The notes under the pieces were generated by a model that was not told the origin of the DNA, made no database searches, and was given only the letters and a program-made list of their open reading frames with translations. Source: Atractiella rhizophila (Eukaryota). Taken from it: a stretch of DNA of 64,000 nt. Every line of letters begins with the position of its first letter. Within the stretch, counting starts at the first letter, position 1. A program made the position numbers and the translations under genes. The stretch lies in assembly GCA_021432655.1 (NCBI GenBank), contig MU271375.1:1-64000 (forward strand). Direction: 5' to 3'. Below, one piece after another: positions 1 through 64,000 of this stretch.

Positions 1-199
1 ATTGCGTTGGGATATTGATGCTTTATGTGTACGATCAATTAGGATTACATGCTCGAGAGGACTGTCTGGACTTATAATACGGACACCGGTACTCAGAACC
101 CCTGCTACTGAAACAAATGCAACGACAAACAGAGACGCCGTGAACTGCAAAAAGACGAAGTGAACCCATGTAACTTCGATGGTGATCAGGTGAGATGGT

Positions 200-1933
200 C
201 TACGGCCTCTCTGTTCCCTCTGGCATGGAAAAGCTGGTTCGAGCACTGGAATTGGAGTCGTGTACGGCCGGCAGAGTAGAAGAAACGGTAGAAGAGGAGG
301 AGGACAGTGGGAGTTCGTTTTCAGGCGGAGTGCCGAATGCAGAGGGAAAGGTGGTCATCAGATCCTGGAAATCTGCGTATCCTTCCGGCTCCTCGTAAAG
401 GTCTGTCGATACCTGATTTCGCCAGCGTTAGGATATTCTCAATCAAATTGAAAGAGTGCGCACAGAGCTGGGTGGTGATTGATCTACGTTTCCTGATAAG
501 AGACGCTCGAGTTCAAGCTCGAATTCGGAACTAGACGTGTTTCGAAAAGCTGCCAGAGAAGATGCTTGATGGCATCCGATGATCTTGCAGATTTCGATGA
601 GCCTACAAACTATGAGAATCATACTTCAAAGACAGCGGACGAGCGTACGACACAATACTACGTTGAATGCCTTCCTCTGGATCTGACTTTGGAGCGTGTT
701 TGGCAAATCTTGACATAGGGTCGACTTGCTCCCCAGTCGTGTTCATTGCGATCAAGAACTCGCCCCAGAACGCAGTCCATGGCCGTGCCTGTAAAATCTG
801 ATCAGTAAGAGAACAAATAAGGTGAATGATGCGGACTTGATCGCTGGCACGTATGAAACTTGCGAGAACTGGCCATTGAGTTTCGACCTCCATCTCGCAC
901 TGTCGATAAATGTCCCTGAGAGCATTTTGTCGTCGAAGGTCGTCATTCTCAATTGTCGCTGTTACAGACTCATTGATGTGGACGTCAAATCGGCGGAGGA
1001 ATTCTTGAAGGTGCAGGAAGAAGTCAAAGTACTGTTCCGAAGACATGACTTGATTCAAACGCGTCAAAACCGTAGGCTCTTTGGGTCTCCAATTCAGCAA
1101 AAAATCCTCAACAAGCAAGTGAAAGGAACTGACCGTCACCAGCCGGCCCAACAAAAGTAACTTGCGGTGAAATTCCTACTGGTTTGAAACAGTCTCGCCG
1201 CCATTGAGCTCTTCGCTGAATTATGGACCATAATCGCATGAGGACGTCCGTGCCTTGAGAAAAAGTAGCGATTTGAAGCGTCGCGGCTGTTCATTGCGAT
1301 CAAATGGAAGACTGGAGGGAAAAGGTGGACGACGAACACGCTATGGCTAGGCTACGTTTGACGCATTCCAGAGAAGCGCAGGTGATCCTCATCTGCTGTG
1401 TGAGAGTAATTGGAGTTGGCAGTTGATAGACGCTAAGCGGATCACGGTAAAGTGTTCCTGGGACCGACACGGTGGTGAAGTACTGGTCGATTTCTTGATC
1501 TGTGAGGAGAGGTAGCCGTCGGAGTCGTTGCGCTATGCAATTGTCAAATGCCTACAGAATCAATAAGCGAACGGATATCACGATTTCTTGACGCTCACCA
1601 GCAATGTAAAACCTAGCTCCCTAAGCCTCTCTTTTTCCAAGGCGTCCTGACAATCGTTCCATAAAACGCGAAAATACTGGACCGTGGTGACCAAGAAAGG
1701 GACGCATTCCTCTGTCATGGTATTCCATGTCTCTTGAATAAATGTTAATAGAATGTAAATGCTTTGACGAGTTGGTGTGGCGATGCAAGGATGATTTTGG
1801 AATTTTCGAATGGAACTAAGCATGAGCAACCGTGCGGCAGATTCACGCATGGGTTTGGAAGAATTGTCATGATTTTGATTTTGTGATGCTGTCAGTGAGG
1901 CGACAGAAGCGAAGGTCTGGATAAAACATCAGT
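200..1933 (-). CDS. Fungal Zn2Cys6 transcription factor, middle and C-terminal exons (5' part lies across the gap in the mirrored block)
   Basis: Spliced minus-strand exons (ORFs 1578-1850, 603-1154). TLL|AFDNCIAQRLRRLPLLTDQEID resembles the fungal TF middle homology region. Acidic/Ser-rich tail ends ...PEGTERP* at 200-202. Confidence 0.65.
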
Positions 1934-2105
1934 NNNNNNNNNNNNNNNNNNNNNNNNNNNNNNNNNNNNNNNNNNNNNNNNNNNNNNNNNNNNNNNNNNN
2001 NNNNNNNNNNNNNNNNNNNNNNNNNNNNNNNNNNNNNNNNNNNNNNNNNNNNNNNNNNNNNNNNNNNNNNNNNNNNNNNNNNNNNNNNNNNNNNNNNNNN
2101 NNNNN
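1934..2105. other. Assembly gap (N run)
   Basis: Run of n characters. Confidence 1.
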
Positions 2106-2595
2106 TACGTGGTAAAGCCTGCGGGGGAAGACTAACAAGCGAACTTCAGAAAGGAGAGGAAAAGCGAGTGAGCGGGGCAACTTAAGTTTGACAGCCTTAT
2201 AGCCTCTCTGAAGGAAACCTTATTTTGTCGCTACTGAGGGTAGTCGTCGAGGAGGTGATTTAGTGGTAAAGCCGCTATGTTGTGTGCCTTCTAGCAAGGG
2301 ATTAATCCTATAAAGTCAAAACGACACCCGGACACCAGTTTCGGATGATGCTGGCTACAGAAAGAGAGATCGCAAGGGCACGGGCGACGAAGCGGAAGGT
2401 TCATTAGGGGCCGTTCACTCTCGATCGCTCTACTAGCTCTATTAAGCTAGCTCCCAGCTTTCTAGATGGGATAGAGCGCATTTTGATTACGACCGTCCCG
2501 TTTCTTCTCCTTCCACCCTAACGAGCCCTAACCTCGTGAGGGCGTGTGTACGAATGGCCCGGGTACCCACGCTGCATGAGGTGCTTGGCATCGTA
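2106..2595. CDS. Putative small gene readable right-to-left without complementing; may end in native sequence 3987-4032
   Basis: Reverse reading gives ATG at 2595, a GTAAGC donor, a ctaattag acceptor and a 64-codon open exon GTIFRVLYRRNGDLVEELLMG...GRPKWC. That exon can join in frame to KEDDEDGGAKLHEE* (stop 4030-4032). Confidence 0.35.
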
Positions 2596-3326
2596 GTTTA
2601 TACAATAATAAAAGTTTTCCTGTTCGAAACATAATAACCTAAAGCCCTACTTCAGCTGTCTGTTCGAATGTCGATCGAATACCTGCACCTCTACGCACTT
2701 CCCTGTTATTATCGACCGAAAGCTCGGCCTGCTAATACTTTTGGGGAAGAGGAAACTTACACTCACGGTCCGACTTTAATACTGAACTCTACGTTGCCGC
2801 GGTCGTTGCCTGGAAAAAGTGATGGGGAGCATGAATTGCATAGGACGAGAGTGACGGGCCGCCGAGGCGCAAGCGCTACGTTGTTGAACCGTGAAATCAG
2901 AGGGGGTCGGCAGTTGCCGCTTTGAGAGCCCTCTTAAAAACAGACAGGGTCGTTGTCATACGTTAAACAAGCCTGCACAGTGTGAGTCAGAGCTTGGCTA
3001 AACCTACATACAACGACAAAATCGTCGCGCCTCTCTGAAACGTTTGAAGCCCTACGTCGCCCCGGGTAGCAAATATAACGTTCTAAATCCTTCGCCTAAC
3101 ATTTAGGACCGCGCATTTAGGACTCGTCGAACAAGTGGAACGAACAAGCGGCAGAAGTGCGAGACGCTTCTCCCAAGACCCCTGCCCGTCTTTCTGGAAG
3201 ACTATACATATATTACTGGACGGGTGAAACAAGGGGACTACAACTGTCGGCCTGTTGAAACTTGGGACTAGCGTGAGGAAGATAGGACTATAGAATGCAG
3301 TTAGCTCTAAGTCGGGTGTAGAGTCC

Positions 3327-3983
3327 TACTCGGGACGAGGGAGATGAAAGAAGTCGTAGACGCCGCTTTCCACGTTTTCCGCTGTTCGGGTTTTAGTGTT
3401 CTTTAGCTTTCATAGATCGAACGCTGCATTCGGGTGTGAAGGTTGAACGCTGAACTGTACCAGTTTTTGACTTCAGCTCGTATCCGTACAGCAAGCACCT
3501 CTTCTTTCACAGTTGCTTATTTACTAAGTCTCTAAACGCGTCCCACAAGTCTCTCCTTTTTAGTTCACTCGAGACAGGAATTTATGCGGCAGCGAGACTC
3601 TTTCTTGGAGCGAAAATATCCACGCTCTGCTGGATGTAGGCGTTTTGGCGCTTGCTGACTCTTTAGCAGAAGTTTTGCGCATCTGTGACGCGCCACTCAA
3701 AATATTTACACGAAGAGCAGGCAGGAATAGACAACTGAGAGGCAATTTCTAACAACAAACCGCTACCGCTGTGTAATACGGTCGATGGAGGAAACTTGCG
3801 CTGCAAAGGCCAGTGTAGAGCTAGGAGTGGACGAAATTAGGCGCGTGAAGGAGTCCTACAGGTTCCACCCGAAGAGCGACGTACGAAACTCAGGCGGAGT
3901 ACCTGTTCAGCATCGGCATAGCTACCCAGAAGATGTGGGGGTGGTGCAGAATACCATTGATGAAGACGTTGCGCTTTGCCGCT
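3327..3983. CDS. N-terminal Zn2Cys6 (GAL4-type) exons, readable only as the left-to-right complement
   Basis: The complement gives KPKITRNRKYLACD|ACRSWRRKCQRINDSEICAGCSERKIK|CETTYIRKPR, i.e. C-x2-C-x6-C-x8-C-x2-C-x6-C, after removing single extra bases in homopolymers at ~3557-3561 and ~3643-3646. Confidence 0.85.
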
Positions 3984-4136
3984 CGGGAAGGAGGATGACG
4001 AGGATGGCGGCGCCAAACTTCATGAAGAATGAAAAATGCAAAGGCAGGATTCACATTCATCTCAGTGTCCATTCTTACGAGTCAACTTGAACATCGGAAT
4101 AGGAGCGAATAACAATAGAGGAAGGAAAGGCAAACA

Positions 4137-5001
4137 TCAAGCTGGAGCAGTCACAGTTACCTGTCCTCCATTGTTATTTTTAGCTTTCAAAACCTCAATC
4201 TCCCTCTTGAGCTCCAAGATCTGCCTCTCCTTTCCCTCATCACCCAAATCATTAACAGCCATGCTAACTCCAGAAACTAGTTTGACGATGCGCCATAAAC
4301 GGAGGAGGATGAGGAGCGAGGTGATGGAGGAGAGTGAGGGAGGAAGGATGAGCTCGAGCACGAAGGTGGTGCTGTTGTCGGTGATCGCAAATACGATATG
4401 AATTAGAACAGGACTCGGTGAAGTGAGAGAGGGGCATGAAAGAGAGGATAGAGGAGAGATTTACAGAATGACTGTTGCGTCCAAGAAGTGGAGGAAGCCG
4501 TGTTCGACCCTCCAAGGGATGTAATGTGAAAATCCGAAGGCGTAGACAGTAAACAAGATTCTAGTTCCACAAATTTCAGTGCACACCATCAGGATAAGAG
4601 CAAGTAACTTGTCACTTACTCCAGCACAAATACAGCGGTGATACCCAAACTGATTCTTGATAGAATCTCAATCGGCAGTGGCTCCTTCATATCATGTCTT
4701 TCCGGAGTACCACCTCCATCAGGACAACGACAATGTTTTTCCAACGTGAGGAGGTCGTAAGCGATTTCAGAGATCACGCAGATTGCATCTATGACGGTCT
4801 ATATTCAACGTGAGTAAGAATTTACTCGCGACGAAACTGAGAAGTTCAACGAACCAGACTAATAATAAAACGATGCGTCCACGGCGACTCCAATCTTTCG
4901 CGTACTCTCAGCTTTCTTGGGCTGACTCCATCAGCTCCATGTTGAGTTTCTGCTGGTCTGATAAGAGGAGTTTCCTCATTTTGTTGTTCTTCGTCCTCCA
5001 T
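4137..5001 (-). CDS. HVCN1: Voltage-gated proton channel Hv1-like protein
   Basis: Spliced product MEDEEQQNEETPLI...HRFIISL|TVIDAICVISEI carries the S1 Asp, S4 LILLRLWRIVKLV (RxWRxxK) and a C-terminal coiled coil ILELKREIEVLK. Confidence 0.85.
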
Positions 5002-5153
5002 TCGATCGACGTGTTTGATCCCGCGTTGAGGGCATCACTAATTGGTAGAACCAGACTACATGATGGACAATAAGGATCCGCAGCTGTTCTTATTGCCCTT
5101 CAAAATCGCTGCCAATCGCGCCGATATCCAGCCAGCCAGTAATATCATCAACG

Positions 5154-5790
5154 ATGCAGCGTGCAGGAAAAGTTTCAGCACCTCCTCGGCCTATGACGCC
5201 CTGGGAGAAACCAGTTTTTGAATCTCTTCTGGATTCCAAGGGCAATTTGACTCCAAAAGTCTGTTCCTCTTCTCCCTCGCTTACCAACACTTGCTCACTT
5301 CTTTTCTCAGTTCGAAGTAGCGCTTCTATACATTTTTCTGCTATACAATGCCCTCCCAGACGCTTTTTCACGGACGGGACGCCGTCCGTCCATCCCTCCA
5401 GTTTCTTTTCCTCCTCCATCCTCATCGACGGATACCAAAAAGCTATCCAAACTTTCTCTCTCCTCTCCACAGCTCCAAACACTCTTACTAGACCTTTCTC
5501 CGCCGTCCCACCCTCTCTCTCCCGCTCCTCCACTCTCTCCAACTCCCGCTTCAGAACAAGGAGACCAAACTCCAGAAAATTCCATCACCTCCTTAACGGA
5601 CAGCTTTTCCACTAATGACAAGGGAGAATTGACGTGGGATGGCTTCAAAGAATGGTGGAGTGACTCCTGTCGGAATCAAGGAGAGGAGGAGGTATGGGAA
5701 GATCTGAAGTGTCTGGGTTTTGGAAACGATTTACAACTTGTTGGAAGCAGGAGAGAGGACGAAGACGAGAACGCGAATGAGACGAGGTGA
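5154..5790 (+). CDS. EF-hand-like domain protein (uncharacterised)
   Basis: Two exons: LLDSKGNLTPK|FEVALLYIF...STNDKGELTWDGFKEWW...EVWEDLKCLGFGNDLQL; stop 5788-5790. Confidence 0.55.
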
Positions 5791-6686
5791 GAGTTTTGAT
5801 GATGAATATGTGACATGGGAAGGAAGAGTTTGTTTAAATGTGTTTGTTCACACCACCATTTTGCACGTCGTTTGTTTCCGATCTTTGCATGTTTGAAGTT
5901 GATACCCCGATCTATCGATCAATATCATTTGCTACGTTTGTGCGGAGCGAAGTAGTTATTTCTTCGATTGAAGGAGAGCAAACAGGAAAGTGATGAGCAG
6001 ACACGCACCTTTCAAAGACAGTTCCTGCCATTCTCAGTCCTAAGCATGGCATGGAGATTCAAGGTTGCGAAGATTGAAAGGATGGATGTTAGAGCGCACA
6101 CATCTCTCCGTGGCGTGTGCAGTGTTAGGACCTACCGATATTTTCAATGAACGTAAATGAGTTTTAATTAATTAATTTGTTTTCCCGGTTACATGGAATC
6201 GTGGTGGAGGAGTCATTCCAATGAAGTTACTAATGAAGTTACTGTTTCTGTGCTCTGAAATCCTATAAACTAGCCAGCCCTTCATTAATTTTACCTGCGA
6301 TCGTATAAGCAATACACAGTCCACTTCAAAAGTGAAACGAGTCTTGCTCTACGGACAATGTTGAAATGTCAAGCCAAAGTAAGGACAAGAACTCAACTAA
6401 AAAGTTGATTATGAGAACAACACGGTACGCAAGTATCGAGGGAAACCGATGGTGTAAGTGGCTAAAGGAAAAATACTCAAAAACACAAATCCGACTAAAG
6501 GGAAATAGAGCAGCAACGCTGCCGTTGAAAAGAAAAAAAACCAAAGCAGCACAAGAAGCTTTCGAAGACGTGTGTATTCGTCAATATCGTTATAAAAAGA
6601 ATGAGGTCGTTCCAAGTTTTGTTTTCCTCATAAGTCGAATAGCAAGAGTAGAAGCGCAATGCTTCCATTGCTCCCTCTCATTGTCC

Positions 6687-9356
6687 TTAAACAGTGATGC
6701 CCACTGTTGACGGTTGGAGTTTCTCTCCCATCTCGCCAGTTTCTTCATCTCCAATCCTAATCTCTCCGCTCGTCACCCTTCTCCATCTCTTTCGCCTCTT
6801 CCCCGCCGCCTTGCCCATGCTTTCTGCAGGTTGAGGAAGAACAGAAGGCCTTAACTTCTCCCGCAACTTCTTTACGCTCTCAGCCGCCTTTCCGGTGAAA
6901 AGCCAGAGCTCTTCTTCACCCTGGTTGAAATCAACATCTGGCGAGTTCGGGTCCACATCTTCGACCTGAACTTGAACCCACTCATTAGGATCCTCAACTG
7001 GAAGGACGGATTCATGGCTTCCATTAGAATTGGATTGGCGAAAACTGAAGGGAATTCCAGAGAAGTGTCGACTTCGTCGTTTCACTTTCATGGTCGCATT
7101 CGTACCAGTTGAGGACCGCAGGTTTTCCGTTCCAGTCGATGACCTAAGATTCTCCGTCTCCTTCTCATCCAGTTCTCTTGGGGAGCGTTCAGGAGTCGGC
7201 GCTTCTACAAGCGTCGTGTCTCCTCCAGAAGTGTTCGCGAGAGTAGCTGCTGTAGCGTTAGAGTGAGAGGAATCGACGGAAGACCGTCCCCGCCTTGCCA
7301 TTCTTTGGATGAGCGTGAAGGCACCACGTCCCCTTTGCGAGCCGGCGCTCTGGCTCGAAGCGTTGCGGCCGTGTTGACGCGCAGCCTTCTCTTTCTCTAC
7401 GTCTTCTTCTCTCCTCTTGTTCACTGCAGCTTTCATAACAGCGCGAAGAATAGGATCGTCGATTGAATTCTGGGTTCGATGCCGACTTGTTTCGTCAAGC
7501 AGATTCCAAGATTGCGAGCGGCTGTGGCTGGGACGAGGCTCTTCTGTTCGTGGTGGGGTGTGCAGATTCACAGAGGATTGTGAACGTTTATGGAAAGCGC
7601 CAAAGACGTCCCTAAGGCTCGTTTTGCTCCTTAGCCAACTAGGTTTTCGCACAACCTCGATCTCTGGTTGAGTGTTGCCATGACCAGTTTCACTCTGTTG
7701 CTTCCTCTGCTCGGCCGCCTTCAAAGATGCGGGTCCCACGTCCTCATAGTCACTGCGAACCTTGCCCGGTAAAGGCGAGACGCTCCTCTTTTCCTGCGTA
7801 GCGAGTTTGAGGTAGTCCAAGATCGAAGTCCCGGTTCCCGTTCCAACTTTGATCGTCGCCTCATTGTGAGAGGAAGAGGAATTGGATAACCAGAACTCAT
7901 CTGATTGTCTCGCCTTTGCTTTTCCCTTCTCCGCCGCTGAGAAGCTTCGTTGAGGTTTCGCATTCGGGCTCTCAGTATTTGCGAAGCCTTTCCGTGGCGA
8001 GCTCCTAGGGGTCGGTCCATCTGCGGCCGCGTTCCCATTCGGAAGCTTAGCAGTAATACTCTGCTCCTGAAGTGTCTCGTCTCCCTCTGTTCCGACCTCT
8101 CCAACCTCTTCATCCGGAAATCGAACCTTCCTGACAAATTGATGGTCTGATGATAGCGATCCTTCATCATCAGTGAGAGCCTGAATGATGCCGCTGCTGA
8201 GATATTCTTCTCGCTCCGGATCATCAAAGTCATTGAGAAGGAACTGCGAACCCCTGCTCGACTTAGGTGTCGATCGACGCGGGGTTGAATAAATGCCGTG
8301 GAACGAGGATGGAGACATCGCAGGAGACGGCGGAGGGATGCCCTGCTCCGTGAAAACCAAGCGATGTGGAAGGACGACCGTTTTTTGTATGACCGTGCGA
8401 AGAGTCCGAAGCGTTCGAGGCGTGCCCATGCCTGCTGCTTTCTGCGTAAAAGACAGCGAGCTGCCCGCCCTTTGTCCTCGATACGGGTGTGCGGGGGCCC
8501 ATCGAGCTAGTTCCGTAGGAGAGAGACGTCTCGTTTGACATTCGCCTTCCAGGACCATTTGATCGCGTGTCTTCCGAATACTGAGAGAGCGGGCTCGTGG
8601 GACGATGTTCGTGGGAGGAGAGGGCACTGGTGGGACGAGAGTAGGGGGAATGGAGAGGGTAGAGTGGTGGGGCTGGTCGATTGATCGGTAAGTTCGGCTG
8701 CAGGCATGGTCAAGCAAGGTTCCAGATTTGTGAGATCAATATACCTTTGGAAGTATTCTCAAACCCACTTCTTCCTTTGCTTTACTCAATAACCAACTCC
8801 TTCTCTGTTTAAGTCTCAGATCTGTCAACTTCTTCAAGTACCTCTCGTAGTCCTCATCCATTGCTTGCTCCAACTCTTCATCATCCTCAAACTCATATTC
8901 CCAATTTGCCTTTCCCATCGTCTTCCCGCCATCTTTACCTCCCTCCTCAGCCGTATATGGAAGGTTCGCTGCTGAACCTCGGGACCAAACAGACAGCTTC
9001 CTCTTCCCCAGCTGTCTCTCCTCTCCTCCTGCTCCAGAACGAAGAGATATCCTCGAACTTGCAGCCGATATAACTCTTTGGCGTCGTGATTGCCTTGAGC
9101 TCGCCCTGGAAGCTGGACGAATGGCATCCCTGACCGGAATCTCCACCTCCTCTCCATGTTTCTGCGTTTCAGCTGGTCGCTGTCCCGCGTCCTCACTGTT
9201 CGCGTGCGCAAGTCGAGAAATAAGGATCACGTCTTCATTTTCGACAACTGAGACCCTTGCTGGAGCGAGGGTAGAAATGAAAGATTGTCGGGAGACGGGT
9301 CTGATGTTTGGCGTTGTCGGTGCAAAGGAAAAGGGAGAGACTGGGCGAGAGGACAT
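6687..9356 (-). CDS. Hypothetical Ser/Arg/Pro-rich, largely disordered protein
   Basis: ORFs 8736-9437 and 6687-8717 joined by a ~47 nt GT-AG intron; start MSSRPVSPF at 9356. Confidence 0.75.
7104..7157 (-). repeat. 27-bp coding tandem repeat (TENLRSSTG x2)
   Basis: acggagaatcttaggtcatcgactgga / acggaaaacctgcggtcctcaactggt. Confidence 0.9.
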
Positions 9357-9768
9357 TCCTCCCTTTTTCTTCAAACTCTTCAGAAAGAATAATGAGTCCC
9401 TAGGGGACGAAGGCTTCATAACGAACCCATCACACACCCCGTTACATCAAACCACACTAGAACAACAGAAAAGCTCACCAAGTTCGAAGAACTTCACCAA
9501 TCGGAGAAACCGGATGAAATGACCCCCAAATTTCGGGTAAAGAGTGACGAGAAGAGATAGAAGAAAAGCGTTGGGAGGCGTTTGAGGGCGAGAGGATGGA
9601 GGAAGCGCTGGAAATGTGCTGATTGCCAAACACGCGTCGTTGTTTTGTTTTGGAGTTTAGCTCCCGCACAGGGATCTAATCTTAGTCTCATTCGCCGTAG
9701 TGTTTATGTCACTACGATCTTAGTTGTCCCAGCGACGACAAAAGCAACAGTTTCTGTGTTCCCCAAAG

Positions 9769-12700
9769 ATGTCGCTGTCCGATATCCCTCTCAACATTGT
9801 TCCCCTCCTTCAAACACTTGTATCTTCGTCTGGACCAGAGAGAGACCATGCGGAGGCGGAACTGACGGCGAACCACCTTGCTAGTCGACCTGACGATACC
9901 CTGAAATGCCTTGTGGATACCGCTAAGAGCTATCCAAAATCCGAAGGGGAAGATGGCGAGACTGTGAGTACCTTGATTCAGCTTGGACGGAGGAAAGGAA
10001 TGGAGCTGTCGAGATGCAATCGGACTTGGTTACGGACTTTGTGGAGCTTGCAACTACCATTGAAGTGCAGTTGCGGCTCATTCGATAGCTAAAGATGTTC
10101 AGATGTTCAAATGCTCCAATATAACAACTTGAGGCAAATATATCTGCCTAACTCCCTTTGTCGAAGCGTTTAAGCTGAGGGAGCGAGGCTGATCTCAGCA
10201 CTGGACCATATCTATCCAGCAACAAGCCGTCTATAGCTTATGCCTTTGTAATTGTTTATCTGGTTCGATGCCTACTCACACTACTCTCAGTGTTGGCAGA
10301 CTGTATACAGAATACGCTAAACTGCGTTGTTTGCTCCTGCTGTCGGAATCAACGGCTGTCAAGAGCTGCCACCAGATGCGGTGCTTTCAGTTGATTGTGG
10401 TGCCAACCTTTATGCATTTAAGTGTTGCTGTAGCAATGCCTTCTATGGGCTTCCAGCTGCTTATTGTGAACATTGTTTGCACGCCGAAGCGCAACGAAAC
10501 CGAAGCATCACAATTTGCGCACTTATGTGGCTTTAGCAAAACTTAGCGTCAACATTAATGAGAATGGACATTAATGTTGTTACACCTAGATGCGAATCTT
10601 CGTCCTTGTTCTCCTACGTCGTCTCTCCTTCCGACCCCTCTCTGAAAGTGTCGCGAAAGCTCACCGAAAAACAAAACGACCAACTTCTCTGGACCAAATT
10701 TGGGATGTTCTCTCGGACAGATCAAGATCCTACGTCCTGGATGGCCTGCTGGAATGTTTGGGCTGATGAAGGGAATTGGAGGAAGGAGCGCGAGAGACAC
10801 GCGGTTGCTGATTGTGTTGGGGAGTTCGCAAGAGCCGCCGTCAGCAGAAGCGGTAGTTTTTTCACCCATCAGCCAGGTGTTCTTTGATTGCGTGGAACAG
10901 AGGATTGGGATCGTCTGTTGGAACTGCTCAGTCGACTGATTGAGAGCACATTTAGCAGCAAGCGAGAAGCCGTCTTTCTTGTCCTTGANNNNNNNNNNNN
11001 NNNNNNNNNNNNNNNNNNNNNNNNNNNAACACAATTCGCTGGATGAAGACGTCAGATCGTCAATCGCCTACTCCCACTGATGTTTTCAATTTTGAAAACA
11101 TTTCACGCGACGTCTTCCCACTCCCGCCTTCTCTCTTCTCTTCTCAGCCTTTGCTCTCTCTTTTCTGTACCCGCACCTCCAGCTCTCAGACTAGCCCTCC
11201 CTCTCCAAGCGCTACAACAATACACCGCGCTCCTTTTAGACATTCTTGCTCTACATTCGCCTTCGAATCCTCCGAAAGACCCAAACCCTCTTCTTGCTAT
11301 GATGACAGATCTGGATGAAATTCGACAGATGGCTCTCGAGCTGTTAGTAGGTATGGCTGAGGTAGCGAACGAGCGTGGAACGTTGGTAAGAGGAGGATAA
11401 TCTTCCTGGAAAAGAGTGGTTGCGCACTGTCATTGGTCGCGTCTTTAGAGTAGCATCCGAAATTCCAAACATCGACTTTCAGGAATGGGACCTAGCTGAA
11501 GAAGGAGAAGAAGCGGAGCACATCGGTTTCGTCGCAGAAACAGCACTCGACCGGCTGGCAGTTTCTTTGGAAAAGTCGCGGCTGAGGGTTTCCTTCCCTT
11601 TCGTTGGCGAGATGCTCACGACGCACGAGGAGAAAGAAGGAGAGCATCCAATATGGAAGAAACGATTGGCGGCTTTGGGAGCAATCGGCGCTATGGCGGA
11701 TGGATGTGGAGGAGAGATGAGCAAGAATTTGGATAAAATTATGGGACTTGTGCTCCCCATGTTGGATGATGAAAATGTGAGAGTAAGACATGGAGCTATT
11801 TATGCTCTCGCTGAGCTTTGCTCTGACCTTCCAGTAAGCATTGCCTAGATTTGGCATCGCTAGACTAAAGAGTCTCTTTTAGGGAAAAGTGCAACAATCG
11901 TTTGCCGAACCAGTATTGAATGCACTGGTTGCGGTATATAAAACGTCGTCACATCGGTCTGTCGTCTGTTTCTCGCGTACGTGTCATTGATTATCGTCGC
12001 AGAATCAAAAGGTACTCTCTTTCTGCTCTGGTCAACTTTATCGAATCAGCGACACCTGAAATCCTCGGTCCTTTCCTTGGAGGTCTTCTACAGCACCTCG
12101 TCAACGCCTTCAACACTGGCGACGAATACCTGCAGGAGGCAGCTCTGAATGTCATCAGCTCTATGGCCGAAGTTGCAGGTCCAGCCTTCAGGGACTTCTA
12201 CCCTGCTCTTGCACCTTTATTATTCGCCGTGGTAGAAGACAAGCATCAAAATTTGCATATGAAAGCGAAGGCTCTTCAGACGGCTACCTGTATCGGTCTG
12301 TGTTTTGACTCTGTGTTGGTTTGAAACTGAATATGGAAGCAGCTGCATGCTGTGACATTAGCACAGCTCATCAAAGCTCAGTGGAGCAGATGGGCCATTC
12401 CCTGTTAGACCTTCTGCGTAAGCTTCTCGGCCCTGCTTCCTGTTCTTGTATCTGAATTGGGATACAGAAAATCTTCACCATACCGAAGAGGAAACGGAGA
12501 CTCTCCGAATCGTCCTCACTTCCTTCGGACAACTGGCACAGGCGCTCGGTGCTCATAATTTCAAACCATATCTACCCCAGCTCCTTCCTATTCTCCTAGA
12601 GAACGCTGCTGTTCGACCAGACGTCTCCTTAACAGCCAAAGACGAGGCGGATGAAACCGAAGAAGAAGAAGGATGGATTTACCTCGATGTTCAAGGACAA

Positions 12701-14308
12701 CAGGTATGCCATCTCTTGTTTAGGAGGCTCCTAAGACATCTGTGTAGGTTGGAGTACAAACCACACACCTCGAGGCAAAAAGCCATGCATTAGACACGTT
12801 GAAAACTATCGGCGCAGTAGTGGGCAATGGGATGCAGCCGTGGTTGGATCAGTTGGTCGACATCTGTGTTCCGTTGTTGAAGTTTTATTGTATGTGCTGT
12901 TTCGCTGACAATGGGACCTCACTCATTCTGCATTTTCTTAGTCGATGAAGGGATCCGCCTGGCCTCCATACAAATGATTCCAATCCTTGTAGCCGGTGAG
13001 CATACGACTGAACCTCCTTTGTCGGAATTTGACACGGTTTTCAGGCTATAAAGACGAAAATTCAGAGGTCGATAACTTTCAAGTGAATTACATCAACCGT
13101 CTATTCAAGGGTCTGGCCGATTTGATTCAAATCGAAAACGACCCTGCGATCCTCGTGGAGCTGCTCCAAGCTTGGTTGGCATCGTTTCTGGCATTCCCCC
13201 ACGCCATCTCCACCTCGCAAGTCGAACTTATGTCGAAAGCGCTGAAGGTTCAACTGAAGGAGGTGATCATTCGAGCGGATCTCGAGCGGGTTGAGCTGCA
13301 AGCAGAAGGCTGCCCCAAATCAGCAGAAGATGGCCAACCTAGCGAATTCATGGTTGCTTATGAGCTCAATCGATGTTTGCGAGAGCTGTTGCGTTATCAA
13401 CCCGATGGGTTTAAGCTAGACGAATTCCTGACGAACCTCACTCTGGCAACTCGAGAGGAGCCTTATCTCAGGCTCTTCGCCCTCCGACTGATGTGCGATC
13501 TCATCGAATTTACCGGCCCAGCATGTTTCTCTGCAATTTCTGAATATCTACCTCTTCTTCTGGCTGGCATACAAGATTCTGGTGCGTTAGTTTAGATTTT
13601 ACACGCATTACTGATAGTGAAGTTTAAAGAACCTTTCACAAGAAGGGTCTGCTCGTACGGCATTGGAATGATGGCTGCATTTGGAGGTGATCCCTTTCGT
13701 CCAGTCGCTGAGAGTAGGCGTGTCCGTTGTGTAGGCCAAATGCTAACAATGTCCACAGGTACGATACCAGTTTTACTTCAGACCGTATCTCTGCCTCCCA
13801 CTAGTGAATTTGACGTTCTCGCAAGGGATAATGCTGTATCCGCTCGTCCGTCCAGCCTCCTCGACATTGTGATGTACTGACTGTTCTTGTTGTATAGTTG
13901 CAAAACTCATTCGTCAAGGCATTGTCGATCCGAGCGACAACAAAACTATTGCTGCTTGGGTACTCGCACTACCCATCGAGCAAGATAGCGACGAGATGGA
14001 TGCTGTCTGGGGACTCTTGTTGGAACTAATCATTCGGTGAGTTCCCACGGTTGCTCCCACCCAAACTCCTAAACTGCTGCAACAGGGAACACCCAACTGT
14101 AGACCCTCAAGCGTCACCGACTACTGGGCTCCACATCGTCAACAGCCTCTACCTCGCCTACCACAATCCTGCCCTTCCAGCACTCTACCGTGACTCCATC
14201 GCTCAGGGCTTACGGACTTACATCACCAAATTTCAAGACCCAACCGCCGCCTTTCAAAGTCTGCCAGATTCGGTCAAGTTCTTCATCTCCACTGTATTGT
14301 CTGCTTGA
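9769..14308 (+). CDS. Importin-beta family karyopherin (importin-5 / Pse1-Kap121-like), HEAT repeats; spans a gap and has an apparent frameshift
   Basis: MRIFVLVLLRRL, WKKRLAALGAIGAMADGC...LPMLDDENVRVRHGAIYALAELCSDL, VGVQTTHLEAK and ARDNAVSA match importin-5-type HEAT motifs. Confidence 0.8.
10989..11028. other. Assembly gap (N run)
   Basis: Run of n characters. Confidence 1.
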
Positions 14309-15080
14309 GAAAGGAAAGGTCACCAGACCTCAAAATGTGTTCATTTACCTGCTGCAAATCGTTCAGTTGAAGTTGTCAATCGCGTCGTTCCTTTCAAGTT
14401 CACAATCTTTGATGCCAATGTCATCCTCATCTTCATGCTCCGTCGCCCTCTCGGGTCACTCTACTCAACAAGGATCCGCTCCAAAGTAATGTTTATGTAT
14501 GTTTATTGATTATGCAGAAATTTTACACACGACATCCGACAACGAGGAGCAGTTCCAAATAACAAATTAGAGAACGGTAGGGGAATGAGAGTCGAGAAAC
14601 GCCAAAGTTGGACGTTGGATAACAACCTCACCAGTTGGAGGTGAAGATAGACACAGCGACAGATCAATATAAGACATTGGAGGATAAAAGGTTTCGGGTA
14701 AAGGAACGATGAAAAGCAAGCCGTTGAAGATTTATTCCTGGGTTGAGAAGGGTAACCTGAGAAGAGCATCCTCTTTTAGTGAAGCGAGAAGAGGTAATCA
14801 AGTCGATAATAAGAGTTAATAACGGGAACCAGAACGCTACCGACGGAAGTGAGAAGATACGAAAGAGCAGACCAAACTTCACAGATGTCCGACACTTAGT
14901 ATCTTCACCGAAGCCTTTAAACATCAATCTGAAGAAAAGAGGAGCAATTTGAAGCCAGGATGAAATAAAGGCTTCTCATACTGAAAGATCACCGCATAGC
15001 ATGTCGCATGTCCCATATCGTACCGAACCGAACCAGATTGAGAAGAGCACGAGTACATCAAGAAGATCGAAGGAAACGAA

Positions 15081-16522
15081 TCAAGCGAAGAGACCATAAG
15101 CACTATTGTTCGCATCCAGACTCATATTATACCAATTAGGTTGAGCCTGCTGCGCGATCGACCCTCTCCTGCTTCCTTCCGAAGAGACAGACGAAGCAAG
15201 AACATCGTCACCATTTTGCGGCTTCACTGCCCAAAGACCAGCGTGATTAGCGGCCGCAAAATCGATGCCCAAGCTCGCGGCAATTTGCTGCTGCTGCTGA
15301 GCGACGGAGACGGGAGGGGAGGCAGAAATGAACGAGGAGGCGGATTCAGGAGTGCTTGAGGTGTTGGGTGACTTGAGGCTTTCCGATCCAGAAGTCGAGG
15401 GCGGCTTCTTCATCTCCTTGCTCTTCTCATCATCCGATTCCGACTTGATATGCACACCCGCGAATGAAGCGTCGAAGGAATTGCCATGAGCGGCTGTCTG
15501 AGCCGGGGCACTCAACATCGGTCCAGCGCCGAACAATTGACCAGTGGCTGAATACAGCTGAGCCGCAGCTGGGTTCTCGAACGGGTGTCCTTGAGGATGG
15601 GGATGGAATCCAGCAGGGGAGAGCAACGCAGCAGTTGTCAGTCCATGAGCAGGATCATGGAAGAGGCCAGGGCCGGCAGGAATTCCAAAATGGATGTTCT
15701 GTCCTCTTTGAGCAAGAAGAGTCGGAATTTGACGACCGTATCCAGCTTGCACTGCAGCTTGATTCTGAGCTTGGACGGCTGCGGCGAATTCAGCGGCTGA
15801 AACGCCTCCAGAAGGAGTCGGGACTGCAATCTGGCCAGGAACGATGATGGGAGGCGATGGTGCGATAATTGCACCTGTAAGGTTCGGAGAACGAGGCTGG
15901 ACTTGTTGGGAGTGGGTGAGGGCGGACACGATGTGAGGCGGTGGAGGAGGAAGCGTCGGCATCCCTAGTCGTTGGCGGAGCTCGTCAACCTCACGACGAA
16001 GGTCGAGGTTCTCCTTGGCGAGGTATCGCTCTCGCATCATCGACTCGTTAATGTATTCCAGGGATTTGTTGACGATGATGGACTTGGACGGTCGCTTCAC
16101 GTGCGCCATCGAAGGTAAAGCTTCTGCCAAAGCCTGACCGAGCCCCCGGAAAAAAAAAAAGTTCAACACCGACCGACATGAGATAAGAATGAGACGGAAG
16201 AAAGACGAACCATAAATCGACCGTTCAATGACTCCCTCCTCGCTCTCTCAATGGCGTTATGGGTTGCCCTCCTCTCTGCCGAGCTCAAACTGCTCTTCTT
16301 CACTTTGCCACTCTTGGGGTCCAAACCATCTTCCCCAATCGCCCCGTTTCCTGACAAGTCCATGGCTCCAAAGAGTCCTGAGTCGTTTAAGTTGGAGCCA
16401 TTGTTGGGCGAATTCGAATCGGTTTCTGAGGGAGAGGAAGCGGGAGGGTCGGAACTGGAGAACGTGGCTCCGGAGATGATGGAGGTAGAATTGGCGTAGT
16501 ACTCTGGATGAGGAATCGTCAT
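15081..16522 (-). CDS. bHLH transcription factor
   Basis: RRATHNAIERARRESLNGRFM|ALAEALPSMAHVKRPSKSIIVNKSLEYI followed by a leucine-zipper-like segment. Confidence 0.9.
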
Positions 16523-19400
16523 CTTTGCTAAATGATTATTTTCTCGATTGGGAAAAACTGGTTCGGAAGGGACAATTGGTACGAAATGATGTGGCGATCG
16601 GTTTTCGGGACGATGCGAATGAAAGTACGAGGATTATGAACTCTTCTTCTCGGGACTGATTGAGAGGCGAAAATCGACGGATGGAGTGCTGAGCGTTGAT
16701 GAATCGGAATGCTGTAGAACAACCCGATTAGGACCGACCACCAAACCATCCCCACCTCGCCCAACCTGCTGAGTCAAGGAGGCAACTCACCTGGATTTTC
16801 ACAAAGAATTATCAACAATCTCTTCTCTTCTCTCGACTGCGAGAGAAATACTGCACTCCTCAACGGTTAAGGAAATCGACAAGGTTGATGACACAAAGAA
16901 GTGGCCGAAGGTTTTTGAAGAATACTCCTCTTTCTTCGGTGCAAACTACTCAAACCAGCGACAAATCACTGACGAGGTGCGCCTAGGATGTTGGAAGTAC
17001 CCTGAGAGCTCTGGTATGGGGAGTCGAGGATATAATCGCCTGGGTCGTTTCTTGTTTCCAAGAGCAGGATGGAAATCCGAAATCGACAAGGGGTCGCTAA
17101 GGGCTAAAGGCTTGTTAATAGCTTGACGAAAGCTGGCAAAGGCTGGTATAGGCTGTAAAACAGGCTGGTTAAGCGAGGAAAATGGCGGTAATAGCTGAAT
17201 GTCAGGGAGGCTCGCGAGTCTAGAAATTGGCCACCGTCCTAGTCAACGTTTTCCTGCAGCAGAGAGTAAGGACATACAAAACTCAAGCGGCACCTATGAC
17301 GAGGGAAGGCGGATAGAAGAGGCGGAGGGGGAGGGGCGACCAGAGATCACTCTGACATCCAAAGCAGGCTGATGGGGGGAAGAAGAAAGTTGAAGTGTCC
17401 CTCCCTAATAAGAGCTCACTCCGGCTCCGGACTTCAATTCTCCCGGCTTGAATGCGATCGGCGGACACCAGAACGTTAACCTCAACCCAGCCGAATGGGC
17501 AAACCTTAATCCTGGGTATAGAAGTTGTCTTATTAATGTTTGTGGCCACCACCCAAATTCCCAAATTGTGTGGTCATTACACTTCAACATCTCTCTGTTT
17601 CTCCTGGCGCTACAGTTGTGTTGTTACTGCAATGCCAGCACTCAGCATTCAACCAAAGGGAGGCAGGCTTGCAGCCGATGGGAGAACAGGGTTGTTTAAT
17701 TGCTTCCATTAGCGTTGCACTAAAAAAAGCGGGTCCGAAACCGATACATCGGATATTAATTGGCTCTATCAATGCCAGATTTGCGTTTGAGCTTTCCGAG
17801 CTGAGGAGCCAATCACTCTCAATCTCCAATCCAAGACGAAGGAGAGTCAAGGACATCGCCTGTCGACACGTCTCTGTTCTTCGTTACGGACGCGATCCGG
17901 CGGCGCGCAGGCATTCGTGGTCGCTTCGACATTTCTGAGGACGACAACCGGCCCTTCACGTCAGCTTCGTCGCGGTTGCTGGTTGTTTCCTGTCGTCCCG
18001 CATCACATCACCAATCAGCAGAAAGGAAGCTGAAGGAAGGAAACAGGAGAGGGATCAGAAACGGTCCGTATCAGCAAATCGATTAGAGCCCCGCTTTTTC
18101 TTGCTCCCTTCGTGTTAAGGACACAAGGAGAGGACATTTATGTAAGAGCAGAAGGACGAATCGGGAGCACGAGAACGCGAGGGCGGGGACAATGAGTGAG
18201 TCCAAGAACCTCGCTGCTGTTTCGCGTTGCGCGATCAGTTGATGGAAGGATCTTGCTTCATCTTCATCAAATCTTGCAGCGGGGTAAGTAGCGAAAAGCA
18301 CAAACAGATTCGACTGTGACATCTCGAAGAGACTGTGCCTGTTGTTGGCAATGGACTGCCGTCACCAACACCAAGGACTGTGCATCGATGCAAGCACTTC
18401 CCCGAGCTATCCGGCCCGCATCGTTCGATTGATGAGGAGGAGGACAGGGCGAAATCTACGGGTCTGAAACAATTCCCCCTTCGAAGTGTGGGCTAGTTCC
18501 TACCTCGCTCTCCGACGCACAGAGAATGACAAATGCCCATGGGTGTCAGGTCCAAGTAGTGATTGACGGCTTCCATCCTAGATTCCCCTTCCTTTCCGTG
18601 ATATCACAAGTTACAGTTTGGAATGGCGAGGCGCGAGCAGAGAGGGATGAAGGATGTGCTAAAAGCAGCTAGATTGGCGGATACCGAAAAGATCGTTTCC
18701 ACCGAGGTCACCTTGAGGCAATGACAGCTGGGGACGATTGGCAGAGGAGGGAAGCTGAGCAGAGCAGGCTGGGAAGAGATGGGTGGACGAAGCCCTTTTA
18801 TTTATGAGCGCGGAGGGAGCAGACTCGCGCGCATGCTAGCTAGGTGCCATCGAAGCATGGAAAGGCGCACGGCTACGTGACCGATCACACTGAGGAGGGT
18901 TGGTTTAGGTATGATTATATGGTGCTCGTAATTATGATTGCGTGTTGACGTGAAAGCAACATGAGCGAATGCATTCCGAAAGAAATCATGAGCTACTTCC
19001 GCTATTACTTTGATGCGTGGATTTATGCGATGTCAGAATCAGAATATCAGATGGTGTCTTTTAGGGTCAGGGTTTCAGACTGCATTCAAGTGAAGTGAAG
19101 TGAGAGCGAGGAGAACGAGAACGACGATACAGGACTTCAGCTGAACAGGGACGAAGTTGTTGAAAGGAGGGCAGAGTTAGTGTTCTGAAGTCGGGAGAAC
19201 CAAGCAGGGGACCTATGGTGAGTGCTAAGTCAGCTTCGCATCTCTCCTTCGTGCATTCATCCGTTCATTGTTCTGTTCATGTTCGTTGCATTTCTCACAA
19301 TTCTTGACTGGAAAATTTGTTTATTGAGAAACAACTTGAGGTCATGCATGAGTGATTGGTGGCCCGCCCCGATCACAGCTTGCCAGGTTCCTTTACCATT

Positions 19401-21840
19401 TCAGTGCCCACTGATTGGCCTGGTCACATAGGGTGCCTCGATTCTGTGGCTAGCAGCGTCAGTTTCAGTATTATCAAAATATTTCATCATACCTCTTTAT
19501 TTCATCCTGTCCAATTTTTCATCAGCGGCTCAGAACCGACAGTTGAACGCTACGAACCTCAGTCAGCTTGATATGAACTGCTTTCGCCAGTTCCCTCAAG
19601 CTTTCAAGCTTCGTGGTCCCTACAATCGGGGCTGAAACTCCTTTCTTATTAGCCACCCAAGCGAAAGCAACTTGAGCCATCGTCAAGTTCCGTTCTTTGG
19701 CGATCTCTCCTACAGCCTTCACGATTCCTTCGTCCCCTCCTTTGCTTGTTGCTTTCATAATGGCCTGAAATTGGTCTTTTCCGCTCCGATCACTGGATTC
19801 CGACCATGGACGGCAAAGAACGCCTGCTCCGAAGTCGTTGATACACTGTCTCACACCTTGATCGAAAATCAAACCCACCTCGTCCGAGCGGAGACCAGGG
19901 GATTGAGCCAACCCCAAAGTGCTCCAATAGAGGCATCATCTCTCTCTCTTCTTCCCTGCGTAGGTTTGTGAGTTGGATCGACCTTTCACATTGACGATAA
20001 AATCCACACCTGTATACAGCCGAGTAGTGATTTTGCATAGAAATGAAAGGCGTCAGGCTACATAAACCACAGTCAATGATGCTTCGAGAAAGAGAAAGAA
20101 CGCACTTGTGCGTAATGGCATAATTTTGCATAAGATGGAATTGATATGCCCAGCAAGAGGACATCCCGATGTACCTCCAAAAACATTTAATACTACTCTC
20201 CTCATAATGGAGGAGAGTAAACGCACCTGACATAACCAGCTGCAGCAAAAAATTAGCTGTATTTTCATTTGGAACTGCTGTCACGAACCTTTGACAATAT
20301 CGTGCAGCGCGGCCATCTGAACGGGTGTCCGTTAGAAAAGCACTTCAAGGTATTGGCAGAGTTACAGTCTCAGCGATTGGTGTGTTTGGGTCAAATCGAT
20401 GCACTGTTGATGCCTCATCAGATTTCTGGTGGCGCGCTAGATGGGAACTTGCTCTGATAAACGTCGATGTAGTCCACCTGTAACCTCTTCAAACTGGCTT
20501 GGACAGCATCAAAGATATGTTTCCTGCTCGCGCCGTATTGGTTCATTGCTTTCATAATGGCCTGAAATTGGTCTTTTCCGCTCCGATCACTGGATTCCGA
20601 CCATGGACGGCAAAGAACGCCTGCTCCGAAGTCGTTGATACACTGTCTCACACCTTGATCGAAAATCAAACCCACCTCGTCCGAGCGGAGACCAGGGGAT
20701 TGAGCCAACCCCAAAGTGCTCCAATAGAAGCATCATCTCTCTCTCTTCTTCCCTGCGTAGGTTTGTGAGTTGGATTGACCTTTCACATTGATGATAAAAT
20801 CCACACCTGTATACAGCCGAGTAGTGATTTTGCATAGAAATGAAAGGCGTCAGGCTACATAAACCAGGGTCAATCATGATTTGGGAAAGAGAAAGAACGC
20901 ACTTGTGCGTGATGGCATAATTTTGCATGAGATGGAATTGATATGCCCAGCAAGAGGACATCCCGATGTACCTGCAAAAACATTTAATACTACTCTCCTC
21001 ATAATGGAGGAGAGTAAACGCACCTGACATAACCAGCTGCAGCGAGAAATTAGCTGTATTTTCATTTGGAACTGCTGTCACGAACCTTTGACAATATCGT
21101 GCAGCGCGGTCATCTGAACAGGTGGCCGTTAGAAAAGCACTTCAAGATATTGGCACAATTACAGTCTCAGCGATTGGTGTGTTTGGGTCAAATCGATGCA
21201 CTGTTGATGCCTCATCAGATTTCTGCTGGCCCGCGAGATGGAAACCTGCTCTGATAAACGTCGATGTAGTCCACCTGTAACCTCTTCAAACTGGCTTGGA
21301 CAGCATCAAAGATATGTTTCCTGCTCGCGCCGTATTGGTTCACGTAACCGTCTTGGTCCAATCGTGGATGTGGGTAGATGATCTCTCCCGGGTTACGAGA
21401 AACTATTCCCGAGAACTACATCCAACATTATTCCAGAATGTGAGGAATAGAGCAGATAGCATTGCCTTCGTCATAATCACAACCTTTTCACGCGGGATGT
21501 TGTGCACCTTGAGCGCTCGACCCAGAATTTGTTCAGAGATTCCTGAAGAATAGACATCTGCCGTATCGAATGTGTTGATTCCAAGCGTGTACGCTTCTCC
21601 GATATGCTCGATCCCGACCTCTTCGGACAAGAGCTGTACACCCATTCAATAATGCGTGTTGCAGTGGGTTAATATACCCATGGGAAGAAGTTCGGGCTTC
21701 CGTATGACATACACCCTAGTATTATCTTGCTAATCCTAAGTAAAAGCGATGTTATTATTTTGATCAACAGCAAATCGCGTCACTTACTTCAGTCCAGAGT
21801 TACCCAAATTCACATAGAGCATATCCGTCTTTCCTGCCAT
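19401..21840 (-). CDS. Aldo-keto reductase (aryl-alcohol dehydrogenase/YajO-like); contains an internal 797-bp duplication
   Basis: YVNLGNSGLK|ISKIILGCMSYG, GINTFDTADVYSSG, YIGMSSCWAYQF, SMQNHY, IPWSPL, APIVGTTK; many short introns and 13-14 nt microexons. Confidence 0.9.
19749..21342. repeat. Direct tandem duplication, 2 x 797 bp (19749-20545, 20546-21342)
   Basis: Near-identical copies at offset 797; most differences lie in introns. Confidence 0.97.
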
Positions 21841-22667
21841 TTCTTCAAGCTTGGTTATCCTATGATTGCCAGCTGGTTGTGGGCTGTTTTCTGCTTTTTA
21901 AGCTGCAAGCTCCACTCTACTCTCCACTTCATGATTTCAATTCATTTACTTAAAACTCCCAGAACGTCCTTGGTGGAGCTCTCCCTTGCTGCCATCCTTT
22001 GTGGCTGTCTCATTCTTTGATCAATAAACTACCTTCCTATTAATTTCTAAGGAGCCTCGTTCCCTTAATGCAAATTCGACGGCGGCAAAAGCCACGGATT
22101 TTGAAGAACCGGAGTGGACTTGTAGGGGCTGACTGACTTCACTAAGTTAACGTCGAATAGTGAATACTGAAGTCATTGATATCCTCTGGTCATTTCTTGT
22201 ATCAACCGCAGTTAGTCGATGTACTAACTCAAGCAATTGATTGAGGTTAATGACTGTCAACATTTTCACAATGCTCATAAAAGAGTAGTTTGACTCTCTG
22301 CAATCTGACGCGAGATGTCGGCCGGTTGCAGCATTTCTCAAATGGTCCCATGTTGCCCTTGCCCATCAATGTGGTTTGCCACTTGCTTGGGCAATGTTGT
22401 CATCATCTGGCAGTTATTTATTTTTTGCCCGGAAGTTTCAATTCGGACTTCGGGGCATACTCATCACAACCTCTGTTCTTTACCGTGGCGCTGATCCTTC
22501 GTACTATGGAGCTGCCGCGGTCTTTCCGCTTCTCCGCGCTACAACAGCTGTACAGCTTCAACTCACTGTGGGCTTCGAAACCTCAGAAAAGAGTCGAAAT
22601 AAGTCGATAGTAAAAGCCAACGATTGACTGACGGCGGTTTTCAAGTGTTCGCATTGCTCCATCCCAT

Positions 22668-23571
22668 ATGGTCGCGACTACGTCTTCTTTCAAGTGAGCA
22701 CTTTCATTGCACTTGTTCTTTTGACCAAGACTGTTTTGATCTAGCTCACGCCCCCTAAGCCCTCGAGATCCAAATCTTCAGACGGACACTGCGTCAAGTT
22801 CTGGCTCAAAAGGCTTCGGGACAGGAACAGCTGTTGGTATTGGTGTGTAATCTCATACCTGTTGGGTCTATCTGATTTTGAGGATTTACAGCCGTTGGAC
22901 TTTCCCTGTCTGTCACATTGATCGCGTTAATCATCCTCCTCTCGCGATACCGACGAGTAAAGGCATCTCTCGCTGCCGCCCGTGCCAATCTGCCTTCCAC
23001 AGAACAAAAGTACGAACGAGTATCTGTCGAGGCGCCACTCGACCTTCCACCTCCAATACGGCAGACCAGCAACTCTCGATCTGGCAGTCCTATGTCTTAC
23101 CGTTATTTGACCAATGCCCGACTGTACATATCTCGTTCGATCCGCTCGGGGACGACGCGCACCACTCGGGGCTCTCATCCAATACCTGTCGCCCAAAACT
23201 CCTTATCTACGACTGACGCACACTCGCTACGACGATCAACTCTTGAAGACGATCAACGAGATTTCCGACATCCCGTTATTCAACTCATCACTCCTACTCC
23301 TTCCACACCTCATGCACCAGCTTTTCCAACATATCAGACCTACGTCGATCCTTGGCACCAGGACACTGGACCCTCAAAGAGTGGCTTTGCTCTAGAATCA
23401 GTCCCCCTCATGGACGAAGAAGTTCTGCATTCGTCAAAGTCAAGTCGAGCGTCTGGTTCGAGCATGACATACGTTGCGGAGCCTCTTTCAGAGCCCTACG
23501 ACGTCGATCGACCGGGAGAGGATAAGCCAGACCGATACATGAGCTTCCACGGGAGTTATCATGCCGTATGA
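22668..23571 (+). CDS. Hypothetical single-pass membrane protein
   Basis: Spliced MVATTSSF|..GTGTAV|AVGLSLSVTLIALIILLSRYRR (TM helix plus basic stop-transfer) followed by a disordered tail; start codon uncertain. Confidence 0.55.
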
Positions 23572-23772
23572 ATGTTTTTGTTTGTGACGTTCAAACTGTG
23601 TGTCAGTTCAGTGCAACCCATACCTAGAAGGCTCTTCAAGAATGGACATGATTGGTAACGCATCGCAATCTTCATTTTATATTCATGACGGGTTGAGATG
23701 ATGTACAAAACACGGTATCATTGCGTTCTGTAATATTACATGCATCATTCGCTTTCGGTAGCATTAAACAAA

Positions 23773-25943
23773 CTAGAATCTGACAGCCTCAGCTTTCCCC
23801 ACGTTCTCAAGGTCGACTTTGTGACCTAAAAGTTCCCTGATATTGCTGATCCCATAACGAATCATGGTGGGTCGCTCCAAACTCAACCCCCAACCGTGCA
23901 CCCGAACCCCTGGAGGGAATCCCATGGGTTCCAACATTTCTGGTCGGAAGACACCAGAGTTTCCAATCTCGACCCATTTTTTCAAACCTTGGTGGTATGA
24001 GTACATCTCCATCGATGGCTCTGTGTACGGGTTGTAGGTCATTTTGAATCGTAAGTCCGTCACGCCCATCTTTGCGAAGAAAACTTCCATGAAACCTTAC
24101 AAAAGATATGTCAGCACTAGCCAGCGAAAGTCTAAGACCTGCGTACCTATGAGGTCTCCAAGCGTGAGATTATAATCAGCAACGACTCCTTCGATCTGAT
24201 GAAATTCCGCAAGATGCGTCGCGTCAACAGCTTCATTCCGGAACACACGATCGATGCTGAACATTTTTGCCGGCTTGAAGCCTCCTGGTTGATTCGCAAG
24301 CTCGTAAAGCATCCTACTCGAGATGGCGGTTGTGTGAGTACGGAGAACGAGTCTTTTCGTTTCTTCGATTGAAAAAGGTGCACGGTAGCCTATCGATCCA
24401 TATCCTCCCACCTCGTGCACCTCTTTCACACGCTTTAAGTATTCAGCGGGAAGGCCGTCGTCCGTTGCTGCAGAAGGGGAGGAGACGTAGAAGGTGTCTT
24501 GAGCTTCTCGTGCCGGGTGTTGTTGCGGTACGAAGAGGGTGTCGAAGCACCAGAAGGCAGATTCGATAAATCTGTTGGTCGGCATCTCTTGGAAACTAGA
24601 CGGTGTAAGCATCAGAGCGGATACATTAGGAGGCCACACACCCCATCTCGAAAAAGATATTCCGGAATTCTTCTCGTACTTTCATCAGCGGATGAAGAGC
24701 TCCTGACGCCGGAACAACGCCTTCGGCTTCGAAGTTGAACTTTTTAAAATTTGCTGTCTTCCATGCTCCACTGAATAAATATAGTCTCAACATACAACAT
24801 GTTGCGATTTTTAGAGAAAGGGGACTCACGATGCCAATAGCTCCATTGTGACATCGGTTTCTAGGGCCTCTATAGTTGTAGAAAACTTCTCCCCCTTCTT
24901 GATCTCGAAATGCAACAGCTTCCTGCCCTACCGATCAGCAATCAACAGCAATGGGAAGAAAAAATGCCGAACTTCTTCTCGCAAAGCTTCCGTTTTCGAT
25001 AATCAGCCATAACCTTGGCGTCTAAAGTCTTTCCTCCTTTAATCGCCGCCATATGTTCCTTAGTCTCATCAACGACCGATTCAACCTGTTCTGAATGCTC
25101 TGAATCATCCTTGATCGAAGATTGAACAACGCACTTTCTTTGTGAACCCCTGTCCTGCCTTTTGAATCCAACCATTCTTGAACGCCTTTCCCTGTCCGAT
25201 TTTCGCGCTTTCCGCTCCTACCGCTTGAGAAAGTTGAGACATGGTAAGTGGCTCTGATGAACCAGCGGGAGGGAGAGCGCAGAAGACACGGTACTCGTGC
25301 GAACCGCTGCTGGCGAGCGAGAGACCTTCGGCGGTAAGAACATCGATTTCGGTTGTGTGTGCGGTGTAGGTTATCATCTGTAACCCATTCAAGTCAGTTT
25401 CCAATTCCAATTATGTGCCGCAGTCTTCCCTGTTCAGTTTAAGTATACGAAATGCTTTGAAAACTTTCGAAGAAAATGCTTCGTGAATCGAATATATTTC
25501 CGAGGGTGAATTAGATAGCAGACTTGCGGCGTACTACGCAATATTACATGTCAAATGAGAATGCTCAAGATGTATGTCACGCTGAATCAACAAGAGACTA
25601 CATCAGGCAGCCGGCAGACTCAATCTGATAGCTACAGCTACAAACGCTTTTCATGTTCGCATGGAGGACTTTAAGTAATGCGAAGCACATCCCAGTTCCA
25701 AAGATGACAGATGCTCACCTCTTTGCTTTTCAAGCTATCTAACGCAGATTTGAGAGCCAGTATGTCGTCTCCATCACCACCCAGCCCATGCTTGACAGCA
25801 TAAGCCGCCCCATTTTCATCTTTCAGGACCAAATCTCTCGAATCCTTGACTTCACCATTCTCGTCAAGATGCTTGAGCAAGAGAGTCTGGAGAGTGTTGG
25901 CTTGTAAGGAGGAGATCGATGGAGCTGTTGACTCCGAAGACAT
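23773..25943 (-). CDS. FRS2: Phenylalanyl-tRNA synthetase alpha subunit (cytoplasmic)
   Basis: [87 protein letters not shown]. Confidence 0.97.
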
Positions 25944-26070
25944 GCTTGGAACAATCTAGCCAAAGCTTTTATGCCGTGCTTTCGTCGTTTTGCCTCTTGC
26001 AGGATCTCGATCGACGACTCAGAGAAGGAAATATGGAATCAGGTGCTTCATTTTGGCAGCCAAAGTATAA

Positions 26071-27852
26071 CACCCGGTCGTCATTCTCACTCGGGAAAGA
26101 ACGACCACTTCGATTCTCTGTACACAGACTGCAGCATCTTCCCAGTACATCCAACGCACCAATACGCATAAAGCTCTTACCCATCTCTATCCCCTAGCCA
26201 GCTCCCTTTCCCGTCGAAGCCAGGTAGCACGATGTCTAAGTTCCTGGGGAAGATGTCCACCAGCGTGGCGCACACGAGCAAGATGCCAATGCTGGGTCCA
26301 AAGGACTTGAGGCTGCTGGGCAACATAATCAATACAGAAAAGGGCGTGATGACTTCGTACGTTTTTATTCTTTGCGAGTCAGGGACATGCGATTCCGTTC
26401 CTCCAGAGAGGAGCTTGGGCTTCCAAAGTATAATTTGAAGCTTCACAGAGGAATTGCGTCTGCCCTTTGCATTGCAAGGCTAAACATGCAAATGTCTGAA
26501 TAGTTACTCGCTACTTAATAAGAACTCTATCTGATAATGCCTTGCTTTCCAACCAGCATGTCAACTCTTTCTGCCGAAACGCATAAAGCAGCAGAAGCGC
26601 TCAGAGTCTGGGGCAAAATTGAAGGAGACGATCTAGGAGTAAGTGTTGCAAGTTTTCCATTCACAGCAGACTTATGCCTGTCTGTAGGACGTCCTAGGGA
26701 AGATTACGATCTTACTTGACCAGCTCTCTACAGCGGAGAATAAATACGCTGAGCATAACGCTACTTACCGGTTTGTTCTTCATATTTTGCGATTGAAAGA
26801 AAGTTGAATTGCGATCGGTTTGTTCGTAGACAATATTTCAAGGCCGTACGAACCCGCGAAGAGGCGCTGGTGCAGCTAAAGAAGACAAAGGAAAGCGTTG
26901 CGGCTCGGATCGAAGCATTGGAGAAGAAGCTGTCGAAGATGAATCCAGAACACAAAGACGCACCCGGTCGTCATTCTCACTCGGGAAAGAACGACCACTT
27001 CGATTCTCTGTACACAGACTGCAGCATCTTCCCAGTACATCCAACGCACCAATACGCATAAAGCTCTTACCCATCTCTATCCGCTAACCAGCTCTCTGTC
27101 CCGTCGAAGCCAGGTAGCACGATGTCCAAGTTCCTGGGGAAGATGTCCACCAGCGTGGCGCATACGAGCAAGATGCCAATGCTGGGTCCAAAGGACTTGA
27201 GGCTTCTAGGGAACATAATTAATACAGAAAAGGGTGTGATGACTTCGTGCGTTTATTCTTTGCAACTCAGGGGACATGCGATTTGCTCCCTCCTGAGAAG
27301 AGCTTAGGCTTCCAAAGTGCATTTTTGAAGCTTCACAGAGGAATTGCGTTTGCCCTTTGCATTGCAAGGCTAAACATGCAAATGTCTGAATAGTTGCTCG
27401 CTACTTAATAAGAACTCTATCTGATAATGCCTTGCTCTCCAACCAGCATGTCAACTCTTTCTGCTGAGACGCATAAAGCAGCAGAAGCGCTCAGAGTCTG
27501 GGGGAAAATCGAAGGAGACGATCTAGGAGTAAGTGCTGCAAAGTTTTCCGTATTACACTAGACTTATGCCTGTCTGTAGGACGTTTTGGGAAAGATCACA
27601 ATCTTACTCGACCAGCTCTCGACGGCGGAGAATAAATACGCTGAGCATAACGCCACTTATCGGTTTGTTCTTCATATTTTGCGATTGAAAGAAAATTGAA
27701 TTGCGATCGGTTTGTTCGTAGACAATATTTCAAGGCCGTACGAACCCGCGAAGAGGCGCTGGTGCAGCTAAAGAAGACAAAGGAAAGCGTTGCGGCTCGG
27801 ATCGAAGCATTGGAGAAGAAGCTGTCGAAGATGAATCCAGAACACAAAGACG
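26071..27852. repeat. Direct tandem duplication, 2 x ~890 bp (26071-26960, 26961-27852)
   Basis: Both copies begin cacccggtcgtcattctcac and end ...gaacacaaagacg; SNPs and indels are in the middle. Confidence 0.97.
26232..27061 (+). pseudogene. Truncated 5' copy of the Pil1-like gene produced by the duplication
   Basis: Same first exons as the 27122 gene; the frame runs into duplicated 5' UTR and stops at 27061. Confidence 0.7.
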
Positions 27853-29588
27853 CGCCGGGTCTTCATGTGAAACTGCGAGAGACGCGCTCCGAGTTGTCTG
27901 GACTCGATTTCGCAGTGATGAATGAAGAGGCGCGCTTGGGTGATTTCAAGCGAGACACCACGAGGGAAGCGATGGGACTGAAACTCGGAGCACTCCTCGA
28001 GATGTCAGAGAAGTCGACAATCATCGCTGAGCTGGGAAAATTGCTCTTGGAGGAGATACCAAGGGATAGGACAGAACCTGGGAACCCAAGGGTACTTTAT
28101 AGGGGCTGGACGAGGACCGACGAGATATTGGACGAGGCTAAAAGGTGTTTACAAGAGGTGGTCTTCAATCCAAGTCCCGGTGGAACGATTGGAGGAGGAG
28201 TACCGCCGTTAAATCGAGAAGAATCGCCTGCTGGAGGAAGGGATACTGCACTTGCGACTGAAAATCAGGAGAATGGACATCATCCCGAACCTACGAATGC
28301 AACCTCGGATTGGGAAATGGTCTCCAAGCATCAACAACTCCCTTCTTCCATTTCATACGCTCCTCCTCCCCAGCCGCAAGGGAATCAGGACGTCTATGAG
28401 AATCATCACATGAGCATTTACGGCGGGCTCAACTCTGATCCTTATACTCATCAGGACTATTCCGCTCCACCCGTACCTCCGCTTCCTTCTGGCAATCAGT
28501 ACGCGCCGCCCTCTCATCCACCTCCACCACCAGCAGCCCCTCAGTCGGGCCAAGGAATACACCGTGAGTCCACGTACGGCAGTGGCCCTACCGACCTGCC
28601 CTACAGTCGGCCAACTGGGATCGAAGGATACAATCCGGATCTCGACTCTCAGTATCCACAGTTTCGCAAATCAGAAGAACAGACCCAGCCTCAGCGACCA
28701 TATGCACCACGCCATCCCGCAGCCCCCCTCCCAGAGCAAGAATCTTTCCACACTCCTCCTACTCAACCTCCACAATCCCCGAATTCTCCAATCCCTCCAT
28801 CCCCGCGGTTCAACAACCGTCGAGACTCTGCGCTGGGGTCGAAGTATGGCTACGATATGTCCACTGCGCCAGCTCCTAACGATTATAGATCGATGACGTA
28901 TGACACGTATTCTACTCCTCGTGCAGAGATGGGATACAATCCGGCGGGATATGCACGTCCTGGTGAAGCTGCTTCCTTGGGTGTTGGAGAAGGACGAAAA
29001 ATGCCGGCTAGCGCGTTCATGAGGAAAGTTAGCAGCCCCGTCTACAGCTCCCCTAACCCTGCACCGTCGGGAAGTTCGGGACCAACACCTGCTGAGAGAA
29101 TCAGGGAGGAATGGAGGCGTACGTCCCATAGCGGACCTATTCCGGGTTTCAATTCCCAGATAGATACAACTCTGCCTCCGATCGTGACCACTGCTGACGG
29201 AGAGGTGGTGGAGTCGCCTTCCACCGCCCCGCTACAAATCAGGAAGAAAGACTCTTCGTTGCCATGTCAGTCTGCCTGATTCCCGCCAATGTGCCAGCTT
29301 CGCTAACTACTTTCACAGTGCTTCCTATTGATGCCCCAGATGAGGCACGGAGTTACCATTCTGGTGCAACTTGTATATTCTACTCATTCATAACGCATAC
29401 AATGCTAATCGAAGTGAACAGCTCCTCGCATTCGCACTTCTAATGATCTACCAGCCCTTCCACCTTACCCCGCGTCTTCTAACGGTCACGGCAGTGATTA
29501 CCAATCTCAGCGTCCACAGCAGGTGTACTCCACTCCCGAACCTCCAACCTCCCCGTTAAGGATCGTTCCTGTCACTCGCCTGGATTAA
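27122..29588 (+). CDS. Eisosome Pil1/Lsp1-domain (BAR) protein with a Pro-rich tail
   Basis: VAHTSKMPMLGPKDLRLLGNIINTEKGV, KAAEALRVWGKIEGDDLG|DVLGK, RQYFKAVRTREE, EEARLGDFKR; last exons inferred, stop at 29586-29588. Confidence 0.75.
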
Positions 29589-30011
29589 ACTTTCGCCCTC
29601 GGGTTTTGATTGTTGGACCATTTCTGTGTGTCTATATCTTCTCTTGGCGAATGGGCCTTGTTTCGTAACCTAAATGTTCTTGACTAGCAACAAATGAAGA
29701 TAATATGGGAATTGTATGTATACTGTGCCGTACGGGATTAATTGTGATCGCGTTCGCGGAACTTGAAGGGAGTACAAGAAAGGGGGGTATTCTCGTCGGT
29801 GAAGGACAACTAGGCAAGTTCACCTTAGGAAAAAGCATGTCAGGTAGAAAAATAGAACATAGGGATACAACAAAGACAGGCTATCAGCAACTTAGAAAAA
29901 CAACATGGTGGAATCGACTACTAGTTGAGAGCAGCAGAAAATTGATCTTGCTCTGCTAACCTATCTTGTAATACTTTTTCGTGCGCGATGTTATACAGGT
30001 CTAAACGCTTG

Positions 30012-32935
30012 TCAATTCTGACGCAAATGTGATGCGGTTAACTCACGTTGCCTGGCAGCCTTTTCAGCTTCGCCAGAATTTTGGTATATTTCTGTGCAAC
30101 TAATCAGAAATGTTTGGCGTGTCGAGAACGACAAACCGAGCAGCTTCTCTCCCACCCATAACCCGCAAGCAGGATTTCCCACCACTTCTTCTCCCACCAC
30201 ATCGGATCCTCCTTTCAAAATGTCAGCAACAGGAGGAACGCTGCAACCCATGCTTCGACTGATGAAGTATGCCTGATCACAAGTTGAGCACAAATGTTTG
30301 CATGTCAGGAGCAGGAGGCTTACGGAATGAAGCATCTACAACGACATGATCAGCAGCTTCAACGTTACTCCGAAATGAAAGACGCACTTTGTTCGCTTGA
30401 TCTTCTCTGGTATGCAGGAACAAGCTAGCAAGGAGTGACAGAATCATGGCACGAAGGTGGTTGTTTATGACAGACCCCGAATACAAAAGTGCTTCGTTCA
30501 GATGGATCCTGTCGCAGGCTCAGTACGCACAAGCTAAGAGGGCTGTCACCTACTTCGCTTTTACAATCTCCCCATTAATGAGTGCGAGGAGGAAATTTCC
30601 CAGGAGCTTCATATGCGCAACTCCCGTTTTGCACCTGTCAATACACTCTCTCGCAAGAAGGTCGAGTGAAGCGTCACTGCTCATGGATCCACGACGGCTA
30701 TCCTTACTGCCGTTAATATTGATTGTGACGCCTTGACCGAACTTTAAGACGAGAAGGGAGATACTGTAGCTAGTTCAGAATGCATGAAGGAGAGAAACGG
30801 ATTAAACTCACTTCGCGAGTAAAGCGATTTCTCCACGATCTATGGTGGACCCCTCGTACGATCCTGCCTTGGTCGGTGCACGTTCACACATCCATTTAAC
30901 GACTGTATAGCAATCTTCTGCTCTCTTCCATTTACCGGTTCCATGACTGATTGTGCCTTCCGCCAAAGTGAACCGAATCGAGAACTCGTCAAAGAGATTA
31001 TAATCGTTCGCAAACGCAATCAAATCAATGAGTAACTGCGTCCATGGTGAGAAGACAGGATGGGACAAGAACTGGGACAAACCTGATGGGCGGAAGAGAA
31101 AGACGACCGCATCACGTTCAATTCTACACCGAGCAGCCCCAGGTCGAGTTTGATACGTGCAAACTCTGTCAGACTCTGCCGCACCTGACTGAGATTGATG
31201 AAGGGAGAGATCATTTTGTCCACTACTTTGGCTTCAGCATAATGACTGAGAGGATAATTGAGATGAATACGCTTTCCGGATCCCATCAGCTTATCCGTCA
31301 AGCTTTTCATTCCTCCTTGAAAGTATAATTTGGACTGTGGCTTTGCTCCAAACGCATCTCTAACAGCGCAATCACTCAGGTGGAAAATTAGTAAAGAAAG
31401 ATCGTACCGGTGAACAACGGCGCTGATGAGGAACCCGAGCGAATACATCCCACCGTTAGGAATAACCGCCACATTGACCGTATCTTCCTCCACCCCTGCT
31501 CCTTTGACAGGTGACCCATTCCTGATCGTGGGGTTAATTCGGATCCGCACGACGCCATCGACTTCCTCTAGCCCCTCCTCATCCAACATTTGATGCACGT
31601 CCTTCAAACGCTCCTTCGCAAGCTTCGTATTCCCCACCCTTGAATGAAAAACGCAATACAAGATGAGAAACTGGAGCCTAAGTTGTCGATTCGCGATGCC
31701 CGCTGGATTATGCGAAGTAGGTGCGGCAGGAGGAGGAAGGGCCGCCTGGGAAGGTGCAGCTCGCATTTTACTCGTTGTGGGTGGTGGCTCGTTTGGAATG
31801 CCTACGAGCTTTGAAAGGGCGTCAATCTCTTCGGCTGCCGCTTCCCAACGTCCAGAACACATTTTTAGGCGCAGCGTGAGCAACTTCACAGCTTGCACCA
31901 TCTCCTCATCCTGGCGACGTTCTGCTAACTCGTGCGCAGCTTTGAGAGAGGATAGTGAGGAGACGTAGTCTGAAAATGGAGGCATGGAGTGGAGGGTTGA
32001 GAGTAAGAGGTAGAAGTGGTATATTGGAGCGTGAGAGGATGGTATTCGTTGTCTGTAGAAACTGTGAGCGCAGAACGAAGGTGAACCTGCTGGACGTACG
32101 ATGTTAAATCTGCAAGGCATTGCTTACAACGTTCTTTTGCAAATTTCGTATTTCCTTTTTGGACAGAATTCTCGATTTGAAGGATTTCTAGCTGCCACCG
32201 ATAACTTGCGAACCGCGAATGCGTTCGAGCAAGGGAGAGCTGAAAGACTAGGGGTCAGTATTTCTCTCAGAGCAGTCAACTTGCAAAATATCTTTCCTCA
32301 GTTCCGTTGTTAATAACCATGAACTTTGAGGCGGATCATTTGCGTTGGAATATTTGGTGAGAGAGCCAATGCTCTGCACAATCCCAATTGCTTAAAGTAA
32401 GAGCACGTACTCCTTTACCAATAACGTGTTCTGCCTCCTCTACTCCTCCACCAACACCAAGCACAAGCACTTCAGCTAACCGCACTCTTGCTTCCAGCTG
32501 TTCCCTTTCTTCCTTCGCAATGTCCACCGCTCTCTTCGCGCAGCGCTCTGCAGCCCACAACAAAAGCGAATAGCTATCCAGCGCTTTCCTATGGTTCTCC
32601 AGACTCGCTTGATTCGGTGGAAAAGAAAGATAAGCAACCAATCCCGACGCGGAGCGATGGTAGGACTGTGAGAGTCCGATGAGCAGGGCTGGTGTCGTCG
32701 GGACGGAAGAAGACGGCGGAGGAGTGGGAAGAGACGACATCTCCATAGGCTGGATATAAGATCGCGGGGTGCTAAATTGCTGAGGTGTTGAGCTAGTTGA
32801 GATTGGCGAGGACGCGTTCCCAATGTTCAACTTGTCACTTTGCAAGACGCGTGCAGCTTTTGGTGGTGATCCACCGAGACCCCATGAAGTCGGAGCGGTG
32901 CGTTTCAGCCCATTAGGAGTCGACTGTCGATCCAT
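30012..32935 (-). CDS. Cohesin loader subunit Scc4/MAU2-like (TPR-type)
   Basis: LLIGLSQSY..YSLLLWAAERC..EARVRLAEVLV..EEAEHVIGKG and C-terminal GNPACGLWVGEKLL|EIY resemble fungal cohesin-loading-factor proteins. Confidence 0.6.
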
Positions 32936-34395
32936 GCCAAAGAGCGTCACGGCACTTGTAATGATATGGTGAGGCTCTATGGTGACCCGGGTGGGGACTT
33001 GCCAGGATAAAGTCAAATTGATTATTGGAATGCGAACCTTAATGTAGGGTAGTGACGATGCTCACGTGGTTGTTATTGTAAACACAACAAATTCTCAAAT
33101 CCATCAATCGATGTCTGGCTCTTTCCAGCGAATTTGGTACAGAAAGTACAATACATGTTTTCTCGATGGCCGTGTCCAGTTTTCCAAGTTCCTGTGCATC
33201 GTGAGATCGTTTTATTCAAACAATTCAATCTTACAGCAACATTGCCGTTTACGAATCACCATCGCAGCCAACAACAGCTTCCTGGTTCATCTCTATCACG
33301 GGTTGATACCTGAATCTGGCTAGAATTCTCCCGCTTGGAGAGTTGGAGTTCTGAGCAAGTCCCTGCGTTCAATCGCCTTAACACTACTGCAGCCTGGGAT
33401 TTTCACTTGAATCGACGTACCTTACTCGGAACCGTCAGATCTCCTCATCACGAAGCTGGTTGTCACAGAGGGAAGACCCAGAATGCCTTTCAATTCAGAA
33501 CGCCATGCCCAAAGGAAAAGATAGCACCATGAGTTTCATATTCTCATCAACCTTTCCTCCAGCACAATGGAATCGCGCCTCAGATCGATTAGCGTCCTCC
33601 AAACAAACGCCTCTGCAGACAACCAGGCGAGACTACCTTTGTTCTGGCCGTTCTTTACGAACAAAGAAATCGGCACGTGTTCAACTTCTCCAAGCAGACA
33701 TGTCCTTCCCTGCGTTTGGATTTTTCTTCACAAGGCCGAGGCAACAAATCAATATCTATCCCTTTATGATGAAGATGAATCGTGACTGAAGGTTGCACAT
33801 TGACCGTGGGCGTTGATCTGCAAACAATGTAAGTCCTCCTTAAGGGTGGAACAATGCTCTTTTTCTTTGCTTGCAGTTAGCAATTTCGGGCTCAATAAGA
33901 GCAAAAGGTGGACTGAGTATTCCTCGCGTGATAACCACGTTCAGCTTTGATCACTATTCAGGCTGAATCCAATTTCAGCAAGTTTGGACGAAGTTGATGC
34001 AAACTGTGGCAACAAAACGGACATGTTTGTATCTGCTTGAATGGCTCGCGTGGCAGTTAGTCCCAACTCCGACGCCTTTCCTTGCTTCTGAAATGGCTCC
34101 TAATTAATTATGAATAGGTCCAGGATTAAGGGAAAGGCAGCAGCCAAACAAAATAGAGTTTGAAGGGGCATGACAGAGATTAACCTTAACAGCATCCATG
34201 ATTTGTTTGGAGATGTTGGATATTGCGAGAGCTATAAATCAGCCTCCATCCATTCCACTGTCCATCACAAGCGAACAATTGCAGAAGCTAGACTTCTAGT
34301 GAAGAGCCATTCTTAGTGAACTGCCTCGCTCCATACAAGGCTATTATTCACAATCAACATCTTCCCTGTCCTTGTGCTCTCTCGACCACGAAGAC

Positions 34396-36230
34396 ATGGC
34401 ATCCAGCTCTCCACGACAGTGCGTGGTTACTTCTCCTCTTTTTGATTGCTAATGGCCGTTCTGTAGGAGATCAGCTGCTAACCCAGCATCGCCTCAAGAA
34501 ACACTGGCGCTTGTTCCTCAAACGTGTGTTGCCTTTGTCCTACCTTCAAAGGAGACAGAAAGAGCTCATTCCTCTTTCATCCAGCCAAGCCGCATACCCT
34601 CACGTTCCTCTAAGAGGTAGCCGTCAGACAGTGAAGAGGAACTACGCAGAAATTGACTTGTGCGTGCTCTCAGCGGCAACACTGAACGCTGGCTCAAGTT
34701 GCCATACAGATCAGACCTTGAAGGTCAATGCGACGAAGCAGACGAACAAAGCTTCATGCCATCCGTCGGACAGAAAAAGAGGGGAAGGCCAGCGAAGAGA
34801 GTGTGAGCAAGCTCTCCCCCTTTGTTCGAAAGAAAGCTCATTCCTTTTTAGGTCACGCAAGAGACCGACGTATACTCGCCCTGCGATTGCAAAGACGATA
34901 ACGTTCGTCCGCCTGAATGACAACTTTCAGCATACTGACGATTTTCTTATAGGCCAGTCAACGAGGAAGATTCTCCTCAAGCAAAGGAGCTCTTTAACAG
35001 CGAATTCTACGAGCACTATCGTCCTCACTGGGGCGCCAAAAAGCGAAAGAAGAACAACAACTTCCCGCTTCCAGCCGAGATCATCGACGACTCTGACGAC
35101 AAAGATGCGAAGGATGCATTACTCGCTGAGCTTTTCTCTCGCGACATCACGCATGGCTACACAGATGAAGACGAGCGTCTCGAATGCTTCCTCAAGCCCG
35201 ATAAGAAGGGAGGTGTCATGCCGAAACGACCACTTAATGTCTACTTCCTGTATAGGATGGACATAGGTTCGCTCGTTGATCGTTTCGCCCGCCTTCACAA
35301 AGAGCCGATCAAAGTCGGAGATGACCTCTTCATTCTGCTTAAGGAGTGCTGTCAACTCATCCCTCATTTCAAAGAAGGCATCTACACTGGAAACGCGAAG
35401 ACCCTGGCTTGCACGAGAAGATGGGATGAGTTGAAAGCAAAAAATCCTATGAAGCTCAAGTTCTTTGAGCTCTTGGAGCACGAGTACAAAGAACTGTATA
35501 GTCGCATGGAGAATTTTGTCGGTACGCCTTTGTTCTTCCCTAAATCCTCCTCCTGACTAAACAGGTCATAGATTATCACTACAATCCCAACAGGGAATAC
35601 ACGCCACCGCCTCAGTTGCGACGGGCAGGTCAACAATCTCCGGTCTCGATTGATTCCACTCCAGCTCGTTCTCGAGTTGATACTCCATTCGATCGTTCAT
35701 ACACGAATACTCCCTATCCTGAAGAGGAGGATGGATACGTCATTCCCACAAATCAAGGCGATGCAAACATCCCAATCGTTACCTCTGCAGGCTTCGCTCC
35801 TTCACAATTCACCTTCCAACCTCCAAGCTATGGGTACAACCATGCTGGCGGCGGCTTCTACGAAGGATCGCAATATTTTCAAAGTCAGGAAGCTGCAGCT
35901 CTGGCAACTTCTCATTATCTCGACGCCCCCACGCCGTATCTCAGCCACCTTGCCGCATACCAGTTCCCGCCTCCAGGAGCCATCTATCCATCTTATCCTA
36001 CTGCTACGAATTTCTTTGTTAATCCCGCCTCCCTTCGCGGAGATACCCCCTATTCGGGTGCAGAATTCACACCATCCCCTTCTGTCCCGCCTGAAGAATT
36101 GGCTGAGCGACCTCCAACCCCCGACATGTACGACACTAGCGTGTACGCCGACATGCGTCCTTTAGACTTCGACGAAGAAGTCGCGGGAAGGAGGAGGAGT
36201 AGCGCCATGTTCGACAGGCTGCTGAACTGA
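34396..36230 (+). CDS. HMG-box transcription factor with an AT-hook-like KKRGRP motif
   Basis: MPKRPLNVYFLYR...RRWDELK...HEYKELYSRMENFV|DYHYNPNR (sequence-specific HMG-box pattern); TATAAA at ~34233. Confidence 0.75.
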
Positions 36231-36966
36231 TCGTCGTTCTCAAAGTAACATATGCCACTTTGTATGAATTTGTCTGATTCGCAATTCTTGTTGTGTGTGG
36301 ATTTCCCATCGAAGGGAGCAGCATCTGTCTCTGTCTATTCTCCCTGCCAAAGGGAGCTCGTTGATACCATCTGTCCATCGCCGCTTCTGCTCAATCTTAT
36401 TCGTATTGTATGTTTTCTAATGCCTTTGTTTGTTGGCTCTTCTGCATATGTCGTCTCGTCGTTTTTCTCACATGATACAAGGCTTGAAAAGAATCTCACA
36501 CCCTCATCCATCCTGCGAAGAAAGAACGCACCTGTGCAGACCCCTGCCTCTCCTATCTCGTGTCCTATTTCCCATTTCAACGCGTCTAAACAGCTACACC
36601 GTCGTTGGAGTGCGTTTCGTTTTAATCAGGAGACGGTGGGACACTGTGGGACAAATTGAACGCGGCATTTGGAGGAACTGTGTGTTATGTAAATAATCAG
36701 TCGTTCCTTTGTGCTAGGTGCACGTTGGTTTCGGGCATGCATTTCCATTGTTACCGTTACATAGGAACTGCGAAACGACAGAGCTTATTCTTCGAAATTC
36801 TGCGCATGAAGTAGGATCGCTGAGAGAACATGTCATTGTGATGCAGAACACCAACAAAGCACGACTATCTACACAAGATTCAAACATTGTCCAGCTCTCC
36901 AGTTATTCAATAACCATATTCTTTCGCGATTGTGAGCGCTCCTTATACACCACCTTGTATGCCGGA

Positions 36967-38205
36967 CTACTTCAGAGGGGAGAAATCTAGCGGGTGCATG
37001 ATGCTCGCCTCCATCTTAGTCGACAGCTTGACAGTCTGCAGACCACATTATCTCGTTATCACTCCACAAAGGATGGCCTACCTTGACGACTGTGTCATTC
37101 CACCCATCAATCTTCCATGCCTCCGCCCTCTGCTTATCCCGTTGTTCCATTGACGCATAATTCCATACGTGATGGACCTAACAAATAGAAAATGCGAGTG
37201 GTCAATGGGTGTCACGAGAGAGGTAAGTAATGTACCTGATGCAATCTTCCCACTTGTGAGAACCAAGCGCCGACCGGTTGCACGAAGTGGCTCCTGGCTT
37301 CAAGACCCCGACGCCTGTCGTCGACATTCAGTTCGAGCAAAATATCATAAATCAAAAGACAAACCACTCATGCTCCCATTCGAGCAGAGATCCGGGAACT
37401 AAATCGTAGGTGCGCATTTCATAAATTCCCCCAAAATCTCTCGGAGGAGAAGACGCCCAGAATGCAAACTCTTGACATAATTGAGAAGTGCGGTGTTCAA
37501 GCAAGGGCATGATGCGTCGCTGGAATGTCTCTCTGTGGCCCTGAGGAAAAGGTGAACAATGTGATTACAAGACAGAGGGACGACGAACCGCAGCTTGGAG
37601 GATAGCGGCCTTGGAAGAGTCAAACCCAGCGAAATTATCGTACTCCCAAACGTGCACTATAAACACGCTCAACAGACATAGCAGGGCAATTGCGAACAAA
37701 CCAAAGGTATCCAGCTGACCAAGAATAATCTCCCAGCTGCCCGTTAGCCGGCATGCAAACTCCGGTGTCTTGGTGATGGATGTGTAATACTCCTCTCTTG
37801 TCACATCGGCAACTCAATCTCCACTCACGGTAGACATGACTGGAATACTCACATGATTTGCTTATATTCCGTTGCCTTTCCAGGTAACACCTTGTGCCCT
37901 TGTGATGGTCATCAGTTTCCGTAGCTCAGCATCGTGCAAAAACCAACTTTGAAACTCATGCACATATTTACCACGACCGACCATTTTGGAGTGGGACTCC
38001 ATAGCTATTGCACCTTCCGCTTTGGCTTTAGGGCTCCCATGAAGGATCGACTGTCTTCAATGATTAATGATGAGACTAATACAGTATAGAGACGTACCTT
38101 GACAATACCGCCCACACCAGAGGACGACTCTTGAGACCGAAGAGAAGATGAAGTGAATGAGCGGAGAGGTAGTAAAAGGGGATTTCGAAGGAGGGAACGT
38201 TGCAT
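36967..38205 (-). CDS. NIPSNAP family mitochondrial protein
   Basis: Presequence MQRSLLRNPLL..., HSKMVGRGKYVHEFQ, LTGSWEIILGQLDTF|VHVWEY, ELRSYDLVPGSLLEW, GAWFSQVGRL, C-terminal PLDFSPLK*. Confidence 0.9.
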
Positions 38206-38560
38206 TTTGTCGATGATCTAAGGCTAGACAATGGGAATACGATGCTTCAAGATGGCAATGAGACGGGCTATGTTGTCTGGCAAGCTTCCCGATTACAGTG
38301 GTGGTCGCTTGTGACGACGACGCCGAATGCGGACAAGATGTCACGTGACGAGTGCGAGCATGGAAAATTATTTATTTACTTGCGATCATATAGTTGCTTA
38401 ACATTTGTTGACGCTGCGCGGTATGTGAATAGGTATAGCAAAAGTCATGAACTTGCAATGTCGATGACCTAAGGATTGTGACTTTCAAATAGACTGCAAT
38501 CCCTAAAGGAAAAGCCAGTGCCTTTAAGATGAAATGAAAAGAATTAATCTTGGAAAGACA

Positions 38561-39640
38561 TCAAGCTGGAGAGTCGAACGTTTGTTGGTTCGCCTGGATG
38601 TCAAAATCAATCAAGCGATGCTCAATAGTCAAAGGTGTTAGTAACCAGCGGTCCAGCATGTTCTCTTACTCTCACAACTGCGTGCCGAGGCATCAAACAG
38701 AACGGCATTTGAATAGTTACCATCTCCTCCTCAACCGTTTTGCTTTTGATTTACGCATACGACCCGACATCTCGGTTTGGGTAGATTGGCTCATCGGCGC
38801 TTCAACGAAGTCGACGTGAAGGAGGTACGCAACCTCTTCATCCATTCGAAAATACCTGAGTTCGTTGTTCAAGTTCTGCCTTTGGTTTAGAAAGCATTCA
38901 CCTAAGTAATTGCTTGTAATAATGTGTAATTAGTATCCAATATTGCAACTGAAAGCCCACAGAAAGTGTTCATGTTATAGGAGGCGGATGCGGTTTCAAT
39001 TAGAGGGATCAACAGTTTGTCCTCTTCATGAAACACATCCCATGTCGGCCGAAGCGCTTCTACACTTTGCTGAAGTTGACAGCATTAGCGAATCAAGTTC
39101 AGGACCTTGGGGGAACACCCACTCAAAAACAGGTGCCCAAGCAAGGTCCTTCAATATACTCTTCACTTTCTGTCTTGTAGAATTCGAGTTGAAATAAGAG
39201 ATTAGCGAGTTGAAGCGCTAATGAGATATGAGACGGTCAATGTCAGAGACCGATGACTTACTGAGAAGGCTTCGACGTTAAGTGCCGCACATGGTTTCGT
39301 CCTAAACATAAATCATTAATCAAAATACAGATATCCAGCACTCGTAATTTCCATTTCGCTGTCTCTCCCAGTTGAGATTCTCATTGAGATTCTAGCTCAA
39401 GAAAAGCTGCTGGTCGCGCACAAGCCTGATCAGCGCATTCAAAATTGATACATGGCTTGGAGCCAGCAGAGCAAAGTGGAGCCTTCGCCTTCATGATAGC
39501 ACGTTCACGCTAAGGTAGCATTCCACTATTGTTGGCATATATATTCGGCAATGTAGGGAACCTCAACCTAGTGAGCCAGATGATGCAGCTCCGCATTGCG
39601 TACTTGAATTTGTATTAGCACTTCGGGAGCGTGCTGTAAA
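38561..39640 (-). pseudogene. Decayed paralog of the S10 hydrolase at 43248-45501 (3' half)
   Basis: Colinear nucleotide similarity (tcaagctggagagtc, catcaaacagaac, gaatagttacca, catccattcgaa, ttcatgatagcac), with deletions and a frameshift at the catalytic-His motif. Confidence 0.8.
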
Positions 39641-40255
39641 TTTCAATTTTTTTTTAACATTAACGTCAACCTGAGCGTAACATGGTGTAAATTCTTCATA
39701 TACTGCGAACTTCTTGTTTGCAGATCGCCGCTTCAAGTAAACGACTACCTTTACTTTACGGGCAGTTGCTGAGAATTTCATTCCCCGTAATCCAAAACGC
39801 TCAAGGATGAAAGAGTAAATACATTGCCAGCGCAGACCTGGCGTACAAAGCGAAACACTCGCCGTGTGGATATGGGCTCACAGACAGCAACGCTGACAAC
39901 GCATCTTTCAGTGTCTACACTCCAAGCTTCAAACATAGCTCAATAGACATGCTAACTATGCACCTCTTCGGTAAGGGCATCCTCAGGCGTGTGCATTGAT
40001 TGGCTCAGAGCGCTCCGTTTGTTGAATTCGTCATTTATTTCAAATAGAACAAAGAATAATAAATGGTGTTTGATTCTGGCCACGTGGCTGACGAACCGCT
40101 ACTTTGGTTCGGAGCATTCCACCGTCTGCTCGCTTTACATCAATTTTGGAGCAGGTAACAGCATTCACCTGCACCACACACTCTGCCTCTGCTGACCGTC
40201 CGATTGATTGTCTAGGCTTTTCAAGGGCACATCCTTCTCTAGCTCAAAAATAAAC

Positions 40256-42511
40256 ATGGCAACGCCAACCCCTCAGTACATTCGCTTTCGACATCCCAAA
40301 CCAGCTTCATCTCCAGATAATGACCCTGCAAAGGCTGAAATCAAAACTAATACGCGCAAACGGCCATTTGGTCTCTTTCCACCTTCTCTCACCGATATTC
40401 GGCGACCTCCTTTCTGTCCATCATTTTCTGGCGCATTCCGGATTCTCATCCTCATAAGAGTGACCGCTGCCATGTACCGTGGTATCGCAGATTGCGACGA
40501 AGGTGCGTATTTACTCAATGTGAACGAAGCACGGATGGGAATGGTGTCTCAGTGTTTCAGTACTTCGATCCACTTGCTCTGCTCAGACCTTGGACTTCTC
40601 CGTCTCAACACCCGTCACCATTCCAACCCTGGGAATACGCTCCGCCATACTCACTACGATCATACTTCTATCTCCTCTTCCATTTACCACCACTCCTCCT
40701 CACCAGGCGACTAAGTCATCGCGCACAATTCTTCAGTGTACGGATATACCTTGCCTTCCTCTCATCCTTCGCCGAGGCGGCTTTCTATCGTCGCGTGGTC
40801 GACAGCGTCGGAGCTCGAGTGGGAAGATACCTCCTCATCTTCTTAGCAACCGCTACAGGAATGTGGGAGATGAGCACATCCTTTCTTCCGAGCAGTTGGG
40901 CAGCAATGTGGATCGAAGTCGCTCTTACCGTTGCTACTCCCCTACCTGGGGACAAGCCTGGGAAGGCTCAGCGTGTTTGGATCCCAGTGTTTGCTTTTGG
41001 AATTGCCAGCTTGGTCGGATGGCCGTTTGCAGCACTCCTGGGGATTCCTTGGGCTGTGGAACTGATCCTCTATCCTAACAAGCCACATGGTGAGACGCCT
41101 ATGGGCAACTTAATTCAGCTATCAAGCGCTGTTTTTACATCCGCTGTCGCAATCCTGGTTCGTAAATGGCAAAGGGACTTGCTTTTGAAGCTGACAAACC
41201 AGTAGATACCCCAAATTGCCATCGACTCGTTCTTTTACCAAAAACTCGTCATTGCCCCTTGGAACCAAATCGCTTATAACGTTGTCAACAATCGATCTCA
41301 TTTGTATGGAACTTCACCATACTACTACTATCACCTCAATCTCCTCCTCAATTTCAATCTCGTCGCTATGTTATTCTTTATCACCCCTCTACTCCTCCGG
41401 CTTTTGTACAAGTTCCATCCAAAACTATTCGGTCAAACACCGGAGGCTCGGGGCGAGACATTCCGAAAGCTCGTATTTCTGATGCTTCCATCTTACGTCT
41501 GGTTTTCAGTTCTTGCTCTGCAGAGTCACAAAGAAGAGCGTTTTGGGTTTCCAGCCTATCCCTTGCTTTGTCTCTGTTCCGCCATCGGCTTATACCTGTT
41601 CCGAGTGGGAATGGAGCGGGTTTACATTAAAGTGACAGGGAAGGAATGGATGGTTCGTGCTGGTCCTTCTTTGCAATATATCGCCCTGATAGACAATCCA
41701 GGCAACACAAACACCACTGTTTTCTCGAATTACCTTCTCCGTCCTGTTCCTATCTGCTGCAGTATCATTGTCTCGAATTCTCGCTCTCTTCACCTACTAC
41801 CACGCACCAATGGACCTCCTGCTCCATTTCACGACCAAAACACTGCCTCAACTCTCCCTAGATCTCTTTCCTTCCGCTCACGCTTCCTATTATGATCCAA
41901 CCCGCTCGATTGAGGACCAGGATCTGGACATTGTTCTGGACCCATTGAACCAGTTGAATATGACTCTCTGTTACGGCAAAGAATGGTATCGTTTCCCCGG
42001 AACGCTTCTCATCCCAGAGGTCGTTCAGACGGAGTGGATCAAGAGCGAGTTCGCTGGAATTATTCCCCGAAGGTGGATAATCAAAGAGGATGATGGGGAA
42101 CACAACGCCTGGAGCAAAGGAGGGGACGTGACAGGAAGAGACGCAGGCGGTTTCAATGATCTGAATTTAGAGGAACTCGATCGATATGTACGAGGTCCCT
42201 AGCTCCATCCCGGAATGAACTGAATAGGTTTCCAGGTCGATCCCAAAACTTGTACCTGGCTCATTGATTTAGACTTTCCTCATCGGTTTGAGATATTCCA
42301 GGAAGAGGTTCCTCGACTGGATCTACGCTACGCAACCGACTCCGACAACTGGGAAAGGGTCTTCTGTCGTCCTTTCCTAGACACCAAGCACAGTGGCAGG
42401 CTCAGTCGGACATTTTGGTTGCCAGGTAAATGGTGGGAGGAGAAGAATCGATACGGAGACTATTGTTTACTGAAGAACAAGATGGTGATGTTCAAAGGGG
42501 AAGAAAAGTAA
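40256..42511 (+). CDS. ALG9: Alpha-1,2-mannosyltransferase (GT22)
   Basis: IADCDE|VFQYFDPL, FQPWEYAPPYSLRSYFY, SFLPSS, GWPF, SHKEERF..PAYP, LCYGKEWYRFP. Confidence 0.93.
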
Positions 42512-43247
42512 TTATAAGAAATTAATCAACTCTTTGTCTGACGACAATGTCAATGATCAAAATCCATCCCGAAGATGCACATTGAATGGAGCAGATATTG
42601 TGGAAGCAGTGTTATTGCAAAAGGAAAAGGTTTGTAGTTGCGGTGGCAAGAAAGATCCATGGTTACTGTTATTCGGACTCCAGCATGGTCTCTGATTCTT
42701 GCCGACTGTTGGAAGGAGAAAGGATGGAGCAGGCAACGTCTGCATGCCGTATTTGCTGGCGTTCTGATGCTGCAGCAAACAAGTGACACTTCACCACAAG
42801 TCCGGTCTTAAAAGAGGGTCAAGATGCATATCTTCTTCTCTCCCCAATCACACTGCAATCTGCTGGATCGTGCTCACTCTTGTCTGATTGCGGACAATTT
42901 AGCCTCAGCAAATTTCATTACGAACAAGACACGACTTCCTAAAGTCTACATTGGGAGAATTGCGAGAAGGAGACTCATGAAAGGTACGCCGAGTAATGCT
43001 GGAGAAGCAAAGAAGTTATATGACGTGTCGACTTCCTTGGGTCATAATATTCATAAAATCGCAGAGACGACGCCAGTCGAACAGTCGTACCTAGTGTTTC
43101 AGACGGATGTGTGTTTAACAGGCTTTCGATTCTTAATGATGAGCCTCAAAGGCGTGTGCTGCAAGAGTAGACTTCAGATTTGAAAGAATTCTGCAAGCAA
43201 GAAGTTTGCCATTACAATGAATGATAAAAGGAAAGCTTACGCAGCGG

Positions 43248-45501
43248 TCAAGCTGGAGAGTCAAACGGTTGGTTGGTCAGCCTAGATATCAATGTCAATC
43301 AAAGGAATTTGAGTGAGATACCACTGACCACCGCTCCAGCATCCAAAGAGCAATTTCTGGCTGTTCTCTTACGACTCCATGCCCTGCATCAAACAGAACT
43401 ACGTATGAATAGTTACCAGCTCCTTGTCCTACTGTTCTTGCGCTTGCTTTGAGCATACGACCAGATGGCTCGTTTGTGGACCGGAAATATATTGGTCTAT
43501 CAACAGCTGCGTTGAAGTCGGATGTGAAGGAGGTGGGCAACTTCCTCATCCATTCGAAGACCCCTGTGCCCCTATGTAATTCTGCCAGTGTGTACTAGAA
43601 AATATTTACCGTGGTAATTACCTTCGAACATGTAATTCAGTGCACATCAAAAGGACTCGAATGAAGCCTACAAATTGTGTCCAAGTCACCGATGTACGTG
43701 AGCAGACGAATACCATCTTCGACTAGAGGGATCAACATTTTATCGTGCTCGTGAAACATATCCCATGTCGTCTGAAAGCGCTGATGGACATCGCTGAATG
43801 TTGCTGTCATCAGTGGTTTGAATGTGAATGACATGAACAAAACACCCACAATGCAATAGGTGCCCAAAGAATATCCTTGGGTATAATATCCAGCTTCGCT
43901 CTTGTAGCATTCGAATTGAGAAGAGTGATTAGTGGGTAAAATTCCTAATTTGACAGGTCAGGGACTAATGGTCGAATCAGAAGAAATAGAATCGAATCAT
44001 GATACCTCTGAGTAGCACCGTTCTGGTGAGCACTTGACCTTCAGATTGTACAGAGAGATATTCTTAGTGGCCACAGGCCCGAACATAGCGTGATCACAAA
44101 AAATGGCCGTCGGCTCACAAGCTTGATCAGTAAAATCGAAATCGATACATTGCTGCAAACCGGCACTGCAGAGTGAGGCTTGAGCTTTCATGATAGCACA
44201 TTCGCGCTCGGATACGAGTCCATTATTTTTCGGCTTATCACATATATATTCAGCAACGGACGGAGTCTATGATCTGGTCAGCAAGGAAGTTGAGCTTCTC
44301 ATCACGTACTTGAACCTTGAGATTGGTCATTCCGAAGCCTACCGGTATCTTAGCAATTGCCAAAAGAGTGCATTCAACTCACCAATCATGATACTCTCCA
44401 AAGGAATTCTCACTACACCAACCGATTGGCGAGACAATGAGAGAAGCTGGTTCTGATGCCACAGATGGGCAGCAAACGCCGGAACATAGGAGCCTAGAAC
44501 ATGCTGTCAGAGAAATATCATATGGTTGTAGGAGTAGTAACCGCCGTAGGATCCTCCAGCAACGACGAATCGATTCAGAATTTTGTCCGGAAACGCCACG
44601 TAAAAAAGCTGCATGAAGGAATACACTGGGACCAGAAGTTCAAACACCTCTAATTAACTACTGAGACGGCGAGCTTACTATCCTCAGCCGCCGCGAAGCT
44701 GTCGCTGACCGCAGGAGAACCCTCATCAAAATAACTGAATCCAACTCTTCATTCGCATGTAAGCCAAAGTCAACGAAATCAACGAGAACGGACCCAACAG
44801 GCTGGTCCATGATAATGAGATTTGCTTTGGAGATCCAACTGTAACAAAGGCTCAGTTTTTGAAAGAAAAGAAACGGCCTGTACCTGTACGGGTTCTTATA
44901 GACACTTTCTCCATCCTCTGCGAACAAGCATGGACCAAGCCCTCCAAACGTTGGCATCATCCCAGAACTTCCGGGTCTTAGACAGCTGCAATCAGCGCAA
45001 AAAATCCCTAGTTAAGGAAACTCACCCTCCGGCGAACCATAAAAGTACAGGGTCGTTTACAGGATCGTTTTGGGACTCAAAATACCTACTTTTGAGTCAG
45101 GCGGACCGCCGAGAAATCGGAAGTATCGCTCACCAGAAAAAAATATGCTAGAAAGGAATTTCACACTTAGAGATCCAAAATTAATATACAGAGACGCACA
45201 TGACTTTTGTTTGCGACATCAAAATAACCAACCCATTGGTTGGCGCTTGAAGGACAGACATCCTTAGGGCTGGCCAATCGCATGGCATGTTGAGGAAATG
45301 CAGGGTGATAAAAGGCGGTCGAAACTGTTTGGTTTATGAGGTCATTCCAAGCACTGCTATCCGCTACAAACCTTCATCCCCTCCTAAAGACCATTGACCC
45401 ATAGAATTGTCCTTCTGGATCGTGAAGCTACTATCTTTGGGGATGTAAGGGCGTTGAGCGGCAGCATATGCCGCCGTGCAAGACAGGAGCAGGGACCACA
45501 T
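43248..45501 (-). CDS. Peptidase S10 (serine carboxypeptidase-like) alpha/beta hydrolase, probably secreted
   Basis: FESQNDPVNDPVLLWFAGG|PG, DQPVG|VGFSY, AGGSYG|GSYVP (Ser), GDLDTIC (Asp), DAGHGV (His); hydrophobic N-terminus MWSLLLSCTAAYAAA. Confidence 0.88.
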
Positions 45502-45894
45502 CCCTCCTTCCTCCAGGTACTGCAACTTGGTCGTTCGTCAGAACCCACAGATTCCCTTGCGGAGAGCACTGAAATGTAGGCAAGGCTAGCATGGCGACGG
45601 CCCCAACCGTGACTCCAATTTCCGTGAAGAGGCACGATTTGAAATTTAGAGGAACTAAGAGGAAACGCTGTTCTGTTCGATGGGAACAAAGTAATTATTA
45701 TGAACCCCATCGCTTATACACGATAACCCAATCAAAGCCATATCCAAGATGATCGATGGATGATATATTCGAACCTGTTTGACACTCCAACACAAAAGCA
45801 AGCACTCCAGACAAATAGGGCAAAAAGGGGAAGGAAAGAAAGGCAGAGAATATAGTGCAATAAACATTTGCCTTGTAATATTTAGGCAGGGAGC

Positions 45895-47896
45895 TTACGG
45901 CTCCTGCACGCTCTCTGATTTCTTCCCAAACACGTAAACGTGACCTCCTTGAGCGCCACCTATAGAAATTGTCAGATTGAGGTTTACAAACGAGCAAGAC
46001 TGAACCATATGCCCGACCGATTCGCAAAGGATGGCCAACGGCGACAGCAGGAACCGTCCGTGACCGCATCCTTGTGATTACGTTGCCGTCTCCATCGAAT
46101 ACATCAAGGCTTTGTTTCATATTCCCAACAAAGAAGTGTGGATAAGCATCATTGGTCGGTAATGGTGAGAAGCGAGCCTTGAAGACCGTAGTGAAGCGGC
46201 CAGTATGGGTATCGTGTTTGATGGAACGGGAAGGGACAAATGATTTAGTGATAGCCGAAGCGCTGGAGAAGTTGGCGTCATAGACTGTGTACACAAATTG
46301 GAACTGAATTGTGAGGCGTGGAAGGAAAGCAAGCTCACTGCGTATACAGTCATCGTAACTAGTTGTAAGAAGCTTCTCGCTCACACCTGACGGATGCCAG
46401 TAGGCGGAGGTGCAACAATTTGGAGTTTCATATTCAGCAATGATATGTTTATCGATATCCTCCGTTGGTTCACTACTCGGTGGGGTCATGACAAGCATGC
46501 GTAGATCCCACAGCCTGCTGCTTCTGAGCAATCAGAATCCACAGAACTAGAGGAGACCGACCGTGTCAGCCGTTCAAAATGCGCGGTTACAGCGTATCTG
46601 CCACCACTGTGCAGAGAAACGCATCCCACCTTTTTATTGGATATTCGCCAACGTCTCGTGCTGAACTTGTTCTCTCGAAGATCACGATGAGAAAGTCCTC
46701 CACGGGTATCGCTCACTGAAGATAACTTTAAAAGGATCACGGGGGAAGGGGAAAAACACACCCCAAATTTCCTGTCGGTTGGACGTAAGGTCGAATGAGG
46801 AGACCAAGCGTTCACCAACATCATCCTCATCGGCTCCAAGATCCAGATCAACGATTTGCTGAGACACGCCAGTCTCGAAATTAAGTTGACGAATAGAACA
46901 GTCATAAGCCCCAGTCAAAACCTACGGTGACGGTATAAGAATGAAGAATAAGGAGGACAATGAACATACATAGGCGCCTTCCCGGATGCGAACCTCGCTC
47001 ACGCTCTTTCCTGGACTATGCATCTTAATCCTCCAACTATGCTCCTGCCATTCTTCTTCAGCTATGTCGTCCTTATAATCCCACACAGAGAGCCAGCCTT
47101 CCTTGTCTCCGATAAAAATAAGCTCTCTTGACGCATCTGGGTAGACGCACATGCTGTAGATGCGGTTTGAAGTCACTCGCAAAGAGGCGATCTGAGCAGC
47201 GCCGGCGTAGGCGTCTTTGAGAGAGGATAAAGGTGCAGTAGAACTAGTGGAAGCAGCGGAGGGGGGGACAAAGTGCTTTTTAGGCGAGCTTTCTGGTGAT
47301 TCCGCAGTGGCACTTCGAGCATTCGTTCGGCGCTTCTTTGGTGTTCTCTCCACTTCTGGTTCCTCCTCCATCTTGACGTCTTCGACGTGAAGGGCTTTTA
47401 ACGCTTCCAACAAAGCCGGATTCCTCTCTTCCTCTTCATTCCCCCGATAATCAACAGTGCTCACCTCCCTGTCAGCAGCTCTCCACTTCCTGCGTTCCTC
47501 ACGTTCCTTCTCCTTCTCCTTCTCTTTCGCCCGCTCCTCTCTCTCTAACTCCTTCTTAATCTTAGTCCGCTCAGCATCATTCATTACGGAAGAACCATCG
47601 AGGGCGGCTGCCTCTCGTAAGCGCCGGGAAGAACGCGTTCCGACTGCAGGTTCGGTTTTAACTGTTGCCCTCCTGGAGCGATCGCGAGGTTTGTCTCGCG
47701 AGGTTGTTTTCGGTTTAGGAGGCTCCGGAGCATGAGAGACAAACGTATCAGCAGCTGGAAGGTCTAATGATTCCAGCAAAGCAGCGTTGGCTCGTATGTT
47801 TTCGAGACGCTGCTTTTCACTAGAGTGAGCAAATATGTCAGCAAAGCGTGAGCTGCGTCGTAGGAATACTTTCTAGTCCGTCAATCCAGCCGCCAT
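45895..47896 (-). CDS. CMR1: WD40 DNA damage-binding protein Cmr1/WDR76
   Basis: YEKQRLENIRANAALLESL, RVTSNRIYSMCVYP, IGDKEG, AYDCSIRQLNF, TTSYDDCIR, IKHDTHTGRFTTVFKARF, VGNMKQSLDVF. Confidence 0.88.
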
Positions 47897-48078
47897 TGAT
47901 CAAAGACTTGATTTCGTAAACGACTTCTGAGCTTGATATGCAATCGTCAAGTGGGACGCGTGAGAAGAATTGACTGGTCGCGTCAAGCTAAATTTCAAAT
48001 TTGCCTTACAAGAGGCGGAAATCTTTGCAATTTGAAATCTGCATTCTTCAGCAGGACAACAAAATCGACAAGGTCGCA

Positions 48079-50507
<2,429 letters not shown>

Positions 50508-50619
50508 ATGTTACATTTATGTAACTCTGTTAGTTTTCCTTTGGAATGATATATGATCCCACACTCTAAGATACCAAGTGTACAACAAAATATACTGCTG
50601 CAAGCGGTATCATCATTTC

Positions 50620-51829
50620 TCAATCCTCATCCCACTCCCGCCAACTATCATACATCCACTTTCTCGTCGTTTCATTCTCTCCCTCGCTTGCCTTTCTCCA
50701 GAAACTTTGTAATAATTCCCGGCCCAGTTCTTCTTTTGCCTTATCCTTTGTACAACTGTCGATGAGGACCTTCCACGGTTCCTCGTCCTCACCGTCGTCC
50801 CGTTTTCGTTTCTTCGTTGGCGGCTGCTGTGTCGGCAGAAGACATCGAAATAGGGGTAAATAGATATTGTCCCAAATCTGCGAATAGAATTTCTTGTGCG
50901 GCGACTTAGAAATAACTTGCAACCACGGTGAGAGAAGATGAACGAGCGGTAGTGTGGAGGAGGGCGTTGCGCGCGAGGAAGGTGGATCGGTTTGAGAGAG
51001 GGAAGTCTCTAGTTCGGACAGGTAGATGTCGGAAAGAAAATAACACAGCGACGATGGTATCTTAGGGTCCGTTGTCGTGCTGCCATGGAATCAGATCGAT
51101 GCTTCACCGAGTAGGAAAGGCTCACCTCAAAGGACCTGCTGGGCCCAAGAGTAGAGCGGAGAGCCCGTCGAGAAGTCGAGGTTCCCAATTCTCCCGCTGT
51201 AAAAATACGAAAGTTTGTCTCGAAAAGTAGCGCATTAGGAGGTAGTATTTGTCGACTCTAATCAAAATTTAGCGAATGAATAAATCCTCAGCGACATCCT
51301 ACCTATGCTTGTCAATGCCGCTCCACTCCTTGCCCATTGTTACCCAAAAAGCTTGGATGTACGCTAGTGCGTTTTTGGAAGCCCTGACGCGATTTTCGGA
51401 GGCTACGGACGAACGTATTTCGAGGATGAAATATGACAGGGTGTGTGCGAGCTCTTGCTGGACCAGAGGCTTGTCCGACATCCAGAAACCTTTGACGTTC
51501 TCTCACTTCTCCCGCAATAATTACAGATAGATATCTTACAGTAGAATAGCCCTTGCCATAGCTTTAGCATCTCCTTCTGCTCAAAACGTTTCTCAACCTC
51601 CCAATCCTTCTCCCAATCGCCCTCTTCCAGTCCTACATCTGCAGACAAACCGAAACTAAAGTATTTTCGCAATCCAGCCACCGCCTTGTCTCTTATATGC
51701 TTTTCTACAGGAACCACGATGAGTGACTGCAGAACGGTACGAGGAGGGCTCAACCAGACCGTTCGAAGCAAGGTGCTTGGCCAGCGGAGGAGCCTGCCTG
51801 GAGGTACTCGCCTGTACCTCTGTCGCCAT
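50620..51829 (-). CDS. RRP1: Ribosomal RNA processing protein Rrp1/Nop52
   Basis: PLAKHLASN|EKHIRDKAV, MLKLWQGLFY|GFWMSDKPLVQQELA, AFWVTMGKEWSGIDKHR|VDKYYLLMR. Confidence 0.92.
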
Positions 51830-52172
51830 ATTAGTTTAGAGATAAGGATCTCGGGTAGTATTGAGCCTCGATCAAAAACAAAAATTTCAGCGTACGCAGG
51901 ACATACCTAAATTGCCCTGGTTGGAGGACGCTGCGGGTACCACCACGTGCGAGATGGAAAAGAGAGCACCGAGAGACTGAGGTGTATAACTGAACACTCG
52001 AACTCCACTTGCATCTAAAACCAAATGGGATGTCATTTCATTATCAGTTGTGTGACTGGCAAATCCCTCTTACATTCATGTTGACCCACCTTCGAATAAC
52101 CGCTCAGTTTCTTAGCGCTCTGAAGTTCCCTACGGTTATCCGTCACACCCACTAGATTTTGTCAACTTGAAG

Positions 52173-52183
52173 GCGGTATTACG
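52173..52183 (+). promoter_or_regulatory. Conserved upstream motif GCGGTATTACG (copy 1)
   Basis: Identical 11-mer upstream of all three paralogs (52173, 54432, 56103). Confidence 0.55.
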
Positions 52184-52310
52184 GCTTCATAACAATGATA
52201 ATACAGTGACTTATGCCTGGTCAGTTCCGCTTTTTTATGCGCGTATCCACTGACATAAAGATAGACGTCACTTTAAAGGGCCGAGCCCTCATTCTCGATC
52301 CACAATCCAG

Positions 52311-53459
52311 ATGGCTGACACACGACCGCAAAATCTAATAGACACTGATGATACTCTTGACGAGCCACCTGAGTATTCCAACATCGTCGCCCCACCGTTG
52401 TCTTCCACTTCCTTCGCCTCGACAACGATAACAGTAACTACACCATTGCATCGACCTCCAACTCCGCCCCGTCCCCCTTCTCCAGACGTAGAAATTGCTC
52501 TGCGCAACTTCAAGCAGACGCAGCCACCAACGAACCGCTTCGTCCTCACTTCGTCCGCCTCAAGGGAAGCCACAGTGGCATCTATCATCCTTGATCCTTC
52601 GGCTACACCTCCCGCCGATATCCTCTTTGACATCCCCCTCAAAGTCAGCACTGGTCCTTTGAAAGGGGAGGAGTTTCCGCCGAAGGGAAGGGGTATGCCT
52701 CGAGCCTGTTTGAGATACAATGGTAGTTGACCATCGGAGGCAACAGGTTATAATTCGGGAGCCTACGTTTTTTCGCGATACCACAAAGTGGAGACGACTT
52801 TCGTTATTAAAGGCGAGCGAGGAAGGAGTGGTGGACGTTGCGCAATCAACGTTGGCGCAAACTACGACGCAGTCGTCATAATTGCAAACTTCCGACATAA
52901 ATGCATCCAAATCTAACGACGGGAACTACAGTCATATCGATCTCCTCGTCAGAAGCTCGACATATCCGTCGACTCCTCCAACGGTTCGTTTTTCCACCCG
53001 TCTCGTCCAGTATAGAGCCTCCTGATCGAGAGGATAGGGGTGGCAAGAGTCTATCTCCCTCCAGACTTCGGAGGTATTGTAAATTTTAACCTGCATCATG
53101 GTTATGGGGGAAACACCATCAAGCCATCCGCAAAGATGAAGGATAGGGTTACAATCTACCACCAAGAGTCGAAAGGCGGCGTCGCCCACATTGTTCCTTC
53201 AAATGCCTCCGCTTCCGCTGCTCTTTCTAACGCTCCATCTTCCGGTGCATCTCGTGTCTCGACCTCGTCGGATCGACCGCTCACACCAGAAGAGCAAGAT
53301 TTGAAACTTCCCCCTGAGATTCTTGAGGAGATGCAAAGACCAATCCCTCCTCCAAAACTAAATCGCCATGGAGAAGTCTCCCTTGTTAGCGGAGGAAGCG
53401 ATACTTTGAAAATAAAAGGAAATAAGATTGAGATATTCAGTGCCGAGGAGTTGAATTAA
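52311..53459 (+). CDS. Uncharacterised basidiomycete protein (DUF7330-like, from recall), paralog 1
   Basis: 4 exons; PPEY motif; QPPTNRFVL..IILDPS..; LDISVDSSNG|VARVYLPPDF; GC donor at 52884; ends EELN*. Confidence 0.7.
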
Positions 53460-53982
53460 GTCGATTTGTACGTCATTTGCATCCGCAACTGGTTGGATGA
53501 ATCCTTTGTTTAGTTGCTTGGTCTGTAGCGATGTTCTTTTCTTGGTATCTATTCCACCATCAGCAAGAGGCGCAATGGTTTGAAGCAGAAGCAAACTGGA
53601 CATAGGTCTGCCTCCAGGAAGGGGAATCAAGTTTTTTATTGTTATTGTTGAGAATGCCTTCAATACCAGCAACGGACCCGACCATCTGCCCTCGCCATAA
53701 CATATACATAATACTCCATTCTTCTTTCTTCTCTACCAGAGATGTAATCCCGTGTCGGGCATTTTGATTGTATAACCCAGAACAACTTTCATGACCTTCC
53801 ATCAACACCTATTCCATGAACTTCTTGCCGGTAGAGCCCAAGTTTAACCGCAATGTCGAAATGGACTGACGCACTGTTGTGGCAATGGAGCGCTCAAATG
53901 ATTTTCTCAAAGAACCACTAGCAGTATTCCGGAACCTGCGTCCTTACAGTGGTATCGTCGCATTCTGACTCCAAACCCCCCA

Positions 53983-54116
53983 TTTTACAGGAAACAAAGG
54001 CGAGGTGCTTGCAGAACGATACGAGGAGACCTCAACCAGACTGTTCAAGTTCGAAGCGAGGTACGTGGAGGAGCCTTGCTTGCTCAGTGGTTCACTTTCT
54101 GTACCTTTGTCACCAT
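53983..54116 (-). pseudogene. Relic of RRP1 exon 1/intron 1 carried in the tandem duplication
   Basis: Matches 51701-51829 (gcagaacg.tacgaggag..ctcaaccagac; gttcgaagc.aggt; ctgtacct.tgtc.ccat); reads MVTKVQKVNH*. Confidence 0.75.
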
Positions 54117-54431
54117 AAAGGTGTATTTTGCGGAATAATGAAGGATGGGAGTGACCATGTATCGGAGGGACTGCGTTCTTCAACTCAATGTCTATCGTTG
54201 TTGATTACTTGTTAGCGATGTCGAAGCCAACGATGTTCCAGCCCTCATACCGCAATTGCGCAAGCCCCTCCCTCGCACAATCACTTTTGATGCTCCTTCC
54301 TCCAATTTCGAATAAGCTTTCAGTACCTTCAGTGTTCAGTAACGTTCAGTGCTGCAGTACTCAGTCTCAGTACATTGTGCGAAGTTCCCTTCCGCATTCC
54401 ACCACACGATTTGCGCGATTTGTCGAAACTG

Positions 54432-54442
54432 GCGGTATTACG
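54432..54442 (+). promoter_or_regulatory. Conserved upstream motif GCGGTATTACG (copy 2)
   Basis: Identical to the motifs at 52173 and 56103. Confidence 0.55.
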
Positions 54443-54561
54443 AAGGAGCCGGCTGCCTCCCGATGTGACTTGACCTCATCCTTTCCGTCTTTGTGCCAGA
54501 ATCGAGTGGGAGCGTTGGTTTAAAAGTCTTGACACTGAGTCTGGGTTCCACAAGCATCAAA

Positions 54562-55740
54562 ATGACTGACAAGCGACTGCAACCTCTGATAGACACTGAG
54601 GGGACTTTCGGACATGACACTCTCGAAGATCCACCCTCGTATTCCGAAATCGTTACGCCCTTGCCTTCCACTTCTTCCACCTCAACAGCAACCAGACCAT
54701 CTCAGGCTCGTCCCCCAACTCCACCTCGCTCCCCTTCCCCTGACCGAGATCGAGCGCTCCGTAACTTCAAGCAGACCCAACCACCCACGAATCGCTTCGT
54801 CCTAACTTCGTCTGGCTCAGAACAACCCACAGTGGCTTCTATCGTCCTCGATCCCTCGGCAACGCCTCCCGCTCATATTGTCTCTTCTATTCCTCTCAAA
54901 GTCAGCGCTGGTCCTTTGAAAGGGAAAGAGTTTCCACCCAAGGGCAAGGGTACGTATGAGTTTGCCTTCCAGATGTGAGGTGAAGCTGATCATCCAACCC
55001 GCAACAGGTTATAATTCAGGGGCCTACGTATTTTCACAATATCAGAAAGTGGAGACGACTTTCGTAATTAAGGGTGAAAAAGGAAGGAGCGGTGGACGTT
55101 GTGCATTGAACATTAGTGCACATTACGATGCGATAGTCACAATTGTAGGTTTTCACATAAATCCACGTCAAATCTAACGACGAGACCCCAGCCATACCGC
55201 TCTCCTCGCCAAAAACTGGATATTTCCGTCAACTCATCCTATGGTTTGTTGCCACCTATATGTCGTCCAGGAGCCTCCTGATCCAGAACTGTAGGGGCAG
55301 CAAGAGTCTACCTCCCTCCAGACTTCGACGGTATCGTCAATTTCAAGCTGAATTTTGGTTACCGAGAAAACACCATCAAACCTTCCGCAAAGATGAAGGG
55401 TCGGGTTACGATCTACCATCAAGAGTCGAAAGGCGGCATCGCCCACATTGTTCCTTCAGGTGCCTCCACTTCCTCCACACTCTCTAACACTACTTCTCCT
55501 ACCGCTTCCCGTGGTTCCTCCTCCATGGATCGACCGCGCGCATCAGGAACACAAGATTTAAAACTTCCTCCTGAGATCCTTGAGGAGATGCACCGACCTG
55601 TCCCTCCTCCAAAACCAAACCGGTATGGAGAAGTCTCGCTTGTTAGCGGAGGAAGTGATACATTGAACATGGAAGGGAATGAGATTGAGATATTTAGTGC
55701 TGAGGAGTTGAATCAAGTTGATTTGTGCGTCATTTGTTGA
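54562..55740 (+). CDS. Uncharacterised basidiomycete protein (DUF7330-like), paralog 2, intact, with C-terminal CaaX
   Basis: Same 4-exon layout, PPSY motif, canonical introns, ends ...QVDLCVIC*. Confidence 0.75.
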
Positions 55741-55867
55741 TCTTGACTCGTCCTCTACATTCGCCATTGCTGGCCAGACTCTCTTGTTCTGTTGCTTTGT
55801 TTCTTCTCGATCCCGTGGCTATAATCCTCAGTTTCGTTTCATCCTCATCCACAATGTTTCTACCAAG

Positions 55868-56065
55868 ATGAAGTGTAACCATATTATAGCGATATTCATT
55901 TCTTTGGCTTCCGTTCTCTCCCACCAACAGGCAGCGCACGGTTTGGAGCAGCGGCGGGTCGCCGGACAATTAGGTTTCCCTCAATTCAAGTGTCTTCAAC
56001 ACCAGCCGCTTCCATTGTTTCTCAAACAAGCCGCCATGATGCTGCATTCTTCAACTATTGATTAA
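55868..56065 (+). CDS. Possible small secreted peptide
   Basis: MKCNHIIAIFISLASVLSHQQAAHGLEQRR...: signal-peptide-like start, 65 aa, no recognised family. Confidence 0.25.
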   Translation: MKCNHIIAIFISLASVLSHQQAAHGLEQRRVAGQLGFPQFKCLQHQPLPLFLKQAAMMLHSSTID

Positions 56066-56102
56066 GCGCCATTGGTATGAGAGTACGTCAATTCAATTGA
56101 TT

Positions 56103-56113
56103 GCGGTATTACG
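56103..56113 (+). promoter_or_regulatory. Conserved upstream motif GCGGTATTACG (copy 3)
   Basis: Identical to the motifs at 52173 and 54432. Confidence 0.55.
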
Positions 56114-56189
56114 CCTTCCTCCTTGACGAACTTGGGCCCTCCTCGTCCATCAAGTTCACAGGCTGTTGATTGCGCAAAGGCTTTACAAG

Positions 56190-57315
56190 ATGACTGACAA
56201 AGGACTGCAAGCATCTCTGATAGACACAGATGATACTCCTGAAGAGCCACCACCATATTCTGAGCCAACGTCCCCTCCGATAATGACAACCGTGGTACCT
56301 CCTCATACTTGCTCATAAACGCCGCCCCCTCGTTCCCTTTCTCTCGACCTGGATGTAGTCTTTCGGAAGTTCAAGCAGACCCAGCCACCCACAAATCGCT
56401 TCGTCCTCACCTCATCCTGGGCTGCCCCAAATAAGCCAACCCTCACTTCAATCATCCTGGATCCCTCTGCTACACCTCCCGCCCACATCATCTCTTCTAT
56501 CCCTCTCAAGGTTAGTGCAGGCCCTATGAAAGGGAATGAGTTTCCGCCCAAGGGAAAGGGTACGTACACGTTGCTCTCAAGACTGGGAGACAAGTTCAGG
56601 CGAGGTGAGGTGGCAGGTTATAACTCTGGAGCGTATATTTATTCGGGTTGGCAGAAAGCGGATGCGACCTTCATAGTCAGAGGTGAGCAAGAGAGCAGAG
56701 GTGGGCGTTGTGCAATAAATGTTAGCGCGCAGTACGATGCTACTGTCACAATTGTAAGGAATTTGACAAGACCTATTCTGATCTAATAACGGTACTACAG
56801 GTATATCGTTCTCCTCAGCAACGGCTGGACATCTCTGTTACTTCCACCTTTGGTTTGTGCCATTCGCTCTCGTCCACCCCTGGTGTTCTGATCCAGGATG
56901 GATTGCAGGGGTAGCACGAGTTTACCTCCCTCCGGACTTCGCAGGCGTCCTAGATTTCAGACTGAAATATCCTCACAAACAAAACGCCATCAAGCCGTCC
57001 GCAAAGATGAAAGACCGAGTTACAATATACCAACCCGACTCAAACTGTAGCATCGCACACATCCTTCCTTCAGGCCCCGCCAAACCAACCTCACCTCTCC
57101 CGGTTGCTTCTTCCTCTCGATGTACTTCTTCCTGCTCATCGATGTCAGATTTAAAACTTCCTGTGGAGATTCTTAGAAAGATGGATGAACCCATTCTTTC
57201 GCCGAAGCTGAGCCGCTACGGAGAAGTCGTGCTCGTTAGCGGACAAGACACGCTGAAAATGGAAGGGACTGAGATCGAGGTGCTTGATGCTGAGGAGTTG
57301 AATCAAGACATTTGA
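56190..57315 (+). pseudogene. Paralog 3 of the DUF7330-like family with one in-frame stop
   Basis: PPPY motif; TAA at 56316-56318 in exon 1; the remaining exons and splice sites look intact; ends ELNQDI*. Confidence 0.7.
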
Positions 57316-57502
57316 TTGTGGTCTTCTTTTACCTTCTTGTCTCCGTGCATGGCCACTGTGTCTGACGTGTACTGTTATTTATCCGCTTGTCACTGATATT
57401 TGTGGTATTCAGCTGAGCCAAGTCATTTAAATAGCCAATAATCGGCTAAGTTCCCTCCATCAACAAGAAGCACATCACATTGTCACAGGTAAAGGAGCAG
57501 AT

Positions 57503-58355
57503 TCAGCTCTCTGTGCCATCAGGGTTCAGAGTTATATCTGCTTCTATCTCATTTGAAGCAATAACATCAACCTCTGCATTTTCAGATCCAATGATACCGC
57601 TCTCTGAATCATCTAAGTCACCAAAAAGGAGATCTCCCCAGTTACCGGAAGACATTGCCCGTTTCTGCATGATAACGGTTAGGTCTTTTAGTTGTGTCAG
57701 ACAGGAACGCACTGTTTTCCAGATGCGATGAGGAATGATCTTCAAGTTCTGAGGATCATTTAATGCCTTCACGAAACCTTCAATCAACTCGGGGGTGAGT
57801 TGACTGAGGTGGTATCAGACAATGGCGCCAGACAAATGAACATACTCACTCTTCTGTCGTGGCCCCTTGACTGTTCAAAAACTGAACGGTTTGGTCCGGA
57901 TCCATGACAAAGTCAACCCTACAAGGTCAGGTAACTTTACGTTGATGTTGTCATATTAAAAACGAGGACATACGCAAAACCCTTTGGCAGAATGCCAGCT
58001 TCTTGGACGCCTTCAGGTAAAGGTACTGTTTGCCACTTGTGCTCCTCGTCTTGAATCATCATAGTACCACTTGCGAGAGCTATTTCCACGTAGTTCGGGG
58101 CCATAAAGGTCTCTCGTGTTATTAGAGGACCTCCCACCGATGGAGGGAAAGGGGAGCGAACTATAACAACCGGGATGCGGATTGGTGGTGAGTACTATGC
58201 ACTGCACTATAAAATATCATAAAGAGCCACTCACACGTTCGCTGATTGTACCACAAGTAAACGACCAGCCCATAGACACTCCACCGAATGAAGCGTCGCG
58301 TTGGGACGTAACGAAAAAAGATGTAGAGAAACACTAAGACAAAAATGTAGTTCAT
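57503..58355 (-). CDS. Hypothetical protein with an N-terminal hydrophobic (membrane) segment
   Basis: ORFs 58161-58373, 57937-58137 and 57503-57787 linked by short GT-AG introns. Confidence 0.5.
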
Positions 58356-58690
58356 TCTGTTTGAATATTTCAATACGAGTATCCGGGTCTTAGGCTGACC
58401 ACGCCGGGTTTAGGTGTCGACAGACGAAACGAAATACTATACTGCAGTGGAATTCGGGATTTTGAATAAGTGGGAAGTGAGTACTAGTGAGTGGTCGATG
58501 CAAAATCATGATGTTTATTTCAGGAGCAGGAGCGAACAATATTGCTATAATTTGCATAGAATGCGGCGTAAACCTTGTCGACGTAAATAAGTTTACTCCG
58601 CAAATGTGTGAAGCCAAGTGAAAGAAAAGCTTCCTCAGGAGGAAGTCGTGCGGAGCCGGAGCGCAGAGTGTCATAGCTTTCGCGCTCTCG

Positions 58691-59960
58691 CTACGTCTTC
58701 CTTCCAAAGAAGTGATGAAACACGCTCTAATTATGAAGCATAAGCCCATCTTCCGTGAGATGAAAGGGAACAGACCATGGTAGTCCACTTCCTGTTCTCC
58801 GCTTCCTGGAAGACGAAACTCCTCTTGCCAAAGAAAACTTCGTCATCAACTTCCTGCGGTTTTCTAGGTAGACAATGTGCGAACTTGAGATAATAGTGAG
58901 TCCAAAGCCCAAAAGGTGAAAGTGGAACAACGGCTAACTTTCCAATCCTTCTTCGCTCCACCTTTGCGGCAAAGCTCCTCTGTCACTTGATATCCAGCGA
59001 AATCTTTCAGGCGACTTTCCTTTTCCGCCTCTTGTCCCATTGAAATCCTGGTTAGAGAGCGTCAGAGAAGCCAAAGGGAAAGTGGAGATAACAAGTACCA
59101 AGTATCAGTAACTACTACATCGGCACCATTCACAGCTTCATACGGGTCGTGTGTAAACAATACCTCTCCATTGGCAGCGCCGGTCTCCTGTTCCCCATCC
59201 TCCATCCTGGCGATCACTTGGGTGTCAAAATTATACCCTTTCGGTGTAGCGACTTTTAGATGAATGCCTAGACGTGGCATAATTACAAGCATCTCATTGA
59301 CAATATTGTTCACATCTCCAACCCAAGCCACGGTCATTCCCTTGAGGCTTGACAAGTGAGGGGAGAAAGTATCGCGTGTCTCCAGAAGCGCGTGGAGATG
59401 GGCGAGAATCTGAGTTGGATGGCAGAGATCGGTAAGGGCATTGATCACAGGCTTGGAGGAATTCTGTGCAAGAGTCAAAATATCCTCGTGAGGGCCCAAG
59501 CGAGCCATGATCCCGTCAGTCATGCCTGAAATGATCACAGCGGAGTCTTCGAGTGATTCATTCACTCCGAGCTGGATATCGGATGCTCCGAGAAATGTGG
59601 GATGGGCACCTGAACTCAGTTTAGAGGTTCAATTCCAAAGAATTTGCAAAGAAAACTACCTAACAGAGCAGCAGCGCTTTCGCTGGCGACGCGAGTTCTA
59701 GTGCTCCTTTTTGAGAAAAGGAGCGATATAGTCTTCCCATCAAGTGGTTTGAACCCCTGGGAGTCGGTTGAGCGAAACCTTTCTTTGTAGTCGATAGCGG
59801 TTCGGATGAGAGACTGAATCTGAGGAACGGTCAGGTCGGCGAGAGTAAGGAGGTCTCGCGGGAAAGGTGTGGGAGGACTGAAAGGAGGTAGTTGGGTGTT
59901 CCCGCTAAGGGCTTTGATGGAGGTCGAAAAAGCCCGAGCTGAATAGCAAGATCGAAACAT
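58691..59960 (-). CDS. ARG3: Ornithine carbamoyltransferase with a mitochondrial-type presequence
   Basis: [55 protein letters not shown]. Confidence 0.96.
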
Positions 59961-60604
59961 CTTGATGATGAACTAGAAAGAATATTAGCGAAAGCGGACA
60001 TGAGTCCCCATTTATTGATGAAGTAAACGACACGAATCAACTTGACTCCTCCTACTCACTCACTCAGGCCGGCCGTGTGCATGCAGCACTTCCCTTTTTA
60101 ATCTCACTATTCGCCCCAACGTCTTCAAGGCCTCCACCTGCTCCAACTGTCTGGAGACCGACACCTACCATCTGAGACTGTAGCCACTCTCCTGGGATAA
60201 CAATTCCCACTGGTAGACGGGAACACAGAGATGCTTGTTTATTGCACCGCATCATCAATCCATCCATATGAAAGGGATGTGCGCTTTCGACTAACAGGTT
60301 TGAATAGCCTCACGTAGAGTATTGGTTTCGATTAGTTGCCTCACGAAAACGTAACCTCAGGAAGACAGCATTCCAATCCTCGAAGGCAACCTCTCACCCA
60401 CCTCAGCATCACGACAAAATCCCTTCCATTTCATTTCGACCCCCACGCATCATGTTAACCATTCTTCGACTCATTACTCCAAGCCCGCATTATCTCGCTT
60501 TCGTCCTTGGTCTTTCAAGGCAAGTGCCGGCGGACGGAATTGATGGAATATCGTGATCGTGAGTGTGAAGCAACTTACAGGAACATTGCAGTGAATCCTT
60601 CTCG

Positions 60605-61758
60605 ATGCCATCTTTCAATGCGCCACGGACAAAGATACAGATTAAGCTGTGTCTGACGCGAATCAAGTTGCTGATACAGAAGAAGAATGCTCTTGCCAAA
60701 GCTCAAAGGAGGGCCATCGCCCAATTCCTGGAAGGTGGGAAGATCGAGGTGAGCCCGCTCATTAATGTTGATTGCGTGGTAAGGGTGTTGGTAGACGGCC
60801 ACCATTCGAACCGAGACCATAATAAATGGTATGCCTTGGTATCCTACTTTGGGAATGTCACGAACAATTTGTGCAAGATGATCTTCATGTCGAGTTGCTT
60901 GAAGTCCTTGAGCTCTACCTCGAAGTGCTAACTGCACGATTTGGCCTTCTGGAAACCCAAAGGTACGCCGTCGCGACTCTTGAACCCTCGCTCATCGATG
61001 GCTAGATAGAGAATGCGATCCTGGCATCTCCGATGCTGTTTGTGGGATCATCTACGCTGCTGGTAGGACGGAGATGAAGGAGCTCCATACCCTCCGTGAG
61101 ATGGTGTGTTTTCATTCTGTACTCTGATTGAGTTACAACGGAAATGCAGCTCATGGCAAAGTTTGGTCGTGAGTTTGCGGTGGCAGTAATGGAAAATCAA
61201 GACAACTGTGTCCCAAATCGTGTATGTTCGATTTCACTCGTTTCCTCTGCTTTGCGCTCAACCATTGGCAGGTTACTTCAAAGCTGACAACCGAAACACC
61301 ATCTTCAACACTTGTAGATGCGTATATGTATGAGATCGCGAAGGCATATGGGGTCAACTTCAAACCAGAGAGCGTCAAGGAAGAGGAAGATGTTGCCGCG
61401 TCGCTGTCCAAGCCAGAATCGGTGGCAAGTATTACCCCTAAAGTCACTCTGTGGTCTAAATGTGTGACAGCCGAAAGCTCTCGACAAGACTGCAACCGCC
61501 GCCTTTGCGAGCACCTTGCAGAATCCAGCTTCAGATGTTCCAAAGTTGCCTAATGTTAATCCAACTGATCCGAAGGATATGGGACAGACTACAGGTTCGG
61601 CAAAGGAGGGCCCGGGCGTTGCAGCTACTGAGCCATCTAAAGTGCCTAAAGGAGGTGGGGATGATCTAAATGTGAGTATGTAGTCATTAGAGTGAGGTCG
61701 AGCTGACGATGACTTATAGGATTTGATGAAAAGACTGGAAGCCCTCAAGAAGAGGTAA
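60605..61758 (+). CDS. IST1: ESCRT-III-associated Vps4 regulator Ist1
   Basis: KIQIKLCLTRIKLLIQKK..RRAIAQFLE.GK, ELLEVLELYLEVL.ARFGLL, IIYAAGRTEMKEL, C-terminal MIM DLMKRLEALKKR*. Confidence 0.92.
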
Positions 61759-61957
61759 ATGTAAGCTTGATATTGCCAAATCCGTCACCATTGTCTACGC
61801 GATTCAGTATGTACGATTTACTTTTCTATTCTACAAACGTATCCTTCCAATGACTTTATTACTTAAACGTAAATTGAGGTACGGATCGCTATTGTCCAGA
61901 CGAAAGTGTTCCTGAAAGTGAAAACGAGAGTCCTTTCTCCCAGAAGGTAGCCCTTAA

Positions 61958-64000
61958 TCAAGCAATGACACAATCTGAGTCGTCCTTCCCCTTCTTCCCC
62001 TTCTTTAGTGCTTCTTTCGTCATTTTCTCCCTGTCGACACCCGCTTCAGGAGCATAGCGATCCGCTGCGGATGCATATTGCGACTTCAATCTGTTGATGG
62101 CTCGCTTATCGCCGTGAGTCGCTGCCTTCCTAAACCAGGAGAGAGCCTCCCTCCCATCTTTCGGAGTCCCAATACCAACCTGCCCCATCGTAAGCAAGCG
62201 GCCAGGATGCATAAAACACTACCTACCTCAAAAAAATAACCCACTGCATATTCCGCTTTAGGCAGCCCTTTCTCTGCGGCCTTCCTAGCCCAAAGGTACG
62301 CCTCTGTGTCTGATTGGGGAAGGACTCCAGGAGAACCGACGAGATACCAAGCTGTCAGAGCAAAGCACGCTTCTGGATGGTCTTGTTGAGCAGCAATGTC
62401 TGATCCAGATGAAAGTTAACCCTTCATCTTTCCAAAAAAGGATAACAAACTGTAGTAATGAATGCTGAGTGCTGGATCTTGCGGACAGCCCATCTTGCCG
62501 TACTCATAACATTCTCCAAGCTTGTACGCAGATGGAGCCCAATTCAATTCTGCACTCCTTGCCAAAAGCTCAGCAGCGTATTCAAGGTCCTATCAACCAT
62601 CTCTATCAGATCAGCAGCCTACAAGGGTTAATGAAACGGACAATGAAGACTACGTTATCGATGCCCCGTTCGTGAATCAAAGCAAGTTCGTGTAGAGGTT
62701 GTGGTACTGGCGGGTCCACAGAATCTGCATATTCAGCAGCTCGTTTAAGCCACTTTACTCCTTCCTTCGGCTTCTTGCTGAGACCCAACTCGCCATTCAG
62801 TTCCGCCAGTCCAAGACGATACATTGCGGATGGGTGGGACATGGCAGCCGCTTTACTGTGAAACGTCGTAAAGGACAGAATCAAGACGAAAGCATCTAGC
62901 TAACCGGTAGAATTGGATGGCTTTTCCAAACTCTTTGCGACATCCCCATCCATTCTCGCAACATTGACCTGCCCGGAAACAGCCGTCCGCGTGTCCATGC
63001 TTAGCCGCCAGCATAAAAAGAGGGAAAGCTTTGTCATAGTCCCGTTTGCCCTATAACAGATCAGATACAATACAGCACGAGTGTGGGACAAACTTTGGCA
63101 GTTCCAATACCTTGGCTGTATAAATCGGCGAGGAGATATTGGGCCGCTACATGACCTCGACTTGCTATACGGCCCAACAAAGATGTGGACTCAAGAATAA
63201 GCGCATCTCGTTTCTGTTTCTCCCGTTGTTTATTCGGATCCAACTCCCGCACGACTTCCATCACGAAGCAAGCAAATTCGAACATGAGATCCGGATCGTT
63301 GGTCTTTTTCGCATTTGCTCGGTATTGTTCCAATGTTGTATCATAATTCAAAAGCTTGACTCTTTCTCCTGGCTTGAGATGGGAATGATCGAGGAGCTGA
63401 GCAGCCGTAGGGAATGGTGGAAGTTCACCTTCCTCCGGTCGTGGAAAGTATCCAGAGGCTGACTGTGAAGCCGCATGTTGTCGAAGATTCTGCAAAGAGT
63501 CGCTACCTCGCATTCCCCTCAAATCTCGATGACTCGAAGAGGCAGGAGGAGGCGACTCTCGCCTGTAAGTATCGAAGGGAGGACGTCGAGGACTTTGTCG
63601 AAACTGTCCAAGGTCATGTGCGGACTGATTTTGTACATGTCCCTCCAAACCGTAGAAGCTCGAAGGACGAGGGGGATCTTGTTGCGAGATTGAGCTGGAC
63701 CGATGCGGATCTGCAGAAACGTCCGGACGTTGGTAAGGAGGTTGGAGCGGGGTGGAACCGATGCCTGGAGAGGCATTCATGAGGGACGCTAGCGTAGGAC
63801 CTCCAGGCGGTTGTTGTCGTGGCGGTCTTGTCTGAGTTAGCTCCTCCTCCTCCCTTCTTGGCTCTTGCCCCATACCTCCATTCATGGTCCCATTTCCCAA
63901 GAAAGTTGATTGCCTCGACGGTTCATGTACCTGATCATGCTGTCTCGAGTAAAACTCTTCCTCTCCTCCCTGGCCGTAGTAGGAGTCTCGCGGTGATGGC
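61958..64000 (-). CDS. Chitin synthase regulator Chs4/Skt5-like (Sel1 repeats, CaaX); 5' end beyond the window
   Basis: TLEQYRANAKKTNDPDLMFEFA, GHVAAQYLLAD, AMYRLGLAELNGELG, EGVKWLKRAAE, C-terminal CVIA*. Confidence 0.88.

What the first reader, a model, noticed from the sequence alone, without database searches (positions are those of the whole stretch)
2106..3986. A 1.9-kb block written in mirror image hides the DNA-binding exons of the neighbouring transcription factor
Seen: the six normal frames give nothing. The plain complement read left to right (not the reverse complement) gives three 55-58 nt introns (GTAAGC..TAG 3427-3484, GTGAGC..TAG 3566-3620, GTGAGT..AAG 3694-3749) and the GAL4-type motif CDACRSWRRKCQRINDSEICAGCSERKIKC. 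Reversing the block puts these exons on the minus strand pointing into the gap, upstream of the TF exons at 200-1933 that lack a Zn cluster. The other end then joins in frame to KEDDEDGGAKLHEE* at 3987-4032. Established: ordinary inversions give reverse complements, not reversals. Inference: almost certainly a gap-filling or sequence-handling error next to the N run, and invisible to six-frame annotation. If it were present in real DNA it would need an unknown mechanism.
Basis: partly seen in the sequence, partly recalled or inferred. Interest (0 to 1): 0.85.

Follow-up and report, generated by a model that had tools for sequence, protein, structure and literature searches.

The report
Backwards-written block beside an assembly gap
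About 1,850 letters next to a gap in this fungal genome record were written back to front without swapping strands, which is a data-handling error and not biology, and it hides the likely start of a neighbouring regulator gene from every standard gene-finding tool.

Summary
The mirror block is real and it is an artefact. Assembled contigs from three public runs (two samples) fit the window from 3955 rightwards. To the left they continue with letters unlike the window. The first 30 of those letters are the exact plain reversal of 2109-2138. A strand-symmetric 6-mer direction score is -153.7 over 2106-3954. The same score in 32 equal-sized control chunks has mean +207, sd 43, and none is negative.

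The block runs from 2106 to 3954 or 3957, not to 3986.

After reversal, the minus strand carries an open frame of 167 codons that reaches the gap edge. It contains five of the six cysteines of a Zn2Cys6 cluster at the right spacing. It points at the N-terminally partial gene at 203-1916.

The claimed in-frame join to 3987-4032 fails. The Zn_clus HMM could not be run on the altered sequence.

Only one of the four gap flanks in the window shows the signature. The interest is practical, for assembly quality control, not biological.

The parts
1934..2105 (.). Run of 172 N, the scaffold gap. It forms the left border of the mirror block.
2106..3954 (.). Block written as a plain reversal without complement. 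The right end is 3954 or 3957, and both give the same corrected sequence. Window coordinate x corresponds to corrected coordinate 6063 - x.
   Evidence: The loose-end consensus of X1, X2 and X3 equals the reversal of 2109-2138. 6-mer direction score -153.7 against control mean +207.2, sd 42.7. Equivalence of the two right ends.
3343..3426 (.). Complement read left to right (the minus strand after correction): basic stretch ending in the first cysteine of the cluster, followed by a GTAAGC donor. No in-frame ATG lies in this stretch.
3427..3484 (.). Intron-like unit 1, 58 nt, GTAAGC..TAG in the complement reading. Removing it joins cysteine 1 to cysteines 2-5 in frame.
3485..3565 (.). Complement reading: 27 codons holding cysteines 2-5 with spacing x6, x8, x2 and the basic residues typical of the first half of a Zn2Cys6 cluster.
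   Evidence: Matches in shuffles: loose pattern 26 of 3000, post hoc specific pattern 0 of 3000.
3566..3620 (.). Intron-like unit 2, 55 nt, GTGAGC..TAG. Kept, the frame stays open but there is no sixth cysteine. Removed, the frame shifts and stops.
3621..3693 (.). Complement reading: Ser/Thr/Lys/Arg-rich stretch, open in the same frame as 3485-3565.
3694..3749 (.). Intron-like unit 3, 56 nt, GTGAGT..AAG. Removing it keeps the frame open into 3750-3954.
3750..3954 (.). Complement reading: last hidden exon, open to the block end, which is the gap edge after correction. A GT lies 3 nt from that edge in phase 0.
203..1916 (-). Exons of the N-terminally partial protein P0001 (472 aa). Its first exon starts right after a CAG acceptor at 1917-1919, 15-17 nt from the gap, so the gap lies in an intron.
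4137..5034 (-). Neighbouring minus-strand gene with a stop codon at 4137-4139. A 1313-nt contig of X3 (record 14, table 8) is laid on its exons at 4101-4371, 4620-4798 and 4855-4990, with joints at 4371-4465, 4560-4620 and 4798-4855. A joint 4041-4101 and a loose end before 3955 are also listed for an X3 contig of the same depth (tables 5, 7). This suggests a 3' untranslated region running into the mirror block.
3987..4032 (+). It is normal, unmirrored sequence. Two stops at 3958-3963 lie upstream in its frame, so the join is not supported.

Best explanation
Window 2106-3954 (or to 3957) is a software or handling artefact. A stretch of real sequence was placed between the gap and the contig that begins at 3955. 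In that step it was either reversed without being complemented or complemented without being reversed; the two errors give the same letters.

The real DNA is the block read right to left. In that form it holds three things on the minus strand:
- probably the 3' untranslated end of the gene at 4137-5034;
- an intergenic stretch;
- the 5' exons of the gene whose later exons lie at 203-1916.

Those hidden exons carry a Zn2Cys6-type (Gal4-like) cluster motif, so the gene is probably a fungal zinc-cluster regulator. The public protein is 'partial' because its start was written backwards.

Shown: the reversal, its borders, and the open frame carrying a five-cysteine motif. Inferred: the step that caused the error, which I think was extension of the right-hand contig into the gap by a gap filler. 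Also inferred: that the hidden exons and 203-1916 are one gene, and that the missing sixth cysteine reflects a one-base error in a low-quality filled stretch.
For: 1. One search, tables 7 and 8. Contigs of X1, X2 (one sample) and X3 fit the window from 3955 rightwards and run on leftwards with at least 255 unlike letters. X1 record 1 is 1678 nt long with 353 laid. X2 record 9 is 1407 nt long with 99 laid.
2.. The 30-letter consensus of those loose ends matches the reversal of 2109-2138 at 30 of 30 positions. It is absent as written, as reverse complement and as complement.
3.. The strand-symmetric k-mer direction score is negative only in the block. The block scores -153.7. The held-out flanks score +260.8 (1-1933) and +86.7 (3955-4500). 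None of the 32 leave-one-out chunks is negative, and the block lies about 8.5 sd below their mean.
4.. Stop-free stretches of 60 codons or more sum to 497 codons as written and 1353 after reversal.
5.. After reversal, with units 1 and 3 removed, 167 codons are open up to the gap edge.
6.. The four-cysteine core occurs in 26 of 3000 dinucleotide shuffles of the block. Its basic-residue version occurs in 0 of 3000 and nowhere in the other 60 kb. That version was defined after seeing the match.
7.. The partial gene's first exon starts behind a CAG acceptor 15-17 nt from the gap. The hidden exon has a GT 3 nt from the other gap edge. Both are in phase 0.
8.. The only database protein matching 203-1916 is named by its source 'hypothetical protein BT69DRAFT_1282935, partial [Atractiella rhizophila]'.
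9.. 24 of 30 language-model look-alikes of P0001 are clusters carrying Fungal_trans. This is a lead only: score 0.92, 128 of 256 features shared.
10. Established knowledge. Breaking and rejoining DNA can only produce reverse complements, because of strand polarity.
Against: - No reads of the window's own strain were seen. X1 and X2 differ from the window by about 1-2% (15 other letters and 14 gap letters in 1496 nt), so they may be another strain.
- Only 30 letters of the loose ends were shown. Reversal of the rest of the block rests on the k-mer score.
- The six-cysteine motif is not encoded as written. No in-frame ATG was found in the first hidden exon.
- P0001 has no Pfam family at E up to 1. 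It has no relatives other than itself among 1.84 billion representatives.
- Donor-like hexamers are no more frequent than background.
- The second gap in the window (10989-11027) shows no mirror signal at 100-nt resolution, so the error is not a rule at every gap.
- The software step responsible is a guess. No paper on the assembly method was found.
Confidence: 0.95

Rival explanations
1. The block exists in the organism's DNA exactly as written, as a physical mirror-order segment made by some unknown mechanism.
For: No reads of the window's own strain were available, so this is not excluded by direct observation.
Against: Strand polarity forbids reversal without complement by any known recombination. 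Two other samples carry the reversed order at the 3955 junction. As written, the block has the k-mer make-up of backwards DNA and would destroy the neighbouring gene. It also abuts an N run, where assembly software edits sequence.
Confidence: 0.003
2. The block is an ordinary inversion or an ordinary mis-oriented contig (a reverse complement), and the mirror reading is a chance effect.
For: Orientation errors at scaffold gaps are common (general knowledge).
Against: The reverse complement of the loose-end consensus is absent from the window, while the plain reversal matches 30 of 30. A reverse complement would leave a strand-symmetric k-mer score positive, yet the score is -153.7. Read laying reports strand-changing joints and reported none here (table 5).
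Confidence: 0.005
3. The block is reversed, but the Zn-cluster-like motif is chance or a dead remnant, and the hidden sequence is not the start of the gene at 203-1916. In that case the gene's true 5' exons lie in the gap or elsewhere.
For: Only five of six cysteines are encoded, and no canonical splicing restores the sixth. There is no in-frame ATG. P0001 has no Pfam transcription-factor domain. Donor hexamers are at background level.
Against: The frame is open for 167 codons to the gap edge. The motif is rare in shuffles, 26 of 3000 for the loose pattern and 0 of 3000 for the specific one. Orientation and splice phase fit on both sides of the gap. The Atlas look-alikes of P0001 are zinc-cluster factor families (lead only).
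Confidence: 0.25

Closest known systems
Contig orientation and inversion misassemblies at scaffold gaps
   Same: The fault sits at a gap border, breaks a gene model, comes from assembly or finishing software, and is fixed by re-orienting a block.
   Different: Those errors are reverse complements. Aligners and six-frame searches still find the sequence. Here the block is reversed only, so BLAST, read mapping, six-frame translation and gene predictors all see nothing. I found no paper describing such blocks in genome assemblies. The searches were listings; passages. The papers found use reversed sequences only as designed controls or decoys.
Gal4-type Zn2Cys6 binuclear cluster transcription factors (Pfam Zn_clus PF00172 with a Fungal_trans middle region)
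   Same: After correction there is an N-terminal basic stretch, then cysteines spaced x2, x6, x8, x2, with Arg/Lys at the usual places. A Ser/Thr/basic linker and a long C-terminal region follow. The spacing rule is recalled from general knowledge, not taken from a call.
   Different: The sixth cysteine is missing as written. There was no HMM test of the cluster. The C-terminal 472 aa have no Pfam hit and no sequence relatives.

Membership tests
Reversal-without-complement artefact | Independent sequence data show the reversed order at the block's junction with normal sequence | tested here: met
   the loose ends of contigs from 3 runs (2 samples) match the reversal of 2109-2138 at 30 of 30 positions, directly left of 3955.
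Reversal-without-complement artefact | The whole block, not only its edge, has the statistics of backwards DNA | tested here: met
   6-mer direction score -153.7, against 32 control chunks with mean 207.2, sd 42.7 and none negative; with k=6, all 6 negative 500-nt windows lie in 2001-3750.
Reversal-without-complement artefact | Not explained by reverse complement or by duplication of other local sequence | tested here: met
   the reverse complement is absent; blastn of the block, as written and reversed, against the rest of the window gives only one 21-nt hit at E 0.096.
Reversal-without-complement artefact | Reads of the same strain fail on the written version and fit the reversed one | not testable with these tools
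   No genome or reads of the window's own strain are held. Altered sequence may not be sent to the read tools.
Zn2Cys6 (Zn_clus, PF00172) | Six cysteines spaced C-x2-C-x6-C-x5-12-C-x2-C-x6-8-C (spacing recalled) | tested here: not met
   five of six are present as written. No combination of 1-2 introns from 249 GT..AG candidates gives six. A one-base change would: one base dropped at 3555-3561, or one base added at 3621.
Zn2Cys6 (Zn_clus, PF00172) | Significant score against the Pfam Zn_clus HMM | not testable with these tools
   The translation comes from an altered sequence, which cannot be handed to the family search. No Zn_clus sequences were available in the script box to build a profile.
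Fungal-specific transcription factor middle region (Fungal_trans PF04082 / Fungal_trans_2) | Pfam hit in the C-terminal part (P0001) | tested here: not met
   0 families at E up to 1. One search gives only a language-model lead: 24 of 30 look-alike clusters carry Fungal_trans, score 0.92.

The most novel reading that the evidence does not exclude
The reversal comes from a repeatable bug in a gap-filling or finishing step. If so, the same invisible mirror blocks would sit beside gaps elsewhere in this assembly and in other public genomes made with the same pipeline, hiding exons and producing 'partial' or missing genes. In this window, one of four gap flanks shows it. A strand-symmetric k-mer direction score would find the others. 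The bolder reading, that mirror-order DNA physically exists in the organism, is not strictly excluded without the strain's own reads. I put it below 0.5%.
Probability: 0.3. Interest if true: 0.45.

Novelty: not a real feature. Interest (0 to 1): 0.22.

Why it matters
This is not biology. It is a rare kind of record error that alignment, read mapping, six-frame search and gene prediction cannot detect. Here it cuts the likely DNA-binding start off a gene, which the public record consequently calls partial.

If the same step ran on other gaps or other genomes, genes next to gaps would be silently lost. A simple k-mer direction score (as-written against reversed, strand-symmetric model) flagged this block at about 8.5 sd. 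It could be run over whole assemblies as a quality check.

Tried and rejected
1. Cover. In one search all 12 bins from 2106 to 3869 had depth 0 in all 4 runs, while X1 and X2 had depth in all 18 bins to the right.
2. Runs X5-X11 held small shares (0.05-0.12).
3. Whole genome. None is held, so other gaps of the assembly could not be scanned.
4. Related DNA from metagenomes. The search for related loci with P0001 gave 54 pattern matches, none confirmed. The exact 30-letter loose-end consensus gave 0 matches.
5. Relatives of the partial protein. The 1.84-billion-representative search gave only P0001 itself and one repeat protein at E 3.8e-4, which I take as spurious. The word-index search gave only P0001 itself. 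No full-length orthologue was therefore available to compare with the mirror translation.
6. Pfam on single exons of 200-1928 and on the as-written ORFs of the block. Nothing passed a cut-off. The best sub-threshold hits were E 0.021-0.084.
7. Splice-donor counts as a test of direction. They do not discriminate.
8. tRNA scan of the block in both versions: none.
9. Overlap of the reversed block with the contig left of the gap, which could have closed the gap: none.
10. Earlier findings of this scan. Nothing relevant came up.
11. Papers. Three searches for reversed-not-complemented assembly errors and two for the assembly method gave nothing usable. I saw listings only, plus passages of PMC6191289 and PMC6733440.

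Full report
WHAT IS THERE

The window has a run of 172 N at 1934-2105. The 1.85 kb to its right looks like ordinary 49-52% GC sequence. Read normally it holds nothing. The longest stop-free stretch in 2106-3986 is 95 codons on the plus strand and 80 on the minus strand. None of the seven as-written ORFs of 60 aa or more passes a Pfam cut-off.

IS THE BLOCK REALLY MIRRORED?

Three lines of evidence say yes.

1. Public runs.
- I looked for runs holding 2106-6500 and laid the four best on it.
- Contigs of X1 and X2 (one sample) and of X3 fit the window from 3955 rightwards.
- To the left they carry loose ends of at least 255 letters that lie on nothing in the stretch, on either strand. X1 record 1 is 1678 nt long with 353 laid. 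X2 record 9 is 1407 nt long with 99 laid.
- The tool prints the same 30-letter consensus for all three runs. A script found that string in the window only as the plain reversal of 2109-2138, 30 of 30. It is absent as written, as reverse complement and as complement.
- So in real DNA of two samples, what lies left of 3955 is the start of the block read backwards.

2. A direction score.
- I built a strand-symmetric k-mer model of the window. For each k-mer it scores log P(as written) minus log P(reversed).
- Reverse-complementing does not change this score. Reversal flips it.
- With k=6, all 6 negative 500-nt windows in the 64 kb lie between 2001 and 3750.
- With k=4 and k=5, seven negative windows lie there, and two marginal ones (-0.1 to -9.0) lie elsewhere.
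- With the model trained only on 4501-64000, the block totals -153.7. The held-out flanks total +260.8 (1-1933) and +86.7 (3955-4500).
- Thirty-two leave-one-out chunks of the same length have mean 207.2, sd 42.7, minimum 70.5, none negative. The block lies about 8.5 sd below them.

3. Reading frames. After reversal, stop-free stretches of 60 codons or more sum to 1353 codons, against 497 as written.

BORDERS

The left border is the gap. The right border is 3954 or 3957, not 3986. The three letters at 2106-2108 and at 3955-3957 are mirror images of each other, so both choices give the same corrected sequence. Window coordinate x maps to corrected coordinate 6063 - x.

WHAT THE BLOCK HIDES

Neighbouring gene on the right.
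- RNA-like contigs of X3 and X4 show minus-strand introns at 4799-4854, 4561-4619 and 4372-4464 (table 5; the GT..AG ends were checked).
- Joined in a script, these exons give a 229-codon open frame with a stop at 4137-4139.
- X3 record 14 (1313 nt) is laid on these exons. A joint at 4041-4101 and a loose end before 3955 are listed for an X3 contig of the same depth. This suggests that about 540 nt of it continue into the real version of the block, which would then begin with that gene's 3' untranslated region. The mapping of record 14 below 4101 is my inference, not a row of table 8.

Hidden exons, in the complement read left to right (the minus strand after correction).
- 3343-3426 is a basic stretch ending in a cysteine, directly followed by GTAAGC.
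- After the 58-nt unit (3427-3484), 27 codons carry four more cysteines spaced x6, x8 and x2, with Arg/Lys in the usual places.
- With units 1 and 3 removed, the frame is open for 167 codons right up to the gap edge.

Across the gap.
- Exons at 203-1916 on the minus strand encode P0001 (472 aa).
- Its source names it 'hypothetical protein BT69DRAFT_1282935, partial [Atractiella rhizophila]'.
- Its first exon starts directly behind a CAG acceptor 15-17 nt from the gap.
- The hidden exon has a GT 3 nt from the other edge. Both are in phase 0.
- The simplest model is one gene with an intron across the gap. If that intron is as short as the others seen here (52-93 nt), the real gap is much smaller than 172 nt. 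This is inference.

HOW GOOD IS THE ZINC-CLUSTER CLAIM?

For it:
- The four-cysteine core occurs three times in six frames of the corrected 64 kb.
- It occurs in 26 of 3000 dinucleotide shuffles of the block.
- The version with basic residues occurs once, here, and in 0 of 3000 shuffles. I defined that version after seeing the match.
- The language-model Atlas puts P0001 nearest to clusters of fungal zinc-cluster factors: 24 of 30 hits carry Fungal_trans, at score 0.92 with only 128 of 256 features shared. That is a lead, not a test.

Against it:
- None of the one- or two-intron combinations from 249 candidate GT..AG introns gives six cysteines.
One added base at 3621 is the only single edit that gives six cysteines and an open frame to the gap.
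- There is no in-frame ATG in the first hidden exon. A nearby ATG lies in another frame.
- P0001 has no Pfam family at E up to 1. It has no relatives.
- Donor-like hexamers are at background level, so the 'three introns' are not evidence by themselves.

The apparent one-base frame problems would fit a low-quality filled stretch, but I could not check this. The Zn_clus HMM could not be run, because altered sequence may not be passed to the family search. I put the 'hidden zinc-cluster start of this gene' reading at about 0.7.

THE OTHER END

That stretch is normal sequence. In its frame two stop codons stand at 3958-3963. The corrected plus strand has no convincing gene ending there. This part is not supported.

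MECHANISM

Breaking and rejoining DNA preserves 5'-3' polarity, so a reversal without complement cannot arise by recombination. It can arise in software, by reversing a string without complementing it or the other way round.

The block is bounded by an N run on one side and runs seamlessly into a contig on the other. That is the layout expected when a gap filler extends a contig end into a gap it cannot close. I therefore think the extension of the contig starting at 3955 was written in the wrong sense. This step is inferred.

I found nothing on the assembly method. I found no paper describing such blocks (passages). The second gap in the window (10989-11027) shows no such signal at 100-nt resolution. 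So one of four gap flanks is affected.

COMPARISON AND VERDICT

The nearest known thing is an orientation misassembly at a scaffold gap. The difference is that this block is invisible to alignment and to translation. It is not a biological feature.

Its value is practical. The record and the partial gene model should be corrected, and the direction score offers a cheap whole-assembly check. No genome of the window is held and the metagenome scans were empty. I therefore could not tell whether the error is systematic.

Noticed in passing
window 4137-5034, minus strand: A four-exon gene, with introns 4799-4854, 4561-4619 and 4372-4464 seen in RNA-like contigs of X3 and X4. Its product has a positively charged S4-like helix followed by a coiled-coil-like tail. 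From memory it resembles fungal voltage-gated proton channels (Hv1 type). Pfam on single exons gave nothing, and the joined protein was not tested.
   Followed up: partly
window 10989-11027: A second run of 39 N. Its flanks have a normal k-mer direction score in 100-nt bins (lowest -0.7), so no mirror block lies there.
   Followed up: yes
window 5258-5311, plus strand: A 52-nt GT..AG intron is seen in contigs of X3 and X4 (table 5). It lies inside long overlapping open frames on both strands at 5064-5790, a stretch with a strong C-over-G skew (GC skew down to -0.58). The plus-strand gene was not examined.
   Followed up: no
window 4042-4100: A contig of X3 skips 59 nt here with ends AG..AT, which are not intron ends on either strand. 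The tool marks the letters in between as not known. It may be a diverged stretch of 3' untranslated region in that organism and not an intron.
   Followed up: partly
window 5775-6003: X1 and X2 each hold two alternative short contigs (110-121 nt) at different depths over the same places, differing at several letters (tables 3 and 8). This looks like two alleles or a repeat in that sample.
   Followed up: no
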